A stretch of 64,000 nucleotides of DNA, taken from NCBI RefSeq assembly GCF_023055435.1, contig NW_025964334.1, positions 46,066,001 through 46,130,000 of the forward strand, in the 5' to 3' direction. The position numbers and the translations under genes are program-made. Below, one piece after another: positions 1 to 64,000 of the stretch. Under the pieces are notes generated by a model that saw only the letters and a list, made by a program, of their open reading frames with translations, did no database searches and was not told the origin of the DNA. Numbering within the stretch: position 1 is the stretch's first letter; the number at the start of each line of letters is the position of its first letter. The DNA comes from Haliotis rufescens (lineage: Eukaryota).

Positions 1-2230
1 TGTATCAGTGACGTGTATCAGTGACGTGTATCGATGATATGTATCAGTGACGTGTATCAGTGACGTAAATCAATGACGTGTTTCAGTTACGCGTATCAGT
101 GACGTATATCGATGTCATGTATCAGTGATGACGTGTATCGATGGCATGTATCAGTGACGTATTTCCGTGACGTGTATCAGTGACGCGTATCAATCAGGGA
201 CGTGTACTGATGACGTGTATCAGTGACAAACGTGTATCAGTGACGTGTATCAATGTAGTGTATCAGTGACGTGTATCAGTGACGTGTATCGATGACATGT
301 ATCAGTGACGTGTATCAGTGACGTAAATCAATGACGTGTATCAGTGACGTGTATCAATGTAGTGTATCAGCTACGTGTTTCAGTGACGTGTATCGATGAC
401 ATGTATCAGTGACGTGTATCAGTGACGTAAATCAATGACGTGTATCAGTGACGTGTATCAATGACGTGTATCAATGACGTGTATCAGTGACGTTTATCGG
501 TGACGAGTATCAGTGACGTGTATCGATGACGTAAATCAATGACGTGTTTCAGTGACGCGTATCAGTGACGTATATCGATGTCATGTATCAGTGATGACGT
601 GTATCGATGGCATGTATCAGTGACGTGTATCAGTGACGTGAATCAATGACGTGTATCGATGACGTGTATCAGTGACGTAAATCAATGACGTGTATCAGTG
701 ACGTAAATCAATGACTGTATCGGTGACGTGTATCAGTGACGTGTATCAATGACGTGTATCGATGGCATGTATCAGTGACATGTTTCCGTGACGTGTATCG
801 ATGACGTGTATCAGTGACGTGAATCAATGACGTGTATCGATGACGTGTATCTGTGACATAAATCAATGACGTGTATCAGTGACGTACATCAATGACGTGT
901 ATCAGTGACGTGTATCACTGACGTGTATCAATAACGTGTATCGATGGCATGTATCAGTTACGTGTTTCCTTGACGTGTATCGGTGACGTGTATCAGTGAT
1001 GTGTATCAGTGACGTGAAACAATGACGTGAAACAATGACGTGTATCGATGACGTGTATCAGTGATGTAAATCAATGACGTAAATCAATGACGTGTTTCAG
1101 TGACGTGTATCAGTGACGTGAATCAATTACGTGTATCGATGACGTGTATCAGTGACGTAAATCAATGACGTGCTTCAGTGACGTGTATCGATGACGTGTA
1201 TCAGTGACGTGTATCAGTGACATGTATCAGTGACGTGTATCAATGACGTGTATCAATGACGTGTATCAGTGACGTGTATCAGTAATGTGTATCGATGACG
1301 TGTATCAGTGACGTAAATCAATGACGTGTATCAGTGACGTAAATCAGTGACGTGTTTCAGTGACATGTATCAATGACGTGTATCAATGACGTGTATCAGT
1401 GACGTGTATCAGTGACGTGTATCAATGACGTGTATCAGTGAATGGGAAATCGATGACGTGTATCAGTGACGTAAATCAATGATGTGTATCAGTGACGTAA
1501 ATCAATGACGTGTTTCAGTTACGTGTATCAGTGACGTGTATCAGTGACGCGTATCGATAACGTGTATCAGTGACGTGTATCGATGACGTGTATCAGTGAC
1601 GTAAATCAATGGCGTGTATCAGTGACGTAAATTAATGACGTGTTTCAGTGACGTGTATCAGTGACGTGTATCGATTATGTGTATCGGTGACGTGTATCAG
1701 TGACGTGTATCGATGACGTGTATCGGTGGCATGTATCAGTGACGTTTATCAGTGACGTGTATCAGTGACGTGTATCAATGACGTGTATCAGTGACGTGTA
1801 TCAGTGACGTGTATCATTGAGGTAAATCAGTGACGTGTATCAGTGACGTGTATCGATGGCATGTATCAGTGACGTGTTTCCGTGACGTGTATCGGTGACG
1901 TGTATCAGTGACGTGAATCAATGACGTGTATCGATGACGTGTATCAGTGACGTGTTTCAGTGACGTGTTTCAGTGAAGTGTATCAATGACGTGTATCAGT
2001 GACGTGTATCAATGACGTTTATCGATGGCATGTATCAGTGACGTGAATCAATGAGGGACGTGAATCGGTGACGAGTATCAATATAGGTGCATCAGTGTCT
2101 TGTGTAAGTGGCGAACTTGTATCAGTGACGTGTATCAGTGACATGCATCAGTAGCGTGTATCAATGACGGACGTTTATCAGTGACGTGTATCAATCAGGT
2201 GTATCAGTGACGTGTAACGTGTATCAGTTA
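1..2230. repeat. 13-bp minisatellite (GTGTATCAGTGAC)n, roughly 170 copies, truncated by window start
   Basis: Direct reading: unit tgtatcagtgacg with recurrent variants (tcaatg, tcgatg, gtaaatc); degenerates after about 2050. Confidence 0.97.
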
Positions 2231-5200
2231 CATTTCTGTAAGAAATTTATCACTGACATGTATAGGAAAATATATATCACGTTACAAATGATATATACAA
2301 CAAACAATTCTCTACATGCGATAGACATATTTTCCCTTTCTTAAACATAGGATATGAATAACAGCATCTTGGTTTCATTGACAATCAAGGATTTATCCCG
2401 AAACGTTGTACAAGCAAGCACACGTCAGTTGTTTCAGTGAGTCACGGGGGACATATTGGACTCTCAGATTAAACGCAACGTCGCTCTGGGGGCTTTACAA
2501 TGTCCAATAACAAATTGTAAGTCTGTGAATCTGTCAGATGAAAAGTGGACTATTATTCCACGTTAATCAAATAAATTTGCCGTCAAAGTCTACCGCGTGA
2601 AGTACCAGGGAGATTAAACCAAAGATTGTTCTTTCTCTCATCGAGTCAAGCTTGTAGCTCCCCGCTCATATTCTACAGAAAAGGGATTCAGCGTCCAGAC
2701 CCTTTCTGAAGAAATATCGTTTAAGACAATTTATATTTGTTAATGCCCATTGTAAATAAATAGTTCAATCACTTTGGTAAACATGTTTTATTTGCCCTGT
2801 ATGCACATATCTATTAACTTCACAAGTTTGGGGAACTTCATTACGGTTCAAAGAAAATAAATTTTGACATTTTTCTGCGTGCGTTGATGTCCCCTGAGTC
2901 ACACAGCTCGTCAGCAGAAAAAACCAACCCCCCAACACAAAAACACAGGAAATATTGGAATTCTTCAAATCTTAATAAGGACATTCAGGGGAACGAAAAT
3001 TAAATTAACTGCTGCTCTTGTTATTGAATGAGGGAAACAATTTGCGGTTGAATAATATATGACAATTAAGATCAGCCATATTTAAGACCGTGCTGTACTT
3101 GTAAGACGATGTGTGCAAGTGTCATGGGGGCCATACAGTCGGGACGGGATTACTCATCTCGATAAAAACATGTCTATTGCTTTGTCGTTTTAGTGCACAT
3201 GGTCTACACACGCCCGTATGAGAGATCAAATCAGCTGGGTGATAATGTCATGGTTATATGGCTTTCTCTGCACATAAAATACAGTCAAAGTAAGAAAAGT
3301 GCTTTACCAAATTATTAAATAGTTTTATTAACCACAAGTGTATTTAATTTGAAACATTACTTTTGTGATATTTACTTGAAATTTGAAAACACTTGGCTTA
3401 TACGATCTAAATTTTAATTACTGCATACTAATATATACGTGTTCAGCCGTATGTAGCAAGAAGCTACGTGTCCGTGTCTATATGCATGATCAGTCCATCA
3501 TTGGGTTGAGCGGTATTAATTACGTGGGATAGTGTTTCGCTAGCTTACAGGGCACATGGCGTGTTGAGTTTCGTGGTCATGTGAATAAACAGGTTCCTAT
3601 ATGTTGATCAAACCAACTTTCTGTTTTAATCCATTGACATATGTCGCTGAACAAAACAAAATATGTTTTTAATTGATTAATTTAAACTAAAAATACAAGT
3701 TTATCTGACATAAAATGCTCTAATACTTCCTAACAAGTTTACTTACAATATGGAGACGCATGTCTCCTCTATTTAATCCACTTTTGTTCACATCTTCTGA
3801 GAACAAACTGATACTATTTTCATGGCTATATTTCATGTCAGTTTAATTTGTTTAACGCCATAGCGTGACTACTGATACGAGAAATTAACACAGAAATTGA
3901 GCCGTTGCTTTCTATGTAAAACATAAGTCGCTCAGTAAAGATCACGCATCCGACGACCCACAGCATCACATAAAGAGTTGTTCCTTCAGTGCCAAATAAG
4001 ACAGATCGTTATATCTGAAGGAAAGTAATTCCTTGACTCGGCAAATATTCCAAGTTTCTTTCTCTTCCTCTTGTTCATTCATCCTCGAACAACAGTTTTA
4101 AGAAGTATACAAAAAGACAAAAAAAATATATTCTATTTTGGGCATTAGGCTATTGGTTTGATAAAACAATAAGTATATACATTTATTTTGGGTAATAAGG
4201 TATTGGTTTAATAAATAAAATCAGTATGTATATGATTTTATTGGTATTAAGGTATTGGTCTAAGAAAACAGTCAGTATGTACTTTTTGTTTGTGTATTAA
4301 GATATTGGTTTCATAAATTGTGGGTATATATAGCGATTGATTAAATACAACAATCAGGAAACCATATAATAAATACCCCATTTTAATTCTGGAAACTCAT
4401 TTGTCCAGAAAACCCCTCTTAGGCCGGTCTCGAATTTACAAAATTCAACATGCTGTTTTCTTTGGTACATAGTGAAAAAGAAAACTTGGGGGGGGGGGTG
4501 TTAGGTGGCAAATAAAATTTTAATTTAAATTTTAAATTTTACTTCCCAAATGTGTGACTTGAAATATCATGACACATAATTTAACTATTTAAACAATTAA
4601 AAGAAGCCACACCAGCATACAAGAAAAGATGTGGGTATACATCTTCACACCAAATCAAGGAATCGAGAATATCATCTTCATTTGCGTGCAGTTTGTTGGA
4701 ACGGATTCTGGTGAAGCTGACCTGTGTGCTATTTCACAAACAAACCATCACTAAATCTCTACTGTGTCGGTATCTCGCCGCCTTTAAATATTGTTGCAGT
4801 ATTGCTAAGAAATACCAAACAAGAAAAGGTATCCTCTGCGAGACATACTATCAAGGGTATATATTGACAATACATATATATCTATGTATCTCGCGTAGCA
4901 ACATTTGATAAAACCTTAGTATAGGACAGTAAAACGTTTCTACGGTATTTTCTAATCCGCCTGTCCAACATTTAAACAATATTGAATACAATATTGAGAA
5001 CTGCTTTTTCTGGAGTCGTGCTTGTGAACTAATGTCGATAATGGAAAAATACAACATCACAGTAAATCGATATTGGAAGGGCACTTTGACTTTCATTTTA
5101 TTTTTTAATAAAACACGCAATACTTGATGACCACTTATATAAAATGAATTATTTTATATATATTTTTTATACATTTCGACCATCGACACATTGCTTTTAG

Positions 5201-6019
5201 AAAACTTAGTAATTATGTCATTAAAAAAGACAGGTTTTGATTTTGTGTTGTAATCAATTCTACTACCTCTCATGTTTATGCGTGTACACATAGCTCGACA
5301 TAACTCGATCTAATTTCAGTGAATATGTGCACTAAGACTATATATTTTGATCTACAGAGCGCACGTGATGTGCATTTTCTTATGGGGACACAGTAGGTAG
5401 GGGACCGCCCGGAAAAGTTGCCAGCATTAATCACTGGATGTTCTCATCTGTGGCACGGATTTTCAAAGGCCAAAGATTGAGATGAATAAAAGAGCTGGTT
5501 CAAAAATCAAACATCTATATATACAGTCACTTTTTAAGCAAGATGTGAAGTGTGTCAACTGCTAAGATACAAATTTACGTCTCAGTATTTTCCAATTTGA
5601 AAAGAAAAATCAGCGTTCATATGAGTGTTGGCTAATTTGTTATACCTTTATCAAAGAGTCCCTCGGCGGGCCATTGTACAAACAAATATAAATTATTACA
5701 TTATACATTTTACATGGTATTCACCACTACGTGGTCAGTGTTGAACAATGCATGATATTGTCCAACATGTGATAAGAATCCAAATGCCTCCATCAGTGAT
5801 TTACTCTTAGATGAGTGTGAGTAGAACTGTTTCTGGTATAGATACGTGCTAAATATAGGATGTGAATACACTAACCAAATAATCTATGAATTTCTTTTCA
5901 TCGCAAATAGTAGTTTCACACAAAACTGCTACAAATACATTTGGTATATATTTGTACATGTAGTACTTCGCAAGAAGGCCTAAAGACCATACACTGACAG
6001 GTAAAACAACGGCTACACC

Positions 6020-6240
6020 CATGTGTGATGGTAGCTAGAAGAAAACAAACATGAAATAATTAGTCTATGGAGATATATTTGATACGGGTGTCATAGTTGT
6101 ATTTTGGGCCTTAAGCTTGCAGTGTTTCGGCGATGGCTTTCAGCCTAGTAACGTTTTGATATCATTTGTAAGTTTTTGGTCAAATCCAATTTTCAAGTGT
6201 ATACTTTCTTTTGTCCGTCAATTTATAGAGTCTATTCCTT
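6020..6240. repeat. Dispersed repeat, second copy at about 15425-15900 (there interrupted by a SINE)
   Basis: gatacgggtgtcatagttgtattttggg...cttaagcttgcagtgtttcggcgatggctttcagcctagtaacgtttt matches gatacgggtatcatagttctgttttgg...cttaactttgcagtgtttcggcgactgttttcagcctaataacgttt. Confidence 0.75.
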
Positions 6241-6484
6241 ATTCGGAAGACACCCCACGAACTGTGTAGACATTTGCCTTGAAGCCCACACGGGAGGCTG
6301 ACAGGGTTAACACCTTCCCACCAGTGTATGTGTACCACCCAGCCTGGTGTAGGAAGGACGTGGGCATCACACTTCACAAACACATTGCCACACCCTGTGC
6401 CAGCTGTTAAACCTGTGACGGGATCCTTCAAATGCATTCTGGTATTAAGGATATTACACATGTAGTTATGATAAACACATATGT

Positions 6485-7000
6485 TTACACCATCTACAAC
6501 CTTCCCCTACCCCTGTACATCCACAGCCTCCCCCACACCCATAACAAATACAACCATTCCCGATACCGCCTCTACACCCTCTACAACCTTCCCACCCCAC
6601 CCCCTGTACCGTCTACAACCACCCCCACCCACCCCCGCACTGTCTACAACCAACCCCCCCCCACCCCCACCCCCCCGCACTGTCTACAACCTCCCCGAAC
6701 CCTGCACCGTCTGCAACCACCCCCGCGCTGTCTACAACCACTCCTAACTCGCCACCGTCTGCAACCACCCCCAATAACCACACCCATCCACCCCTACAAC
6801 CATCCCCCACCCAAGCACCGACTACAACCATCCACCACCACCAACCTGCACCGTCTACTACCGCCCTCACCCCAACACTGCACCGTCTACATCCACCCTC
6901 CATCCCCACCCCTGCACTGTCTACAACCTACCCCTACCATTAGTATCCCCCTACTTACACCCCTACCCCACTCCTGCCACAACCTATTCCCATTCTACCC
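6485..7000. repeat. C-rich degenerate tandem repeat (core ccc-gcac(t/c)gtctacaacc), intronic
   Basis: Repeated ctgtctacaacc / ccgtctacaacc cores separated by C runs. The overlapping Pro/Thr/His-rich ORFs are compositional artefacts. Confidence 0.85.
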
Positions 7001-7031
7001 TCTCGTGTTTACAATGGAGTGCATTATTCAC

Positions 7032-7212
7032 CTGCTAGTTCCGTGCCTGACACACCGGGGTCGACCTCAGGGTCGCTGTCTCTCTCGTCTGCCTTATCTT
7101 CTGGCGAACAGAGGTTCTCCTCTTCCTGCCGCTTCAGGATATTGTCAATTGAATGCTTGAAGGGCGGTTTTCCTTCAGAAATTACGCTTCTTCTAGACAT
7201 GGACAGATCCAT
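7032..7212 (-). CDS. Probable first coding exon of an eh1-motif (Groucho-binding) transcriptional repressor, likely homeobox class
   Basis: MDLSMSRRSVISEGKPPFKHSIDNILKRQEEENLCSPEDKADERDSDPEVDPGVSGTELA contains the eh1-like FKHSIDNIL followed by an acidic linker. ATG is in a strong context (GCGATGG) just after an in-frame TAG. The exon ends at a phase-1 donor GCAG|GTGAAT (GT at 7031-7030). No DNA-binding domain found in the window. Confidence 0.65.
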
Positions 7213-10200
7213 CGCGTGCTAGTCTCTCGTAAGGCACCGCTTCCACTCAGTATAAATCAGGTTAAATCAAACTAACCGAGCCGTGATTGTAACATGGGTC
7301 CATTCTTGAAATAAGACAACTGGCGTCAAAGAATGGTGAGTTGACATCCAACTCTTGCCCCGTCTCGAAAACTAAATAATGTTCCAACTGAACTTACTGT
7401 AGCTCTTTCAATCTCGAAAGTCTTCACCAATAACAAGATTAGTTCCAATTGCAACCCCGTCTTCGTCTCCGGAGCCGCTACAGACTAGATCCTATGGAAG
7501 TTCCTGCAATGTTGCCACTTCAACGACACAAGAAGTAATGCATCCAGTAAAACACCAGTTTTTTCACAAGAATCCCCGACTAGTTAGTAAACCTGCAGTA
7601 ACTGCACTCTTTAAGCCTACTTCATCTAAATGTAAAGCCGAGATGTGTAATCGACTGCTGGTGTCGTCTGATGACAAGTATCGTCTGCTCCGAGTCGTCT
7701 GCTACAACACGGATACGCCGTCTTCCTGTCGATTGTGACAACGGCTATCACGGCCGATCACCCAAAGTTAATCCTTGATTTTATTTGCTTGAGATAAGAC
7801 AGAAGTCGTTCCCGAGTTCCCATTGGGTGGATATAAGGGTGAGCTCCACACACTGTGTAGTGTTGGCTTCGCTACATCAAAGCTTAGTCTGTGGAGCTCG
7901 GCGCAGTCATGGGCAATTTGTCATATGCCATACACAATAGAAGGCAGCAGAGCGTTGTCCCAGGTAATAAATAATTACAATAATAATTAGAAGATGATTA
8001 CCGGGTTCAGGTGTAGAACTTATTATCAATAGTAGATTAGATGGTTTGGCGAATTGATTAGTTTATCGACGCGCCTTTGTCACATGTGCTGGTGCTAATC
8101 ACCTTAATTGGATAATTGGTTGGGGTGACATACATAGCTGCTGGTTGCCATGAGGATCAACACACGTCCCTATTAACGGCCCATAATTGGAGGAGAAAGT
8201 ATCATTTACGAATATGTTGTTGCGAAAATTACGGGGAAGTTTTTTCTCGGCCTGTTATAGATGTCATTGATCTCTTTGTTAATTAGATGGCGTTAATATG
8301 ATGACATAGTCATTATTTCCAAGTCAATTAGTCACTGCAGGGATGGCAATGAAGCAGCACACGTACATTAAGGCTTTGGTTATGCTCCACAAACCTTCTA
8401 TTGACCAAGCTGAATTCAAATTTGGCTTGAAAACATGCACGTGCGAAATGTGCTGAAATATTAATGCAGCCTGTATACACCCGCCTCAACGCTTGGTGGC
8501 TTGAGAAATTACTCCTTATATCTTCTGGGACATAATTTGTGTGAGCTGTTGTAGCATTGTCCCAGGTAGTGTGACCTTAATGTGGATTCCTGAATTATAA
8601 TCTCTTGATATGTGTCGTACCAAGCCTGAACCATAGGTCTTTGTGAAAGAGAAATATGTTGACATTATCTGATCTCCCAAACAGCACTTCCAATCATACA
8701 AAGCTTTCTGTTTTGAATTAATTTAGGTGAAATAATTCCGAATTAATCATGTAACTACAGACATTTAATGAAATATTGGAAGATGTTAAGAAGAGTAAAG
8801 GACCCTAAGCACATATGTTTATGGTTAAAAAAAAGAAAGTGTAGCTTGTGGAACGTAGGGAAGGTCTTCACGTTGATGTTTATATACACATTAATGTTGT
8901 TGTGGAAAGTTATGCATGGAGGAAGGGTTTAGGGTTATAGAACCTCAGCAGCAAATAAGTAGAACGAAATGTTCGTTTTGATTTTAGGGATATATCATAT
9001 ACTTGTGCTGTTATGGATAACAATCTGGGCCCTGTGACGACTCACTGCCTCGAGAATGACAAGGGTTTTCATAAGGCAATAGTTAATGACATGCACATTC
9101 ACAACAAAAAAGATAGGAAACAAAATATTTCCTTGCTGCCGTCCTATTCTGAAATTCAGGAAGGCCAGGAAATGAGAGATGTTCTAATAATTACTTTCAT
9201 AGTGAGTAATTTTGTCGTATCTATTTTCATCATGGTGATTAATATCTTTGTTTTGCCTGTCGGTGTTATTCTGGTCTGTATTACTATGTCTTTATACGTC
9301 TTATTCATGCTTTGTTCTCCACATACCTCATTATTACGCGATGCTATGATTCATCTAAATGTGAGAGTTCAGATTAGTCGTATACGCTTGATAAAATGAC
9401 AGGCTTATTGTTCGTTAGTTTTGCCATACATGATTAAATTATCACTGACCCTAAAAGATCCCCAGTCAGTTGATGGAAGTACACTAAAACTAAAACCAAA
9501 CGCCCATTTATCTGTCTAAACAAACAGAGTGTGCCTATACGCTACAGCGCGTCACAGCGTGAAAAGCAAATTGGGTGAAAAATCTTTAAAATCAGAATTA
9601 CAGCAACGCAGTGCATTTTGTGTGGACAGAACTACTCGTCTGTCTGGAGTGACGAGGGATAAGGCGGAAACACACATTGTGTGCATTGGTGAGGCAATTT
9701 AGTCCCTCGCTGCACTCGAACAGATAAACCATTGAGCACGCATTTGATGTCCAAGGGAGACAGTGCCGCCATACGTTTTATTTAAATCTGGAAATATAAT
9801 TTTATATAACCTATTTTTTTGAGTGAACATGTTCACGTTAAGGTCCCTGTTCACGTTAAGTTCCTGTTCACATCAAGTTCCCTGTCCACGTAGATTCTGG
9901 CAACAGACCAACATGTTTCTCCTTTCCAATCTTGTTTTTCAGTTTCATGGATACGTTGAACCCTTCGCTAATGAACTAAACTCACTGATTAGAAAAACTA
10001 TTCCTGTTTATTAATGCAAGGTGTCAAAATATTGAAAATTATAGTCGTTTAAATTCTGAGACGCTGTCTTGGTTGTACACAATAACATTTTAAACAGATC
10101 CTCTCAAAAATGGAAATTGTCGTTACGGACTATATAGCTGTTATGCATTTTTAATGGGATCAAATTGGCAGATGAATCATTTTCCTGTTCTTATTTTGCC

Positions 10201-11670
10201 GACTTTTAAAGGCAAATCAATCTTAACAAATTCTAATTAGGTAGAGCGTCATTCTGGTAACACCCATGTCACTGAAGGTGCAGGGGAACCCCTAGATCTA
10301 TTCAAACTTAAATGCTTGATGAGATTGTATTCTCCTATGCTATTAATACTTAATGCGCCACTCAACAGTATTGTATCCCCTTTTTACTTTTTGCACCTGT
10401 CGCTAATTGAATATTTCGGTTGTTTCCGATGAAAACATTACTACCGGAGATACACGGCTTTTTACGATATTATCCGAGCGTTAATGATGTCATCAACTGG
10501 AGAAATCGAGCATGCCAATTCACGTCTGAGATTGATTCAACAAGCTTATCTAAACTATAACTTGTCATATGGGAAATATGATGCACGCTATCAGTACCAT
10601 TCATTCTCGCTGCCAGTGAAATTGAGGTAATTGAGCCAGATATTGTATATCATAGTGCTCGTTGTCTCCGCTAGGACCTACCAAACAGGCCATAAATATA
10701 TCAAAGTGTGTATATAACTCACTATAGATCTATTTGTAAAAGACAATGGGATACCTTGTTAGGGAGGTAGTATCTATTGAGCCGACATTGTAATATACAA
10801 CAGACTGAGTATATTCCGAAAGACAGATTGTCCACTTACACAAAACGATACGATGGCATGGGTGCCTTTGAGGAGTGACATTTTATTGTTTTTATCTTTA
10901 ATGAAAGCTGAATTGTCTATACTCGGTAGCCTTTGTGGGGTATAGTAAGGTATATTGAGCCATAATCGGGACGCACGAGCAATTATCACTTGTGAATGAG
11001 TGGACGATTGACAGGTGCGTGCCCCGAAACTCAGAAATACGAAATGGCGAGTACTTGCCACCTGCTCAGTGCTAGATATGACTGGACGTGTTTGACGAAG
11101 ATGACAATGAGAACTTACGTCACGGATGTAACAGTTATAGATATTAAGTGCGAACAGGGACTGGTCGGGGAAACATCAAAGCTTTACTGCTATATTCTTA
11201 CACATCTTGAACTCAACTGTAATAGTCCTTCACTTTTAACATTAGATACATTACTTTCATGAGTGCATTTTACGCCATTTTATTGAGGTGGTTAGCTCAA
11301 GTATATCATTGTATTCTGGGCCAGGTGACAGTCATGTACTAGCACTCGAGATGGTCGGTAATTCCAAGACAGGATAGGTTTGATTTAAAACGTCTTTTAT
11401 TCCATTCTGAAAAGGATTGTGAACATGTTATCCAACTTTGGGAAGCTCTCCTTTAACTTACAGCAATGACTTGCGTGTAAACAAAAACTTGATAGGGAAT
11501 TCAAAATATGTCATTTCCAATACAAGATACATTTGCATTGCCATGTAACATTTAATTATTATAAAGTTGCATTTTGACAGATAATGAAATACGTCTTTGT
11601 AGTGCAAATTCAAGTAAAGCGGTTAAATTACTTTCACAAGACCACACTGACACACATGATGAGTTGAACC

Positions 11671-11752
11671 ATCCACGACACAGACAACACAGTTGAAACA
11701 TCCACGACACAGACAACACAGTTGAAACATCCACGACACAGACAACACAGTT
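11671..11752. repeat. 29-bp tandem repeat, about 3 copies
   Basis: atccacgacacagacaacacagttgaaac repeated. Confidence 0.9.
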
Positions 11753-12160
11753 TACGTCCTTTTCGCTGGGAGCTAAGTCAATACCTGAATTATTGTATTC
11801 AACAAAATAAATTTAGAAATTAGAAACATCTTTTGATTGTATTTCTAAAGTAGGAATGTGAAAATTGATCGGTATTTTGATGGACTACGAGTATATGGTC
11901 CCGATACTGTTTTGCAATCTCAAGACATCGACACAAATTGGGATAAACACATCAAATTAGGCCTGGAGTCGAACCCAACAAGCAGGATATCACTGACGAA
12001 CACACAGACGCTTTGATACATTACCAAACGTCTTCCCCATACGTCACTACTATAGTTGAACAATTATTTTAAAAAGTAATTTGTTTCGAAATGCTATTCC
12101 AGTTCCCTCTAACAAATGCTTGATCCTACACAGAAAGTTATTGAAGGGACGTGGCAACGG

Positions 12161-12946
12161 GGTATTATGTCTCTCTCGTGTGTAGTAACAACGACAAGGT
12201 ATCATGTCTCTCTCGTGTGTAGTAACACCGACAAGGTATCATGTCTCTCTCGTGTGTAGTAACAACGACAAGGTATTATGTCTCTCTCATGTGTAGTAAC
12301 AACGACAAGGTGTTATGTCTCTCTCGTGTGTAGTAACAACGACAAGGTATTATGTCTCTCTCGTGTGTAGTAACAACGACACGGTATTATGTCTCTCTCG
12401 TGTGTAGTAACAACGACAAGGTATTATGTCTCTCTCGTGTGTAGTAACAACGACAAGGTGTAATGTCTCTCTCGCGTGTAGTAACAACGACACGGTATTA
12501 TGTCTCTCTCGTGTGTAGTAACAACGACAAGGTGTTATGTCTCTCTCGTGTGTAGTAACAACGACAAGGTGTTATGTCTCTCTCGTGTGTAGTAACAACG
12601 ACAAGGTGTTATGTCTCTCTCGTGTGTAGTAACAACGACAAGGTGTTATGTCTCTCTCGTGTGTAGTAACAACGACACGGTATTATGTCTCTCTCGTGTG
12701 TAGTAACAACGACAAGGTGTTATGTCTCTCTCGTGTGTAGTAACAACGACACGGTGTTATGTCTCTCTCATGTGTAGTAACAACGACACGGTGTTGTGTC
12801 TCTCTCGTGTGTAGTAATAACGACAAGGTATTATGTCTCTCTCGTGTGTAGTAACAACGACAAGGTATTATGTCTCTCTGGTGTGTAGTAACAACGACAC
12901 GGTATCATATCGCTCTCGTGTGTAGTAATAACGACACGGTGTTATC
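12161..12946. repeat. 37-bp minisatellite, about 21 copies
   Basis: Unit ggtattatgtctctctcgtgtgtagtaacaacgacaa. Confidence 0.97.
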
Positions 12947-14548
12947 ATCACATGTCACTACGATCACCTCCACCCATCTTGAGTGGCATAACGCTTGTCG
13001 ATTACACAGTGAAATCTACAACCTTCGTTAGTGCAGTTGGTTATGTCAATCAGACCAGATATGTCAGTATCTGTGGCCGTATGTGAGTAGCCTGCATCTT
13101 TACCACAGTGGCGTGGCTCGTGACAGGTTTATTGGTCGACCCCACTCCCGGTCTACATACACGAGTCCTCCACCATATTGCCTTCATCGTTCATAGCCAA
13201 CACTGTTATTTACAGATGATAATCTGGCACTTGAACAGTCATGGCTAATCATTGAAGTATTAGATATAGTCGTGTACTCGTATATAGTCATATATAGGTG
13301 GTGGTGTTGCGGATAAACACAGCTCGAAGTACCCAGAAAACTTAAACAGCTAAGGTGACAAACTGACAAATGGTATAGGAGATGCCATGTACAGACAGAC
13401 ACACATAGTTTATATAGTGTCACGTGAAGGTTAACAATAGTTACATACAATATATACATACGACCAGGATTGCCCAGCCCATATTAGGCTTATAGGACAT
13501 TGTAAAACGTTATTATTTCATTATACCTTACCTACATAATAAAACGCATATCATAAACATAGTAGCCGTCTTCTGTACATGTTGTTAACAGTAGATGATA
13601 GAATGTACGGCTCTGACGACACTGAAACATTTAACAATTTCACGTTGTCATGAAAGGAGGTAAAACCTATCAGCTTCAGGAGTTGATATCTGAGGTCAAG
13701 GTGTACAGGACAATTTACAAAAAAACGTGTGTGGGGGCGTTGTAAATGTTGTGTAACGAACTGTTTAGTTTTATCATTCCACATATCCGTAGACCATGTT
13801 TCTTCATCCCATCTCATTAAACGTGGTTCATTGTTTACTTGTGTTTTAAAAACACTCGCAGTTAAGATGTCGTAACTATGGTTGCTGTACTGAATCGGCA
13901 ACATATCCCTCTTTCTGTTTTTGATCAATGGAACAACTTAATGTAGAAACGCAAGGCTTCGATTCTGTGTTGTGAGGCAGGTACTGCAATATTGGAGGTA
14001 TTTCGGGCACACCGAGGAAAACCTACACGATCTCAGCTGTATATTGCTGATTCTCCGATGGCCGTAAATGCCCCTATACATTGTCGAACAAGCCTCGTTT
14101 TCTATTAAGCATAGTACATTTCGCAAATTAACAAAACGATTAAGCAAAGGTGACGCATTTATGCGACCTCAAGATATGTATAACAATATCAATGCGTGTA
14201 AAGTAGAAGATATGTCTTTGTTTAAGGACACATAAACAAGAAATAAATAATTAATTTATATTGTACAGATGATTTGTTTATGAATTCAGAATACTTTTAG
14301 CGTCAGCAATGCCGCTATGACCAGATGTTAATGTTCAAAGTTCGCTCTACCTCAGGCGTGTAATTATGGAATATATACATGCTTTCAATGTGATAGCGGG
14401 CAGACGTATTTCGGACAGTTTATATTGTAATGTGAACAGTTCTAAATAATAATTATATGATAAATGGCCTCTCAGATATACATTGAACTGACATCCAAGT
14501 GGCTGCACACACGTACGCCGTACTTTAGTATGTTAAATTTTGCAGCCT

Positions 14549-14867
14549 CCGATGCCATACCTGTACAAGTCTAACGCCCGATGTCATACCTGTACAAGTC
14601 TAACGGCCGATGTCATACCTGTACAAGTCTAACGCCCGATGTCATACCTGTACAAGTCTAACGGCCGATGTCATACCTGTACAAGTCTAACGCCCGATGT
14701 CATACCTGTACAAGTCTAACGCCCGATGTCATACCTGTACAAGTCTAACGCCCGATGTCATACCTGTACAAGTCTAACGCCCGATGTCATACCTGTACAA
14801 GTCTAACGCCCGATGTCATACCTGTACAAGTCTAACGCCCGATGTCATACCTGTACAAGTCTAACGC
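14549..14867. repeat. 29-bp minisatellite, 11 copies
   Basis: Unit ccgatgtcatacctgtacaagtctaacgc, nearly identical copies. Confidence 0.97.
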
Positions 14868-15087
14868 AGGCACAACGACGATGACCGGCAACTGTTTTAC
14901 TTGGGTATTACATGATGGGGACTTGTTGATAGTTAAAGTTCATCCTAAAGTCGTATTATAGAAGGTATGTGTCAGTTGTGTGACACATTTAAATGGGTTG
15001 TATGAATACGTCATATCGACATGAAAGGAAAAAAGGTTTTACAGGTACCGTCTGCATACCATAGTACACTAACAGTTGATGCTTGTG

Positions 15088-15220
15088 TGTTAGTGAGTTA
15101 GCATTTAGTCACCATTATTCCAGCCATCGTCGGTGGACTTCGGGAAGGGCTTCACGCATTATGTCCATGTTGAGAATCGAACCAGAACCTTCGACGTGAC
15201 GAGCCAACTCTTTCACCACG
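15088..15220 (-). mobile_element. Degenerate tRNA-derived SINE (same family as 31355)
   Basis: Reverse B box (gagaatcgaacc), gggcttcacgcatt body and gtgagt-type tail. Confidence 0.7.
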
Positions 15221-15515
15221 GAGTGTCGTAGTTATATCCAGAAGATAAAACTATTCCCAATATACCGTCTTTGTTTATACGCACGCTCTCACAACGGATA
15301 CACGCATACACGCATACACGCACACACGCACACGCGCACCGCGCACCGCGCACCGCGCACAACGCACCACGCACCGCGCACACAAATATATACATATACT
15401 ACCGGGCAAAATAAAATACATGCATCCGTGTTTGGTGGTGGCTAAAAATGAAACAAATAAGAAATGGTTACTCGATGATAATGCATTTGATACGGGTATC
15501 ATAGTTCTGTTTTGG

Positions 15516-15786
15516 GGGGCACAGGTGGCCCAGTCGTCTGAGGCGCCGCGATTCGCTGTGCAGAGTTGCGTCCCTTGGGCACGCCAGAAACCTATGATTG
15601 TGGGTTCGAATTCCGGTTCGCCCCGATTGTGTTTCTAGGTTTGTCAACACCATACCCGTTCTCGTGGGTTTCACCAAAGTGGTAAACATCTGAGACCTGC
15701 ATCACTTCGGGCTTTCCTCCCACACTAAGCTGACACGCCGGATACTGGAATACTGTTAAAAGCGGCGTTAGACCCAACTCACTTAC
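15516..15786 (+). mobile_element. Full-length tRNA-derived SINE with V-domain-like core and 14-bp TSD
   Basis: A box TGGCCCAGTCG (15526), B box GGTTCGAATTCC (15603), core gtgggtttc...ggctttcctcccacac, tail aaaagcggcgttagacccaactcact. TSD tagttctgttttgg at 15502-15515 and 15787-15800. Homologous copy at 56309-56577. Confidence 0.9.
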
Positions 15787-18626
15787 TAGTTCTGTTTTGG
15801 TTCTTAACTTTGCAGTGTTTCGGCGACTGTTTTCAGCCTAATAACGTTTAGAAAACGATTGTAATGTTTTGGTCAGGTTCAATTAAGGGTATACTAATTT
15901 TGCCTGGCAGTTTATATATACTCCGTTTATGACCATATTCATTGCAACATCTGCTATATTCTCCTAAACCTTTAAGTAACAAACAACAATGAATAAATTG
16001 GGTTTTGGGTTGTTGTTTTTTAAAAAGATAGCTATTGTAGAGAACACACAATCCCTTTAGTCGAGGAAAACTCAAAAGAAATCGAATCTTTTAAATCGTT
16101 CACTGCAGGGTTTATGCTTATTGACAAAAGTTAATTTTAATGTACGAAGGTCTAAAGTCATTTCAATATTTGTCTCCTGTTTGATTTATGAACTAAACTG
16201 TATGTGCTTGTTTACCGGAGTGCGTTTGTCCACAGACCCCCAGCCGAGAGGCGCCAGCGAGACCCCGTCCGTCCCTTGAACCCACACCTGTCATATTATA
16301 ATTCATAATTTCATACCCCGAGACCTTCGTTTTAGTCTTTATAGAATTAAGCAATTCAAGAGAAATATTGACCACGAACTGTAATTCGTTGAATCACGAT
16401 TTGTGAATTTGGCCTCACGATAACAGGGGGGTCAGCTGGTGAAGATTTAGGTTATCTCTGGCTGTCGCGGTGGTTTATAGGATTGTTAGCTTTTAAATAT
16501 ATTAAACTTAACTTTCACTGGGATTCTAGCTATGTATAGGGAGAGTGTTTGATATAAGAAGATTTGTAGCACTGATATCAGATCGACACATACTGTAAGG
16601 ACTCTCTTTCTGACCAAATGTTTTATAGATTGTTTTGTTTGCCTTTTAAACGTGTGGTCTGTGGTCGAAAAGGAAATGAAACAATATGTTAACTTTATTT
16701 ATACAACATTCACATCATCGGTTTGCATTCTTACTTACCGACTTATATGAACCTTCTTTGAAATTGTTTTCTATTTATCTATTTACATTTATATTTCTAA
16801 TTCTAATTGGTGTTCAGTAGTGATTTTTGTGTTTCCTTTTGTCAACAAACTCGTTACGGCATTAATAAGATTTTACCTCAAAACATAAACAAGTCTTCGA
16901 CTTGGTTAGTAAATCAAAATATTATTACTTTGAGTTTTCCCCTAGTTTTTAATGCACTTTTGTTTTTAAAGCCCATATAAAAAGTGAAGAAAAGTCATTT
17001 TATCGTTTGTGTTACAGTTCCCCGCCCTGATTAAAGCAAGTCAACTTTACTTTGCCGCGTTATGGTATTCTCCCACCAAACGCGGCTCAATGTACATCGT
17101 TGTACGTATCGTGAACTTATATTGATATAGGAAGAGGAATAGCTAAAGTCTGATACAATTGCCACGGAAAGGCACCGGGTATATACATAGAGAGAATTAT
17201 CATTCCAGTTACGTACCACAGAATTTCACACGTTCTGTAACAATGGTATCTAACGATAATAAGTAGTAAGTGTGGTGGTATACGTATCTTACTTATTACC
17301 TACGTGAAATACTACTATATATTTAACTGCAAATACATAAGAATTTTCGTTCGTCCAACAGACCAAACCGAAACCGGTTACAAATCCAGTTATGCATGGA
17401 TATTGATATATGCCCAAATGTGAGAATTTTTGACATTTCGATGCATATGCATTAATAACGTATTCCTGCTATGATGTGGCATTAATGACAACGGCAATGC
17501 TCAAAATCTTTATTTGAGAATTTGTTTCAAACCGTGGTAATTCAAGCGCATAGTCGTTAATACGCAGAACACCCGTAAGAAATCTGTAGACGTCACACAG
17601 CACCGTTCTTTCAATGTCGGACCGAGCCAATCGGTCGGTCACTCGCCCTGCCAGTATCCAGCTGTGCAATCAATATTGTTCGGTGATCTTACAGCTGACT
17701 TTACATCATGTCCGTACCAATTTGGAAAAGGGAAATCAGTCCTGTTGCCAAAGAAGTTCGTGTTAGCTGGACGACTCGATACTGGATAAACGAAATCAAC
17801 AAACCCGAGTCTGCCTGGGTAGGTATAGTTAAGACGGTCATTTGTCCTGAAGTAACGCGACCTTGGAGACTGTTGCTATGTCCGCCAAGCTTTGGGATCC
17901 TGGGCGTTTAAAAAGAACCGGTCTGACCCCTTTGCATCAGAAACTGTAAATGTTGCATGAAAAAGAACCAGTAAGGTTCGAACTTATAAACAGAGTGACA
18001 ACTTTTGCATGGCCGCTACAATATTCATAGCGACATGTAGCCCGTAATCAGGTAGTGACACCTTAAATGAAGGGCAAGGTCACCATGCATGACAAAAGTG
18101 ACAAGCGTTTACGCAAGACATCAGTACAGATTGTTTTTGTTCACATTGCCAGAGCCACAAAATATGCTACGAAGGGGGCACCGGTGGCACAGCCTCAGCA
18201 TCCAACTAAGCCTAGATATCTGTTTGTATTAAGTTAAACAAGTAGAAAGTGGTCGGGTGCATCACAATGACCAGGAGACCGAGCTATCTGTAAAGAGTTA
18301 GTCTGGTTATTTTTTTAGGAATGAAAAATGTGCCAGTGGGACCTTTTATGTGTGACCTTAACAAGGTCACGGTTATCCAATCAGAAGGAATAAAACGAGG
18401 TCAACCTTGTATGATACACATGTGACGTAGTGATTTAGTATATCACCCCCTGTATTCTCCATCGTGGGTAGCAATATTAGTTATGATGTCTTAAGTTCCG
18501 TGTACAGTGTCATATTAGGTTGGCAGAAATATATTGGGCAGCTAAAGACACCATAACGAATTTATTTTGCCGAAAAGTTTACACGATCGGGTATCTTTAT
18601 CGCAGGTGATGTCGAAATAAAAACTT

Positions 18627-18748
18627 GACACTCACAGGTATACACGACACTCACATGGTATACACGACACTCACATGGTATACACGACACTCACATGGTA
18701 TACACGACACTCACATGGTATACACGACACTCACATGGTATACACGAC
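18627..18748. repeat. 20-bp tandem repeat, about 6 copies
   Basis: Unit tacacgacactcacatggta. Confidence 0.95.
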
Positions 18749-20174
18749 AGGACCAGTACATGTGTTTCCGCTTTAATGTAAACACAAACGTTTACAGTGG
18801 AATATATAATGCACGAAGTGTGAAGGTTTAAACACTTGTAGCTCAAATGGATAGAATTATCATAAAAATGTCCGCAAGTAATCAGAAATCTAGTGTATTT
18901 TGATAGCAGCCCCCTTTTGTCTACAACATACTACATTTGGTTGTCAAGGGGCGTTCCACGTTTATGTGAAATATGTGAGGCGGGTTTGGGAAAATCCAAG
19001 ATGGCTGTTACTGACGGTATACGGTCTCATATTAGGTCAGCAACAACCATGATGGATTTTTACTGACGTTGTAGGGCTCTTAGGGGAATCAGCAGGTATC
19101 TAAAGTTTACTCCAAAATTATAAGAGTGCAAACCGTCTCCCTAATGTATCCCTGATACCTGACACGGAAACCATGGAGACAAGTCCTTACAGATAATATT
19201 GTACATGAAACTTTTTAAAGATCGGACTTAGAAAATACATGTATGGTCGTATGAGGTTGATGAGTAATTGTGTCAGTGAAATAGTGCATTAACCAGAAAC
19301 CTTCAAAACATGCAGCTCTTATCAGAGACTATGCTCCCCAGTCTGGTGTAAGTATCCAATCTATAGTATACCTTTTAGTTATGAGGTGTGAAACTGTGAC
19401 ATTTTATTCATCTCATTGGTTGTTGATACATACACGGAAGGCCGGATATCAAACAAACAAACAAAATGACTGAAAGGAAGCGTAATTGTGAGATCTGCAA
19501 TTTGTCGGAGCCGAGGTTTCCCTTTACGAGATCAATCTATATTTCACAACGCGGAGGAAGGGGAGAATCTGACTTCCTAATAGATATTTAAACCATATTT
19601 TAAGGAAACATAATTATCTAAAAACTCAAAATCGTAAGTTAATCCTTGAGATTGTCTTCTTCATAAAGAACAAATGAAAATAAAACGTGACTACCGAGTG
19701 AGATCATTATCCAATGCAGAAAGAAAATTACAATTATTATGAGTTTTACAAACACATTACATTTTTCACGTTTTCTCGAACAGTACTTGGAAAGAACTAC
19801 ATGTATCTTAAATTTAAAAATGTTCCGCTTACTATTTTATGGAATAGGCACAAAGAATTATGTTTAGAGATTTCTGTTAAGTTCACTATTGATATTCATT
19901 TCCATGACATGATATTATTGTTATTGTGGGACAAGCCGAATTGGGGTAGAGTCATGCTTTTTCTTCTTCAAATTTAGTGGCTGAGTTGTTTGTTCTTCTT
20001 AAAAGATGAGATGGTTTTTACGACACATTTCAAATTCAACCTATGGTTAGAATGTTAAAATGTGTAGCAAAACTCAGTGTATGTTTTTCTTCAAATTGAC
20101 AGAAAACTGGTCAGTTCGACTTGTTTGTACTCACAACTACTGGGTGAATGTACTTTTCAATTACCAGATCAGTG

Positions 20175-20351
20175 GAACTTGAGTTTTCCCCTCTACAGCG
20201 TTTTGAAGATGTCGTTGATGTTGTAGGCGACAACCAAACCAAAAACTTTAGTGTTCTTGATTGTGCTAGTGGCTTTTGGCAAATACCACTCCATCCAGAC
20301 ACAAAACACAAGTCAGCCTTCATTACATCCTACGATGTTTTTGAATGGAAA
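20175..20351 (+). pseudogene. Ty3/Gypsy LTR-retrotransposon reverse transcriptase fragment
   Basis: Translates to FSVLDCASGFWQIPLHPDTKHKSAFITSYDVFEWK, matching the Gypsy RT motif FSxLDxxSGFWQIPLxxxxxxKTAFxTxxGxFEW. Isolated, no LTRs seen. Confidence 0.85.
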
Positions 20352-23239
20352 TGACCTCAAAATGCTCATTTCAACAAACCATTTCAGATGCCTTTTGACA
20401 ATGTACGTATTTTCCTTGACATTGGTCCTGTGCTGTTTTGGGGAACAAACAATGTTGGCTGGTAACGTTTCTTATGCTACCCTGTTTAGGTTATTGCAGT
20501 AATGCATTTGCTTTATTTTGCATTTTATTCCCAAGTAAGGGTAAACATCACAGCAAACAACTGTTATGGCCTCTTGAAATGTAAGATTTGAAATGATTAT
20601 TAATAAACAAGAGTTACAGGCATACTGTCTCTCATGGTCCTGTCTCTCTGTCAAAGATTATGGCTTTGCTCACCAAATACTCTGTATTAATGAGGATGGC
20701 CATATTGCGGACGAAACTTTTTATTGAGGCTGATTTTTTTTTTCAAGCAGATGTAGGCTGAGTTTTTTTATTTAAACACAATTAAGAGCTGGGTTTTATC
20801 AAAATCAGTGTCTAAAAACAAGTTGGCGTAATATATTAATGCGCACATTCCATGTTTAATGATAAAGAAGTTATCGCGGTTGAATGTTTGGAGGTGGTAA
20901 ATATCCACAACACACTCGTATGATAACGTCTGTACACCCTAATCACGAGAGATCATCTTTCAGGACCATTACAGGTTGCGTCAGAACGACCAGTCAGAGC
21001 GTCTCTTATGGGACCGCGAAAGTCAAAGTACGAATGTGTCATCTAAACTCGAAAATGTAAACCCCGGGCATTCCGATCTAAGCATCGCCCGTCTCTCGCT
21101 TCAGTGGGATAAACATTTACAATGGAAGTACTGCCGTACAATATCTGCGATTTTTAGTCATACTGGAATTTTCTTTTGTTAAGTTTTCAAATTTTGAATC
21201 GAGAATTGTGTTCAAAGTGTAGTCTAGAATGTAAGTCGCCATTTTGAAACTAGCACCATAAAACTCACTCTCCTACCCAGAGTTCCATGCGGCCAACATA
21301 TTACCTCTGCCACAGGCCAGCGCCGTGTGACGATTCGTCACATTTTACACAGTCCATTCAAGGTATTGCATATGTTTTTGTCTATTTCATTCTTGGCAAG
21401 CGTACAGATTTATATAAACGTAGGTAATAGAATGGTTAACTTTCATTGAGAAAAGATCCTCAAACGTGTGAAAATAAAACTAATTCTATATTCGTAGTTA
21501 TCCTTTGTTTACATTGGTTGTATGGCTCCACGTGCTGTCATCGAACGTAGAGCTAGCGATATGGTCACTTTTATGTATAAATATATATGTTGTCATGCAC
21601 CTCACTGTCGCAGTTGTAGCAGCATATCTATATAATTATGAAAAACAATATGTAAAGCGCCCCAAAGTACTTGCATTAGGCTTTTGCATTTTACAAACAA
21701 GATCAACTTCCGGTCATGTTGTATGCAAATTAGCCTGTTGCAGTGGTGTCATCAGTGCGCCGGAGTGTGCAGAAAACTCGAGAAAGCAGTTTCATGATTG
21801 GCTTATGTTGACTTCCTGTTTGTCATTGTTCACAAAGGATTGTTCTAACAAGACCTGTAATGACCTGCCCTCAGGTCTTTGTGTAGTGGTAACCAGATTT
21901 GATTTTAATCAGATTGTTGCAACATGAACTGGTACACGAGGAAATAGGAAGTAAAAACAATACCTACATAAATATATACCTTGAGCTGCCTTCACATTGT
22001 CTGTATCTAAAAGAATATATTCATATGTCGACTTTCAAAACCTCTGCTTATATACCAAAGTACCGGATCACCCTCTACCTGTCGATTGCTTTGGTGACTT
22101 CAACGTTCCAGGTGTCAACTTACCTTTGTGTCGTGACAATAATTATATCAGCAGCTGCAGCCTTTGTGTCTACATTTGACAACGTTTGAGGTACAATCTC
22201 TTTCTGTTTCTACGAAGATTTGTTTTATGAGAGTTACAGTATTCAAGACCTCACCAAAACCTTCAAAAGATTTTATGGTAGACATGTGGAGCACATTTCT
22301 ACATTTTGCGCATTAGTGTCAAAAATGATGCCTAATACAATTCCCTATTCTGACTTGCAATTGTACTAAACTGAACGACAAAAATAACTTTGCACCAGAT
22401 TGAAGTGACTGTAATTAATAAACTAAAAATAACAACAGTTTGAGGTAAAGTATATTTAATAAATCAACAATTCCACAAAGTATTGAACAACTCAAACTTG
22501 ACATTTTGTGGTTAAATATTGTACACAAGACAAACAAAATCAGTAGGAGTTGAAAATGCATTCCCCGAAAGTGGTCACAGACATAGAATTTGTATGCACA
22601 GACAGTCGACTGCGACCAGTTAACACCTAAGTTACTTCACTCAGCACTCCGTAAGCACAAAGGGACATCTGGACCATGTAATATATGAGAATGTATGAAT
22701 ATCAAACAAGTATAATCGACTAAAGATTCAGGCACTTTGACTGAGTAAGGCAATTCTAAAACTCCCCAAAAAGCTAGACAATTACGGGAAGGTTGGTTAT
22801 CCACGGATTACTAGTAAAACTGTAATTTAAACACTAGTTACTAAGTTACTAAGTTTAGCTCAATAGAACCAGGGTAAGTCAGTACTAGATCGAAATTGTC
22901 CGGTACTCACTTACCAACTAAACCTGAGTTTTGCGCGACCACCCAGTATAGCAAAGAGCATTAGACAAAAAACCTTGCAAGAAATAGTATGAATGTTTCG
23001 GGAGATCTTGAGAAAGTCATATTCATGTCCCCAAGTTCCCCCTTGTGCCATTTTCAAACTGTCCGCCAGTAGTTTGGCATTTGCGGATGAATATAAGGAG
23101 TTTCAGCGTCTCTATGATGCACTACTCACAGATGAGTAATTGTGTGATCTTGAGTACGAACCCTCCCAGGTCATGGTACTGTGCATGTTGTGGGTGGAAT
23201 TACATGTGTCATCACTCCAGGTCCTGAGGCAGTCCAGGC

Positions 23240-23900
23240 TCTCTCCCACGGTCTACCCAAAGGGTCATGATAGTTCCAGTGAAAGTATACAAAAACACCA
23301 CACGAAGATTCAAGTCTGTCAAGATTGGGCCTCTTGAACTTTCAAAGCCAAATGCACCCCTCCAGAAGTTAGCAAAATGCTTGGATAGTTTCTGGTTAGT
23401 AAGTTTCTCACTTCATATACCTGTGTCACGACGTCCATCACGGAGTGGCTTTATTCAGTGTGCTGTAAGGGGAGACAATCATAAAAAAGTAAAAGTCAGA
23501 TTCTACTATTGTAAACCAGGACTCATCCCAGCCTGATACCATCATTCGGCTTTGTGTTTTGCACAAAAGTTGGCTGAGTGGTATTCTCTTGGTGTTTGCC
23601 CTGTCACATTTGACCAGCCTCTCTACATCAAAGCAACCGAAATTGTGAAATACCCTTACCCAGAACTGAGCAAGATAGTAATTCGACTTGGAGGGTTTCA
23701 CTTACACATGTCGTATATGGGATCGATTGGATATATCAGGGGCGGAAGTGGCTTAGAAGATCTGTGGGCAACTGTCTATGCCCCATACAGTGTACTCGAT
23801 ATGATGACAGGTCATGCATATGCTCGTGTACTCCGTGAATATCTGCTATGAACAGCAGCAATCATGTCCACATGACAGAGTGAGTACCTCGGTGAGGTGG
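23240..23900 (+). pseudogene. Decayed DNA-transposon transposase fragment, Academ-like
   Basis: Frameshifted, stop-interrupted peptides LDSFWLV...PSRSGFIQ and CPVTFDQPLYIKATEIV...IVIRLGGFHLHMSYMGSIGYIRGGSGLEDLW...MMTGHAYAR. I recognise the TFDQPLY/RLGGFH/GSGL motifs from invertebrate Academ-type transposases; the family call is from memory. Confidence 0.6.
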
Positions 23901-24210
23901 ATCTCACTCGTCTCTTACACAAACACTGTTGAATGCCGAATGTACCACCGAGTCTAGGAACACCTGAATACCTCGGTGAGGTGGATCTCACTCGTCTCTT
24001 ACACAAACACTGTTGAATGCCGAATGTACCACCGAGTCTAGGAACACCTGAATACCTCGGTGAGGTGGATCTCACTCGTCTCTTACACAAACACTGTTGA
24101 ATGCCGAATGTACCACCGAGTCTAGGAACACCTGAATACCTCGGTGAGGTGGATCTCACTCGTCTCTTACACAAACACTGTTGAATGCCGAATGTACCAC
24201 CGAGTCCAGG
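23881..24210. repeat. 84-bp minisatellite, left arm (about 4 copies) of an array interrupted by the LINE
   Basis: Unit tgaatacctcggtgaggtggatctcactcgtctcttacacaaacactgttgaatgccgaatgtaccaccgagtctaggaacacc. Confidence 0.97.
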
Positions 24211-24776
24211 TAATTATCACGTTATCCTTTCATCCTTATTCACATACATCACTCTCACCGAATTAATCACAAAACCCCTAAATCCTTAAAACCATCAACA
24301 ACACTCAACTCTTATAAATAACCAACACCTTATCCTCCCCCATCTCCCTAACACAGCTCGCACTCATTTCTACTCGCTACCCACGCCCACCACTCAAACA
24401 CACCCTTTGACCCAACTCCTAAAAACAAAAAAACACCTAATCCCCCCTTCTCCTTAACACAACGCACGCTCTTTCCTACTCACCACCCACGCCCACCACT
24501 CACATACCTCCACTCCTTCGACTAAATATCTCCTAATCCCCGCTTTCCACTTGTCTCACCTAATCCCAGCCTTCCAGCAACAAAATAAATCTTTAATAAT
24601 TAATCCATTTCACAAACCTTCCTACTAAAACCAACAACAAATAACCACCGCAACCTCCTCCGCCTCCTAAACACAACTCACCAAGTAAAAACAACAAACC
24701 AACTCACCTCCCCAAAACACCACTCCCACTCCACCAACACTCACCACAACACACGCTCTCCAACTCTCCAAACAAC

Positions 24777-26417
24777 ATGACTGACACCCGCAACGCCACA
24801 CTCGCAGACATGCCAGCTCCTAACTCACCCACGCCTGCGGAAGCGCACAACACTTCCGGGAGGTCACTCGAAAACATCGTCCCGACCGAGTATGGCGAAA
24901 ACACGACACACACCACCCCCACCAAACCAGCTAACTCGCCACCTCAAAACACCAAAAAACGCAAACTCGACACATCCACTCCACCTCCATCGCCCACACC
25001 CTCCCCGGCCGCCTTCCTCACCACCTTCGCCCTCTACTTCTTCTCAGCAGGCTCAGGCACCACTCTCTCACTAGAACTTTCGGCAGATAAAATAGGACTT
25101 TGGTTTAAAAGAGAAAAAATAAATTACAACAATATTAAAAAAGCCAACAAAGGATACCAGATAATCTTCCCTAACCGAGAATCTTACAACGCAGCAAATA
25201 AAATAACTCAAATATTCCACGTCACAGTAATCAAACAAACACCTAATTGGCAACAATATACACGAGGCGTAATTAGGGTTAACCCAAGGGAAACAACTGA
25301 GGACTTACAATTATACTCTCTAGAAGCTAACATAAACCAAGACCAAAACCCTCAACCCCTAATCACCAGCACGCGTAGAATAACCTCAACTAGAAACGGA
25401 AAAACGGTCCCAACCTCCATTGTCATAATCAACTTCAAAAAGACCGCTAAATTCCCTGAAGCCCCCAAACACATATCCTTCGGAGCCCACACCAACTTAG
25501 AAGTCAAACCCTATATAAAGCAGGTTAAGCAATGTACAAAGTGCCTCAAATACAACCACACTGCCTCCCAATGCACATACCGTAAAACTAAATGTAAAAA
25601 ATGCGCACAAACAGACTGCCCAGGCACATGCACACCCTGGTGCATCCACTGCAAATCCACCCAACACACTTCACTCTCAAACCAATGCCCATACAGACAC
25701 ACACTCACCCAGCAGGCCAACAAACACATAAACATAGACACGGCTAAAATCCAAACACGAAAATTTGCTACACCTGCATCTAAACCACTCCTCCCTACAC
25801 CACACCCAAACACCATCCCACAAACAAACACCACACCCATAACCGACAGCTCTGTCTGGGGCCCCTACCGAGAAACCGCACCCACCTCACACATACAAGC
25901 AGCCACTCAACCAACCACGAACCCTCCCACATCTCACATAGCCAAAACATCAACCCCCGCATGCAAAACAAACCTCAAAATGACCACCACAACACGACCC
26001 TCATCCAAGCACCCTACAGCCCATATGGTAACAACGCTCTCCCACAAGCAAGCACAACAACAAAACACAAACACTAAGAAATCATCAGCTACACCCATCC
26101 CACAAACACCTTCACAATCCTCCACATCACATGCCTCCCCCATGGAAACTCAATCAGCTAAACCTAATCTAACCGATGACGAAGATTTCTCCACTACTGA
26201 GGAAACAATAGACACTACTCCAACTAAAACAAACCAAACTCCCCAACCAGCCAACACCCAAAACCTAAATAACCTCACCTTACTCCTAGCATACATGTAT
26301 AGTCAAAACTCACCAAAAGCTAGCATGAAATCCTTCTACAAAGTAGCATTCAATCTAAAATTAACCGATCTTCCCTTCTTCCTCTTTAACCTCCATCTAA
26401 AAGAACTCACCGAATAA
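24777..26417 (+). CDS. LINE ORF1, gag-like nucleic-acid-binding protein (546 aa)
   Basis: Zinc knuckles CTKCLKYNHTASQC, CKKCAQTDCPGTC and CIHCKSTQHTSLSNQC; basic NLS-like TKKRKL; Pro/Thr-rich tails; uninterrupted frame. Confidence 0.92.
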   Translation: MTDTRNATLADMPAPNSPTPAEAHNTSGRSLENIVPTEYGENTTHTTPTKPANSPPQNTKKRKLDTSTPPPSPTPSPAAFLTTFALYFFSAGSGTTLSLELSADKIGLWFKREKINYNNIKKANKGYQIIFPNRESYNAANKITQIFHVTVIKQTPNWQQYTRGVIRVNPRETTEDLQLYSLEANINQDQNPQPLITSTRRITSTRNGKTVPTSIVIINFKKTAKFPEAPKHISFGAHTNLEVKPYIKQVKQCTKCLKYNHTASQCTYRKTKCKKCAQTDCPGTCTPWCIHCKSTQHTSLSNQCPYRHTLTQQANKHINIDTAKIQTRKFATPASKPLLPTPHPNTIPQTNTTPITDSSVWGPYRETAPTSHIQAATQPTTNPPTSHIAKTSTPACKTNLKMTTTTRPSSKHPTAHMVTTLSHKQAQQQNTNTKKSSATPIPQTPSQSSTSHASPMETQSAKPNLTDDEDFSTTEETIDTTPTKTNQTPQPANTQNLNNLTLLLAYMYSQNSPKASMKSFYKVAFNLKLTDLPFFLFNLHLKELTE

Positions 26418-26436
26418 AATAAAAAATAAAAAATAA

Positions 26437-29400
26437 ATCACCAATCACCCGAACCCAATATTCGAAGGACTAAATATTTTTCAGTGGAACGCCAACGGAC
26501 TCACCTCCCACGGCCATGAACTAAAAACTAAATTTAAACTAAATAAAGGCCCTCACATTGCTTGTATACAGGAAACCAAATTCTCAAAAAAATCCAAATT
26601 CACACTACCTAACTACAACTCAGTTAGAACTGACAGAGCTAAACCGAAAACAAGAAGAGCCGCAGGAGGACTAATCATATTTATCAGGGAAGATATAAAT
26701 TACGAAGAAATAAAAATAGACACGCCAAACCTAGAAGCCAACGGCATTAAAATCACATTAAATAACCGAAACATAAACATCATAAATATTTACCACTGGG
26801 CGGAACAAAAAGTCCAACCTGAGGATCTAAACAAACTACTCCAAATAAGCGATAAATCTACTATATTCCTAGGAGACTTTAACGCTCACCATCCTACATG
26901 GAGCATAGGTGATAAAATAGATAGTCATGGCAAATTAATCTCCGAATGGATAGAAACAAACGACCTAGTACTCCTTAATAGCAACCAACCCACGAGGTAC
27001 GATCAGATAAACCAAAAAATGTCGGCTATCGACCTAACCATATGCACCGCAGATCTAGCCCAAAGTACTCAATGGGAAGTGCACGACGTCCCGCTAGGTA
27101 GTGACCACTTCCCCATAAACATAACTATAGGAAATACAAACGTACCAATCCAAACAGAAAACCAAGAACCAAAATTCCATTACAATGAAGCTAACTGGGA
27201 CCAATTCCAAGATATCTGCAACGAAGCTAACTTAAACGAAATAGAAAATAATGATCCAGAAACCTATTGTAAAAACCTAACAGACTATATAATAAACGCA
27301 GCCAAAACCTCCATCCCCTTCAAAACATCTAAGACAGGCAAACCGACGGTACCATGGTGGAATGAGGAAATAGAACAGACTAGACGAAAACGTAAATCAG
27401 CCTTCAATAAAGCAAAACGCGACTACAAATATTTAAACATAGCCCACGAACTAAACCACCAGGTTCAAAAACTAGTCCAAATAGCCAAAAGAAGAGACTG
27501 GAAAAAATTCTGCGAAGGTATAAATAACCGTACAGATGCCAGAATGGTCTGGCGCAAAATCCACGCCATTAGAGGCTTAAAACGACATAAGAAAACCCCT
27601 AACATTGACAACTCAACCAACCCCGCCCAAAAAGCAAATAATCTCGCCAACCACTTTTCGGCCGTTAGCAGTAACACCAACTTCAGTCAAAAATTCCAAG
27701 ATAAACTTAAAACAGAAAACAAACCCACAAAAGAACCAAACAATAACAATCTAGAAATAAATCAACCCTACACAATGGAGGAGCTCCTCTACGTAATCCA
27801 AAACAGGAAAAAGGGCACAGCCCCAGGATTAGACCTAACTTCTTACCAAATAATTAAAAAACTCCCCCTAAAACTACTCCAGGCACTACTCAAACTATAC
27901 AATCTCATCTACCTAAACGGACAGGTTCCTACTCCCTGGAAACAGGCCCTAGTCATACCAATCCCTAAACCTAATAAACCAGCTAATCAAGCTAACTCAT
28001 ATAGACCAATATCCCTAACTTCAAACTTATGTAAAGTAATGGAATCAATGGCTAAAAATAGATTACAACATTACTTAACCCAAAATAACATCATAAACCC
28101 AGATCAAAGCGGTTTCACTCCTGGCCGCTCAACCCTAGATAACCTCGCCCGACTAGAACAAGATATTAAGACAGGACAACTAAATAAACAATATACCACA
28201 GGCATCTTCTTAGACTTCTCTAAAGCCTTCGACATGGTATGGCACGATGGGCTAATACAAAAACTTAAAAAAATAGGACTCAAAGGTCAGATAATAAACT
28301 ACATCCAGGACTTCCTAAACAATCGTAAAATAACCGTGGGTATAGACCAAACTCTATCGGACCAATGTCCCCTAGAAAATGGTACTCCACAGGGCAGTAT
28401 CCTCAGCCCCACCCTCTTCAATATAATGATAAACGATCTATTCGAGGGCCTATCCCCTAAAGTAAACACATCAAAATTCGCGGATGATGGAGCCATCTGG
28501 ATCCGCACTAAAAGCATGAACATGGTCCAAAATTTACTCCAAAAATCTCTTAATAAAATACAACAATGGGCTGACAAATGGGGCTTCTCCCTTAACTCAG
28601 AAAAAACAACAGGAATAGTATTCAAACATAAAAACATGAAACCCGCCTCCCCAAGCCTCCAGCTAAACAACCAAACAATCAAATTTCAAAAACAAACCAA
28701 ATTCTTAGGACTTATTTTCGATGAACATCTCACCTGGGATGCTCACATCCAAAACCTAACAACTAAATGCAGTAAAGACCTAAACACCCTAAGATGCCTA
28801 ACTGGCTCTAACTGGGGAGCATCCAAAGATACCCTCCTCTCTCTCTACATATCACTAATTAGATCAAAACTAGACTACGGCTGCGCCATATACAACACCC
28901 TAAACAACTCTCTATCTAAAAAACTTGACTCAATACAATATCAGGCTCTCAAACTAATTACACGCACCCAACATGGCACCTCCTACACCTCACTTCAGGC
29001 CTTAACAGGAGAAATGCCACTAAATCTACGCAGGGAACAGCTAAGCTTAAATTTCTGGGCCGCGTCCCAATCAAACCCTCTCATCCAAAACTTAATAAAC
29101 CAAAACATCAGCCCCAAAAACCAAGCTCTAGCTCGTAAACACCCCTTACTTACCCCAATATCCCAAAGAATAACAAACTACCTAAATGAACACCAAATTA
29201 AAAATCTTAAACAAAACTGCAAACAATCAAATATCTTCACCCCTAAACTTAAAATACCCAAAATAGACACAACACTAGCTAGCCAAATAAATAAACAAAC
29301 CGACCCAAACATAGCTAAAACTACCACACTAGCATACATACACGAAAATTGGCCAAATTGGTGTCACATTTACACGGACGGATCCTCAGATCCGACCTCC

Positions 29401-30219
29401 AAACACACAGGTTTCGGAGTCCATACCACACAACCAACTAAAACCACACAATCCTTCCGACTCCCAAACAACCAATCAATATTCACGGCAGAACTAATGG
29501 GCATGGCCTCAGCCCTCCATAATCAAGAATCCAAAAACCACAAAAAAATCCTAATACTTACCGACTCCCTAAGTGGACTGCAAGCCCTCCAAAACAAAAA
29601 TACCAAAAACCGACCTAAATTAATAAATCAAATACTTAAAAGCTCCAACGACCTAACTAAGGCAGGCAAACAAATAACCTTCTTGTGGATACCCGCCCAC
29701 GTAGGAATATACGGTAATGAAAACGCCGATAAAGCAGCTAAACTATCCCTCAAAATCCCAGAAATAAGCTTAAACTTACCTATCTCAAAATCAGAAATTA
29801 AAAGTGTAAACAAGCAAAAAATCACAAAAAAATGGCATAACCTATATCTAAAATCAAATAGCCAAATCAAAAAAGTGCTCAGCAAACCACTAACCAAACC
29901 AAAAATTCTCCATCCATCCAAAAAAATCGACAGAGTAATCACTAAACTCCAAACAGGACACACCAACCTAAATAACCACCTAAAAAAAATTAAAAAACAC
30001 ACTTCAGGTAACTGCCCACACTGCAAACAACCAGAAACCCCAGAACACGCACTCATCCACTGCACACACTACCTAACACATCGAACCGCATTACAAACCA
30101 CCCTCAATCTAAACAAGGCTCTAACTCTAGAAGCAATACTAAACCCACAAAATAAACTAGAAAACTTCAAGGCCTTAGGCGTATTCTTAATAAAAACGGA
30201 ACTAATAAAACGCATCTAA
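26437..30219 (+). CDS. LINE ORF2: AP endonuclease, reverse transcriptase, RNase H and C-terminal CCHC (about 1260 codons, non-AUG start)
   Basis: The frame is open from 26437 (after TAA 26434-26436). APE motifs NIFQWNANGL, CIQETK, GGLIIF, LGDFNAHH, IDLT, SDHFPI; RT motifs YRPISLTS, FLDFSKAFD, GTPQGSILSP, FADD; RNase H motifs YTDGS, TAEL, TDS, WIPAHVGIYGNENAD; C-terminal CPHC...EHALIHC. The ORF track start at 27019 truncates the endonuclease. Confidence 0.95.
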   Translation: MTNHPNPIFEGLNIFQWNANGLTSHGHELKTKFKLNKGPHIACIQETKFSKKSKFTLPNYNSVRTDRAKPKTRRAAGGLIIFIREDINYEEIKIDTPNLEANGIKITLNNRNINIINIYHWAEQKVQPEDLNKLLQISDKSTIFLGDFNAHHPTWSIGDKIDSHGKLISEWIETNDLVLLNSNQPTRYDQINQKMSAIDLTICTADLAQSTQWEVHDVPLGSDHFPINITIGNTNVPIQTENQEPKFHYNEANWDQFQDICNEANLNEIENNDPETYCKNLTDYIINAAKTSIPFKTSKTGKPTVPWWNEEIEQTRRKRKSAFNKAKRDYKYLNIAHELNHQVQKLVQIAKRRDWKKFCEGINNRTDARMVWRKIHAIRGLKRHKKTPNIDNSTNPAQKANNLANHFSAVSSNTNFSQKFQDKLKTENKPTKEPNNNNLEINQPYTMEELLYVIQNRKKGTAPGLDLTSYQIIKKLPLKLLQALLKLYNLIYLNGQVPTPWKQALVIPIPKPNKPANQANSYRPISLTSNLCKVMESMAKNRLQHYLTQNNIINPDQSGFTPGRSTLDNLARLEQDIKTGQLNKQYTTGIFLDFSKAFDMVWHDGLIQKLKKIGLKGQIINYIQDFLNNRKITVGIDQTLSDQCPLENGTPQGSILSPTLFNIMINDLFEGLSPKVNTSKFADDGAIWIRTKSMNMVQNLLQKSLNKIQQWADKWGFSLNSEKTTGIVFKHKNMKPASPSLQLNNQTIKFQKQTKFLGLIFDEHLTWDAHIQNLTTKCSKDLNTLRCLTGSNWGASKDTLLSLYISLIRSKLDYGCAIYNTLNNSLSKKLDSIQYQALKLITRTQHGTSYTSLQALTGEMPLNLRREQLSLNFWAASQSNPLIQNLINQNISPKNQALARKHPLLTPISQRITNYLNEHQIKNLKQNCKQSNIFTPKLKIPKIDTTLASQINKQTDPNIAKTTTLAYIHENWPNWCHIYTDGSSDPTSKHTGFGVHTTQPTKTTQSFRLPNNQSIFTAELMGMASALHNQESKNHKKILILTDSLSGLQALQNKNTKNRPKLINQILKSSNDLTKAGKQITFLWIPAHVGIYGNENADKAAKLSLKIPEISLNLPISKSEIKSVNKQKITKKWHNLYLKSNSQIKKVLSKPLTKPKILHPSKKIDRVITKLQTGHTNLNNHLKKIKKHTSGNCPHCKQPETPEHALIHCTHYLTHRTALQTTLNLNKALTLEAILNPQNKLENFKALGVFLIKTELIKRI

Positions 30220-30496
30220 AAACACAATAACCTACCAAATCAAAATCACATAACCAAACAAACATCCACCATACCCAGCTCCCTTAGTTCTCCTCCCCAA
30301 TCCCATCGGCATCTATTCCAAATCTCAAAATTCCCAAATTCTATATAAGCAACCCCTAAAACCCCCCTCTTGGGTTGCACAGACCACCTTCGCCCCTTTC
30401 GGAAACACATTAAATGGCCTGGCCGGGCCCGTGTGCGAAATACGCATCAGTCGGAAAGCGCACGTTAAATCTCCAAAGTAAGTAAGTAAGTAAGTA

Positions 30497-31295
30497 AGGA
30501 ACACCTGAATACCTCGGTGCGGTAGATCTCACTCGTCTCTTACACAAACACTGTTGAATGCCGAATGTACCACCGAGTCCGGGAACACCTGAATACCTCG
30601 GTGCGGTAGATCTCACTCGTCTCTTACACAAACACTGTTGAATGCCGAATGTACCACCGAGTCCGGGAACACCTGAATACCTCGGTGAGGTGGATCTCAC
30701 TCGTCTCTGAGATGTACACAAAACACTGTTGAATGCCGAATGTACCACCGAGTCTAGGAACACCTGAATACCTCGGTGAGGTGGATCTCACTCGTCTCTG
30801 AGATGTACACAAAACACTGTTGAATGCCGAATGTACCACCGAGTCTAGGAACACCTGAGTACCTCGGTGAGGTGGATCTCACTCGTCTCTTGGATGTACA
30901 CAAAACACTGTTGAATGCCGAATGTACCACCGAGTCTAGGAACACCTGAATACCTCGGTGAGGTGGATCTCACACGTCTCTTGGATGTACACAAAACACT
31001 GTTGAATGCCGAATGTACCACCGAGTCTAGGAACACCTGAATACCTCGGTGAGGTGGATCTCACACGTCTCTTGGATGTACACAAAACACTGTTGAATGC
31101 CGAATGTACCACCGAGTCTAGGAACACCTGAATACCTCGGTGAGGTGGATCTCACACGTCTCTTGGATGTACACAAAACACTGTTGAATGCCGAATGTAC
31201 CACCGAGTCTAGGAACGCCTGAGTACCTCGGTGAGGTGGATCTCACTCGTCTCTTACACAAACACTGTTGAATGCCGAATGTACCACCGAGTCTA
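30497..31295. repeat. 84/91-bp minisatellite, right arm (about 9 copies)
   Basis: Same unit as 23881-24210. The 91-bp variant has ctcttggatgtacacaaaacactg in place of ctcttacacaaacactg. Confidence 0.97.
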
Positions 31296-31354
31296 GTCTT
31301 ACTGTTGAGGTAAATTGTAGAACTTCTGACTAACGGCAGTCTATTCAAAGTCAA

Positions 31355-31501
31355 GGCGGTGGGGTAGCCTAGTGGTTAAAGCGTGCGCTCGCCCCATCGA
31401 AGGCCCGGGTTCGATTCCCCACATGGGTACATGGTGTGCCCCGCCATGATATTGCTGGAATATTGCTAAAAGCGGCGTAAAAACATACTCACTCACTCAC
31501 T
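31355..31501 (+). mobile_element. tRNA-derived SINE with (ACTC)n tail
   Basis: A box TAGCCTAGTGG, B box GGTTCGATTCC, tail gctaaaagcggcgtaaaaacatactcactcactcact. Flanked by ttcaaagt at 31344-31351 and 31503-31510 (probable TSD). Confidence 0.9.
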
Positions 31502-32094
31502 TTTCAAAGTTGAAAGGACATTAAAATGGATCCGTGAGCGAGTAGAATGGTGAATGAAGAGACCAATGCTAAGCACGAGTGTTGACATGCAAGACGGGTG
31601 CTGCTTGAAGGATGACATGACAAGGGTGGATCCAGCATTTTTAAAAAGGAGGGGTCCAAAATATCAAAATCCTCTCCAAGATAATGTTACTGTTTTCAAA
31701 ACCACCAATGTCCATTTCTATCATTTGGGCGTGTTTGAGATGTTTTAAAGAATGGTCTTATGGTAGGTAAGAAGAAAGTCTGCTCTGTCGATGCTATGTT
31801 GCTTCAGCGACTCTGATTTTGTTCATAAATGCCGCCAGCAAACGTCTGTTGTTGACACATCCTCCATCCTGTATGTTGCTGTGAAAGCAAACACTACCAG
31901 CTGAACAACTTATTCACATGAGTTATTATGAGTATTATGTTGTATTCATATCTATGCAGTATTCATCAAACTATACAGAGAAAGTAAAAACACATTTCAC
32001 CAACGTTGATTTTGGTTGGGTTTTTTTCAAAGCAACTTGGTTGTTGTGCTAACTGTCCTGATTGAATTATGTCCACTCTCCACTATCAGTGATG

Positions 32095-35000
32095 GAGAGT
32101 ATCACAGAGGGGGACACGGGATTGAGAGTATCACAAAGGGGGACACGGGATTGAGAATATCACAGAGGGGGACACGAGATTGAGAGTATCACAGAGGGGA
32201 CACGGGATTGAGAGTATCACAAAGGAGGACACGGGATTGAGAATATCACAGAGGGGGACACGGGATTGACAATAGCACAGAGGGTGACACGGGATTGACA
32301 ATAGCACAGAGGGGGACACGAGATTGACAATAGCACAGAGGGTGACACGGGATTGACAATAGCACAGAGGGGGACACGAGATTGAGAGTATCACAAAGGG
32401 TGACACGGGATTGAGAGTATCACAGAAGGGGACACGGGATTGACAATAGCACAGAGGGTGACACGGGATTGAGAATATCACAGAGGGGGACACGGGATTG
32501 ACAATAGCACAGAGGGTGACACGGGATTGAGAATATCACAGAGGGGGACACGGGATTGAGAATATCACAGAGGGGGACACGAGATTGACAATAGCACAGA
32601 GGGTGACACGGGATTGAGAATATCACAGAGGGGGACACGGGATTGACAATAGCACAGAGGGTGACACGGAATTGAGAATATCACAGAGGGGGACACGAGA
32701 TTGAGAGTATCACAGAGGGTGACACGGGATTGAGAGTATCACAGAAGGGGACACGGGATTGACAATAGCACAGAGGGTGACACGGGATTGAGAGTATCAC
32801 AAAGGGGGACACGGGATTGAGAGTATCACAGAGGGGGACACGGGATTGAGAGTATCACAAAGGGGGACACGGGATTGAGAATATCACAGAGGGGGACACG
32901 AGATTGAGAGTATCACAGAGGGGGACACGGGATTGAGAGTATCACAGAGGGTGACACGGGATTGAGAGTATCACAGAGGGTGACACGGGATTGACAATAG
33001 CACAGAGGGTGACACGGGATTGAGAGTATCACAAAGGGGGACACGGGATTGAGAGTATCACAGAGGGGGACACGGGATTGAGAGTATCACAGAGGGGGAC
33101 ACGGGATTGAGAATATCACAGAGGGGGACACGGGATTGAGAGTATCACAGAGGGTGACACGGGATTGAGAGTATCACAGAGGGTGACACGGGATTGACAA
33201 TAGCACAGAGGGTGACACGGGATTGAGAGTATCACAGAGGGTGACACGGGATTGACAATAGCACAGAGGGTGACACGGGATTGAGAGTATCACAAAGGGG
33301 GACACGGGATTGAGAGTATCACAGAGGGGGACACGGGATTGAGAGTATCACAGAGGGTGACACGGGATTGAGAGTATCACAGAGGGGGACACGGGATTGA
33401 GAATATCACAGAGGGGATACGGGATTGAGAGTATCACAAAGGGGGACACGGGATTGAGAATATCACAGAGGCTGACACGGGATTGAGAGTATCACAGAGG
33501 GTGACACGGGATTGAGAATAGCACAGAGGGGGACACGGGATTGAGAATATCACAGAGGGTGACACGGGATTGAGAATAGCACAGAGGGTGACACGGGATT
33601 GAGAATATCACAGAGGGTGACACGGGATTGAGAATATCACAGAGGGTGACACGGGATTGAGAATAGCACAGAGGGTGACACGGGATTGAGAATATCACAG
33701 AGGGTGACACGGGATTGAGAATAGCACAGAGGGTGACACGGGATTGAGAATATCACAGAGGGTGACACGGGATTGAGAATAGCACAGAGGGGGACACGGG
33801 ATTGAGAATAGCACAGAGGGGGACACGGGATTGAGAGTATCACAGAGGGTGACACGGGATTGAGAGCATCACAGAGGGGACACGGGATTGAGAGTATCAC
33901 AGAGGGTGACACGGGATTGAGAGTATCACAGAGGGGGACACGGGATTGAGAGTATCACAGAGGGTGACACGGGATTGAGAGTATCACAGAGGGGGACACG
34001 GGATTGAGAGTATCACAGAGGGTGACACGGGATTGAGAGTATCACAGAGGGTGACACGGGATTGAGAGCATCACAGAGGGTGACACGGGATATAGAGTAT
34101 CACAGAGGGTGACACGGGATTGAGAGCATCACAGAGGGTGACACGGGATATAGAGTATCACAGAGGGTGACACGGGATATAGAGTATCACAGAGGTTGAC
34201 ACGGGATTGAGAGTATCACAGAGGGGGACACGGGATTGAGAGTATCACAGAGGGGGACACGAGATTGAGAATATCACAGAGGGGGACACGAGATTGAGAG
34301 TATCACAGAGGGGGACACGAGATTGAGAGTATCACAGAGGGGGACACGAGATTGAGAATATCACAGAGGGGGACACGAGATTGAGAGTATCACAGAGGGG
34401 GACACGGGATTGAGAATAGCACAGAGGGTGACACGGGATTGAGAGTATCACAGAGGGGGACACGGGATTGAGAGTATCATAGAGGGTGACACGGGATTGA
34501 GAGCATCACAGAGGGTGACACGGGATTGAGAGCATCACAGAAGGGGACACGGGATTGAGAGCATCACAGAGGGTGACACGGGATTGAGAATAGCACAGAG
34601 GGTGACACGGGATTGAGAATATCACAGAGGGTGACACGGGATTGAGAATAGCACAGAGGGGGACACGGGATTGAGAATAGCACAGAGGGGGACACGGGAT
34701 TGAGAGTATCACAGAGGGTGACACGGGATTGAGAGCATCACAGAGGGGACACGGGATTGAGAGTATCACAGAGGGTGACACGGGATTGAGAGTATCACAG
34801 AGGGGGACACGGGATTGAGAGTATCACAGAGGGTGACACGGGATTGAGAGTATCACAGAGGGGGACACGGGATTGAGAGTATCACAGAGGGGGACACGGG
34901 ATTGAGAGTATCACAGAGGGTGACACGGGATTGAGAGCATCACAGAGGGTGACACGGGATATAGAGTATCACAGAGGGTGACACGGGATTGAGAGCATCA

Positions 35001-35857
35001 CAGAGGGTGACACGGGATATAGAGTATCACAGAGGGTGACACGGGATATAGAGTATCACAGAGGTTGACACGGGATTGAGAGTATCACAGAGGGGGACAC
35101 GGGATTGAGAGTATCACAGAGGGGGACACGAGATTGAGAATATCACAGAGGGGGACACGAGATTGAGAGTATCACAGAGGGGGACACGAGATTGAGAGTA
35201 TCACAGAGGGGGACACGAGATTGAGAATATCACAGAGGGGGACACGAGATTGAGAGTATCACAGAGGGGGACACGGGATTGAGAATAGCACAGAGGGTGA
35301 CACGGGATTGAGAGTATCACAGAGGGGGACACGGGATTGAGAGTATCATAGAGGGTGACACGGGATTGAGAGCATCACAGAGGGTGACACGGGATTGAGA
35401 GCATCACAGAAGGGGACACGGGATTGAGAGCATCACAGAGGGTGACACGGGATTGAGAGTATCACAGAGGGGGACACGGGATTGAGAATAGCACAGAGGG
35501 GGACACGGGATTGAGAATATCACAGAGGGGGACACGGGATTGAGAGTATCCCAGAGGGGACACGGGATTGAGAATATCACAGAGGGGGACACGGGATTGA
35601 GTGCATCACAGAGGGGACACGGGATTGAGAATATCACAGAGGGGGACACGGGATTGAGAATATCACAGAGGGGGACACGGGATTGAGAGTATCACAGAGG
35701 GGGACACGGGATTGAGAGTATCACAGAGGGGGACACGGGATTGAGAGCACCACAGAGGGTGACACGGGATTGAGAGTATCACAGAGGGGGACACAGGATT
35801 GAGAATATCACAGAGGGGGACACGGGATTGAAAGTAGCACAGAGGGTGACACGGGAT
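32095..35857. repeat. 29-bp minisatellite, about 130 copies, with an 869-bp higher-order duplication
   Basis: Unit gagagtatcacagagggggacacgggatt. Diagnostic variants (gggatatagag at 34081 and 34950) recur 869 bp apart. Confidence 0.97.
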
Positions 35858-36400
35858 CCTGGGTGTGCATGTCGGTTTGGGATTGAGGATCCTGAAATAT
35901 ATACCCGTGGGATGCTAAAGAATAGGGAAGGAATGTCTGGCAGATAGATGGAAGATCGGTGATAGTAATGTATACACAACATGTAAGTCAACTGCAGTAC
36001 ATTTGTGTTAAAAAAGTGTTGATGTTAAGGGAAAATGATAGTTATCACTGTCAGGCTTGTATTATTAATGCGGATAACAAATCGGAGAAACTTGGCATCT
36101 TGATCCGATAAATATGCAAATTAGTTCGCCCAGCAGGAACTACTTTTGGACATAAGTTTATATAATCTGAATGAAGATTAGAAAAACAGCACATGCCATA
36201 TGGTATATTTTTTGCAAATCTATTCTTCACATTTAACACTGTCACTATGTTCAGGAGCCATCTGTATCTAGTTTATGTTTATAACGCCACAGCCATCGTA
36301 TATTGGTGTTTCCGGTGTGCGTGCCCTCGAACTGCGTTCCGCATAACCGGGATCATCATATATTTCAACATTCTGCACAGCCATACTCATATCACCTTGA

Positions 36401-36830
36401 ACCGCCTCAGTGGTCTGGTGGTAGTGCGTCCGCCCGGAGAGCGGAAGGTCCGGGTTCGATCCCCGGCCGCGTNNNNNNNNNNNNNNNNNNNNNNNNNNNN
36501 NNNNNNNNNNNNNNNNNNNNNNNNNNNNNNNNNNNNNNNNNNNNNNNNNNNNNNNNNNNNNNNNNNNNNNNNNNNNNNNNNNNNNNNNNNNNNNNNNNNN
36601 NNNNNNNNNNNNNNNNNNNNNNNNNNNNNNNNNNNNNNNNNNNNNNNNNNNNNNNNNNNNNNNNNNNNNNNNNNNNNNNNNNNNNNNNNNNNNNNNNNNN
36701 NNNNNNNNNNNNNNNNNNNNNNNNNGCACGCTCGCACGCACGCTCGCACGCACGCACGCACGCACGCACGCACGTCGCTATATAAATGCAATTATCTCTA
36801 ACGCGACGTTTAAACCCCATTTCACCTCAC
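36401..36830 (+). mobile_element. tRNA-derived SINE (third family) spanning an assembly gap, with internal (GCAC)n and 15-bp TSD
   Basis: A box TGGTCTGGTGG, B box GGTTCGATCCC, tail aacgcgacgtttaaaccccatttcacctcacc. TSD ctcatatcaccttga at 36386-36400 and 36831-36845. Confidence 0.85.
36473..36725. other. Assembly gap (253 N)
   Basis: Run of n. Confidence 1.
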
Positions 36831-37507
36831 CTCATATCACCTTGATAAACAACTTCGAAGAATGTAACATAAAACACAATTATTGGTTGTATTGCAGAAA
36901 TCAAAGAATCCATGGCACTGCTAGTTGTATATTAACTAACAAAAACTAAAACCAATGTAATCATGGCTTAAAAGCGGCATCTATATTTTAGTTGGGAGAG
37001 GATGGAGGATGTAAGTTGGGGAGGGTGCCATTTGGTGCAGGAGTCCGCTTGACCCCGATCCTTACACGCTATTAGGACAAGTACGTCCCAACCGGCGTGT
37101 TTCCAAGTAAATGCTGTTGACAGGAATTCGGCAATATCCTTCAATGACAGCATGAACATTCAACCAGGATTCTGTGCTGTCTGTACTTTTAATAAACTAT
37201 GTCCAACATATGTAATGTATAGGAGTAGGGTAAAAACAGCGGAATTTACATATTTCAGAAACATATATATATAGAAGTATAAGAAGCTCAGTGATTAACA
37301 TACGACTTTCCTTAAGTAATCATTGTGTCAGTCATTTGGGTTTAACGCTTCTAAATATGTCAGTTATACCGCGGCGTGTCATATTATTGTTAAAATCCGA
37401 AGTGATACCAAATGTATAAAACTTTGTATAGCTCTGACTTAAATATAGAAATTATTGTAATGCATAGCCATCTTTCGTCTATATAGCGACTGGTAATTCG
37501 CCCCTGA

Positions 37508-37765
37508 CCACGTGACTGTATGCCGTCTGGCCGTAGGCCACGTGACTGCATGCACTGTGAAACCTGGCTGCATGCAGACCACGTGACTGCATGTACACTG
37601 AACTTGGCTGTGGGTCACAAGTCTTTATGCATTGTGAAATCTGGCCGTAGACCACGTCACTGTATGCACTGTGAAATCTGGCCGTAGACCACGTGACTGT
37701 ATGCACTGTGAAACCTGGCTGCAGACGACGGGACTGCATGTACAGTGTAACCTGGCTGCAGACCA
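37508..37765. repeat. Degenerate tandem repeat of about 39 bp containing CACGTG
   Basis: tggccgtagaccacgtgactgtatgcactgtgaaacc variants, about 6 copies. Confidence 0.85.
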
Positions 37766-37769
37766 GCTC

Positions 37770-39491
37770 CCCCTCGCTTGATGAAGACACCTCTCTTCCT
37801 GCCCCCTCGCTTCATGAAGACACCTCTCACCCTGCCACTCGCTTAATGAAGACACCTGTCACCCTGCCCCCTCGCTTCATGAAGAAACCTGTCACCCTGC
37901 CCCCTCGCTTCATGAAGACACCTCTCACCCTGTCCCCTCGCCTAATGAAGACACCTCTCACCCTACCCCCTCGCCTAATGAAGACACCTGTCACCCTGCC
38001 CCCTCGCTTCATAAAGACACCTGTCACCCTGCCCCCTCGCTTCATGAAGATACCTATCACCCTGCCCGCACGCCTAATGAAGAAACCTGTCACCCTGCCC
38101 GCCCGCCTAATGAAGACACCTGTCACCCTGCCCGCCCGCCTAATGAAGACACCTGTCACCCTGCCCGCCCGCCTAATGAAGACACCTGTCACCCTGCCCG
38201 CCCGCCTATTGAAGACACCTGTCACCCTGACCCCTCGCTTCATGAAGACACCTGTCACCCTGCCCCCTCGCTTCATGAAGACACCTGTCACCCTGCCCCC
38301 TCGCTTCATGAAGATACCTATCACCCTGCCCGCCCGCCTAATGAAGACACCTGTCACCCTGCCCGCCCGCCTAATGAAGACACCTGTCACCCTCCCCGCC
38401 CGCCTAATGAAGACACCTGTCACCCTGCCCGCCCGCCTAATGAAGACACCCGTCACCCTGCCCGCCCGCCTAATGAAGACACCCGTCACCCTGCCCCCTT
38501 TCTTAATGAAGACACCTCTCACCCTGTCCCCTCGCTTAATGAAGATACCTCTCTTCCTGCCCCCTCGGTTCATGAAGACACCTGTCACCCTGCCACTCGC
38601 TTAATGAAGACACCTCTCACCTTGCCCCCTCGCTTCATGAAGACACCTGTCACCCTGCCCCCTCGCTTCATGAAGACACCTCTCACCCTGCCCCCTCGCT
38701 TCATGAAAACACCTCTCACCCTGCCCTCTCGATTCATGAAGACACCTCTCACCCTGCCCCCTCGCTTCATGAAAACACCTCTCACCCTGCCCGCCCGCCT
38801 AATGAAGACACCTGTCACCCTGCCCGCCCGCCTGATGAAGACACCTCTCACCCTGCCCCCTCGCTTCATGAAAACACCTCTCACCCTGCCCGCCCGCCTA
38901 ATGAAGACACCTGTCACCCTCCCCGCCCGCATAATGAAGACACCTGTCACCCTCCCCGCCCGCCTAATGAAGACACCTGTCACCCTGCCCGCCCGCCTAA
39001 TGAAGACACCTGTCACCCTGCCCACCCGCCTAATGAAGAAACCTGTCACCCTGTCCCCTCGCTTCATGAAGACACCTGTCACCCTGCCTCTCGCTTAATG
39101 AAGACACCTCTCACCTTGCCCCCTCGCTTCATGAAGACACCTCTCACCCTGCCCCCTCGCCAAATGAAGACACCTCTCACCCTGCCCCACGCTTCTTGAA
39201 GACACCTCTCACCATTCCCCCTCGCTTTTTGAAGACACCCGTCATCCTGCCCCTCGCTTCTTGAAGACACCTCTCACCCTGCCCCTCGCTTCTTGAAGAC
39301 ACCCGTCATCCTGCCCCTCGCTTCTTGAAGACACCTCTCACCCTGCCCCTCGCTTCTTGATGACACCCGTCATCCTCCCCCTCGCTTCTTGAAGACACCT
39401 CTCACCCTGCCCCTCGCTTCTTGAAGACACCTCTCACCCTGCCCCTCGCTTCTTGAAGACACCTCTCACCCTGCCCCTCGCTTCTTGAAGA
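37770..39491. repeat. 33-bp (late 32-bp) minisatellite, about 52 copies
   Basis: Unit atgaagacacctgtcaccctgcccgcccgccta or ...ccctcgcttc. The length is a multiple of 3, which explains the spurious MKTPVTLPARL ORFs. Confidence 0.96.
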
Positions 39492-39843
39492 CCGTCTCTT
39501 ATCCCGCCCCCCTCGCCACCCCTCATCAGGTTATCGCGTCTCACTGGCTGTAAATCGCCACACAGGTAGTTTATTGCGATTACTGTCGTGGGTCGATGAG
39601 GTACCTGACACCTAACGGGCAACCACTTACCTGTAGGAGGGGTGGGAGGGTAAGGTGGAGTGGAGTCGGTTGTGAGGGTAAGTGCTGGGGTTACCCGGGT
39701 GCTGTACAAGATGGCACCTGGGACTGACACAAACGTTTGATGGACACACGGGGTTTGTTTGTACGGGCTGCGATAAAGTCGATGAGAGACACGACAGCTC
39801 ACTTAATTAACCCTACATTTCTACAGACCTCACAAGGTAACAC

Positions 39844-42073
39844 ATTCGTTGATGGAAGACACTGACGCCAAAAAAACACAAGTGCTGCCACTGATACCCC
39901 AACAAACAACTACAGATGCTGCATTCGTTGATGGAAGACACTGACGCCAATAAAACATGGGTGCTGCCATTGACAGCCCAGGAACAGCTCTAGATGCTGC
40001 ACTCATTGATGGAAGACACTGACGCCAATAAAACACGGGTGCTGCCATTGACAGCCCAGGAAACAGCTCTAAATGCTGCATTTATTGATGGAAGACACTG
40101 ACGCCAATAAAACATGGGTGCTGCCATTGACAGCCTATGATGCAATTCTAGATGCTGCATTCGTTGATGGAAGACACTGACGCCAATAGAACACGGGTGC
40201 TGCCATTGATAGCCTATGATGCAATTCTAGATGCTGCATTCATTGATGGAAGACACTGACGCCAATAAAACATGGGTGCTGCCATTGACAGCCCAGGAAC
40301 AGCTCTAGATGCTGCACTCATTGATGGAAGACACTGACGCCAATAGAACACGGGTGCTGCCATTGACAGCCTATGATGCAATTCTAGATGCTGCATTCGT
40401 TGGTGGAAGACACTGACGCCAATAAAACATGGGTGCTGCCATTGACAGCCCAGGAACAGCTCTAGATGCTGCACTCATTGATGGAAGACACTGACGCCAA
40501 TAAAACATGGGTGCTGCCATTGACAGCCTATGATGCAATTCTAGATGCTGCATTCGTTGGTGGAAGACACTGACGCCAATAAAACATGGGTGCTGCCATT
40601 GACAGCCTATGATGCAATTCTAGATGCTGCATTCGTTGGTGGAAGACACTGACGCCAATAAAACACGGGTGCTGCCATTGACAGCCTATGATGCAATTCT
40701 AGATGCTGCATTCGTTGATGGAAGACACTGACGCCAATAAAACACGGATGCTGCCATTGACAGCCTATGATGCAATTCTAGATGCTGCATTCGTTGGTGG
40801 GTGACACTGACGCCAATAAAACACAAGTGCTGCCATTGACAGCCCAGGAAACAGCTCTAGATGCTGCACTCATTGATGGAAGACACTGAGGCCAATAAAA
40901 CACAAGTGCTGCCATTGACAGCCCAGGAAACAGCTCTAGATGCTGCACTCATTGATGGAAGACGCTGACGCCAATAAAACATTGGTGCTGCCATTGACGG
41001 CCCAACAAACAGCTCTAGATGCTGCATTCATTGATGGAAGACACTGACGACAATAAAACACAAGTGCTGCCATTGACACCCTAACAAACAGCTCTAGATG
41101 CTGCATTCATTGATGGAAGACACTGACGCCAATAAAACATGGGTGCTGCCATTGACAGCCTATGATGCAATTCTAGATGCTGCATTCGTTGGTGGAAGAC
41201 ACTGACGCCAATAAAACACGGGTGCTGCCATTGACAGCCTATGATGCAATTCTAGATGCTGCATTCATTGATGGAAGACACTGACGCCAATAAAACATGG
41301 GTGCTGCCATTGACAGCCTATGATGCAATTCTAGATGCTGCATTCTTTGGTGGAAGACACTGACGCCAATAAAACATGGGTGCTGCCATTGACAGCCCAG
41401 GAACAGCTCTAGATGCTGCACTCATTGATGGAAGACACTAACGCCAATAAAACACGGGTGCTGCCATTGACAGCCCAGGAAACAGCTCTAGATGCTGCAT
41501 TCATTGATGGAAGACGCTGAGGCCAATAAAACACAAGTGCTGCCATTGACAGCCCAGGAAACAACTCTAGATGCTGCATTCATTGATGGAAGACACTGAG
41601 GCCAATAAAACACAAGTGCTGCCATTGACAGCCCAGGAAACAACTCTAGATGCTGCACTCATTGATGGAAGACACTGAGGCCAATAAAACACAAGTGCTG
41701 CCATTGACAGCCCAGGAAACAGCTCTAGATGCTGCATTCATTGATGGAAGACGCTGACGCCAATAAAACATGGGTGCTGCCATTGACAGCCCAACAAACA
41801 GCTCTAGATGCTGCATTCATTGATGGAAGACACTGACGCCAATAAAACATGGGTGCTGCCATTGACAGCCCAACAAACAGCTCTAGATGCTGCATTCATT
41901 GATGGAAGACACTGACGCCAATAGAACACGGGTGCTGCCATTGACAGCCCAGGAAACAGCTCTAGATGCTGCATTCATTGATGGAAGACGCTGACGCCAA
42001 TAAAACATGGGTGCTGCCATTGACAGCCCAAGATACAGCTCTAGATGCTGCATTTATTGATGAAAGACACTGA
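39844..42073. repeat. 78/79-bp minisatellite, about 28 copies, with interchangeable internal block
   Basis: Unit gatgctgcattcattgatggaagacactgacgccaataaaacatgggtgctgccattgacagcc[caggaaacagc | tatgatgcaat | caacaaacagc]tcta. Confidence 0.97.
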
Positions 42074-42767
42074 GTGCTGGCCTTGGTCAGAGGACAACCC
42101 GCTATACCTTGAGCTCACGTGAACACTAGGTTCATATGACCTATAAATCCATAGTCTTCTGACTTAAATGGCACATGTGCCTCAATTTGCCATGGCTGGT
42201 AAGTGTTTAGTTGCATTTAAACCAGCCATGTCTGCACGTCAATTATAATTACAACTACCACATACCCGGCCCAAAAGACAAACTGATGCGTTCGTAAAAT
42301 ATCATTATTTTTGTGTCAAGTCAAGGGAAACGTCACTGCTCATTTCGACCTGTAGGAAGGGCTTCTCCACAGGGAAAGACTTGTAGGGCACACACGTCTT
42401 AATTAAACAAACCAGAATAAGAATCCAGCATACTGGTAATAAGGTTTTCATCTAAGACGCCAAGGTTGGGGAGAGGAAAATGTTTGCTTTGAAGCGGTGA
42501 CTGCATGAAAAACTATTCCTTCAGACCATCAACTTATTACGGACTCTGGTTGTTGGGTGAACTGGTTTTAACACCGTTTTGAAACAATGCTACAATACAA
42601 ATGTGTCGAATCGCATTTTCATTAATTTGGAATGTTTCGGGTGGATACCAGTTGAATAAAGATTAGAGAGACAATTTGTCGCATCAAGCTTCATTACTCC
42701 GGTTTCCAGAGGAAATCGAAACAAAGTACGCGCATTTTATGTTATAGTGTTTGTTTAACGCCGCACT

Positions 42768-42930
42768 GGGCAATATTCCTGCTATATGACAGCGGTCTGT
42801 AAATAATCGAGTCTAGACCCAGTGATTGACATCATGAACATCAATTTACACAGTTTGGGTACGATGACGTGCATCTACTAAGTCAGCGAGTCTGACCACT
42901 GGTTTGTCCCCTCTTACAAGCATGGATTGT
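42768..42930 (-). mobile_element. SINE-like dispersed repeat, 3' portion
   Basis: Reverse tail gcaggaatattgcccagtgcggcgttaaacaaaca resembles the tails of the other SINEs in the window. Confidence 0.65.
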
Positions 42931-44852
42931 ATGATGTAAGACGTGGTATTGTGGACTCCAAAGGAGTGCAGTCATATTTGAACTTCCGAAAAGAATGGGA
43001 GTCCGTCATCACCTATTAACGCACTGAAGCCTATTCTCTGTAGTAGAGGGATGCTGTTCAGGCTCTGGGTTCATTGAGCTACAAATGGGATGTTAACAAC
43101 CTATTCAGTCAAGACTCCAACACAGGGATCATTCTGTTGTTTATAAGGAAACAAGTGTTTATTCAGACAAAATGTACACACAATTCATTACATGGGGCCC
43201 ACAAAATAACAAATGTATCCCCAAACTATTACACAAACTTTATTAAAATATTTTAATTTCTTCATAAAATAGTGAGATGCATTTTGTTCTGATCTCGGTA
43301 AAAAAATCTCTCAGATCAGTGATAAAAGAGTAGGACAGTTTTCCTCACAACATGCAGAACCATAGTCCAAGGGCCTATACCTGTAATTAAGGCTTTCTAA
43401 AAGATATTTGTTTCCCCAAAACCCACCAGACCCTAAAATTGTCACTCCCTCCTGTTTGCAATTTATTTTTTAAAATACTGCTTTCAACTCAACTTCAGAG
43501 TTCAGCTGTCACAGAAGAAGATTTTTTTAGTGATTTGTAGGCTTCTTAAAAAAAATAAAATCCTCCCTCCCCGGTCAGCTTAAAAAAAAGTGCTACACAA
43601 ATTGTAGCTCACCTGGATATTTTGTCAACAGTTTAAAAAGTCAACAAAGAAATACACGTAACAAAAGTTGCTGTCATCATTGATAGCTATGTTTTCATAT
43701 TTTACAATATGGATGTCGTTTCAAACATCTTGAAAGAATGAAGGTGTAATCAATGGTTGGAGCAAGCATGAGAAGTTCCAGCTGCCCTGGACCCCTGGTT
43801 TCCTGGGAGGTGATGTTTACAATGTGTGGAAATACAGTCTGAGAGAATTTAGGAACATGGTCTAAGTGAAATCAGAGTGAAAAAATAAATATCAAGAAAA
43901 ACACATATATAAAAAACAATACTGGTACAGTAAACAATAATATAAACAGTGCATGTGCTTCCCTGCTGTTTCAATCTCATGGAATCAGATCTTTTACTAC
44001 CATACAATATCTCACTGTGTGAACATTTGAGAATAGGATGTGGTGTGGGGTAAACGGTCGAATCTGCCAGTCTGTGTCAAGGTTTCTACAAGAAAAGTTC
44101 CTGGTAAGAGAAAGCAAAAAAAATAAAAAATCAGACTAGCATATCTGATATCTGTATCTCCACTGCCACAATGGCCTGTAACATGGGAAGAATGGGTCTT
44201 ATGTATGGGGTATCTTTTGTTAAATTCAAAATCGCCTTAGAAAGCTGTCATCCGATTTGTTCAAAAACCCATGAATTCTTCAATCAAATTGGCATGTCTA
44301 AGTTTGCTGAGGGGTCACATGAATTGTTATAGGACAAAAAGATCTGATTTTGAGGATTTTGATTCTGTTGTTTAAACTTGTGACATGAAGACAATGAAGA
44401 TTTCCCCTGACACTGATGTTTTGTGACCTCCAACATATGAGAGAGGTGGCAGAGGGAGTGTGTGGGGGGGGTGGGGAACCCACCAGCTGGTATGCTCACA
44501 AAGTAAGGATCTTTACTTGGAAGGACTTGCCTTTCAAATCCGCTTTCAGCAGATCCGGGAATAAATAAGGGATTTAACTCTGCACAGTGAATTTATCAGC
44601 CTGATAATGGGAAAGGTGGGTGAGGGCGAGGGGTTGCATTGAGATTGGTCTTAGGACTATCATATATTGCTGACCCCCAAAAGTTTATGTAACATGCCCC
44701 CCACCCCCCTCCAATATACATGTAACCATGACACCCCCATTCCAATAATAAATGACCAGTCCCTAACAGAAGTAACCATGTGTACATTTACTGCCAAAGA
44801 ATAAACAATTACCTACTTTCAACTTTCAACAGACAAAGTGGGGGACACAAGG

Positions 44853-44900
44853 GGTGAGTGAGTGAGTGAGTGAGTGAGGTTTTCCGCCGCTTTTAGCAAC
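44853..44900 (-). mobile_element. SINE tail remnant
   Basis: (gtga)n followed by ttttccgccgcttttagcaa, the reverse complement of the 31355-family tail. Confidence 0.75.
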
Positions 44901-46000
44901 AGACTGACCTTAGTGATATGCCTATCAGAGTACAAAATACAAAAAAAAACATATTTAGTTTCACAAATGTATTTATATTATATTTTTAGTCTAAAAATGT
45001 AAGCATAAAATTGGTAAAACCACATAACAAAAAAGTTGTTACAGGAGCTAAACATTAGAGTAAGCTGCATGTCCTGCTGACTGAAGTTGGGGCAGTTCAC
45101 AGCAGGCCCTGCCTCCGACACATTTGCAAGAATCTTTTTCAAAAGCCACTCTTCATCACTATCAAGGAATACCTCAACATCTTTCTACACACAAAACAAA
45201 TCAAATAAACAAAAAATCAACAGTGAAACTATGAAACATTCTCACCAGTGCATCATTCAACAAATAAATAAAAGTTGCGTGCTTTTATCGCTACGCGTGA
45301 TCAATTACATAAACATCTTACATGAAACAGTGAACATAAAACATCAACACTATCATTAACATGATTCAGAGAAATATTCCAGCTATATGGCTGAGAAAAT
45401 AGCATAAGGAGTATTCTTTATGAAAACCCTTTAAGCATGAGGATTCCTGCATCCTGTGAAATCCTGATACACTGCAGGTCACAACACCATGGAACACCAT
45501 CGCGAACACGTCACCTGCTCACTAGGCAGTAGTGCAATACACTCCCTCAATACATGTCACAATATTAACCTACAAGACCAAACCATATACCCACATGATA
45601 TTTTTAAACATGTTTACATGAATTTTGAGTAACCAGATTCAGGAAGTGCTTCATCTGTCATCTTCCTTCTACAGACGTATAGAGACTTTAGTGAACACCT
45701 GATACATCAGGGTCAGGCTTTACAAAGCCATCTTAGCACTAAGTCTGATACCAACAGGGAGTTGCAACTGTTAGGAGCCCTCAAGTAGCTTTGTGGGACA
45801 GGACCATGCTAGCTTATACTGTTTTGTATAGTTTTGGCAAGACGCTCTGGTACTATCTCCAACTCTCGCTATAATAACTCTGACTTATAATTCAAACATT
45901 CTTAATACATCTTTTATAGTGATAAAAGTATACCAATATCATTGGCCATGACACCAGTGTCCTCGTGTGACCCTGACTAGATATCCTTAGGTGATGTTTG

Positions 46001-46409
46001 TAGTGGTGTAACGATACAGCGATACGAGACCCATGATACAATACAGCGATTTACCACCCCTGTATTGCGATACATACGATACATTTTATTACAAATTATA
46101 TTGGAATAAAAACATGTTAATAATAACAGAACCTGTTCAACCACCAGCTGTCGCAGTCTCTAGTATTTCATGGCTGGACATAAATAGCATAACATTCACA
46201 GTGCCCTCTACCAATAAGATTCTGCCCTACAATATCCATCTTTGATCTCTGAAGTTTAATAACAAATGATTAAGGGTTGTGATTCACCTGCAAAATGACA
46301 GAATATCAACTTATGAAACACAAGTACTGTATCGGGACATGAATCGTATTGCACCCATAGTATCGGGATACATATCGTATTGGGACCCCACCATATCGAT
46401 ACACCTCTA
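46001..46409. mobile_element. Non-autonomous hAT-like DNA transposon (MITE) with 8-bp TSD
   Basis: TIRs TAGTGGTGTAACGATA / TATCGATACACCTCTA, subterminal CGATAC / GTATCG repeats, TSD gatgtttg at 45993-46000 and 46410-46417. Confidence 0.85.
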
Positions 46410-46580
46410 GATGTTTGTAACACATAGAAATAACATAACACTAACAATATAAACATGTATATCACTAACAATATAAACATGTTATATTGAAACAAAAACA
46501 GGACATACCATGGCACACAGGTATGAATGCCTCTATAACCTAACAAGCATTCCCAGTTGAACATATGCAAATATACTGCA

Positions 46581-46676
46581 AATGGGCTTCACACATTGTA
46601 CCAATGTCGGGAATCGAACCCGGGTCTTCGGCATGACGAGCAAACGCTTTGACAACTAGGCTACCAGAATGCCCCT
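46581..46676 (-). mobile_element. tRNA-derived SINE 5' half (31355 family); smaller remnants at about 47205-47260 and 49480-49582
   Basis: gggaatcgaacccggg (reverse B box) and actaggctacc (reverse A box). Confidence 0.8.
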
Positions 46677-47509
46677 GAGAGCACAATTGTTGTTAAACAT
46701 AAGTTTTATTCAGCTAGGCATGTTCTTATCTCAGGAAATCAAATATGGCTATATTGGCAGGCTAATGGGAGATGCCACTGGTCACCTCAGGGCAGACTAG
46801 TTTTTCTAAGTGATCACAACATTACAACTGTCATAACTATCTTCCTTTCATTTTCAGCCCTGCATATTAAGGCATGACTGATGATTGGTCACGGACTAAG
46901 TCGATAAACCAATTGGGATCACACTGTGAGTCAGCATTAAAACAAACACACACAAACTGTCTACATCTTCGGGGGTGCACACCATGAATTAACAACAAAT
47001 ATTGTACATTATTGTATGTAACATTTTGAAAACAAGGTGGACATAAAATGTTTGGACGTATGTCGACATTTTACAAATGTTTATACAATGTTATATGATG
47101 TCCAAGACATGTACAGATCAGAGAACATTACATCAATACTTCTACAATGTCGGATATATACCTCTTGGGGAGAAAATAGCATGAAGACTACTGGTATTTA
47201 AAGCTGTGTCTTCAGCTTGACAAGCGAACGTTTTAACCACTAGGCTACCCGACCACCCCTGAAGCAGAACAGAACATCCTTCATCTCAATGAATGTTTTG
47301 TCATCAACACAAAAATCTGACTTGAAATTTCACTTGTGAGTTTGACTGCCTGTGATTTCCTTGTTAGTAATATTGTCATAGACAACACAAATATTCCAGA
47401 TAAAGTATACAGATCGCTGCCACTGACAATAAAGGGCAAGTACAATGTGCAGATGCAAACATTTGAAATACATATCTTGTGCAGAAAAACATGCACCCAA
47501 ATGCTACTC

Positions 47510-47937
47510 CAGAGCTCCAGATAACTTTTTGAGCTATTGAGTTTTTACTCTAGGGTTTCTATTTTAATTGGGTTATTACCTTTTTCATTGGGTAAACAAT
47601 ATTTTTCACTCATCTATTCATAACTCTATTGGGATTTTCCCCCAAAGAGTGAACATTTTAAGATTAAAAAAAAATGAAATGTTTTAGATGTATATAACCA
47701 TGATAACTGTTCTAAAGATAAAGGCTTGACTCGGAAAGTAAATTAGCTCGTAATTGTGTTTTGGAAATTAGCTCCTTTCTATGCATGCTGAAAAAGCTTC
47801 ATTGGGAATTTGTCTTTATACATTTGAGTTTTTCATTTAATGCATTAGTTTCTGTACACAAGTTAATTGAAAGTAATTGGGATTTGAATATTTTGGGGGG
47901 GTATTTTACGCAAATATGCTGCTCATCTGAAGCTCTG
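47510..47937. mobile_element. MITE with about 14-bp TIRs and 5-bp TSD, just downstream of the ISYNA1 stop
   Basis: CAGAGCTCCAGATA ... TCATCTGAAGCTCTG, flanked on both sides by tactc. Confidence 0.7.
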
Positions 47938-48162
47938 TACTCATTAAAAAGGATACGCTTTTTGTATAATTGTAAACATAAATACTGCAATGATGGCATG
48001 GTTGAACACTGCTATCCTGCTCCTGGTTATGTACTTCATGAGATGTTGTGCATGCATACAGCATCTATTATCAACACGAAAAGTAAAGTGATACAAATGT
48101 TGGTTACAGTGTTCTAAAAAACATGGTGTTAACAATAGTTTTCTTTTGTAAAATGCTTATGA

Positions 48163-48774
48163 TTATTTTTCTCCCTCGTCACTGCTAGCTTTCTCCCCGT
48201 TTGTAACAGTGGTATGTGAGAATCCGTTCAGTTGATCTCGAGCCTTCAGTTTCATGGACGCCAAGTTTGAATAAGGGGAGGCAACTATGGGTGGCGCAGG
48301 GATGTGTTCATGTTTGCATTCCAGCAACATGTTGTTGACTGGGGACAGTCCTATACAAGCTCGAAAGATGTTCTCAATACAAGCTCTCTGTCGGAACAAT
48401 GCGTTCACCACGGGCGTTCCTCGAGGCACAAGCGGGGCCTTGCATAGAAAACTGAGGATGGAAAGAACTGCATTGAAGTTCTGGAATTCCATCTGTCCTT
48501 CTACTTTGAATTGGATACGTTCACATATTTCTGCCATAACAATGAGGTCAATGATGAGAGGCGAGGCAAGCAGCGAGTCTTCGCAGGTATTGTGGATGAC
48601 AATGGTGTTGGTGCCGCCCATCATGATTTCGGAGGTGTATTCATCCATTGCCCGCTTGCTGTCTCCCACGTAGGGCACATACTTGATGACGACGGTGTGG
48701 TCCGGCTTCTCCTGTTCGTCATACAGAAGATGGTTGGACTGCACCATGTCGTCAACAACGTTGCTCTTGGAGAT
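48163..48774 (-). CDS. ISYNA1: Inositol-3-phosphate synthase, coding exon 3 (to stop)
   Basis: Acceptor ttccag|ATC; [11 protein letters not shown]...[18 protein letters not shown]...[17 protein letters not shown]...KAPLVP are canonical MIPS C-terminal motifs; 612 nt. Confidence 0.96.
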
Positions 48775-49237
48775 CTGGAACATATGGATAAAATGGGAGA
48801 GTGAGTGACCGAGGCAGAGCTGCCCAATTCTGTTTTTCTATCATACATCATAATGCGCTTCCTAACACTACTGCACCCTCCAGTCAGTCCCCTTCATCTC
48901 GGCACCTCCAGCATCCCCCATACATGCAGCCCATGCAAGAAGGAAGCTGTTATGTTGCATTATAGCCTAACTAAATAGAATTGACACTAAACCGCACACG
49001 TTATCAGAAATGAGCGGGCCACTGTAATAGGGCCATTATCCCGCCCTTGTTAGGTGACGTCACAGGATAGGGATAGGTGACGTCAAGTTCAATATTGACG
49101 TCATCTGGTTTGTTCTCTGACATTTCCATATTTGTAAAAGTGGGTCAGTGATATTCGTGTTGATTGCAGTAAATGTTTCCAAACCGATATTGTTGCTTCT
49201 TTTTATCTTATAACAAATTCCATCCATTTTAGCTATA

Positions 49238-49377
49238 ATAAGGGTAACGCTATTTTTCAGGGCGTTATCATTTGCAGAAACCCTGGGTCTTTTCAACCGC
49301 CCTCCTTCGTCGGGCAGTTAATGAACACCTCAGGCTTCTGCAGATGATAATGCCCTGAAAAATAGCGTTATCCTTAT
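49238..49377. mobile_element. Short palindromic MITE-like element (about 42-bp inverted repeats) in an ISYNA1 intron
   Basis: ataagggtaacgctatttttcagggcgttatcatttgcagaa ... ttctgcagatgataatgccctgaaaaatagcgttatccttat. Confidence 0.8.
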
Positions 49378-50183
49378 ATTAGGCTATGCCCAAATCTAAT
49401 ATGAGGGTTTATTATCCATAGAGGAACATCCCATGAGGAATATATTTGCCATGAAACTGAATGAGGTTTAGCAGGATTCAAGCTATATGGACGCAGGAGA
49501 CACACACTATCCATGGTCCAGGTGCCAAACCAGGGTTTTCAGTGCGACGAGGCAATGCTTCAACCCTGGGGCTACCCCACCTGAATCAACACAAGCATCA
49601 CATGTGTGGTCCAGAACAGCCATTCAACTCCCACGGATGTCCACCTAAACATGTCAGTTAAATAGAGTGTAACAAATTTTCGTGGCAGGATGCAAATATT
49701 GTGTCATGCATCGGTAGATATACAATATGGTAGGTTTTTCCTTCATGAATTTACTGTCAGAATGTAATCACATGGTCACAAGATGAATCATTACATCTCT
49801 GCCCTTACATGACCTCCTATTAAAATCAAGGCCATTCTGACCGGCATACAAAACTTTCTGGTCATAATATATATACAAGTCTGATACCCAAATCATTAAA
49901 TCAATAAAGACATTTCCCAAGTCAATACAAAAACAGGAAATGTGATCTCGTGGTCTCCCAACATGACAATGTCTGTCAGTGTACATCATCTATGGGGTCG
50001 ACCATTTGATATTCAGGGACTGGGGCTTATGTGAAAAACATTATTAATTCCAGAAAATGTTACAAACTAAATAATTTGGCCTCCAGTTTATCCAAAAAAA
50101 TAATTGTTTGGGGTAAATAAATGTGACAATTTATTTCTTTTTCTATCAACAACCCCAGTTTCTTCCTTCCCACATTGTCAGTC

Positions 50184-50473
50184 CCTGAATGTCAGGGTAA
50201 GCATGAACTATTACCTCTTTAGACCCGAATATCAGGGTAAGCATGAACTATTACCTCTTTAGACCTGAATGTCAGGGTAAGCATGAACTATTACCTCTTG
50301 AGACCTGGATGTCAGGGTAAGCATGAACTATTACCTCTTGAGACCTGGATGTCAGGGTAAGCATGAACTATTACCTCTTGAGACCTGGATGTCAGGGTAA
50401 GCATGAACTATTACCTCTTTAGACCCGAATGTCAGGATAAGCATGAACTATTACCTCTTTAGACCTGAATGTC
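50184..50473. repeat. 40-bp tandem repeat x7 containing the ISYNA1 exon/intron junction
   Basis: Unit cctgaatgtcagggtaagcatgaactattacctctttaga; each copy carries minus-strand AAGAG|GTAATAG. Confidence 0.97.
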
Positions 50474-51101
50474 TCTGGAGCTGACAGGTTCTTGCCGTCG
50501 TTGTTTCCCAGATGGTTGTAGCTGACGATCGAGACAGGTTTAATCCCTGCACTCACCAAGAAGTCAACCAACACTGACTTGAGCTTTGTCTGACCAGACT
50601 TAAAGTCATCTCCTGCAATATAAACCCTCTTCTTCTCCGCCAGCTCTAGCACCCCCGGGACAAAAGTGTTCTGTGGGGAGCCATTGATGTAGGTCACACC
50701 TTCTAAGATGGATGCCACAGCAAAGAGAGTGGATGGGGAGATTTCACTGACGTCGTTCCTAATGCTGTTGAGGAGATTCTCTGTCGTGTCATTAAGACCT
50801 GGGCAGACGTCACAAAAACGCTCTGTGTTGGCTGTCCACAATATGATCACCTTATCAACTCCGCTACTGTCTTTGAAGCTTCGAATGTCCTGACGGATCT
50901 GGTCGACGAGTTCCTGTTTGGTACCTGAAAGGACATTGTCTGCACGGCCCTCCTGGTTGGCGGCAATGAAGTCTGGGATATAGATGGAGGGGCGGGGCTT
51001 GTACTTCTCCATATGTGGGCGAAGCTGTGTCTGAAGGTTGTAATCAAGGACCTTGGCTCGTGCCATGGCATCCCCTAAGTTCATAGAAGATATGTCCCAA
51101 C
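50455..51101 (-). CDS. ISYNA1: Inositol-3-phosphate synthase, coding exon 2
   Basis: Acceptor atacag|GT completes D-G-W-D-I-S. Motifs [45 protein letters not shown]. Donor GAG|GTAATA; 647 nt; phases consistent with neighbouring exons. Confidence 0.96.
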
Positions 51102-51486
51102 CTGTATGACAAAAAGAAAACAAACACTTGCATTCACTCAAACATACGTGTCAACAGGAATTATTTTTCAAATTAAATTTATTTTTTATCTAAGAAAAGG
51201 CAAATTTTCAGCACTTTTCTTTATCAATAGAAGATATAGATTGTTTTCAAATAATTCCCATATTTCGCAGTGATTGTGCTAGAGACAAATGACATTAGGC
51301 CATTTCCGTGAATTTGCTAACTTTTGACAGGACTTTCCTCAATATCATTACCAAGTTAGAAAGAAATATTTAGGACAATTTGGTGACACTGACAATCAGT
51401 CAATGTACTAGAAACAAACCAATCAGAAAGCCGGGTTTTGAATTATGCACAGACCAGAAGGTACATTACTAAAATAGTACACCTAC

Positions 51487-51898
51487 CATCGAATATAATG
51501 TCATTAGGATTTAGCATGGGCATGAGCTGGTTGAGAGGCACATAGACTTCCTCCCCTTGTGATCCTGTACCAAGGCAGACTGTACTGGCCTGGGTGAGGG
51601 ACCCAAAGTAGTTGGCCATTCTCAAGCCCTCCTTCGTGTGCCAGCTCAGCCCCAGCCTGTTGGCGATGGTAGCAGCAATCACGGTGCTGCCATTGTTCCC
51701 CCCTATCCCCACCAGCATGACCCCAACTTTGGGCACCTGTCTCTTGGTGCGGAAGGTGTACTGGGTGGAGACGGGTGTGGCCACATACTGGCCCCCCTTC
51801 AGCTCCACACTGGTTGTGGCGTAGCTGTACTGACTCTCGATGTACTTGTCCGAGTACGTCACGCGCGGGCTGTCAACCTGCACTGTTGTAGCAGCCAT
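51487..51898 (-). CDS. ISYNA1: Inositol-3-phosphate synthase, coding exon 1
   Basis: MAATTVQV...KVGVMLVGIGGNNGST (NAD-binding), ANYFGSLTQAS. Donor GATG|GTAGGT; 412 nt. The spliced CDS is 1671 nt, 556 aa. A splice acceptor accacag| lies 24 nt upstream of the ATG (exon starts 51922). Confidence 0.96.
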
Positions 51899-52156
51899 CT
51901 TGTAGAGTCAGACGTCCAGTGCCTGTGGTGAGAAAACAGAGTCATCATGTCACTGTTGGAGAAAGATGCTACTTTAGCTACTGCAGCAGTCCTGGTGGCT
52001 GCCTCACTTGTTGCCATGGTTTCTGTGCTATTGTCACCTCTTGTTTTGCAGTTGTAACTGGCACAATTTTGTTGTTATAAAACATTCAAGCTTGGTTTCA
52101 GATTTTCAGAAATTCTTTACATTTTTCACATTTTTGGGGGGTCATGATATCTGTAA

Positions 52157-52539
52157 ACCAATCCAACCAATCCCTCCTATGACGGATGTGTTGACTAGAG
52201 TCCAACCAATCCCTCCTATGACTGATGTGTTGACTAGAGTCCAACCAATCCAACAAATCCCTCCTATGACGGATGTGTTAACTAGAGTCCAACCAATCCC
52301 TCCTATGACTGATGTGTTGACTAGAGTCCAACCAATCCAACAAATCCCTCCTATGACTGATGTGTTAACTAGAGTCCAACCAATCCAACAAATCCCTCCT
52401 ATGACTGATGTGTTGACTAGAGTCCAACCAATCCAACAAATCCCTCCTATGACTGATGTGTTGACTAGAGTCCAACAAATCCAACAAATCCCTCCTATGA
52501 CTGATGTGTTAACTAGAGTCCAACCAATCTAACAAATCC
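52157..52539. repeat. 39/48-bp tandem repeat, about 8 copies
   Basis: ccaaccaat(ccaacaaat)ccctcctatgactgatgtgttgactagagt. Confidence 0.95.
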
Positions 52540-52687
52540 TGCCTTGTTTGATACGCTGGGGTACAGTGTGCAATCTGGTTTTATCTATTACAGACCTGGA
52601 TATTGAAGTGAAATTGTAATAATATATTTATTATGGCCCATGGGTGTCTCAGGGCTCCAACACTACAGCAGCAGGTCACAATGACCT

Positions 52688-55615
52688 TCCATAACCTAAA
52701 ACACTGAACAGTGACCCAAGACTTCCATAACCTAAAACACTGTACAGTGACCCAAGACTTCCATTCATAACCTAAAACACTGTACAGTGACCCAAGACTT
52801 CCATTCCATAACCTAAAACACTGTACAGTGACCCAAGACTTCCATAACCTAAAACACTGAACAGTGACCCAAGACTTCCATTCCATAACCTAAAACACTG
52901 AACAGTGACCCAAGACTTCCATAACCTAAAACACTATACAGTGACCCAAGACTTCCATTCCATAACCTAAAACACTGAACAGTGACCCAAGACTTCCATT
53001 CATAACCTAAAACACTGAACAGTGACCCAAGACTTCCATTCCATAACCTAAAACACTGAACAGTGACCCAAGACTTCCATTCATAACCTAAAACACTGTA
53101 CAGTGACCCAAGACTTCCATTCCATAACCTAAAACACTGTACAGTGACCCAAGACTTCCATTCCATAACCTAAAACACTGAACAGTGACCCAAGACTTCC
53201 ATTCCATAACCTAAAACACTGAACAGTGACCCAAGACTTCCATTCATAACCTAAAACACTGTACAGTGACCCAAGAATTCCATTCATAACCTAAAACACT
53301 GAACAGTGACCCAAGACTTGCATAACCTAAAACACTGAATAGTGACCCAAGACTTCCATTCCATAACCTAAAACACTGTACAGTGACCCAAGACTTCCAT
53401 AACCTAAAACACTGAACAGTGACCCAAGACTTCCATTCCATAACCTAAAACACTGTACAGTGACCCAAGACTTCCATCCATAACCTAAAACACTGTACAG
53501 TGACCCAAGACTTCCATAACCTAAAACACTGAACAGTGACCCAAGACTTCCATTCCATAACCTAAAACACTGTACAGTGACCCAAGACTTCCATTCATAA
53601 CCTAAAACACTGAACAGTGACCCAAGACTTCCATTCATAACCTAAAACACTGTACAGTGACCCAAGACTTCCATAACCTAAAACACTGTACAGTGACCCA
53701 AGACTTCCATTCATAACCTAAAACACTGAACAGTGACCCAAGACTTCCATTCCATAACCTAAAACACTGAACAGTGACCCAAGACTTCCATTCATAACCT
53801 AAAACACTGTACAGTGACCCAAGAATTCCATTCATAACCTAAAACACTGAACAGTGACCCAAGACTTCCATAACCTAAAACACTGAACAGTGACCCAAGA
53901 CTTCCATTCCATAACCTAAAACACTGTACAGTGACCCAAGACTTCCATAACCTAAAACACTGAACAGTGACCCAAGACTTCCATTCCATAACCTAAAACA
54001 CTGTACAGTGACCCAAGACTTCCATCCATAACCTAAAACACTGTACAGTGACCCAAGACTTCCATAACCTAAAACACTGAACAGTGACCCAAGACTTCCA
54101 TTCCATAACCTAAAACACTGTACAGTGACCCAAGACTTCCATTCCATAACCTAAAACACTGAACAGTGACCCAAGACTTCCATTCATAACCTAAAACACT
54201 GAACAGTGACCCAAGACTTCCATTCATAACCTAAAACACTGTACAGTGACCCAAGACTTCCATTCCATAACCTAAAACACTGAACAGTGACCCAAGACTT
54301 CCATTCATAACCTAAAACACTGTACAGTGACCCAAGACTTCCATTCATAACCTAAAACACTGTACAGTGACCCAAGACTTCCATAACCTAAAACACTGTA
54401 CAGTGACCCAAGACTTCCATTCATAACCTAAAACACTGAACAGTGACCCAAGAATTCCATTCATAACCTAAAACACTGTACAGTGACCCAAGACTTCCAT
54501 TCCATAACCTAAAACACTGAACAGTGACCCAAGACTTCCATTCCATAACCTAAAACACTGAACAGTGACCCAAGACTTCCATTCATAACCTAAAACACTG
54601 AACAGTGACCCAAGACTTCCATTCCATAACCTAAAACACTGAACAGTGACCCAAGACTTCCATTCCATAACCTAAAACACTGAACAGTGACCCAAGACTT
54701 CCATAACCTAAAACACTGAACAGTGACCCAAGACTTCCATTCATAACTTAAAACACTGTACAGTGACCCAAGACTTCCATAACCTAAAACACTGTACAGT
54801 GACCCAAGACTTCCATTCATAACCTAAAACACTGAACAGTGACCCAAGAATTCCATTCATAACCTAAAACACTGTACAGTGACCCAAGACTTCCATTCCA
54901 TAACCTAAAACACTGAACAGTGACCCAAGACTTCCATTCCATAACCTAAAACACTGAACAGTGACCCAAGACTTCCATTCATAACCTAAAACACTGAACA
55001 GTGACCCAAGACTTCCATTCCTTAACCTAAAACACTGAACAGTGACCCAAGACTTCCATTCCATAACCTAAAACACTGAACAGTGACCCAAGACTTCCAT
55101 AACCTAAAACACTGAACAGTGACCCAAGACTTCCATTCATAACCTAAAACACTGTACAGTGACCCAAGACTTCCATAACCTAAAACACTGTACAGTGACC
55201 CAAGACTTCCATTCATAACCTAAAACACTGAACAGTGACCCAAGAATTCCATTCCATAACCTAAAACACTGTACAGTGACCCAAGACTTCCATTCCATAA
55301 CCTAAAACACTGAACAGTGACCCAAGACTTCCATTCCATAACCTAAAACACTGAACAGTGACCCAAGACTTCCATTCATAACCTAAAACACTGAACAGTG
55401 ACCCAAGACTTCCATTCCTTAACCTAAAACACTGAACAGTGACCCAAGACTTCCATGCCATAACCTAAAACACTGAACAGTGACCCAAGACTTCCATAAC
55501 CTAAAACACTGAACAGTGACCCAAGACTTCCATTCATAACCTAAAACACTGTACAGTGACCCAAGACTTCCATAACCTAAAACACTGTACAGTGACCCAA
55601 GACTTCCATTCATAA
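52688..55615. repeat. 36/40/41-bp minisatellite, about 75 copies, with internal palindrome CACTG(T/A)ACAGTG
   Basis: Unit ataacctaaaacactgaacagtgacccaagacttcc[attc|attcc]. About 396-bp higher-order blocks marked by a gaattcc variant. Confidence 0.97.
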
Positions 55616-56308
55616 CAGACTTCGTAACATCAGGTAGCTTGGATATACTTTCCTGATTCAAGGACAAACCCCTCAGTGAACACATATCATTCATAAGAAA
55701 TGGTAAACTTAGTCTTTAGGTGTTTTGATAATCAACCATTTAATATAACTAAACTCTTTTCAGTCATGAAGTATTTAAAGGTAAAGAACGTCATTCACTT
55801 TCAAAATGGCAAATTTTCAGTCTGACCAGAAGCTTCTCCCTTCATTTTGTAGTGGCAGGTACTTGTAGAGTTAATAGAGAAAGCAAGATCGGATATCGTG
55901 GAAATGCAGTTCTACTGCTTCTACTACAAGCGAAATGGTCACCATGGTGAAGAACATACACACCCATCCTCCTGTCCAAGTTGGCATTAAGGAAAAACAT
56001 GAATGTAATATTCTTATTCTTATCTAAACAAAAACATACATTAATGCTTATGGAATTTAATGGTAACATTTAATTGAATTGGGACTGAAAACTGAATTTT
56101 AATTTGATTTGATTTGAAAAATTAAGTTACAGTCATATACTTTTTCGGTGAAAGACTCAATCACCACCGTTTTATAAAATTCCAGGTATTTACGAACTGC
56201 ACTCCCTGTATCATAAGGATAAAGCATTACCATTGAGAACAATGCCAATATATCATGTATATAAGTTTGGAAATAATCAAATAGGGTGTGATGGGACAAC
56301 GGAAAAAC

Positions 56309-56577
56309 GAGTGAGTGAGTGAGTTGGGTTTAATGCTGCTTTTAACAGTATTCCAGTTATATCACGGCGTGTCAGCTTAATGTGGGAGGAAAACCCAATG
56401 TGATGCAGGTCTCATTTCAGACATTTACCACTTCAGTGAAACCCACGAGAACGGGTATGGTGCTGACAAACCAAGAAACATAATTGCGGCAAACCGGGAT
56501 TCGAACCCACAATCATAGGTTTCTGGCTTGCCCAAGGGATGCAACTCTGCACAGCAAATCGCCACCCGCTCAACCAC
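56309..56577 (-). mobile_element. SINE, second copy of the 15516 family
   Basis: The reverse complement aligns along its length with 15525-15786; (gagt)n tail. Confidence 0.9.
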
Positions 56578-57387
56578 TTGTGTATGTATATATACATGTA
56601 AACTAAAGGATTGATCAAATGTATATGTAAAATATAGAACTGACCATATATACATGTAAAATATAGAACTGACCATATATACATGTGAAACAAAATATTG
56701 AATGTAGCCGATCTTATTTCCTGTCTATGCTTCCAACCGTTTAACCCAGATTAACATAGGAAACACATCGTAATCCTATTGTCTTTCCTAATCCCCAAAT
56801 CGAGCCATGAACACGAAGTAAACCTTCTTTTTTTCTCGTTTAGTCGACCCTCGTTTTACCAAAAGGGGATGGTATGGGGTGAGAGGGGTGGTTTATAAAC
56901 ACTGGTTCCATTTATCTCGGGCAGTAACAATAACGTTTGTCCTTCTTATCACAAGTTCCAGATACTCCCCCATAAGTTATTGATAGATAAATATTTCTAA
57001 ACTTATTGATAATTTGTTTTTATTAGATAACATAAATGTTTGAAAACCAGAAGGTGAAATCTGTTTTGACAACATGACAGCTTCTCACTCTCAAAAATGT
57101 TGTCTGCTTGGTGTATAAGCTTAAACTGTTTAAAGTTTTGCATTTAGGCTTGACCATGGCAAAATTCTTTACATCAGTGATTATCGGTTCTGTTTTCATA
57201 TGGAGTACCCTATGCACAATTCAATGTGTTCATATTAGGAATTGACACCTCACCCCTCTCGAAAAATGTTAACACTGATTGGAGGACTTTGGACTTTATT
57301 TTGTTTTGTCATTGTATTCCGTTGCTTTCTTTTGGGAATTATTTTTCATCCTCTGCGTGTATTTGGATGTTTGCTGCTACTTTCGCT

Positions 57388-59181
57388 GAGATGCAGACCT
57401 GGGGGCCAGGTAATGGTAACACCAAGATGCAGACCTGGGGGCCCAGTAAAGGTAACACCGAGATGCAGACCTGGGGGCCAGGTAAAGGTAACACCGAGAT
57501 GCAGACCTGGGGGTCCGATAAAGGTAACACCGAGATGCAGACCTGGGGGCCCGGTAAAGGTAACACCGAGATGCAGACCTGGGGGCCCAGTAAAGGTAAC
57601 ACCGAGATGCAGACCTAGGGGCCAGGTAAAGGTAACACCGAGATGCAGACCTGGGGGTCCGATAAAGGTAACACCAAGATGCAGACCTGGGGGCCCGGTA
57701 AAGGTAACACCGAGATGCAGACCTGGGGGCCCAGTAAAGGTAACACCGAGATGCAGACCTGGGGTCCGGTAAAGGTAACACTGAGATGCAGACCTGGGGC
57801 CCAGTAAAGGTAACACCGAGATGCAGACCTGGGGGCCCAGTAAAGGTAACACCGAGATGCAGACCTGGGGGTCCGGTAAAGGTAACACCGAGATGCAGAC
57901 CTGGGGGTCCGGTAAAGGTAACACCGAGATGCAGACCTGGGGCCCAGTAAAGGTAACACCGAGATGCAGACCTGGGGCCCAGTAAAGGTAACACCGAGAT
58001 GCAGACCTGGGGGCCAGGTAAAGGTAACACCGAGATGCAGACCTGGGGGCCAGGTAAAGGTAACACCGAGATGCAGACCTGGGGGTCCGGTAAAGGTAAC
58101 ACCGAGATGCAGACCTGGGGGCCAGTAAAGGTAACACCGAGATGCAGACCTGGGGCCCAGTAAAGGTAACACCGAGATGCAGACCTGGGGGTCCGGTAAA
58201 GGTAACACCGAGATGCAGACCTGGGGGCCAGGTAAAGGTTACACCGAGGTGCAGACCTGGGGCCCAGTAAAGGTAACACCGAGATGCAGACCTGGGGCCC
58301 AGTAAAGGTAACACCGAGATGCAGACCTGGGGGCCAGGTAAAGGTAACACTGAGATGCAGACCTGGGGCCTAGTAAAGGTAACACCGAGAGGCAGACCTG
58401 GGGCCCAGTAAAGGTAACACCGAGATGCAGACCTGGGGCCCAGTAAAGGTAACACCGAGATGCAGACCTGGGGCCCAGTAAAGGTAACACCGAGATGCAG
58501 ACCTGGGGGTCCGGTAAAGGTAACACCGAGATGCAGACCTGGGGGCCAGGTAAAGGTTACACCGAGGTGCAGACCTGGGGCCCAGTAAAGGTAACACCGA
58601 GATGCAGACCTGGGGCCCAGTAAAGGTAACACCGAGATGCAGACCTGGGGGCCAGGTAAAGGTAACACTGAGATGCAGACCTGGGGCCTAGTAAAGGTAA
58701 CACCGAGAGGCAGACCTGGGGCCCAGTAAAGGTAACACCGAGATGCAGACCTGGGGCCCAGTAAAGGTAACACCGAGATGCAGACCTGGGGCCCAGTAAA
58801 GGTAACACCGAGATGCAGACCTGGGGGTCCGGTAAAGGTAACACCGAGATACAGACCTGGGGGTCCGGTAAAGGTAACACCGATATGCAGACCTGGGGGT
58901 CCGGTAAAGGTAACACCGAGATGCAGACCTGGGGGCCAGGTAAAGGTAACACCGAGATGCAGACCTGGGGGTCCGATAAAGGTAACACCGAGATGCAGAC
59001 CCGGGGCCCGTAAAGGTAACACCGAGATGCAGACCTGGGGGCCCGGTAAAGGTAACACCGAGATGCAGACCTGGGGCCCAGTAAAGGTAACACCGAGATG
59101 CAGACCTGGGGCCCAGTAAAGGTAAAACCGAGATGCAGACCCGGGGGCCAGGTAAAGGTAACACCGAGATGCAGACCTGGA
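57388..59181. repeat. 35/36-bp minisatellite, about 50 copies
   Basis: Unit gagatgcagacctgggggccaggtaaaggtaacacc. A 318-bp block duplication is marked by the ggttacaccgaggtg variant. Confidence 0.97.
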
Positions 59182-59329
59182 GGAATGACTGGCTCAATCA
59201 CGTCCACGGAAAGAAAATGAGTAAAGGAAAATGCCAGGTAAAAAACAGTAAGAAGAAATTAGCGTGTGCTTAATTCTAAAACTTTAATTGCCAAGTCAAG
59301 GCTTTGATCCAGATTATTATCTCAGATAA

Positions 59330-59770
59330 TGTCTAGCGAAGACAGTGTCGGACCTCCAAAAACATCCTGGGAGCTGGGGATAAAAAACCCTTTTCTGGGT
59401 TCCCACTGAACTTGTAGTGCACGAACGGGGCACAATAAGAGTTCATCCTGCCTGGAGATTGGAATGGTGCTGGACCGGGTTGCCTTTTCTGGTAGCTGAT
59501 TCTTAGCTATAACATCGGAACACAGCTCGAGATCAACCGCTCCCTGCATGTAATTCGATAACCCTTGCCCCAGTGGCTAGTGCCAAGACAAAAATTGTCT
59601 TCTTGGTGAGGTTAAACAGGATTGCGTGTAGAGGCTCGAACGAAGGCCCACACAAACCCTGAGGTGCTACATTCAAATCCCTAGTAGAGGGGGAAATTTG
59701 GCCTTTTGACCCTCAAGCATGAATGAGCGTAGGAGGGCCTGTACTTCCGGGACTTTGGTCATCTCACAAT
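59330..59770 (-). pseudogene. DIRS-type retrotransposon tyrosine recombinase fossil
   Basis: Minus-strand translation RDLNVAPQGLCGPSFEPLHAILFNLTKKTIFVLALATGARVIELHA, then frameshifted IAKNQLP...DELLLCPVRAL. Matches DIRS YR motifs WDLxxVL..PFEPL..LTxKTxFLxALAT..RxSELHA and LCPVRAL. Confidence 0.8.
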
Positions 59771-59984
59771 CTTTCCGAATGACAAACACTGAATGAAGAG
59801 CCACCAAGTATGTTGTAATGGTGCTGCCCTTCAAGCGTTGGTTTATACGCGAATATGATAATATGTGGCAGTCATTTGAAACCTTTTGTAAGGAGAAATA
59901 CCTCCGACGTATTTCTCCTTACGAAAGGTTTCAAATGACTGCCACTTATCATCATATAAGTCACAATTTTCTCTTTTTCTTTAA

Positions 59985-62068
59985 AGGGGCACTGATCTAA
60001 CGGAATTCCCTGGACTGGTTGTTGCCTTTGTTATTGTTTTTTTCCCCGTGAGTACCCGGATGATACGCAACGCAACTGAGCGTGACCAGAGACTGGGCTA
60101 CCGTCTGCAAGGACAGCTAAATAAACTTGGAGGCTGAAGGCAATATTTGTTTTACGCATTTTTGCATAAACACTGATTGGTTAACCGTGATCTATAAAGA
60201 TTTCGACAAAGGGCGCATGTTAATTAATTTATTCAACCTAAACAAACAGACAAAAAGAACGGCGGAGCTCATCGGATGTCGTCATTTGGAAATACCCCAG
60301 ATGGTCATAGTTTAATACTAAAAAAAGTATCCATGCAGTGAAAGCATTTTCGGATTTCGGATTGCGTCGATAATACGATATCTACTCCCTTGTTGTCATC
60401 CACGTTTTCTCGTATAACCCTACACTTGTGTATTTGTCGTCATTCACTTGATGCTCAGTTAATGAATTTATTACAGGTACAATTAGTGGTAGAACCACTT
60501 AGATTACCTGACAAAGGTTCCCATTCGGCATTTATTGTGTCTGGGGTAATTATTCAATCTAAATCCAGGTTTGAAGTGAGTTGAAATGTGTGTTATGTAA
60601 TATGCACGTGGCAGACCAGCAAGAGGTGAATGATCAGTTGATTTACTTTTTTTGTGTAAATCAACGGATCGTTCCTAGTCATCAAAGGATTAACAGAAAA
60701 TACGTTGATTGTTTAATCACTGTTATCTTGCACAGTGGATATGTCAAAAGTGAGTGTTTACATGTCTAGGTTTACTAAAACAAAGGGAATACACTCATAT
60801 CATGGCGTGAAGTGCCGATGTAAAAACAACATACTTTGTTCAAAGGGTTAACTGATTATACGTTGATTGATTGATCATTGTTATCTATCACTCAATGGAT
60901 TTTTTAGGAACTGTGGACGTTATGAAAATAGTTGTCACTTGGGCTTTCTCAGCTGACCCTTGAGACTTGACACCTATGTGAAACACCTGAAACAATCCAA
61001 GTGATCAGTTGAGAAACGAACACAGGTTAAAATATCCCAAAACGATATATAGCTTTTAAAATATGTGATTGTTACAGAGACACGTGACATCGAATAAGTT
61101 TCTTTGTATAGTTGCAGATGTGTGGGATATTGTTCCTTTGTGTGGATATTCATGGATATATTCCTCGAACAAGGAAGCTGCCTAAAATTTATACACATAA
61201 ATTTGGTAGGTTGTAATTATGGTATTTGCATTTTGTTTTCCTTCATTTGCTGTAGCATTGAACCGATTCGTCCTTGTTCCTCTACGTCTTGGTTGGGAAA
61301 TTCTTCAATGCGCGATAGACGTTGTTTTCACAGGCCTTTTCCTTTGTAAGCATGTATATATTACCTTCAATTTGTAAAATGTAATTCTCTCAGGCAATTT
61401 ATAAAATGTGTAAATATTTCAGTCATTTTGACTAAAAAATCTCTCCAGATTGATTAAGACGATCAAAAGGGCCTACAAACATCACAACTGATTATTATGT
61501 AGGATTAGAAGCCAAACAACATAGAAATGTACTTTTCAACGTAACATTTTCAGTCTCTTGGTGATGACATTAAACATCAAAAGGTTTGGAATTTGTTAGC
61601 ATAATAATACAGATGGAAATGTTTTTCAGTCACTTTGTAAAATAACTGAATATTTAGGCGTTTAATAAATTTGAAAATGTTACACATTTTGACAGTAAAA
61701 AAATATACACACTATATAAAAGCAATGCTCACTTGAAACATTTACTTTGTATTGCAAGTCAAAATAGTGTAAACGAAAATCGCAAAATTACCAAGCAAGT
61801 GTTTTATCAAAACTTCGTCACCATTACCGATGCTACCCACAAAGATACCTACATTTCCTTATTATCTCGAAAACTGTATATCATTTTGTTGATCAATGTG
61901 ACCATACGCCCTTATTACTACCCATACAAGTGACTAATGCGCTTACGAATGGCGCAGCAGAGGTCGCGAACTAGTCTAGATTTCTGCTATACATCCGGGT
62001 ACTCACTGGGAAAAAACAATAACAAAGGCAACAACCAGTCCCGGGAATTGCGTTAGATCAGTGCCCCT
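59985..62068. mobile_element. Non-autonomous DNA transposon with TTAA TSD and about 78-bp TIRs (Kolobok-like), 2084 bp
   Basis: ttaa|AGGGGCACTGATCTAACGGAATTCCCTGGACTGGTTGTTGCCTTTGTTATTG...GTGAGTACCCGGATG, with its near-perfect reverse complement ending CAGTGCCCCT|ttaa. RR...YY termini with TTAA fit Kolobok rather than piggyBac. Confidence 0.88.
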
Positions 62069-63106
62069 TTAAATATGGATATTTAACCTCAAAGAAAAGC
62101 GAAATGTTAATTCCCTGCACTAAAAATAGACAATGTAGATGTGCACGCCACCCATGTAGGGAGGAGTCTACAAACACATGTAGTGTTGGAGTTGGCCTGC
62201 TTAAAAGATATATTTGTAGAAGGGAGTAGCAATATATCTTATGTCACTCCAAGCTTATCAGGGGTGGCAAAAACGTACTATTGAAGTATGACATCTACAA
62301 GGAACATATAAGAAATGGATACAAGACCATAGCATGTGTACTATCTTCAGGAGCTGGTACAGATGGTGCTGTTGATATCAGTTAACATGTTATAATCTGG
62401 CATGTGTGGTCATCATTACTAGTTTGTCCTGATTCATGTTTTTATCCTTATTGCCTCAGATGAGGCTTCATCTGCTGCTCTCGTCTGACAGCTGAGAGAA
62501 TTGTCTGTGCCAGCAGGTTCTAGGCGAGGCACACTTTTGATTGGCGGGTAGGGGGGAGAGATAATAATTACATTATCTAGCTTCTTCATGTAGGCTACAA
62601 TGTATTTTTATGAAATATTGCTATATATTTGGGTGAAATTCACCTGTGCCTGTGTTATTATCTATCACAAGCACTTGCCTTCGCACATTTTATAAGTTAC
62701 CCATCGAGGAGAACTTGGCAAGTCAGGTAACACAAGCCATGAATACCCGGTATATAGACATCTGTAACATACATTTATTTATTGAGAAGGGAAGTAACTC
62801 TTATGACCTTCATAGCATACACGTGCGGGGAATTGACACGTTACCGGTGTGTAAGAGAAATACAGACCTTAGTCTGTGATGCGCATCATATGTGATAAAC
62901 TATACCACGGATCGAAAAACAGCCAAGCAATATACATATCTGCCTACGATACCCAAGCCTAATCTGTCGAAAATACACTGACGGCGATATAAGCTTATCT
63001 GTAATAGATCTATTTTTTCGAGAGGCATTACCAGTACCAATCGCCAGCAACTATAAGCTTTCTCTTCGATGACATGTCAGTTTGCAATCGATCACTCAAT
63101 ACTTAC

Positions 63107-63190
63107 CTAAGAATTACTTCTCGTGTTTGTTTCCGCTTTAACACAAGTTATTAAACGAACAGACGCCACAGACTCAATGAACTCAATGAA
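63107..63190 (-). other. ISYNA1: Probable non-coding first exon of ISYNA1
   Basis: Begins at an Inr-like TTCATT about 30 nt after a TATA box and ends at a perfect donor TTAG|GTAAGT (GT at 63106-63105). No ATG inside. Pairs with the orphan acceptor at 51923-51924. Confidence 0.6.
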
Positions 63191-63260
63191 TTTTCTTCTT
63201 CCAGCTTGCAAGGCTTTTATATATAGCGTGACCCGAAATGGTGGAATTTGATTGGTCGGC
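63185..63260 (-). promoter_or_regulatory. Pol II core promoter: CCAAT box, TATA box and initiator
   Basis: Minus strand gaCCAATca (63255-63251), TATATATAAAAG (63225-63214), TTCATT (63190-63185), in canonical order and spacing. Confidence 0.7.
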
Positions 63261-63929
63261 AGCTGGTATCAACATTGCCTCTGGTGAACACGTCAGTGTC
63301 AGTGACAAGCCTGATCGAGAAAATTCGAAATCATGCGATTGTCAATAATTGAAGTGAGGTCACGGTCGGTTGTATCGTGACATCGAAAGCTACAATTACA
63401 ATTAATAATAATACTTGATCGCTTGCACTCCTAAAGTGGGAGTAAAATTTAATATTTGTTGAGAACAGTTAAAAATTTGATTTATTTTTCCAGGGCAGTT
63501 GTGTTTTAACATTTATTACTATACTTCGCACAATTGGACTAGACCAGAAAATCCAGTGAATCTCGCCTTGCGTTTTAAGTACTCATTTAACTACAAAATG
63601 TAATTAATTTAAAATATTTTAACTTGTTGAGACATACTTTTTCCGTTATCATATATTGTATTTAATCGGTTCTTTTCAGAAGTAAGCATTGTCATAAGAC
63701 ATATTCATTTTTGGGGCATGGTTGATCATGCGGTCTAAGGTGACACAATTTGCTGCACACGTTTGGTTCGAATGCCATAATTAACCCCGACTGTGACTCT
63801 TGGTTTGCCAGTACCATACGCGCGCAGGTTTTATTAATTAAAGTTTCCCCTTTAATGAATACTTTTAGAAATAGGGTGAACGTCAGTGTTAAAGACTATC
63901 ACTTACATACCCATGTTATTCATGTATTT

Positions 63930-64000
63930 AAAGACCTCCGAAGATCCGAGGAGAGAATTGGTCTTCAGCAACCCATGCTTGCCGTAAGAAGCGACTATGC
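63930..64000 (+). mobile_element. Start of a SINE-like dispersed repeat, truncated by window end
   Basis: gaagatcc...gtcttcagcaacccatgcttgccgtaagaagcgacta; weak reverse match to the end of the 42768-42930 element (cctcttacaagcatgg). Confidence 0.45.

Follow-up and report, generated by a model that had tools for sequence, protein, structure and literature searches.

A young I-group LINE subfamily of Haliotis rufescens that lost the AUG codon of ORF2 and probably still translates it

How is the second protein of a LINE produced when its reading frame has no start codon? The question is raised by an element found in a 64,000-nucleotide stretch of the Haliotis rufescens genome (the window), whose features are collected in Table 1. 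Judged by its coding content the element is a two-ORF LINE of the I group, placed at group level, with an ORF2 product made of APE endonuclease, reverse transcriptase, RNase H and a carboxyl-terminal Cys/His motif. This assignment is based on the order of the ORF2 domains, on three ORF1 Cys/His knuckles (two of CCHC type and one CCCC), on the tandem-repeat 3' tail, and on 5' truncation and target site duplications (TSDs), which are hallmarks of target-primed reverse transcription. A Pfam search with ORF1 gave no family above its cut-off. The Drosophila I factor and its group share the three ORF1 Cys/His motifs, the APE-RT-RNase H-Cys/His organization and a tandem-repeat tail (PMC2881922); the (TAAG)n tail and the AUG-less ORF2 set the abalone element apart, the comparison being made at the level of the group and not of the clade. 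Other copies extend 85 to more than 200 bases further into the 5' UTR, upstream of position 24209.

Table 1. Features of the element and of its flanks, in positions of the window
Feature	Positions	Strand	Remarks
TTC-subfamily copy of an I-group non-LTR retrotransposon	24209..30498	+	ORF1 and ORF2 open, 5' UTR truncated
ORF1, 546 aa, normal ATG	24777..26417	+	
Three Cys/His knuckle-like motifs in ORF1	25533..25688	+	CX2CX4HX4C, CX2CX4CX3C, CX2CX4HX6C, read from the translation
A-rich inter-ORF spacer, 43 nt	26418..26460	+	stops in three frames (26420, 26427, 26434)
ATC, first sense codon of the ORF2 frame	26437..26439	+	candidate near-cognate start
ATA adjoining the ancestral start on its 5' side	26458..26460	+	candidate near-cognate start
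TTC at the site of the ancestral ORF2 ATG	26461..26463	+	A at -3 and G at +4 retained
ORF2 frame, 1260 codons, no AUG until codon 195	26437..30219	+	
APE endonuclease domain, residues 13-227	26473..27117	+	Pfam PF14529, PF03372; alignment to L1 EN begins at L1 residue 9
First AUG past ORF1, out-of-frame Met-Asn-stop	26516..26524	+	in 91/93 TTC copies
First in-frame ATG (M195), within the endonuclease	27019..27021	+	column conserved in 6% of 80 homologues
Reverse transcriptase domain	27961..28716	+	PF00078, E 2e-47
RNase H domain	29365..29745	+	PF00075, E 2e-18
C-terminal CCHC motif of ORF2	30013..30063	+	from the translation; first two Cys conserved in 97% of homologues
(TAAG)n tandem tail	30476..30498	+	other copies end likewise
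84-bp satellite, left flank of the insertion	23881..24210	.	
84/91-bp satellite, right flank of the insertion	30497..31296	.	

A preliminary description of this DNA placed the ORF1 stop at 26415-26417, a TAA closing the ORF2 frame upstream at 26434, and the first in-frame ATG at codon 195, downstream of the QWN, QET and GDFNAHH motifs. These readings were all reproduced from the sequence. It also held that a single frameshift or readthrough from ORF1 is blocked by stops in both frames; the stops are present, though one frame was missed in that count. TAA triplets begin at 26415 and 26427 in the frame of ORF1, at 26434 in that of ORF2 and at 26420 in the third, and all three frames are accordingly shut at the junction. 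The ORF2 frame then opens with ITNHPNPIFEGLNIFQWN, and four out-of-frame ATGs precede its codon 195. The same AUG-less junction was found in 29 of the 30 top DNA matches (the 30th, L017, was left out of the reading).

The identity of the lost start codon is given by relatives of the element. Older sister copies and related families carry ATG at 26461-26463, from which the frame reads MEGLNIFQWN; this is the case for 93 exact sister copies and for 17 of 18 loci of related families. About 155 copies have at this site TTC, a Phe codon, which also accounts for each of the 100 listed among the 162 copies with a non-A codon there. One-step intermediates are rare (ATC in one copy, ATT in two, ATA in two) and TTG, TTA or TTT was found in none. 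From this distribution the AUG was lost recently, as a derived change within one lineage, and its absence is not a property inherent to the clade. The sample of ATG copies comprises 80 of the 93 exact ones and a few of the 49 with one mismatch. Note that a candidate case of convergent AUG loss, the ACG of L081/L213, was rejected because it is one private copy. The preliminary description proposed non-canonical initiation, which these data support, and looked for the lost ATG at 26437 or 26458, which was the wrong place: ATG occurs at 26437 in no copy and at 26458 in none of the 100 copies listed of 155, seemingly ordered by mismatch.

In an ORF2 tree of 87 TTC and 22 ATG copies, built with the start codon left out, the TTC copies are nested among older ATG copies and form several young bursts. 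Their median terminal branch is 0.38%, versus 1.04% for ATG copies, and 60 of the 87 are younger than any of 21 ATG copies; the TTC branch is, on this tree and by copy counts, the youngest and most numerous of the family. Two ATG copies (L106 and L263) are placed within the TTC group. A search for a young ATG copy with the TTC haplotype yielded none, its single match being 1.6% diverged. An ORF2 of at least 1230 aa is preserved in 11 of 86 full-span TTC copies (7 of them with ORF1 too) versus 0 of 17 full-span ATG copies, and all intact copies sampled in the family carry TTC. The insertions have normal TSDs of 8–13 nt; duplications of at least 8 nt border 28 of 41 5'-truncated TTC copies, as compared to 2% of 2450 mismatched pairs.

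The variation of ORF2 was counted after excluding eight near-identical TTC copies and L200, which is the same insertion as L199. The ratio of synonymous to non-synonymous changes is 32:23 on internal all-TTC branches and 460:935 on terminal ones (p 2e-4); in a codon-aware count it is 44:27 for variants found in at least three copies and 316:790 for private variants (p 2e-8). The depletion of amino-acid changes persists in transitions and in transversions, each taken alone, and significance holds whether five poly-A slip stretches are masked or not. The shared amino-acid changes also avoid conserved columns (4/30 vs 288/806, p 0.01).

TTC copies are thus the youngest of the family and the sole intact ones sampled, they have normal TSDs and their shared variants are poor in amino-acid changes, for which reasons ORF2p is probably made in cis after the loss of its AUG. 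Activity in cis without an ORF2 AUG, of the type described for L1, is in this way supported indirectly, by age, intactness and selection. The reading that we favour, with a probability of roughly two in three, is that a young I-group LINE subfamily exchanged its ORF2 ATG for TTC, kept expanding, and likely uses its own RNA to make full-length ORF2p, through a reinitiation that follows ORF1 and needs no AUG.

An alternative that we consider unlikely is that the TTC subfamily makes ORF1p only and that ORF2p of ATG-bearing relatives copies TTC RNA in trans, the apparent selection being acquired by recombination. I factors lacking ORF2 function can be complemented in trans. A possible helper is at hand in L215, which belongs to a related family, bears the ATG, is intact and has ~84% ORF2 identity, and the related, mosaic families are ~98% alike in their 3' half or 3' UTR; selected variants could therefore have been acquired by recombination, and help in trans is conceivable. 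Five copies moreover have in common a TCC>TAA stop at codon 1032, and four of them cluster on the tree. This stop adjoins a poly-A slip hotspot and its five carriers have no other common derived site outside such hotspots, while the other recurrent stops are scattered across the tree. Several observations speak against mobilisation in trans. The neutral evolution of ORF2 on propagating lineages, expected of a trans-mobilised derivative, is at variance with the paucity of amino-acid changes among shared variants of ORF2 as a whole, and the depletion remains for variants that are absent from all non-TTC loci fetched (12:15 vs 134:616, p 0.0016). No clade is marked by a shared frameshift: of the 184 indel events 167 are private, and the remainder falls almost wholly in A or C runs. 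An intact ATG copy of the same family was found in none of the 82 fetched, and a 3.7-kb ORF2 that lay idle would presumably have been closed in the course of successive bursts.

Production of ORF2p in cis would require a ribosome that has finished ORF1 to remain attached, or to be drawn over the unstructured A-rich spacer, and to restart at or near the old start position, either at the TTC or at the adjoining ATA. The ATC at 26437 would be a less likely start. Both ATC and ATA have a poor context, and their conservation is equal in ATG copies. The spacer has the length of 43 nt in 80 of 100 TTC copies and 36–50 nt in the others, and between the ORF1 stop and QWN no ATG is present in any frame in 92 of 93 non-redundant TTC copies. 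A stable RNA fold was not detected at the junction, where four windows scored no better than shuffles (z 0.45, 0.80, 1.32 and -0.22), and a UGGGA motif is absent from 26300-26417 (115 nt ahead of the ORF1 stop). A small number of ORF2p molecules per RNA is believed to be enough, so that a low yield would suffice.

Such a mechanism has parallels in known systems. ORF2 of mammalian L1 is translated by an unconventional, AUG-independent route (Alisch 2006, as cited in PMC5972666, PMC11485995, PMC13705589 and PMC5009743), and constructs with a mutated ORF2 AUG remain competent for retrotransposition (PMC13705589; PMC11485995), although its removal from natural mouse L1 costs 70–80% (PMC13705589). 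Both elements are bicistronic APE-type LINEs whose ORFs lie close together (spacer of 63 nt for L1 and of 43 nt for the abalone element), with an ORF2 that is apparently usable without AUG. They differ in that the AUG of L1 is natural and was removed experimentally, whereas here it was lost in nature, the loss being fixed through the exchange of two bases, which gave a non-cognate Phe codon; furthermore, the AUG-less branch is here the youngest and largest, and the element belongs to the I group and has RNase H. Termination-reinitiation, proposed here, is the route to ORF2 in the two-ORF non-LTR element SART1, which in contrast has an overlapping UAAUG and a downstream structure (PMC3894237, PMC5972666), where the present junction lacks both an AUG and a significant fold and leaves a gap of 43 nt. 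Another family of the same abalone genome has an overlapping stop-start, ATGA. Caliciviral reinitiation accepts non-cognate codons at the original position, and a position-dependent restart tolerant of near- or non-cognate codons, as suggested here, would resemble that directed by the calicivirus TURBS; the UGGGA core is missing from the abalone junction and its stop-to-start distance is 43 nt, compared to an overlap of 1–14 nt in caliciviruses (PMC5972666). A natural non-LTR ORF without start codon, the RT ORF, is found in Polysphondylium NLTR-B, which differs by having three separate ORFs; the passage describing it is silent on an ancestral AUG or on selection (PMC5911963).

The ribosome could also reach ORF2 without initiating anew, by readthrough combined with a frameshift or by sliding over the spacer. 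The A-rich, unstructured nature of this region would be suited to it, and bypassing was considered for TART and L1 (PMC5009743). This possibility is very improbable: with stops in all three frames a fusion needs at least two recoding events, spacer length and the frame relation of the two ORFs vary among TTC copies and in ATG families, and the ancestor had a free-standing AUG.

Even less probable is that reinitiation, leaky or repeated, places the start of ORF2p at M195, which would leave the protein without its endonuclease. This is the sole route by an in-frame AUG, and codons 10–194 taken alone have a neutral-like S:N of 2:6 for shared variants, equal to the ratio of private variants there. 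The normal TSDs and the four out-of-frame AUGs upstream argue against it. So does the number of shared amino-acid changes in codons 10–194, which at 6, compared to 139 private ones, is below the neutral number (p 0.004 with one neutral reference and 0.046 with another), none of the six falling on a conserved column; these counts suggest a weak signal of selection on the endonuclease part by itself. A constraint acting on the RNA at the 5' end of ORF2 did not reach significance (shared synonymous deficit 2 vs 49, p 0.10), and between families the divergence of four-fold sites there is normal.

Splicing of an upstream, AUG-bearing exon to the acceptor-like TTTTTCAG at 26477-26484 is less probable still. 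This motif lies just ahead of TGG AAC and a donor-like GTAATT is found at 24210. ATG families have this motif too, however, and in the protein it corresponds to the first endonuclease strand. No genomic copy with foreign sequence ahead of 26485 was retrieved with the single pattern tried, and no internal deletion bounded by GT-AG was found in 200 fetched loci, where many rows are artefacts of repeated 5' UTR matches. The contigs examined list no joint to 26477-26484, contigs being unable to prove absence. Finally, the idea that the copy is dead and its TTC a private mutation or a sequencing error, the fallback of the preliminary description, has nothing in its favour beyond the view from a single window and is practically eliminated, since TTC is shared by the entire youngest subfamily (with 100 copies fetched) and both junction forms were seen in four of four independent sequencing runs, which excludes an assembly error.

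In the literature searched, which left subscription papers mostly outside its coverage, there is no report of a natural LINE lineage having lost the AUG of ORF2, and in the accessible parts of that literature AUG-independent ORF2 reinitiation appears solely for engineered mammalian L1. The mechanism of LINE ORF2 translation is still called open (PMC3894237, PMC5381506, PMC11485995). The abalone family offers a natural pair of junctions that are two bases apart, ATG and TTC, of which the one without AUG has come to mark the dominant lineage, still under selection, and the rule for start-site choice can thus be tested directly beyond mammals. Annotation pipelines would label such elements dead or begin their ORF2 at M195. 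It is possible, though on balance doubtful, that in this LINE lineage translation of the endonuclease/RT protein starts at a Phe codon (UUC), by position-dependent reinitiation that dispenses with a Met codon, and that the AUG-less form displaced its AUG parent, a low output of ORF2p being tolerated or favoured. If the UUC start were true, it would parallel, in vivo and by evolution, the L1 mutants engineered without an AUG, and the ATG junction, two bases off, would serve as its matched natural control.

The retrotransposon junction between ORF1 and ORF2 is closed in all three frames by TAA codons starting at 26415, 26420, 26427 and 26434, which bears out the preliminary description in that readthrough or frameshifting from ORF1 is blocked by stops. 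Its statement that no AUG precedes the endonuclease in the ORF2 frame also holds, the first in-frame ATG being codon 195, with four out-of-frame ATGs ahead. The endonuclease alignment to L1 EN begins at residue 13 (N18 opposite L1 N14), which requires translation of a functional protein to begin no later than about codon 12. Part of the 5' UTR present in other copies is missing from the window copy. In L146, L156, L207, L210 and others this UTR is apparently modular: most copies have a longer leader upstream of 24209, some start about 85 bases ahead of 24209 with CAGTTGCAG, and a UTR unit is repeated in L210; the upstream reading stops short of the true 5' end. Window positions 1-64000 are mostly long tandem arrays of 13, 29, 33, 36, 41 and 79 bp units.

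Features of the LINE element in the window
Feature	Position	Remarks
Two-ORF non-LTR retrotransposon	24209-30498	inserted in satellite
ORF1	24777-26417	
ORF2 frame	26437-30219	1260 open codons; APE endonuclease, RT, RNase H

The AUG-less junction is common to 29 of the 30 top DNA matches, and the window 23-mer is present in about 155 copies. A private mutation or sequencing error, with the family carrying ATG at 26437 or 26458, is thereby contradicted: ATG at 26437 was found in no copy searched and ATG at 26458 in none of 100 among the matches listed. In four of four independent runs, which carry three organism labels, contigs show both junction forms, and the two changed bases are covered to almost the same depth. 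With a degenerate pattern for the N-terminal endonuclease motif QWN, 1933 matches were obtained. Relatives read MEGLNIFQWN, which identifies codon 26461-26463, TTC in the window, as the ancestral ORF2 start. The 23-mer with ATG at this position is found in 93 copies and that with a codon not beginning with A in 162 (TTC in 100/100 among the matches listed), while intermediates are almost absent (ATC in one copy, TTG in none). ATG occupies the position in 17 of 18 related-family loci, the exception being a single-copy ACG, and the called start of database homologues lies 4-59 residues before the motif, mostly 4-12 (94/120 with the motif found). The loss of the ORF2 start codon is real, recent and lineage-wide, in an apparently active LINE of the I group.

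The loci compared are 100 TTC copies, 18 from related families, and 82 close ATG copies, 80 of them from among the 93 exact matches and two others. Among full-span copies, an ORF of at least 1230 aa persists in 11 of 86 with TTC, seven of which also have an ORF1-size frame, and in none of 17 with ATG; one related-family element, L215, has it as well. On an ORF2 tree from which the start codon was excluded, 87 TTC copies lie, in several young bursts, within older ATG copies, and two ATG copies (L106 and L263) fall inside the TTC group. Median terminal branches are 0.38% for TTC versus 1.04% for ATG copies, and even the youngest of 21 ATG copies is older than 60 of the 87. A TTC-type ORF1 marker is found in only one ATG copy, 1.6% diverged. 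Flanking duplications of at least 8 nt border 28 of 41 5'-truncated TTC copies (one a false tandem match, two the same insertion) versus 2% of mismatched pairs. By sequence, the AUG-less branch is apparently the living one of this family. Many older ATG copies (L095-L148, L252-L270) have truncation points in common, beginning at 25540, 25973 or 26139 and ending at 28093 or 28819; hence they increased in number as already truncated fragments, probably within some other repeat. In the 5' flanks of 43 5'-truncated TTC copies (among L151-L290), a TATA-like box lies 10-45 bases upstream of the junction, mostly 24-32, in 14, versus 0-4 in each of five control windows farther off; several such copies share a small set of host repeat families. 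These flanks suggest that promoter-like sites are preferred as insertion targets.

The sequences indicate that ORF2 is a frame that remained under selection after start-codon loss. The synonymous to non-synonymous ratio is 32:23 on internal all-TTC branches versus 460:935 on terminal ones (p 2e-4). Counted codon-wise in 92 non-redundant TTC copies, it is 44:27 for variants in at least three copies versus 316:790 for private ones, and 12:15 versus 134:616 (p 0.0016) at codons absent from every non-TTC locus. The contrast is stable when CpG sites are left out, whether poly-A slip stretches are masked or not, and within transitions and transversions separately; shared amino-acid changes sit on poorly conserved columns. 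Over codons 10-194 alone the shared ratio, 2:6, resembles that of private variants there, and the sole arguments for endonuclease selection are the low number of shared amino-acid changes (p 0.004 and 0.046) and their unconserved position (0/6 on columns with at least 30% conservation). At codon 1032, next to a poly-A hotspot, five copies have a stop in common. ORF2 A/T runs (28260-28272, 29530-29548, 29978-29996) mutate recurrently, with A>T and C>A changes at the edges of runs, creating stops in unrelated copies.

TTC elements may instead be helped in trans by an ATG-bearing relative, and the selected-looking variants may be imported. The intactness of L215 and the mosaic nature of related families, whose 3' half or 3' UTR is about 98% alike, make this possible. 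However, were copying only in trans, changes in the propagated lineage should resemble post-insertion changes, and the internal and terminal branches differ. Seven loci (L213, L220-L222, L225, L226, L228) are 70-88% identical in ORF1 and endonuclease, rising to about 98% in the 3' half or last 800 bases, and L108 has the reverse pattern; these mosaic identities point to frequent recombination among LINE families. An ORF1-ORF2 fusion by frameshifting would take two events, and the frame relation of the ORFs is not conserved. Splicing as the source of a start left no trace in the genomic copies or contigs searched.

AUG-independent reinitiation in cis best explains the loss, with roughly two chances in three. 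The preliminary description had proposed non-canonical initiation or a point mutation disabling one copy; the former is thus supported, and the latter is set aside since TTC is lineage-wide. The simplest reading of the mechanism would be an L1-like route, in which ORF2 is reached by reinitiation after ORF1 and AUG was never strictly required, so that it could be lost at tolerable cost. Among candidate starts, TTC at 26461-26463 retains the old position and context, ATA directly before it has a poor context, and a start at ATT 26476 would cut into the first endonuclease strand. No IRES-like or SART1-like fold is predicted at the junction, and the TURBS core is absent. The literature searched, whose coverage was incomplete, yielded no description of a natural LINE lineage losing its ORF2 AUG and replacing its parent. 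AUG-independent reinitiation after ORF1 is known from L1, and the TTC subfamily would be a new natural variant of this kind of translation. In a second abundant I-group family (QWNCRGL; L064, L070, L072-L080) the ORF2 ATG overlaps the ORF1 TGA (ATGA), and two coupling designs would thus exist side by side in this genome.
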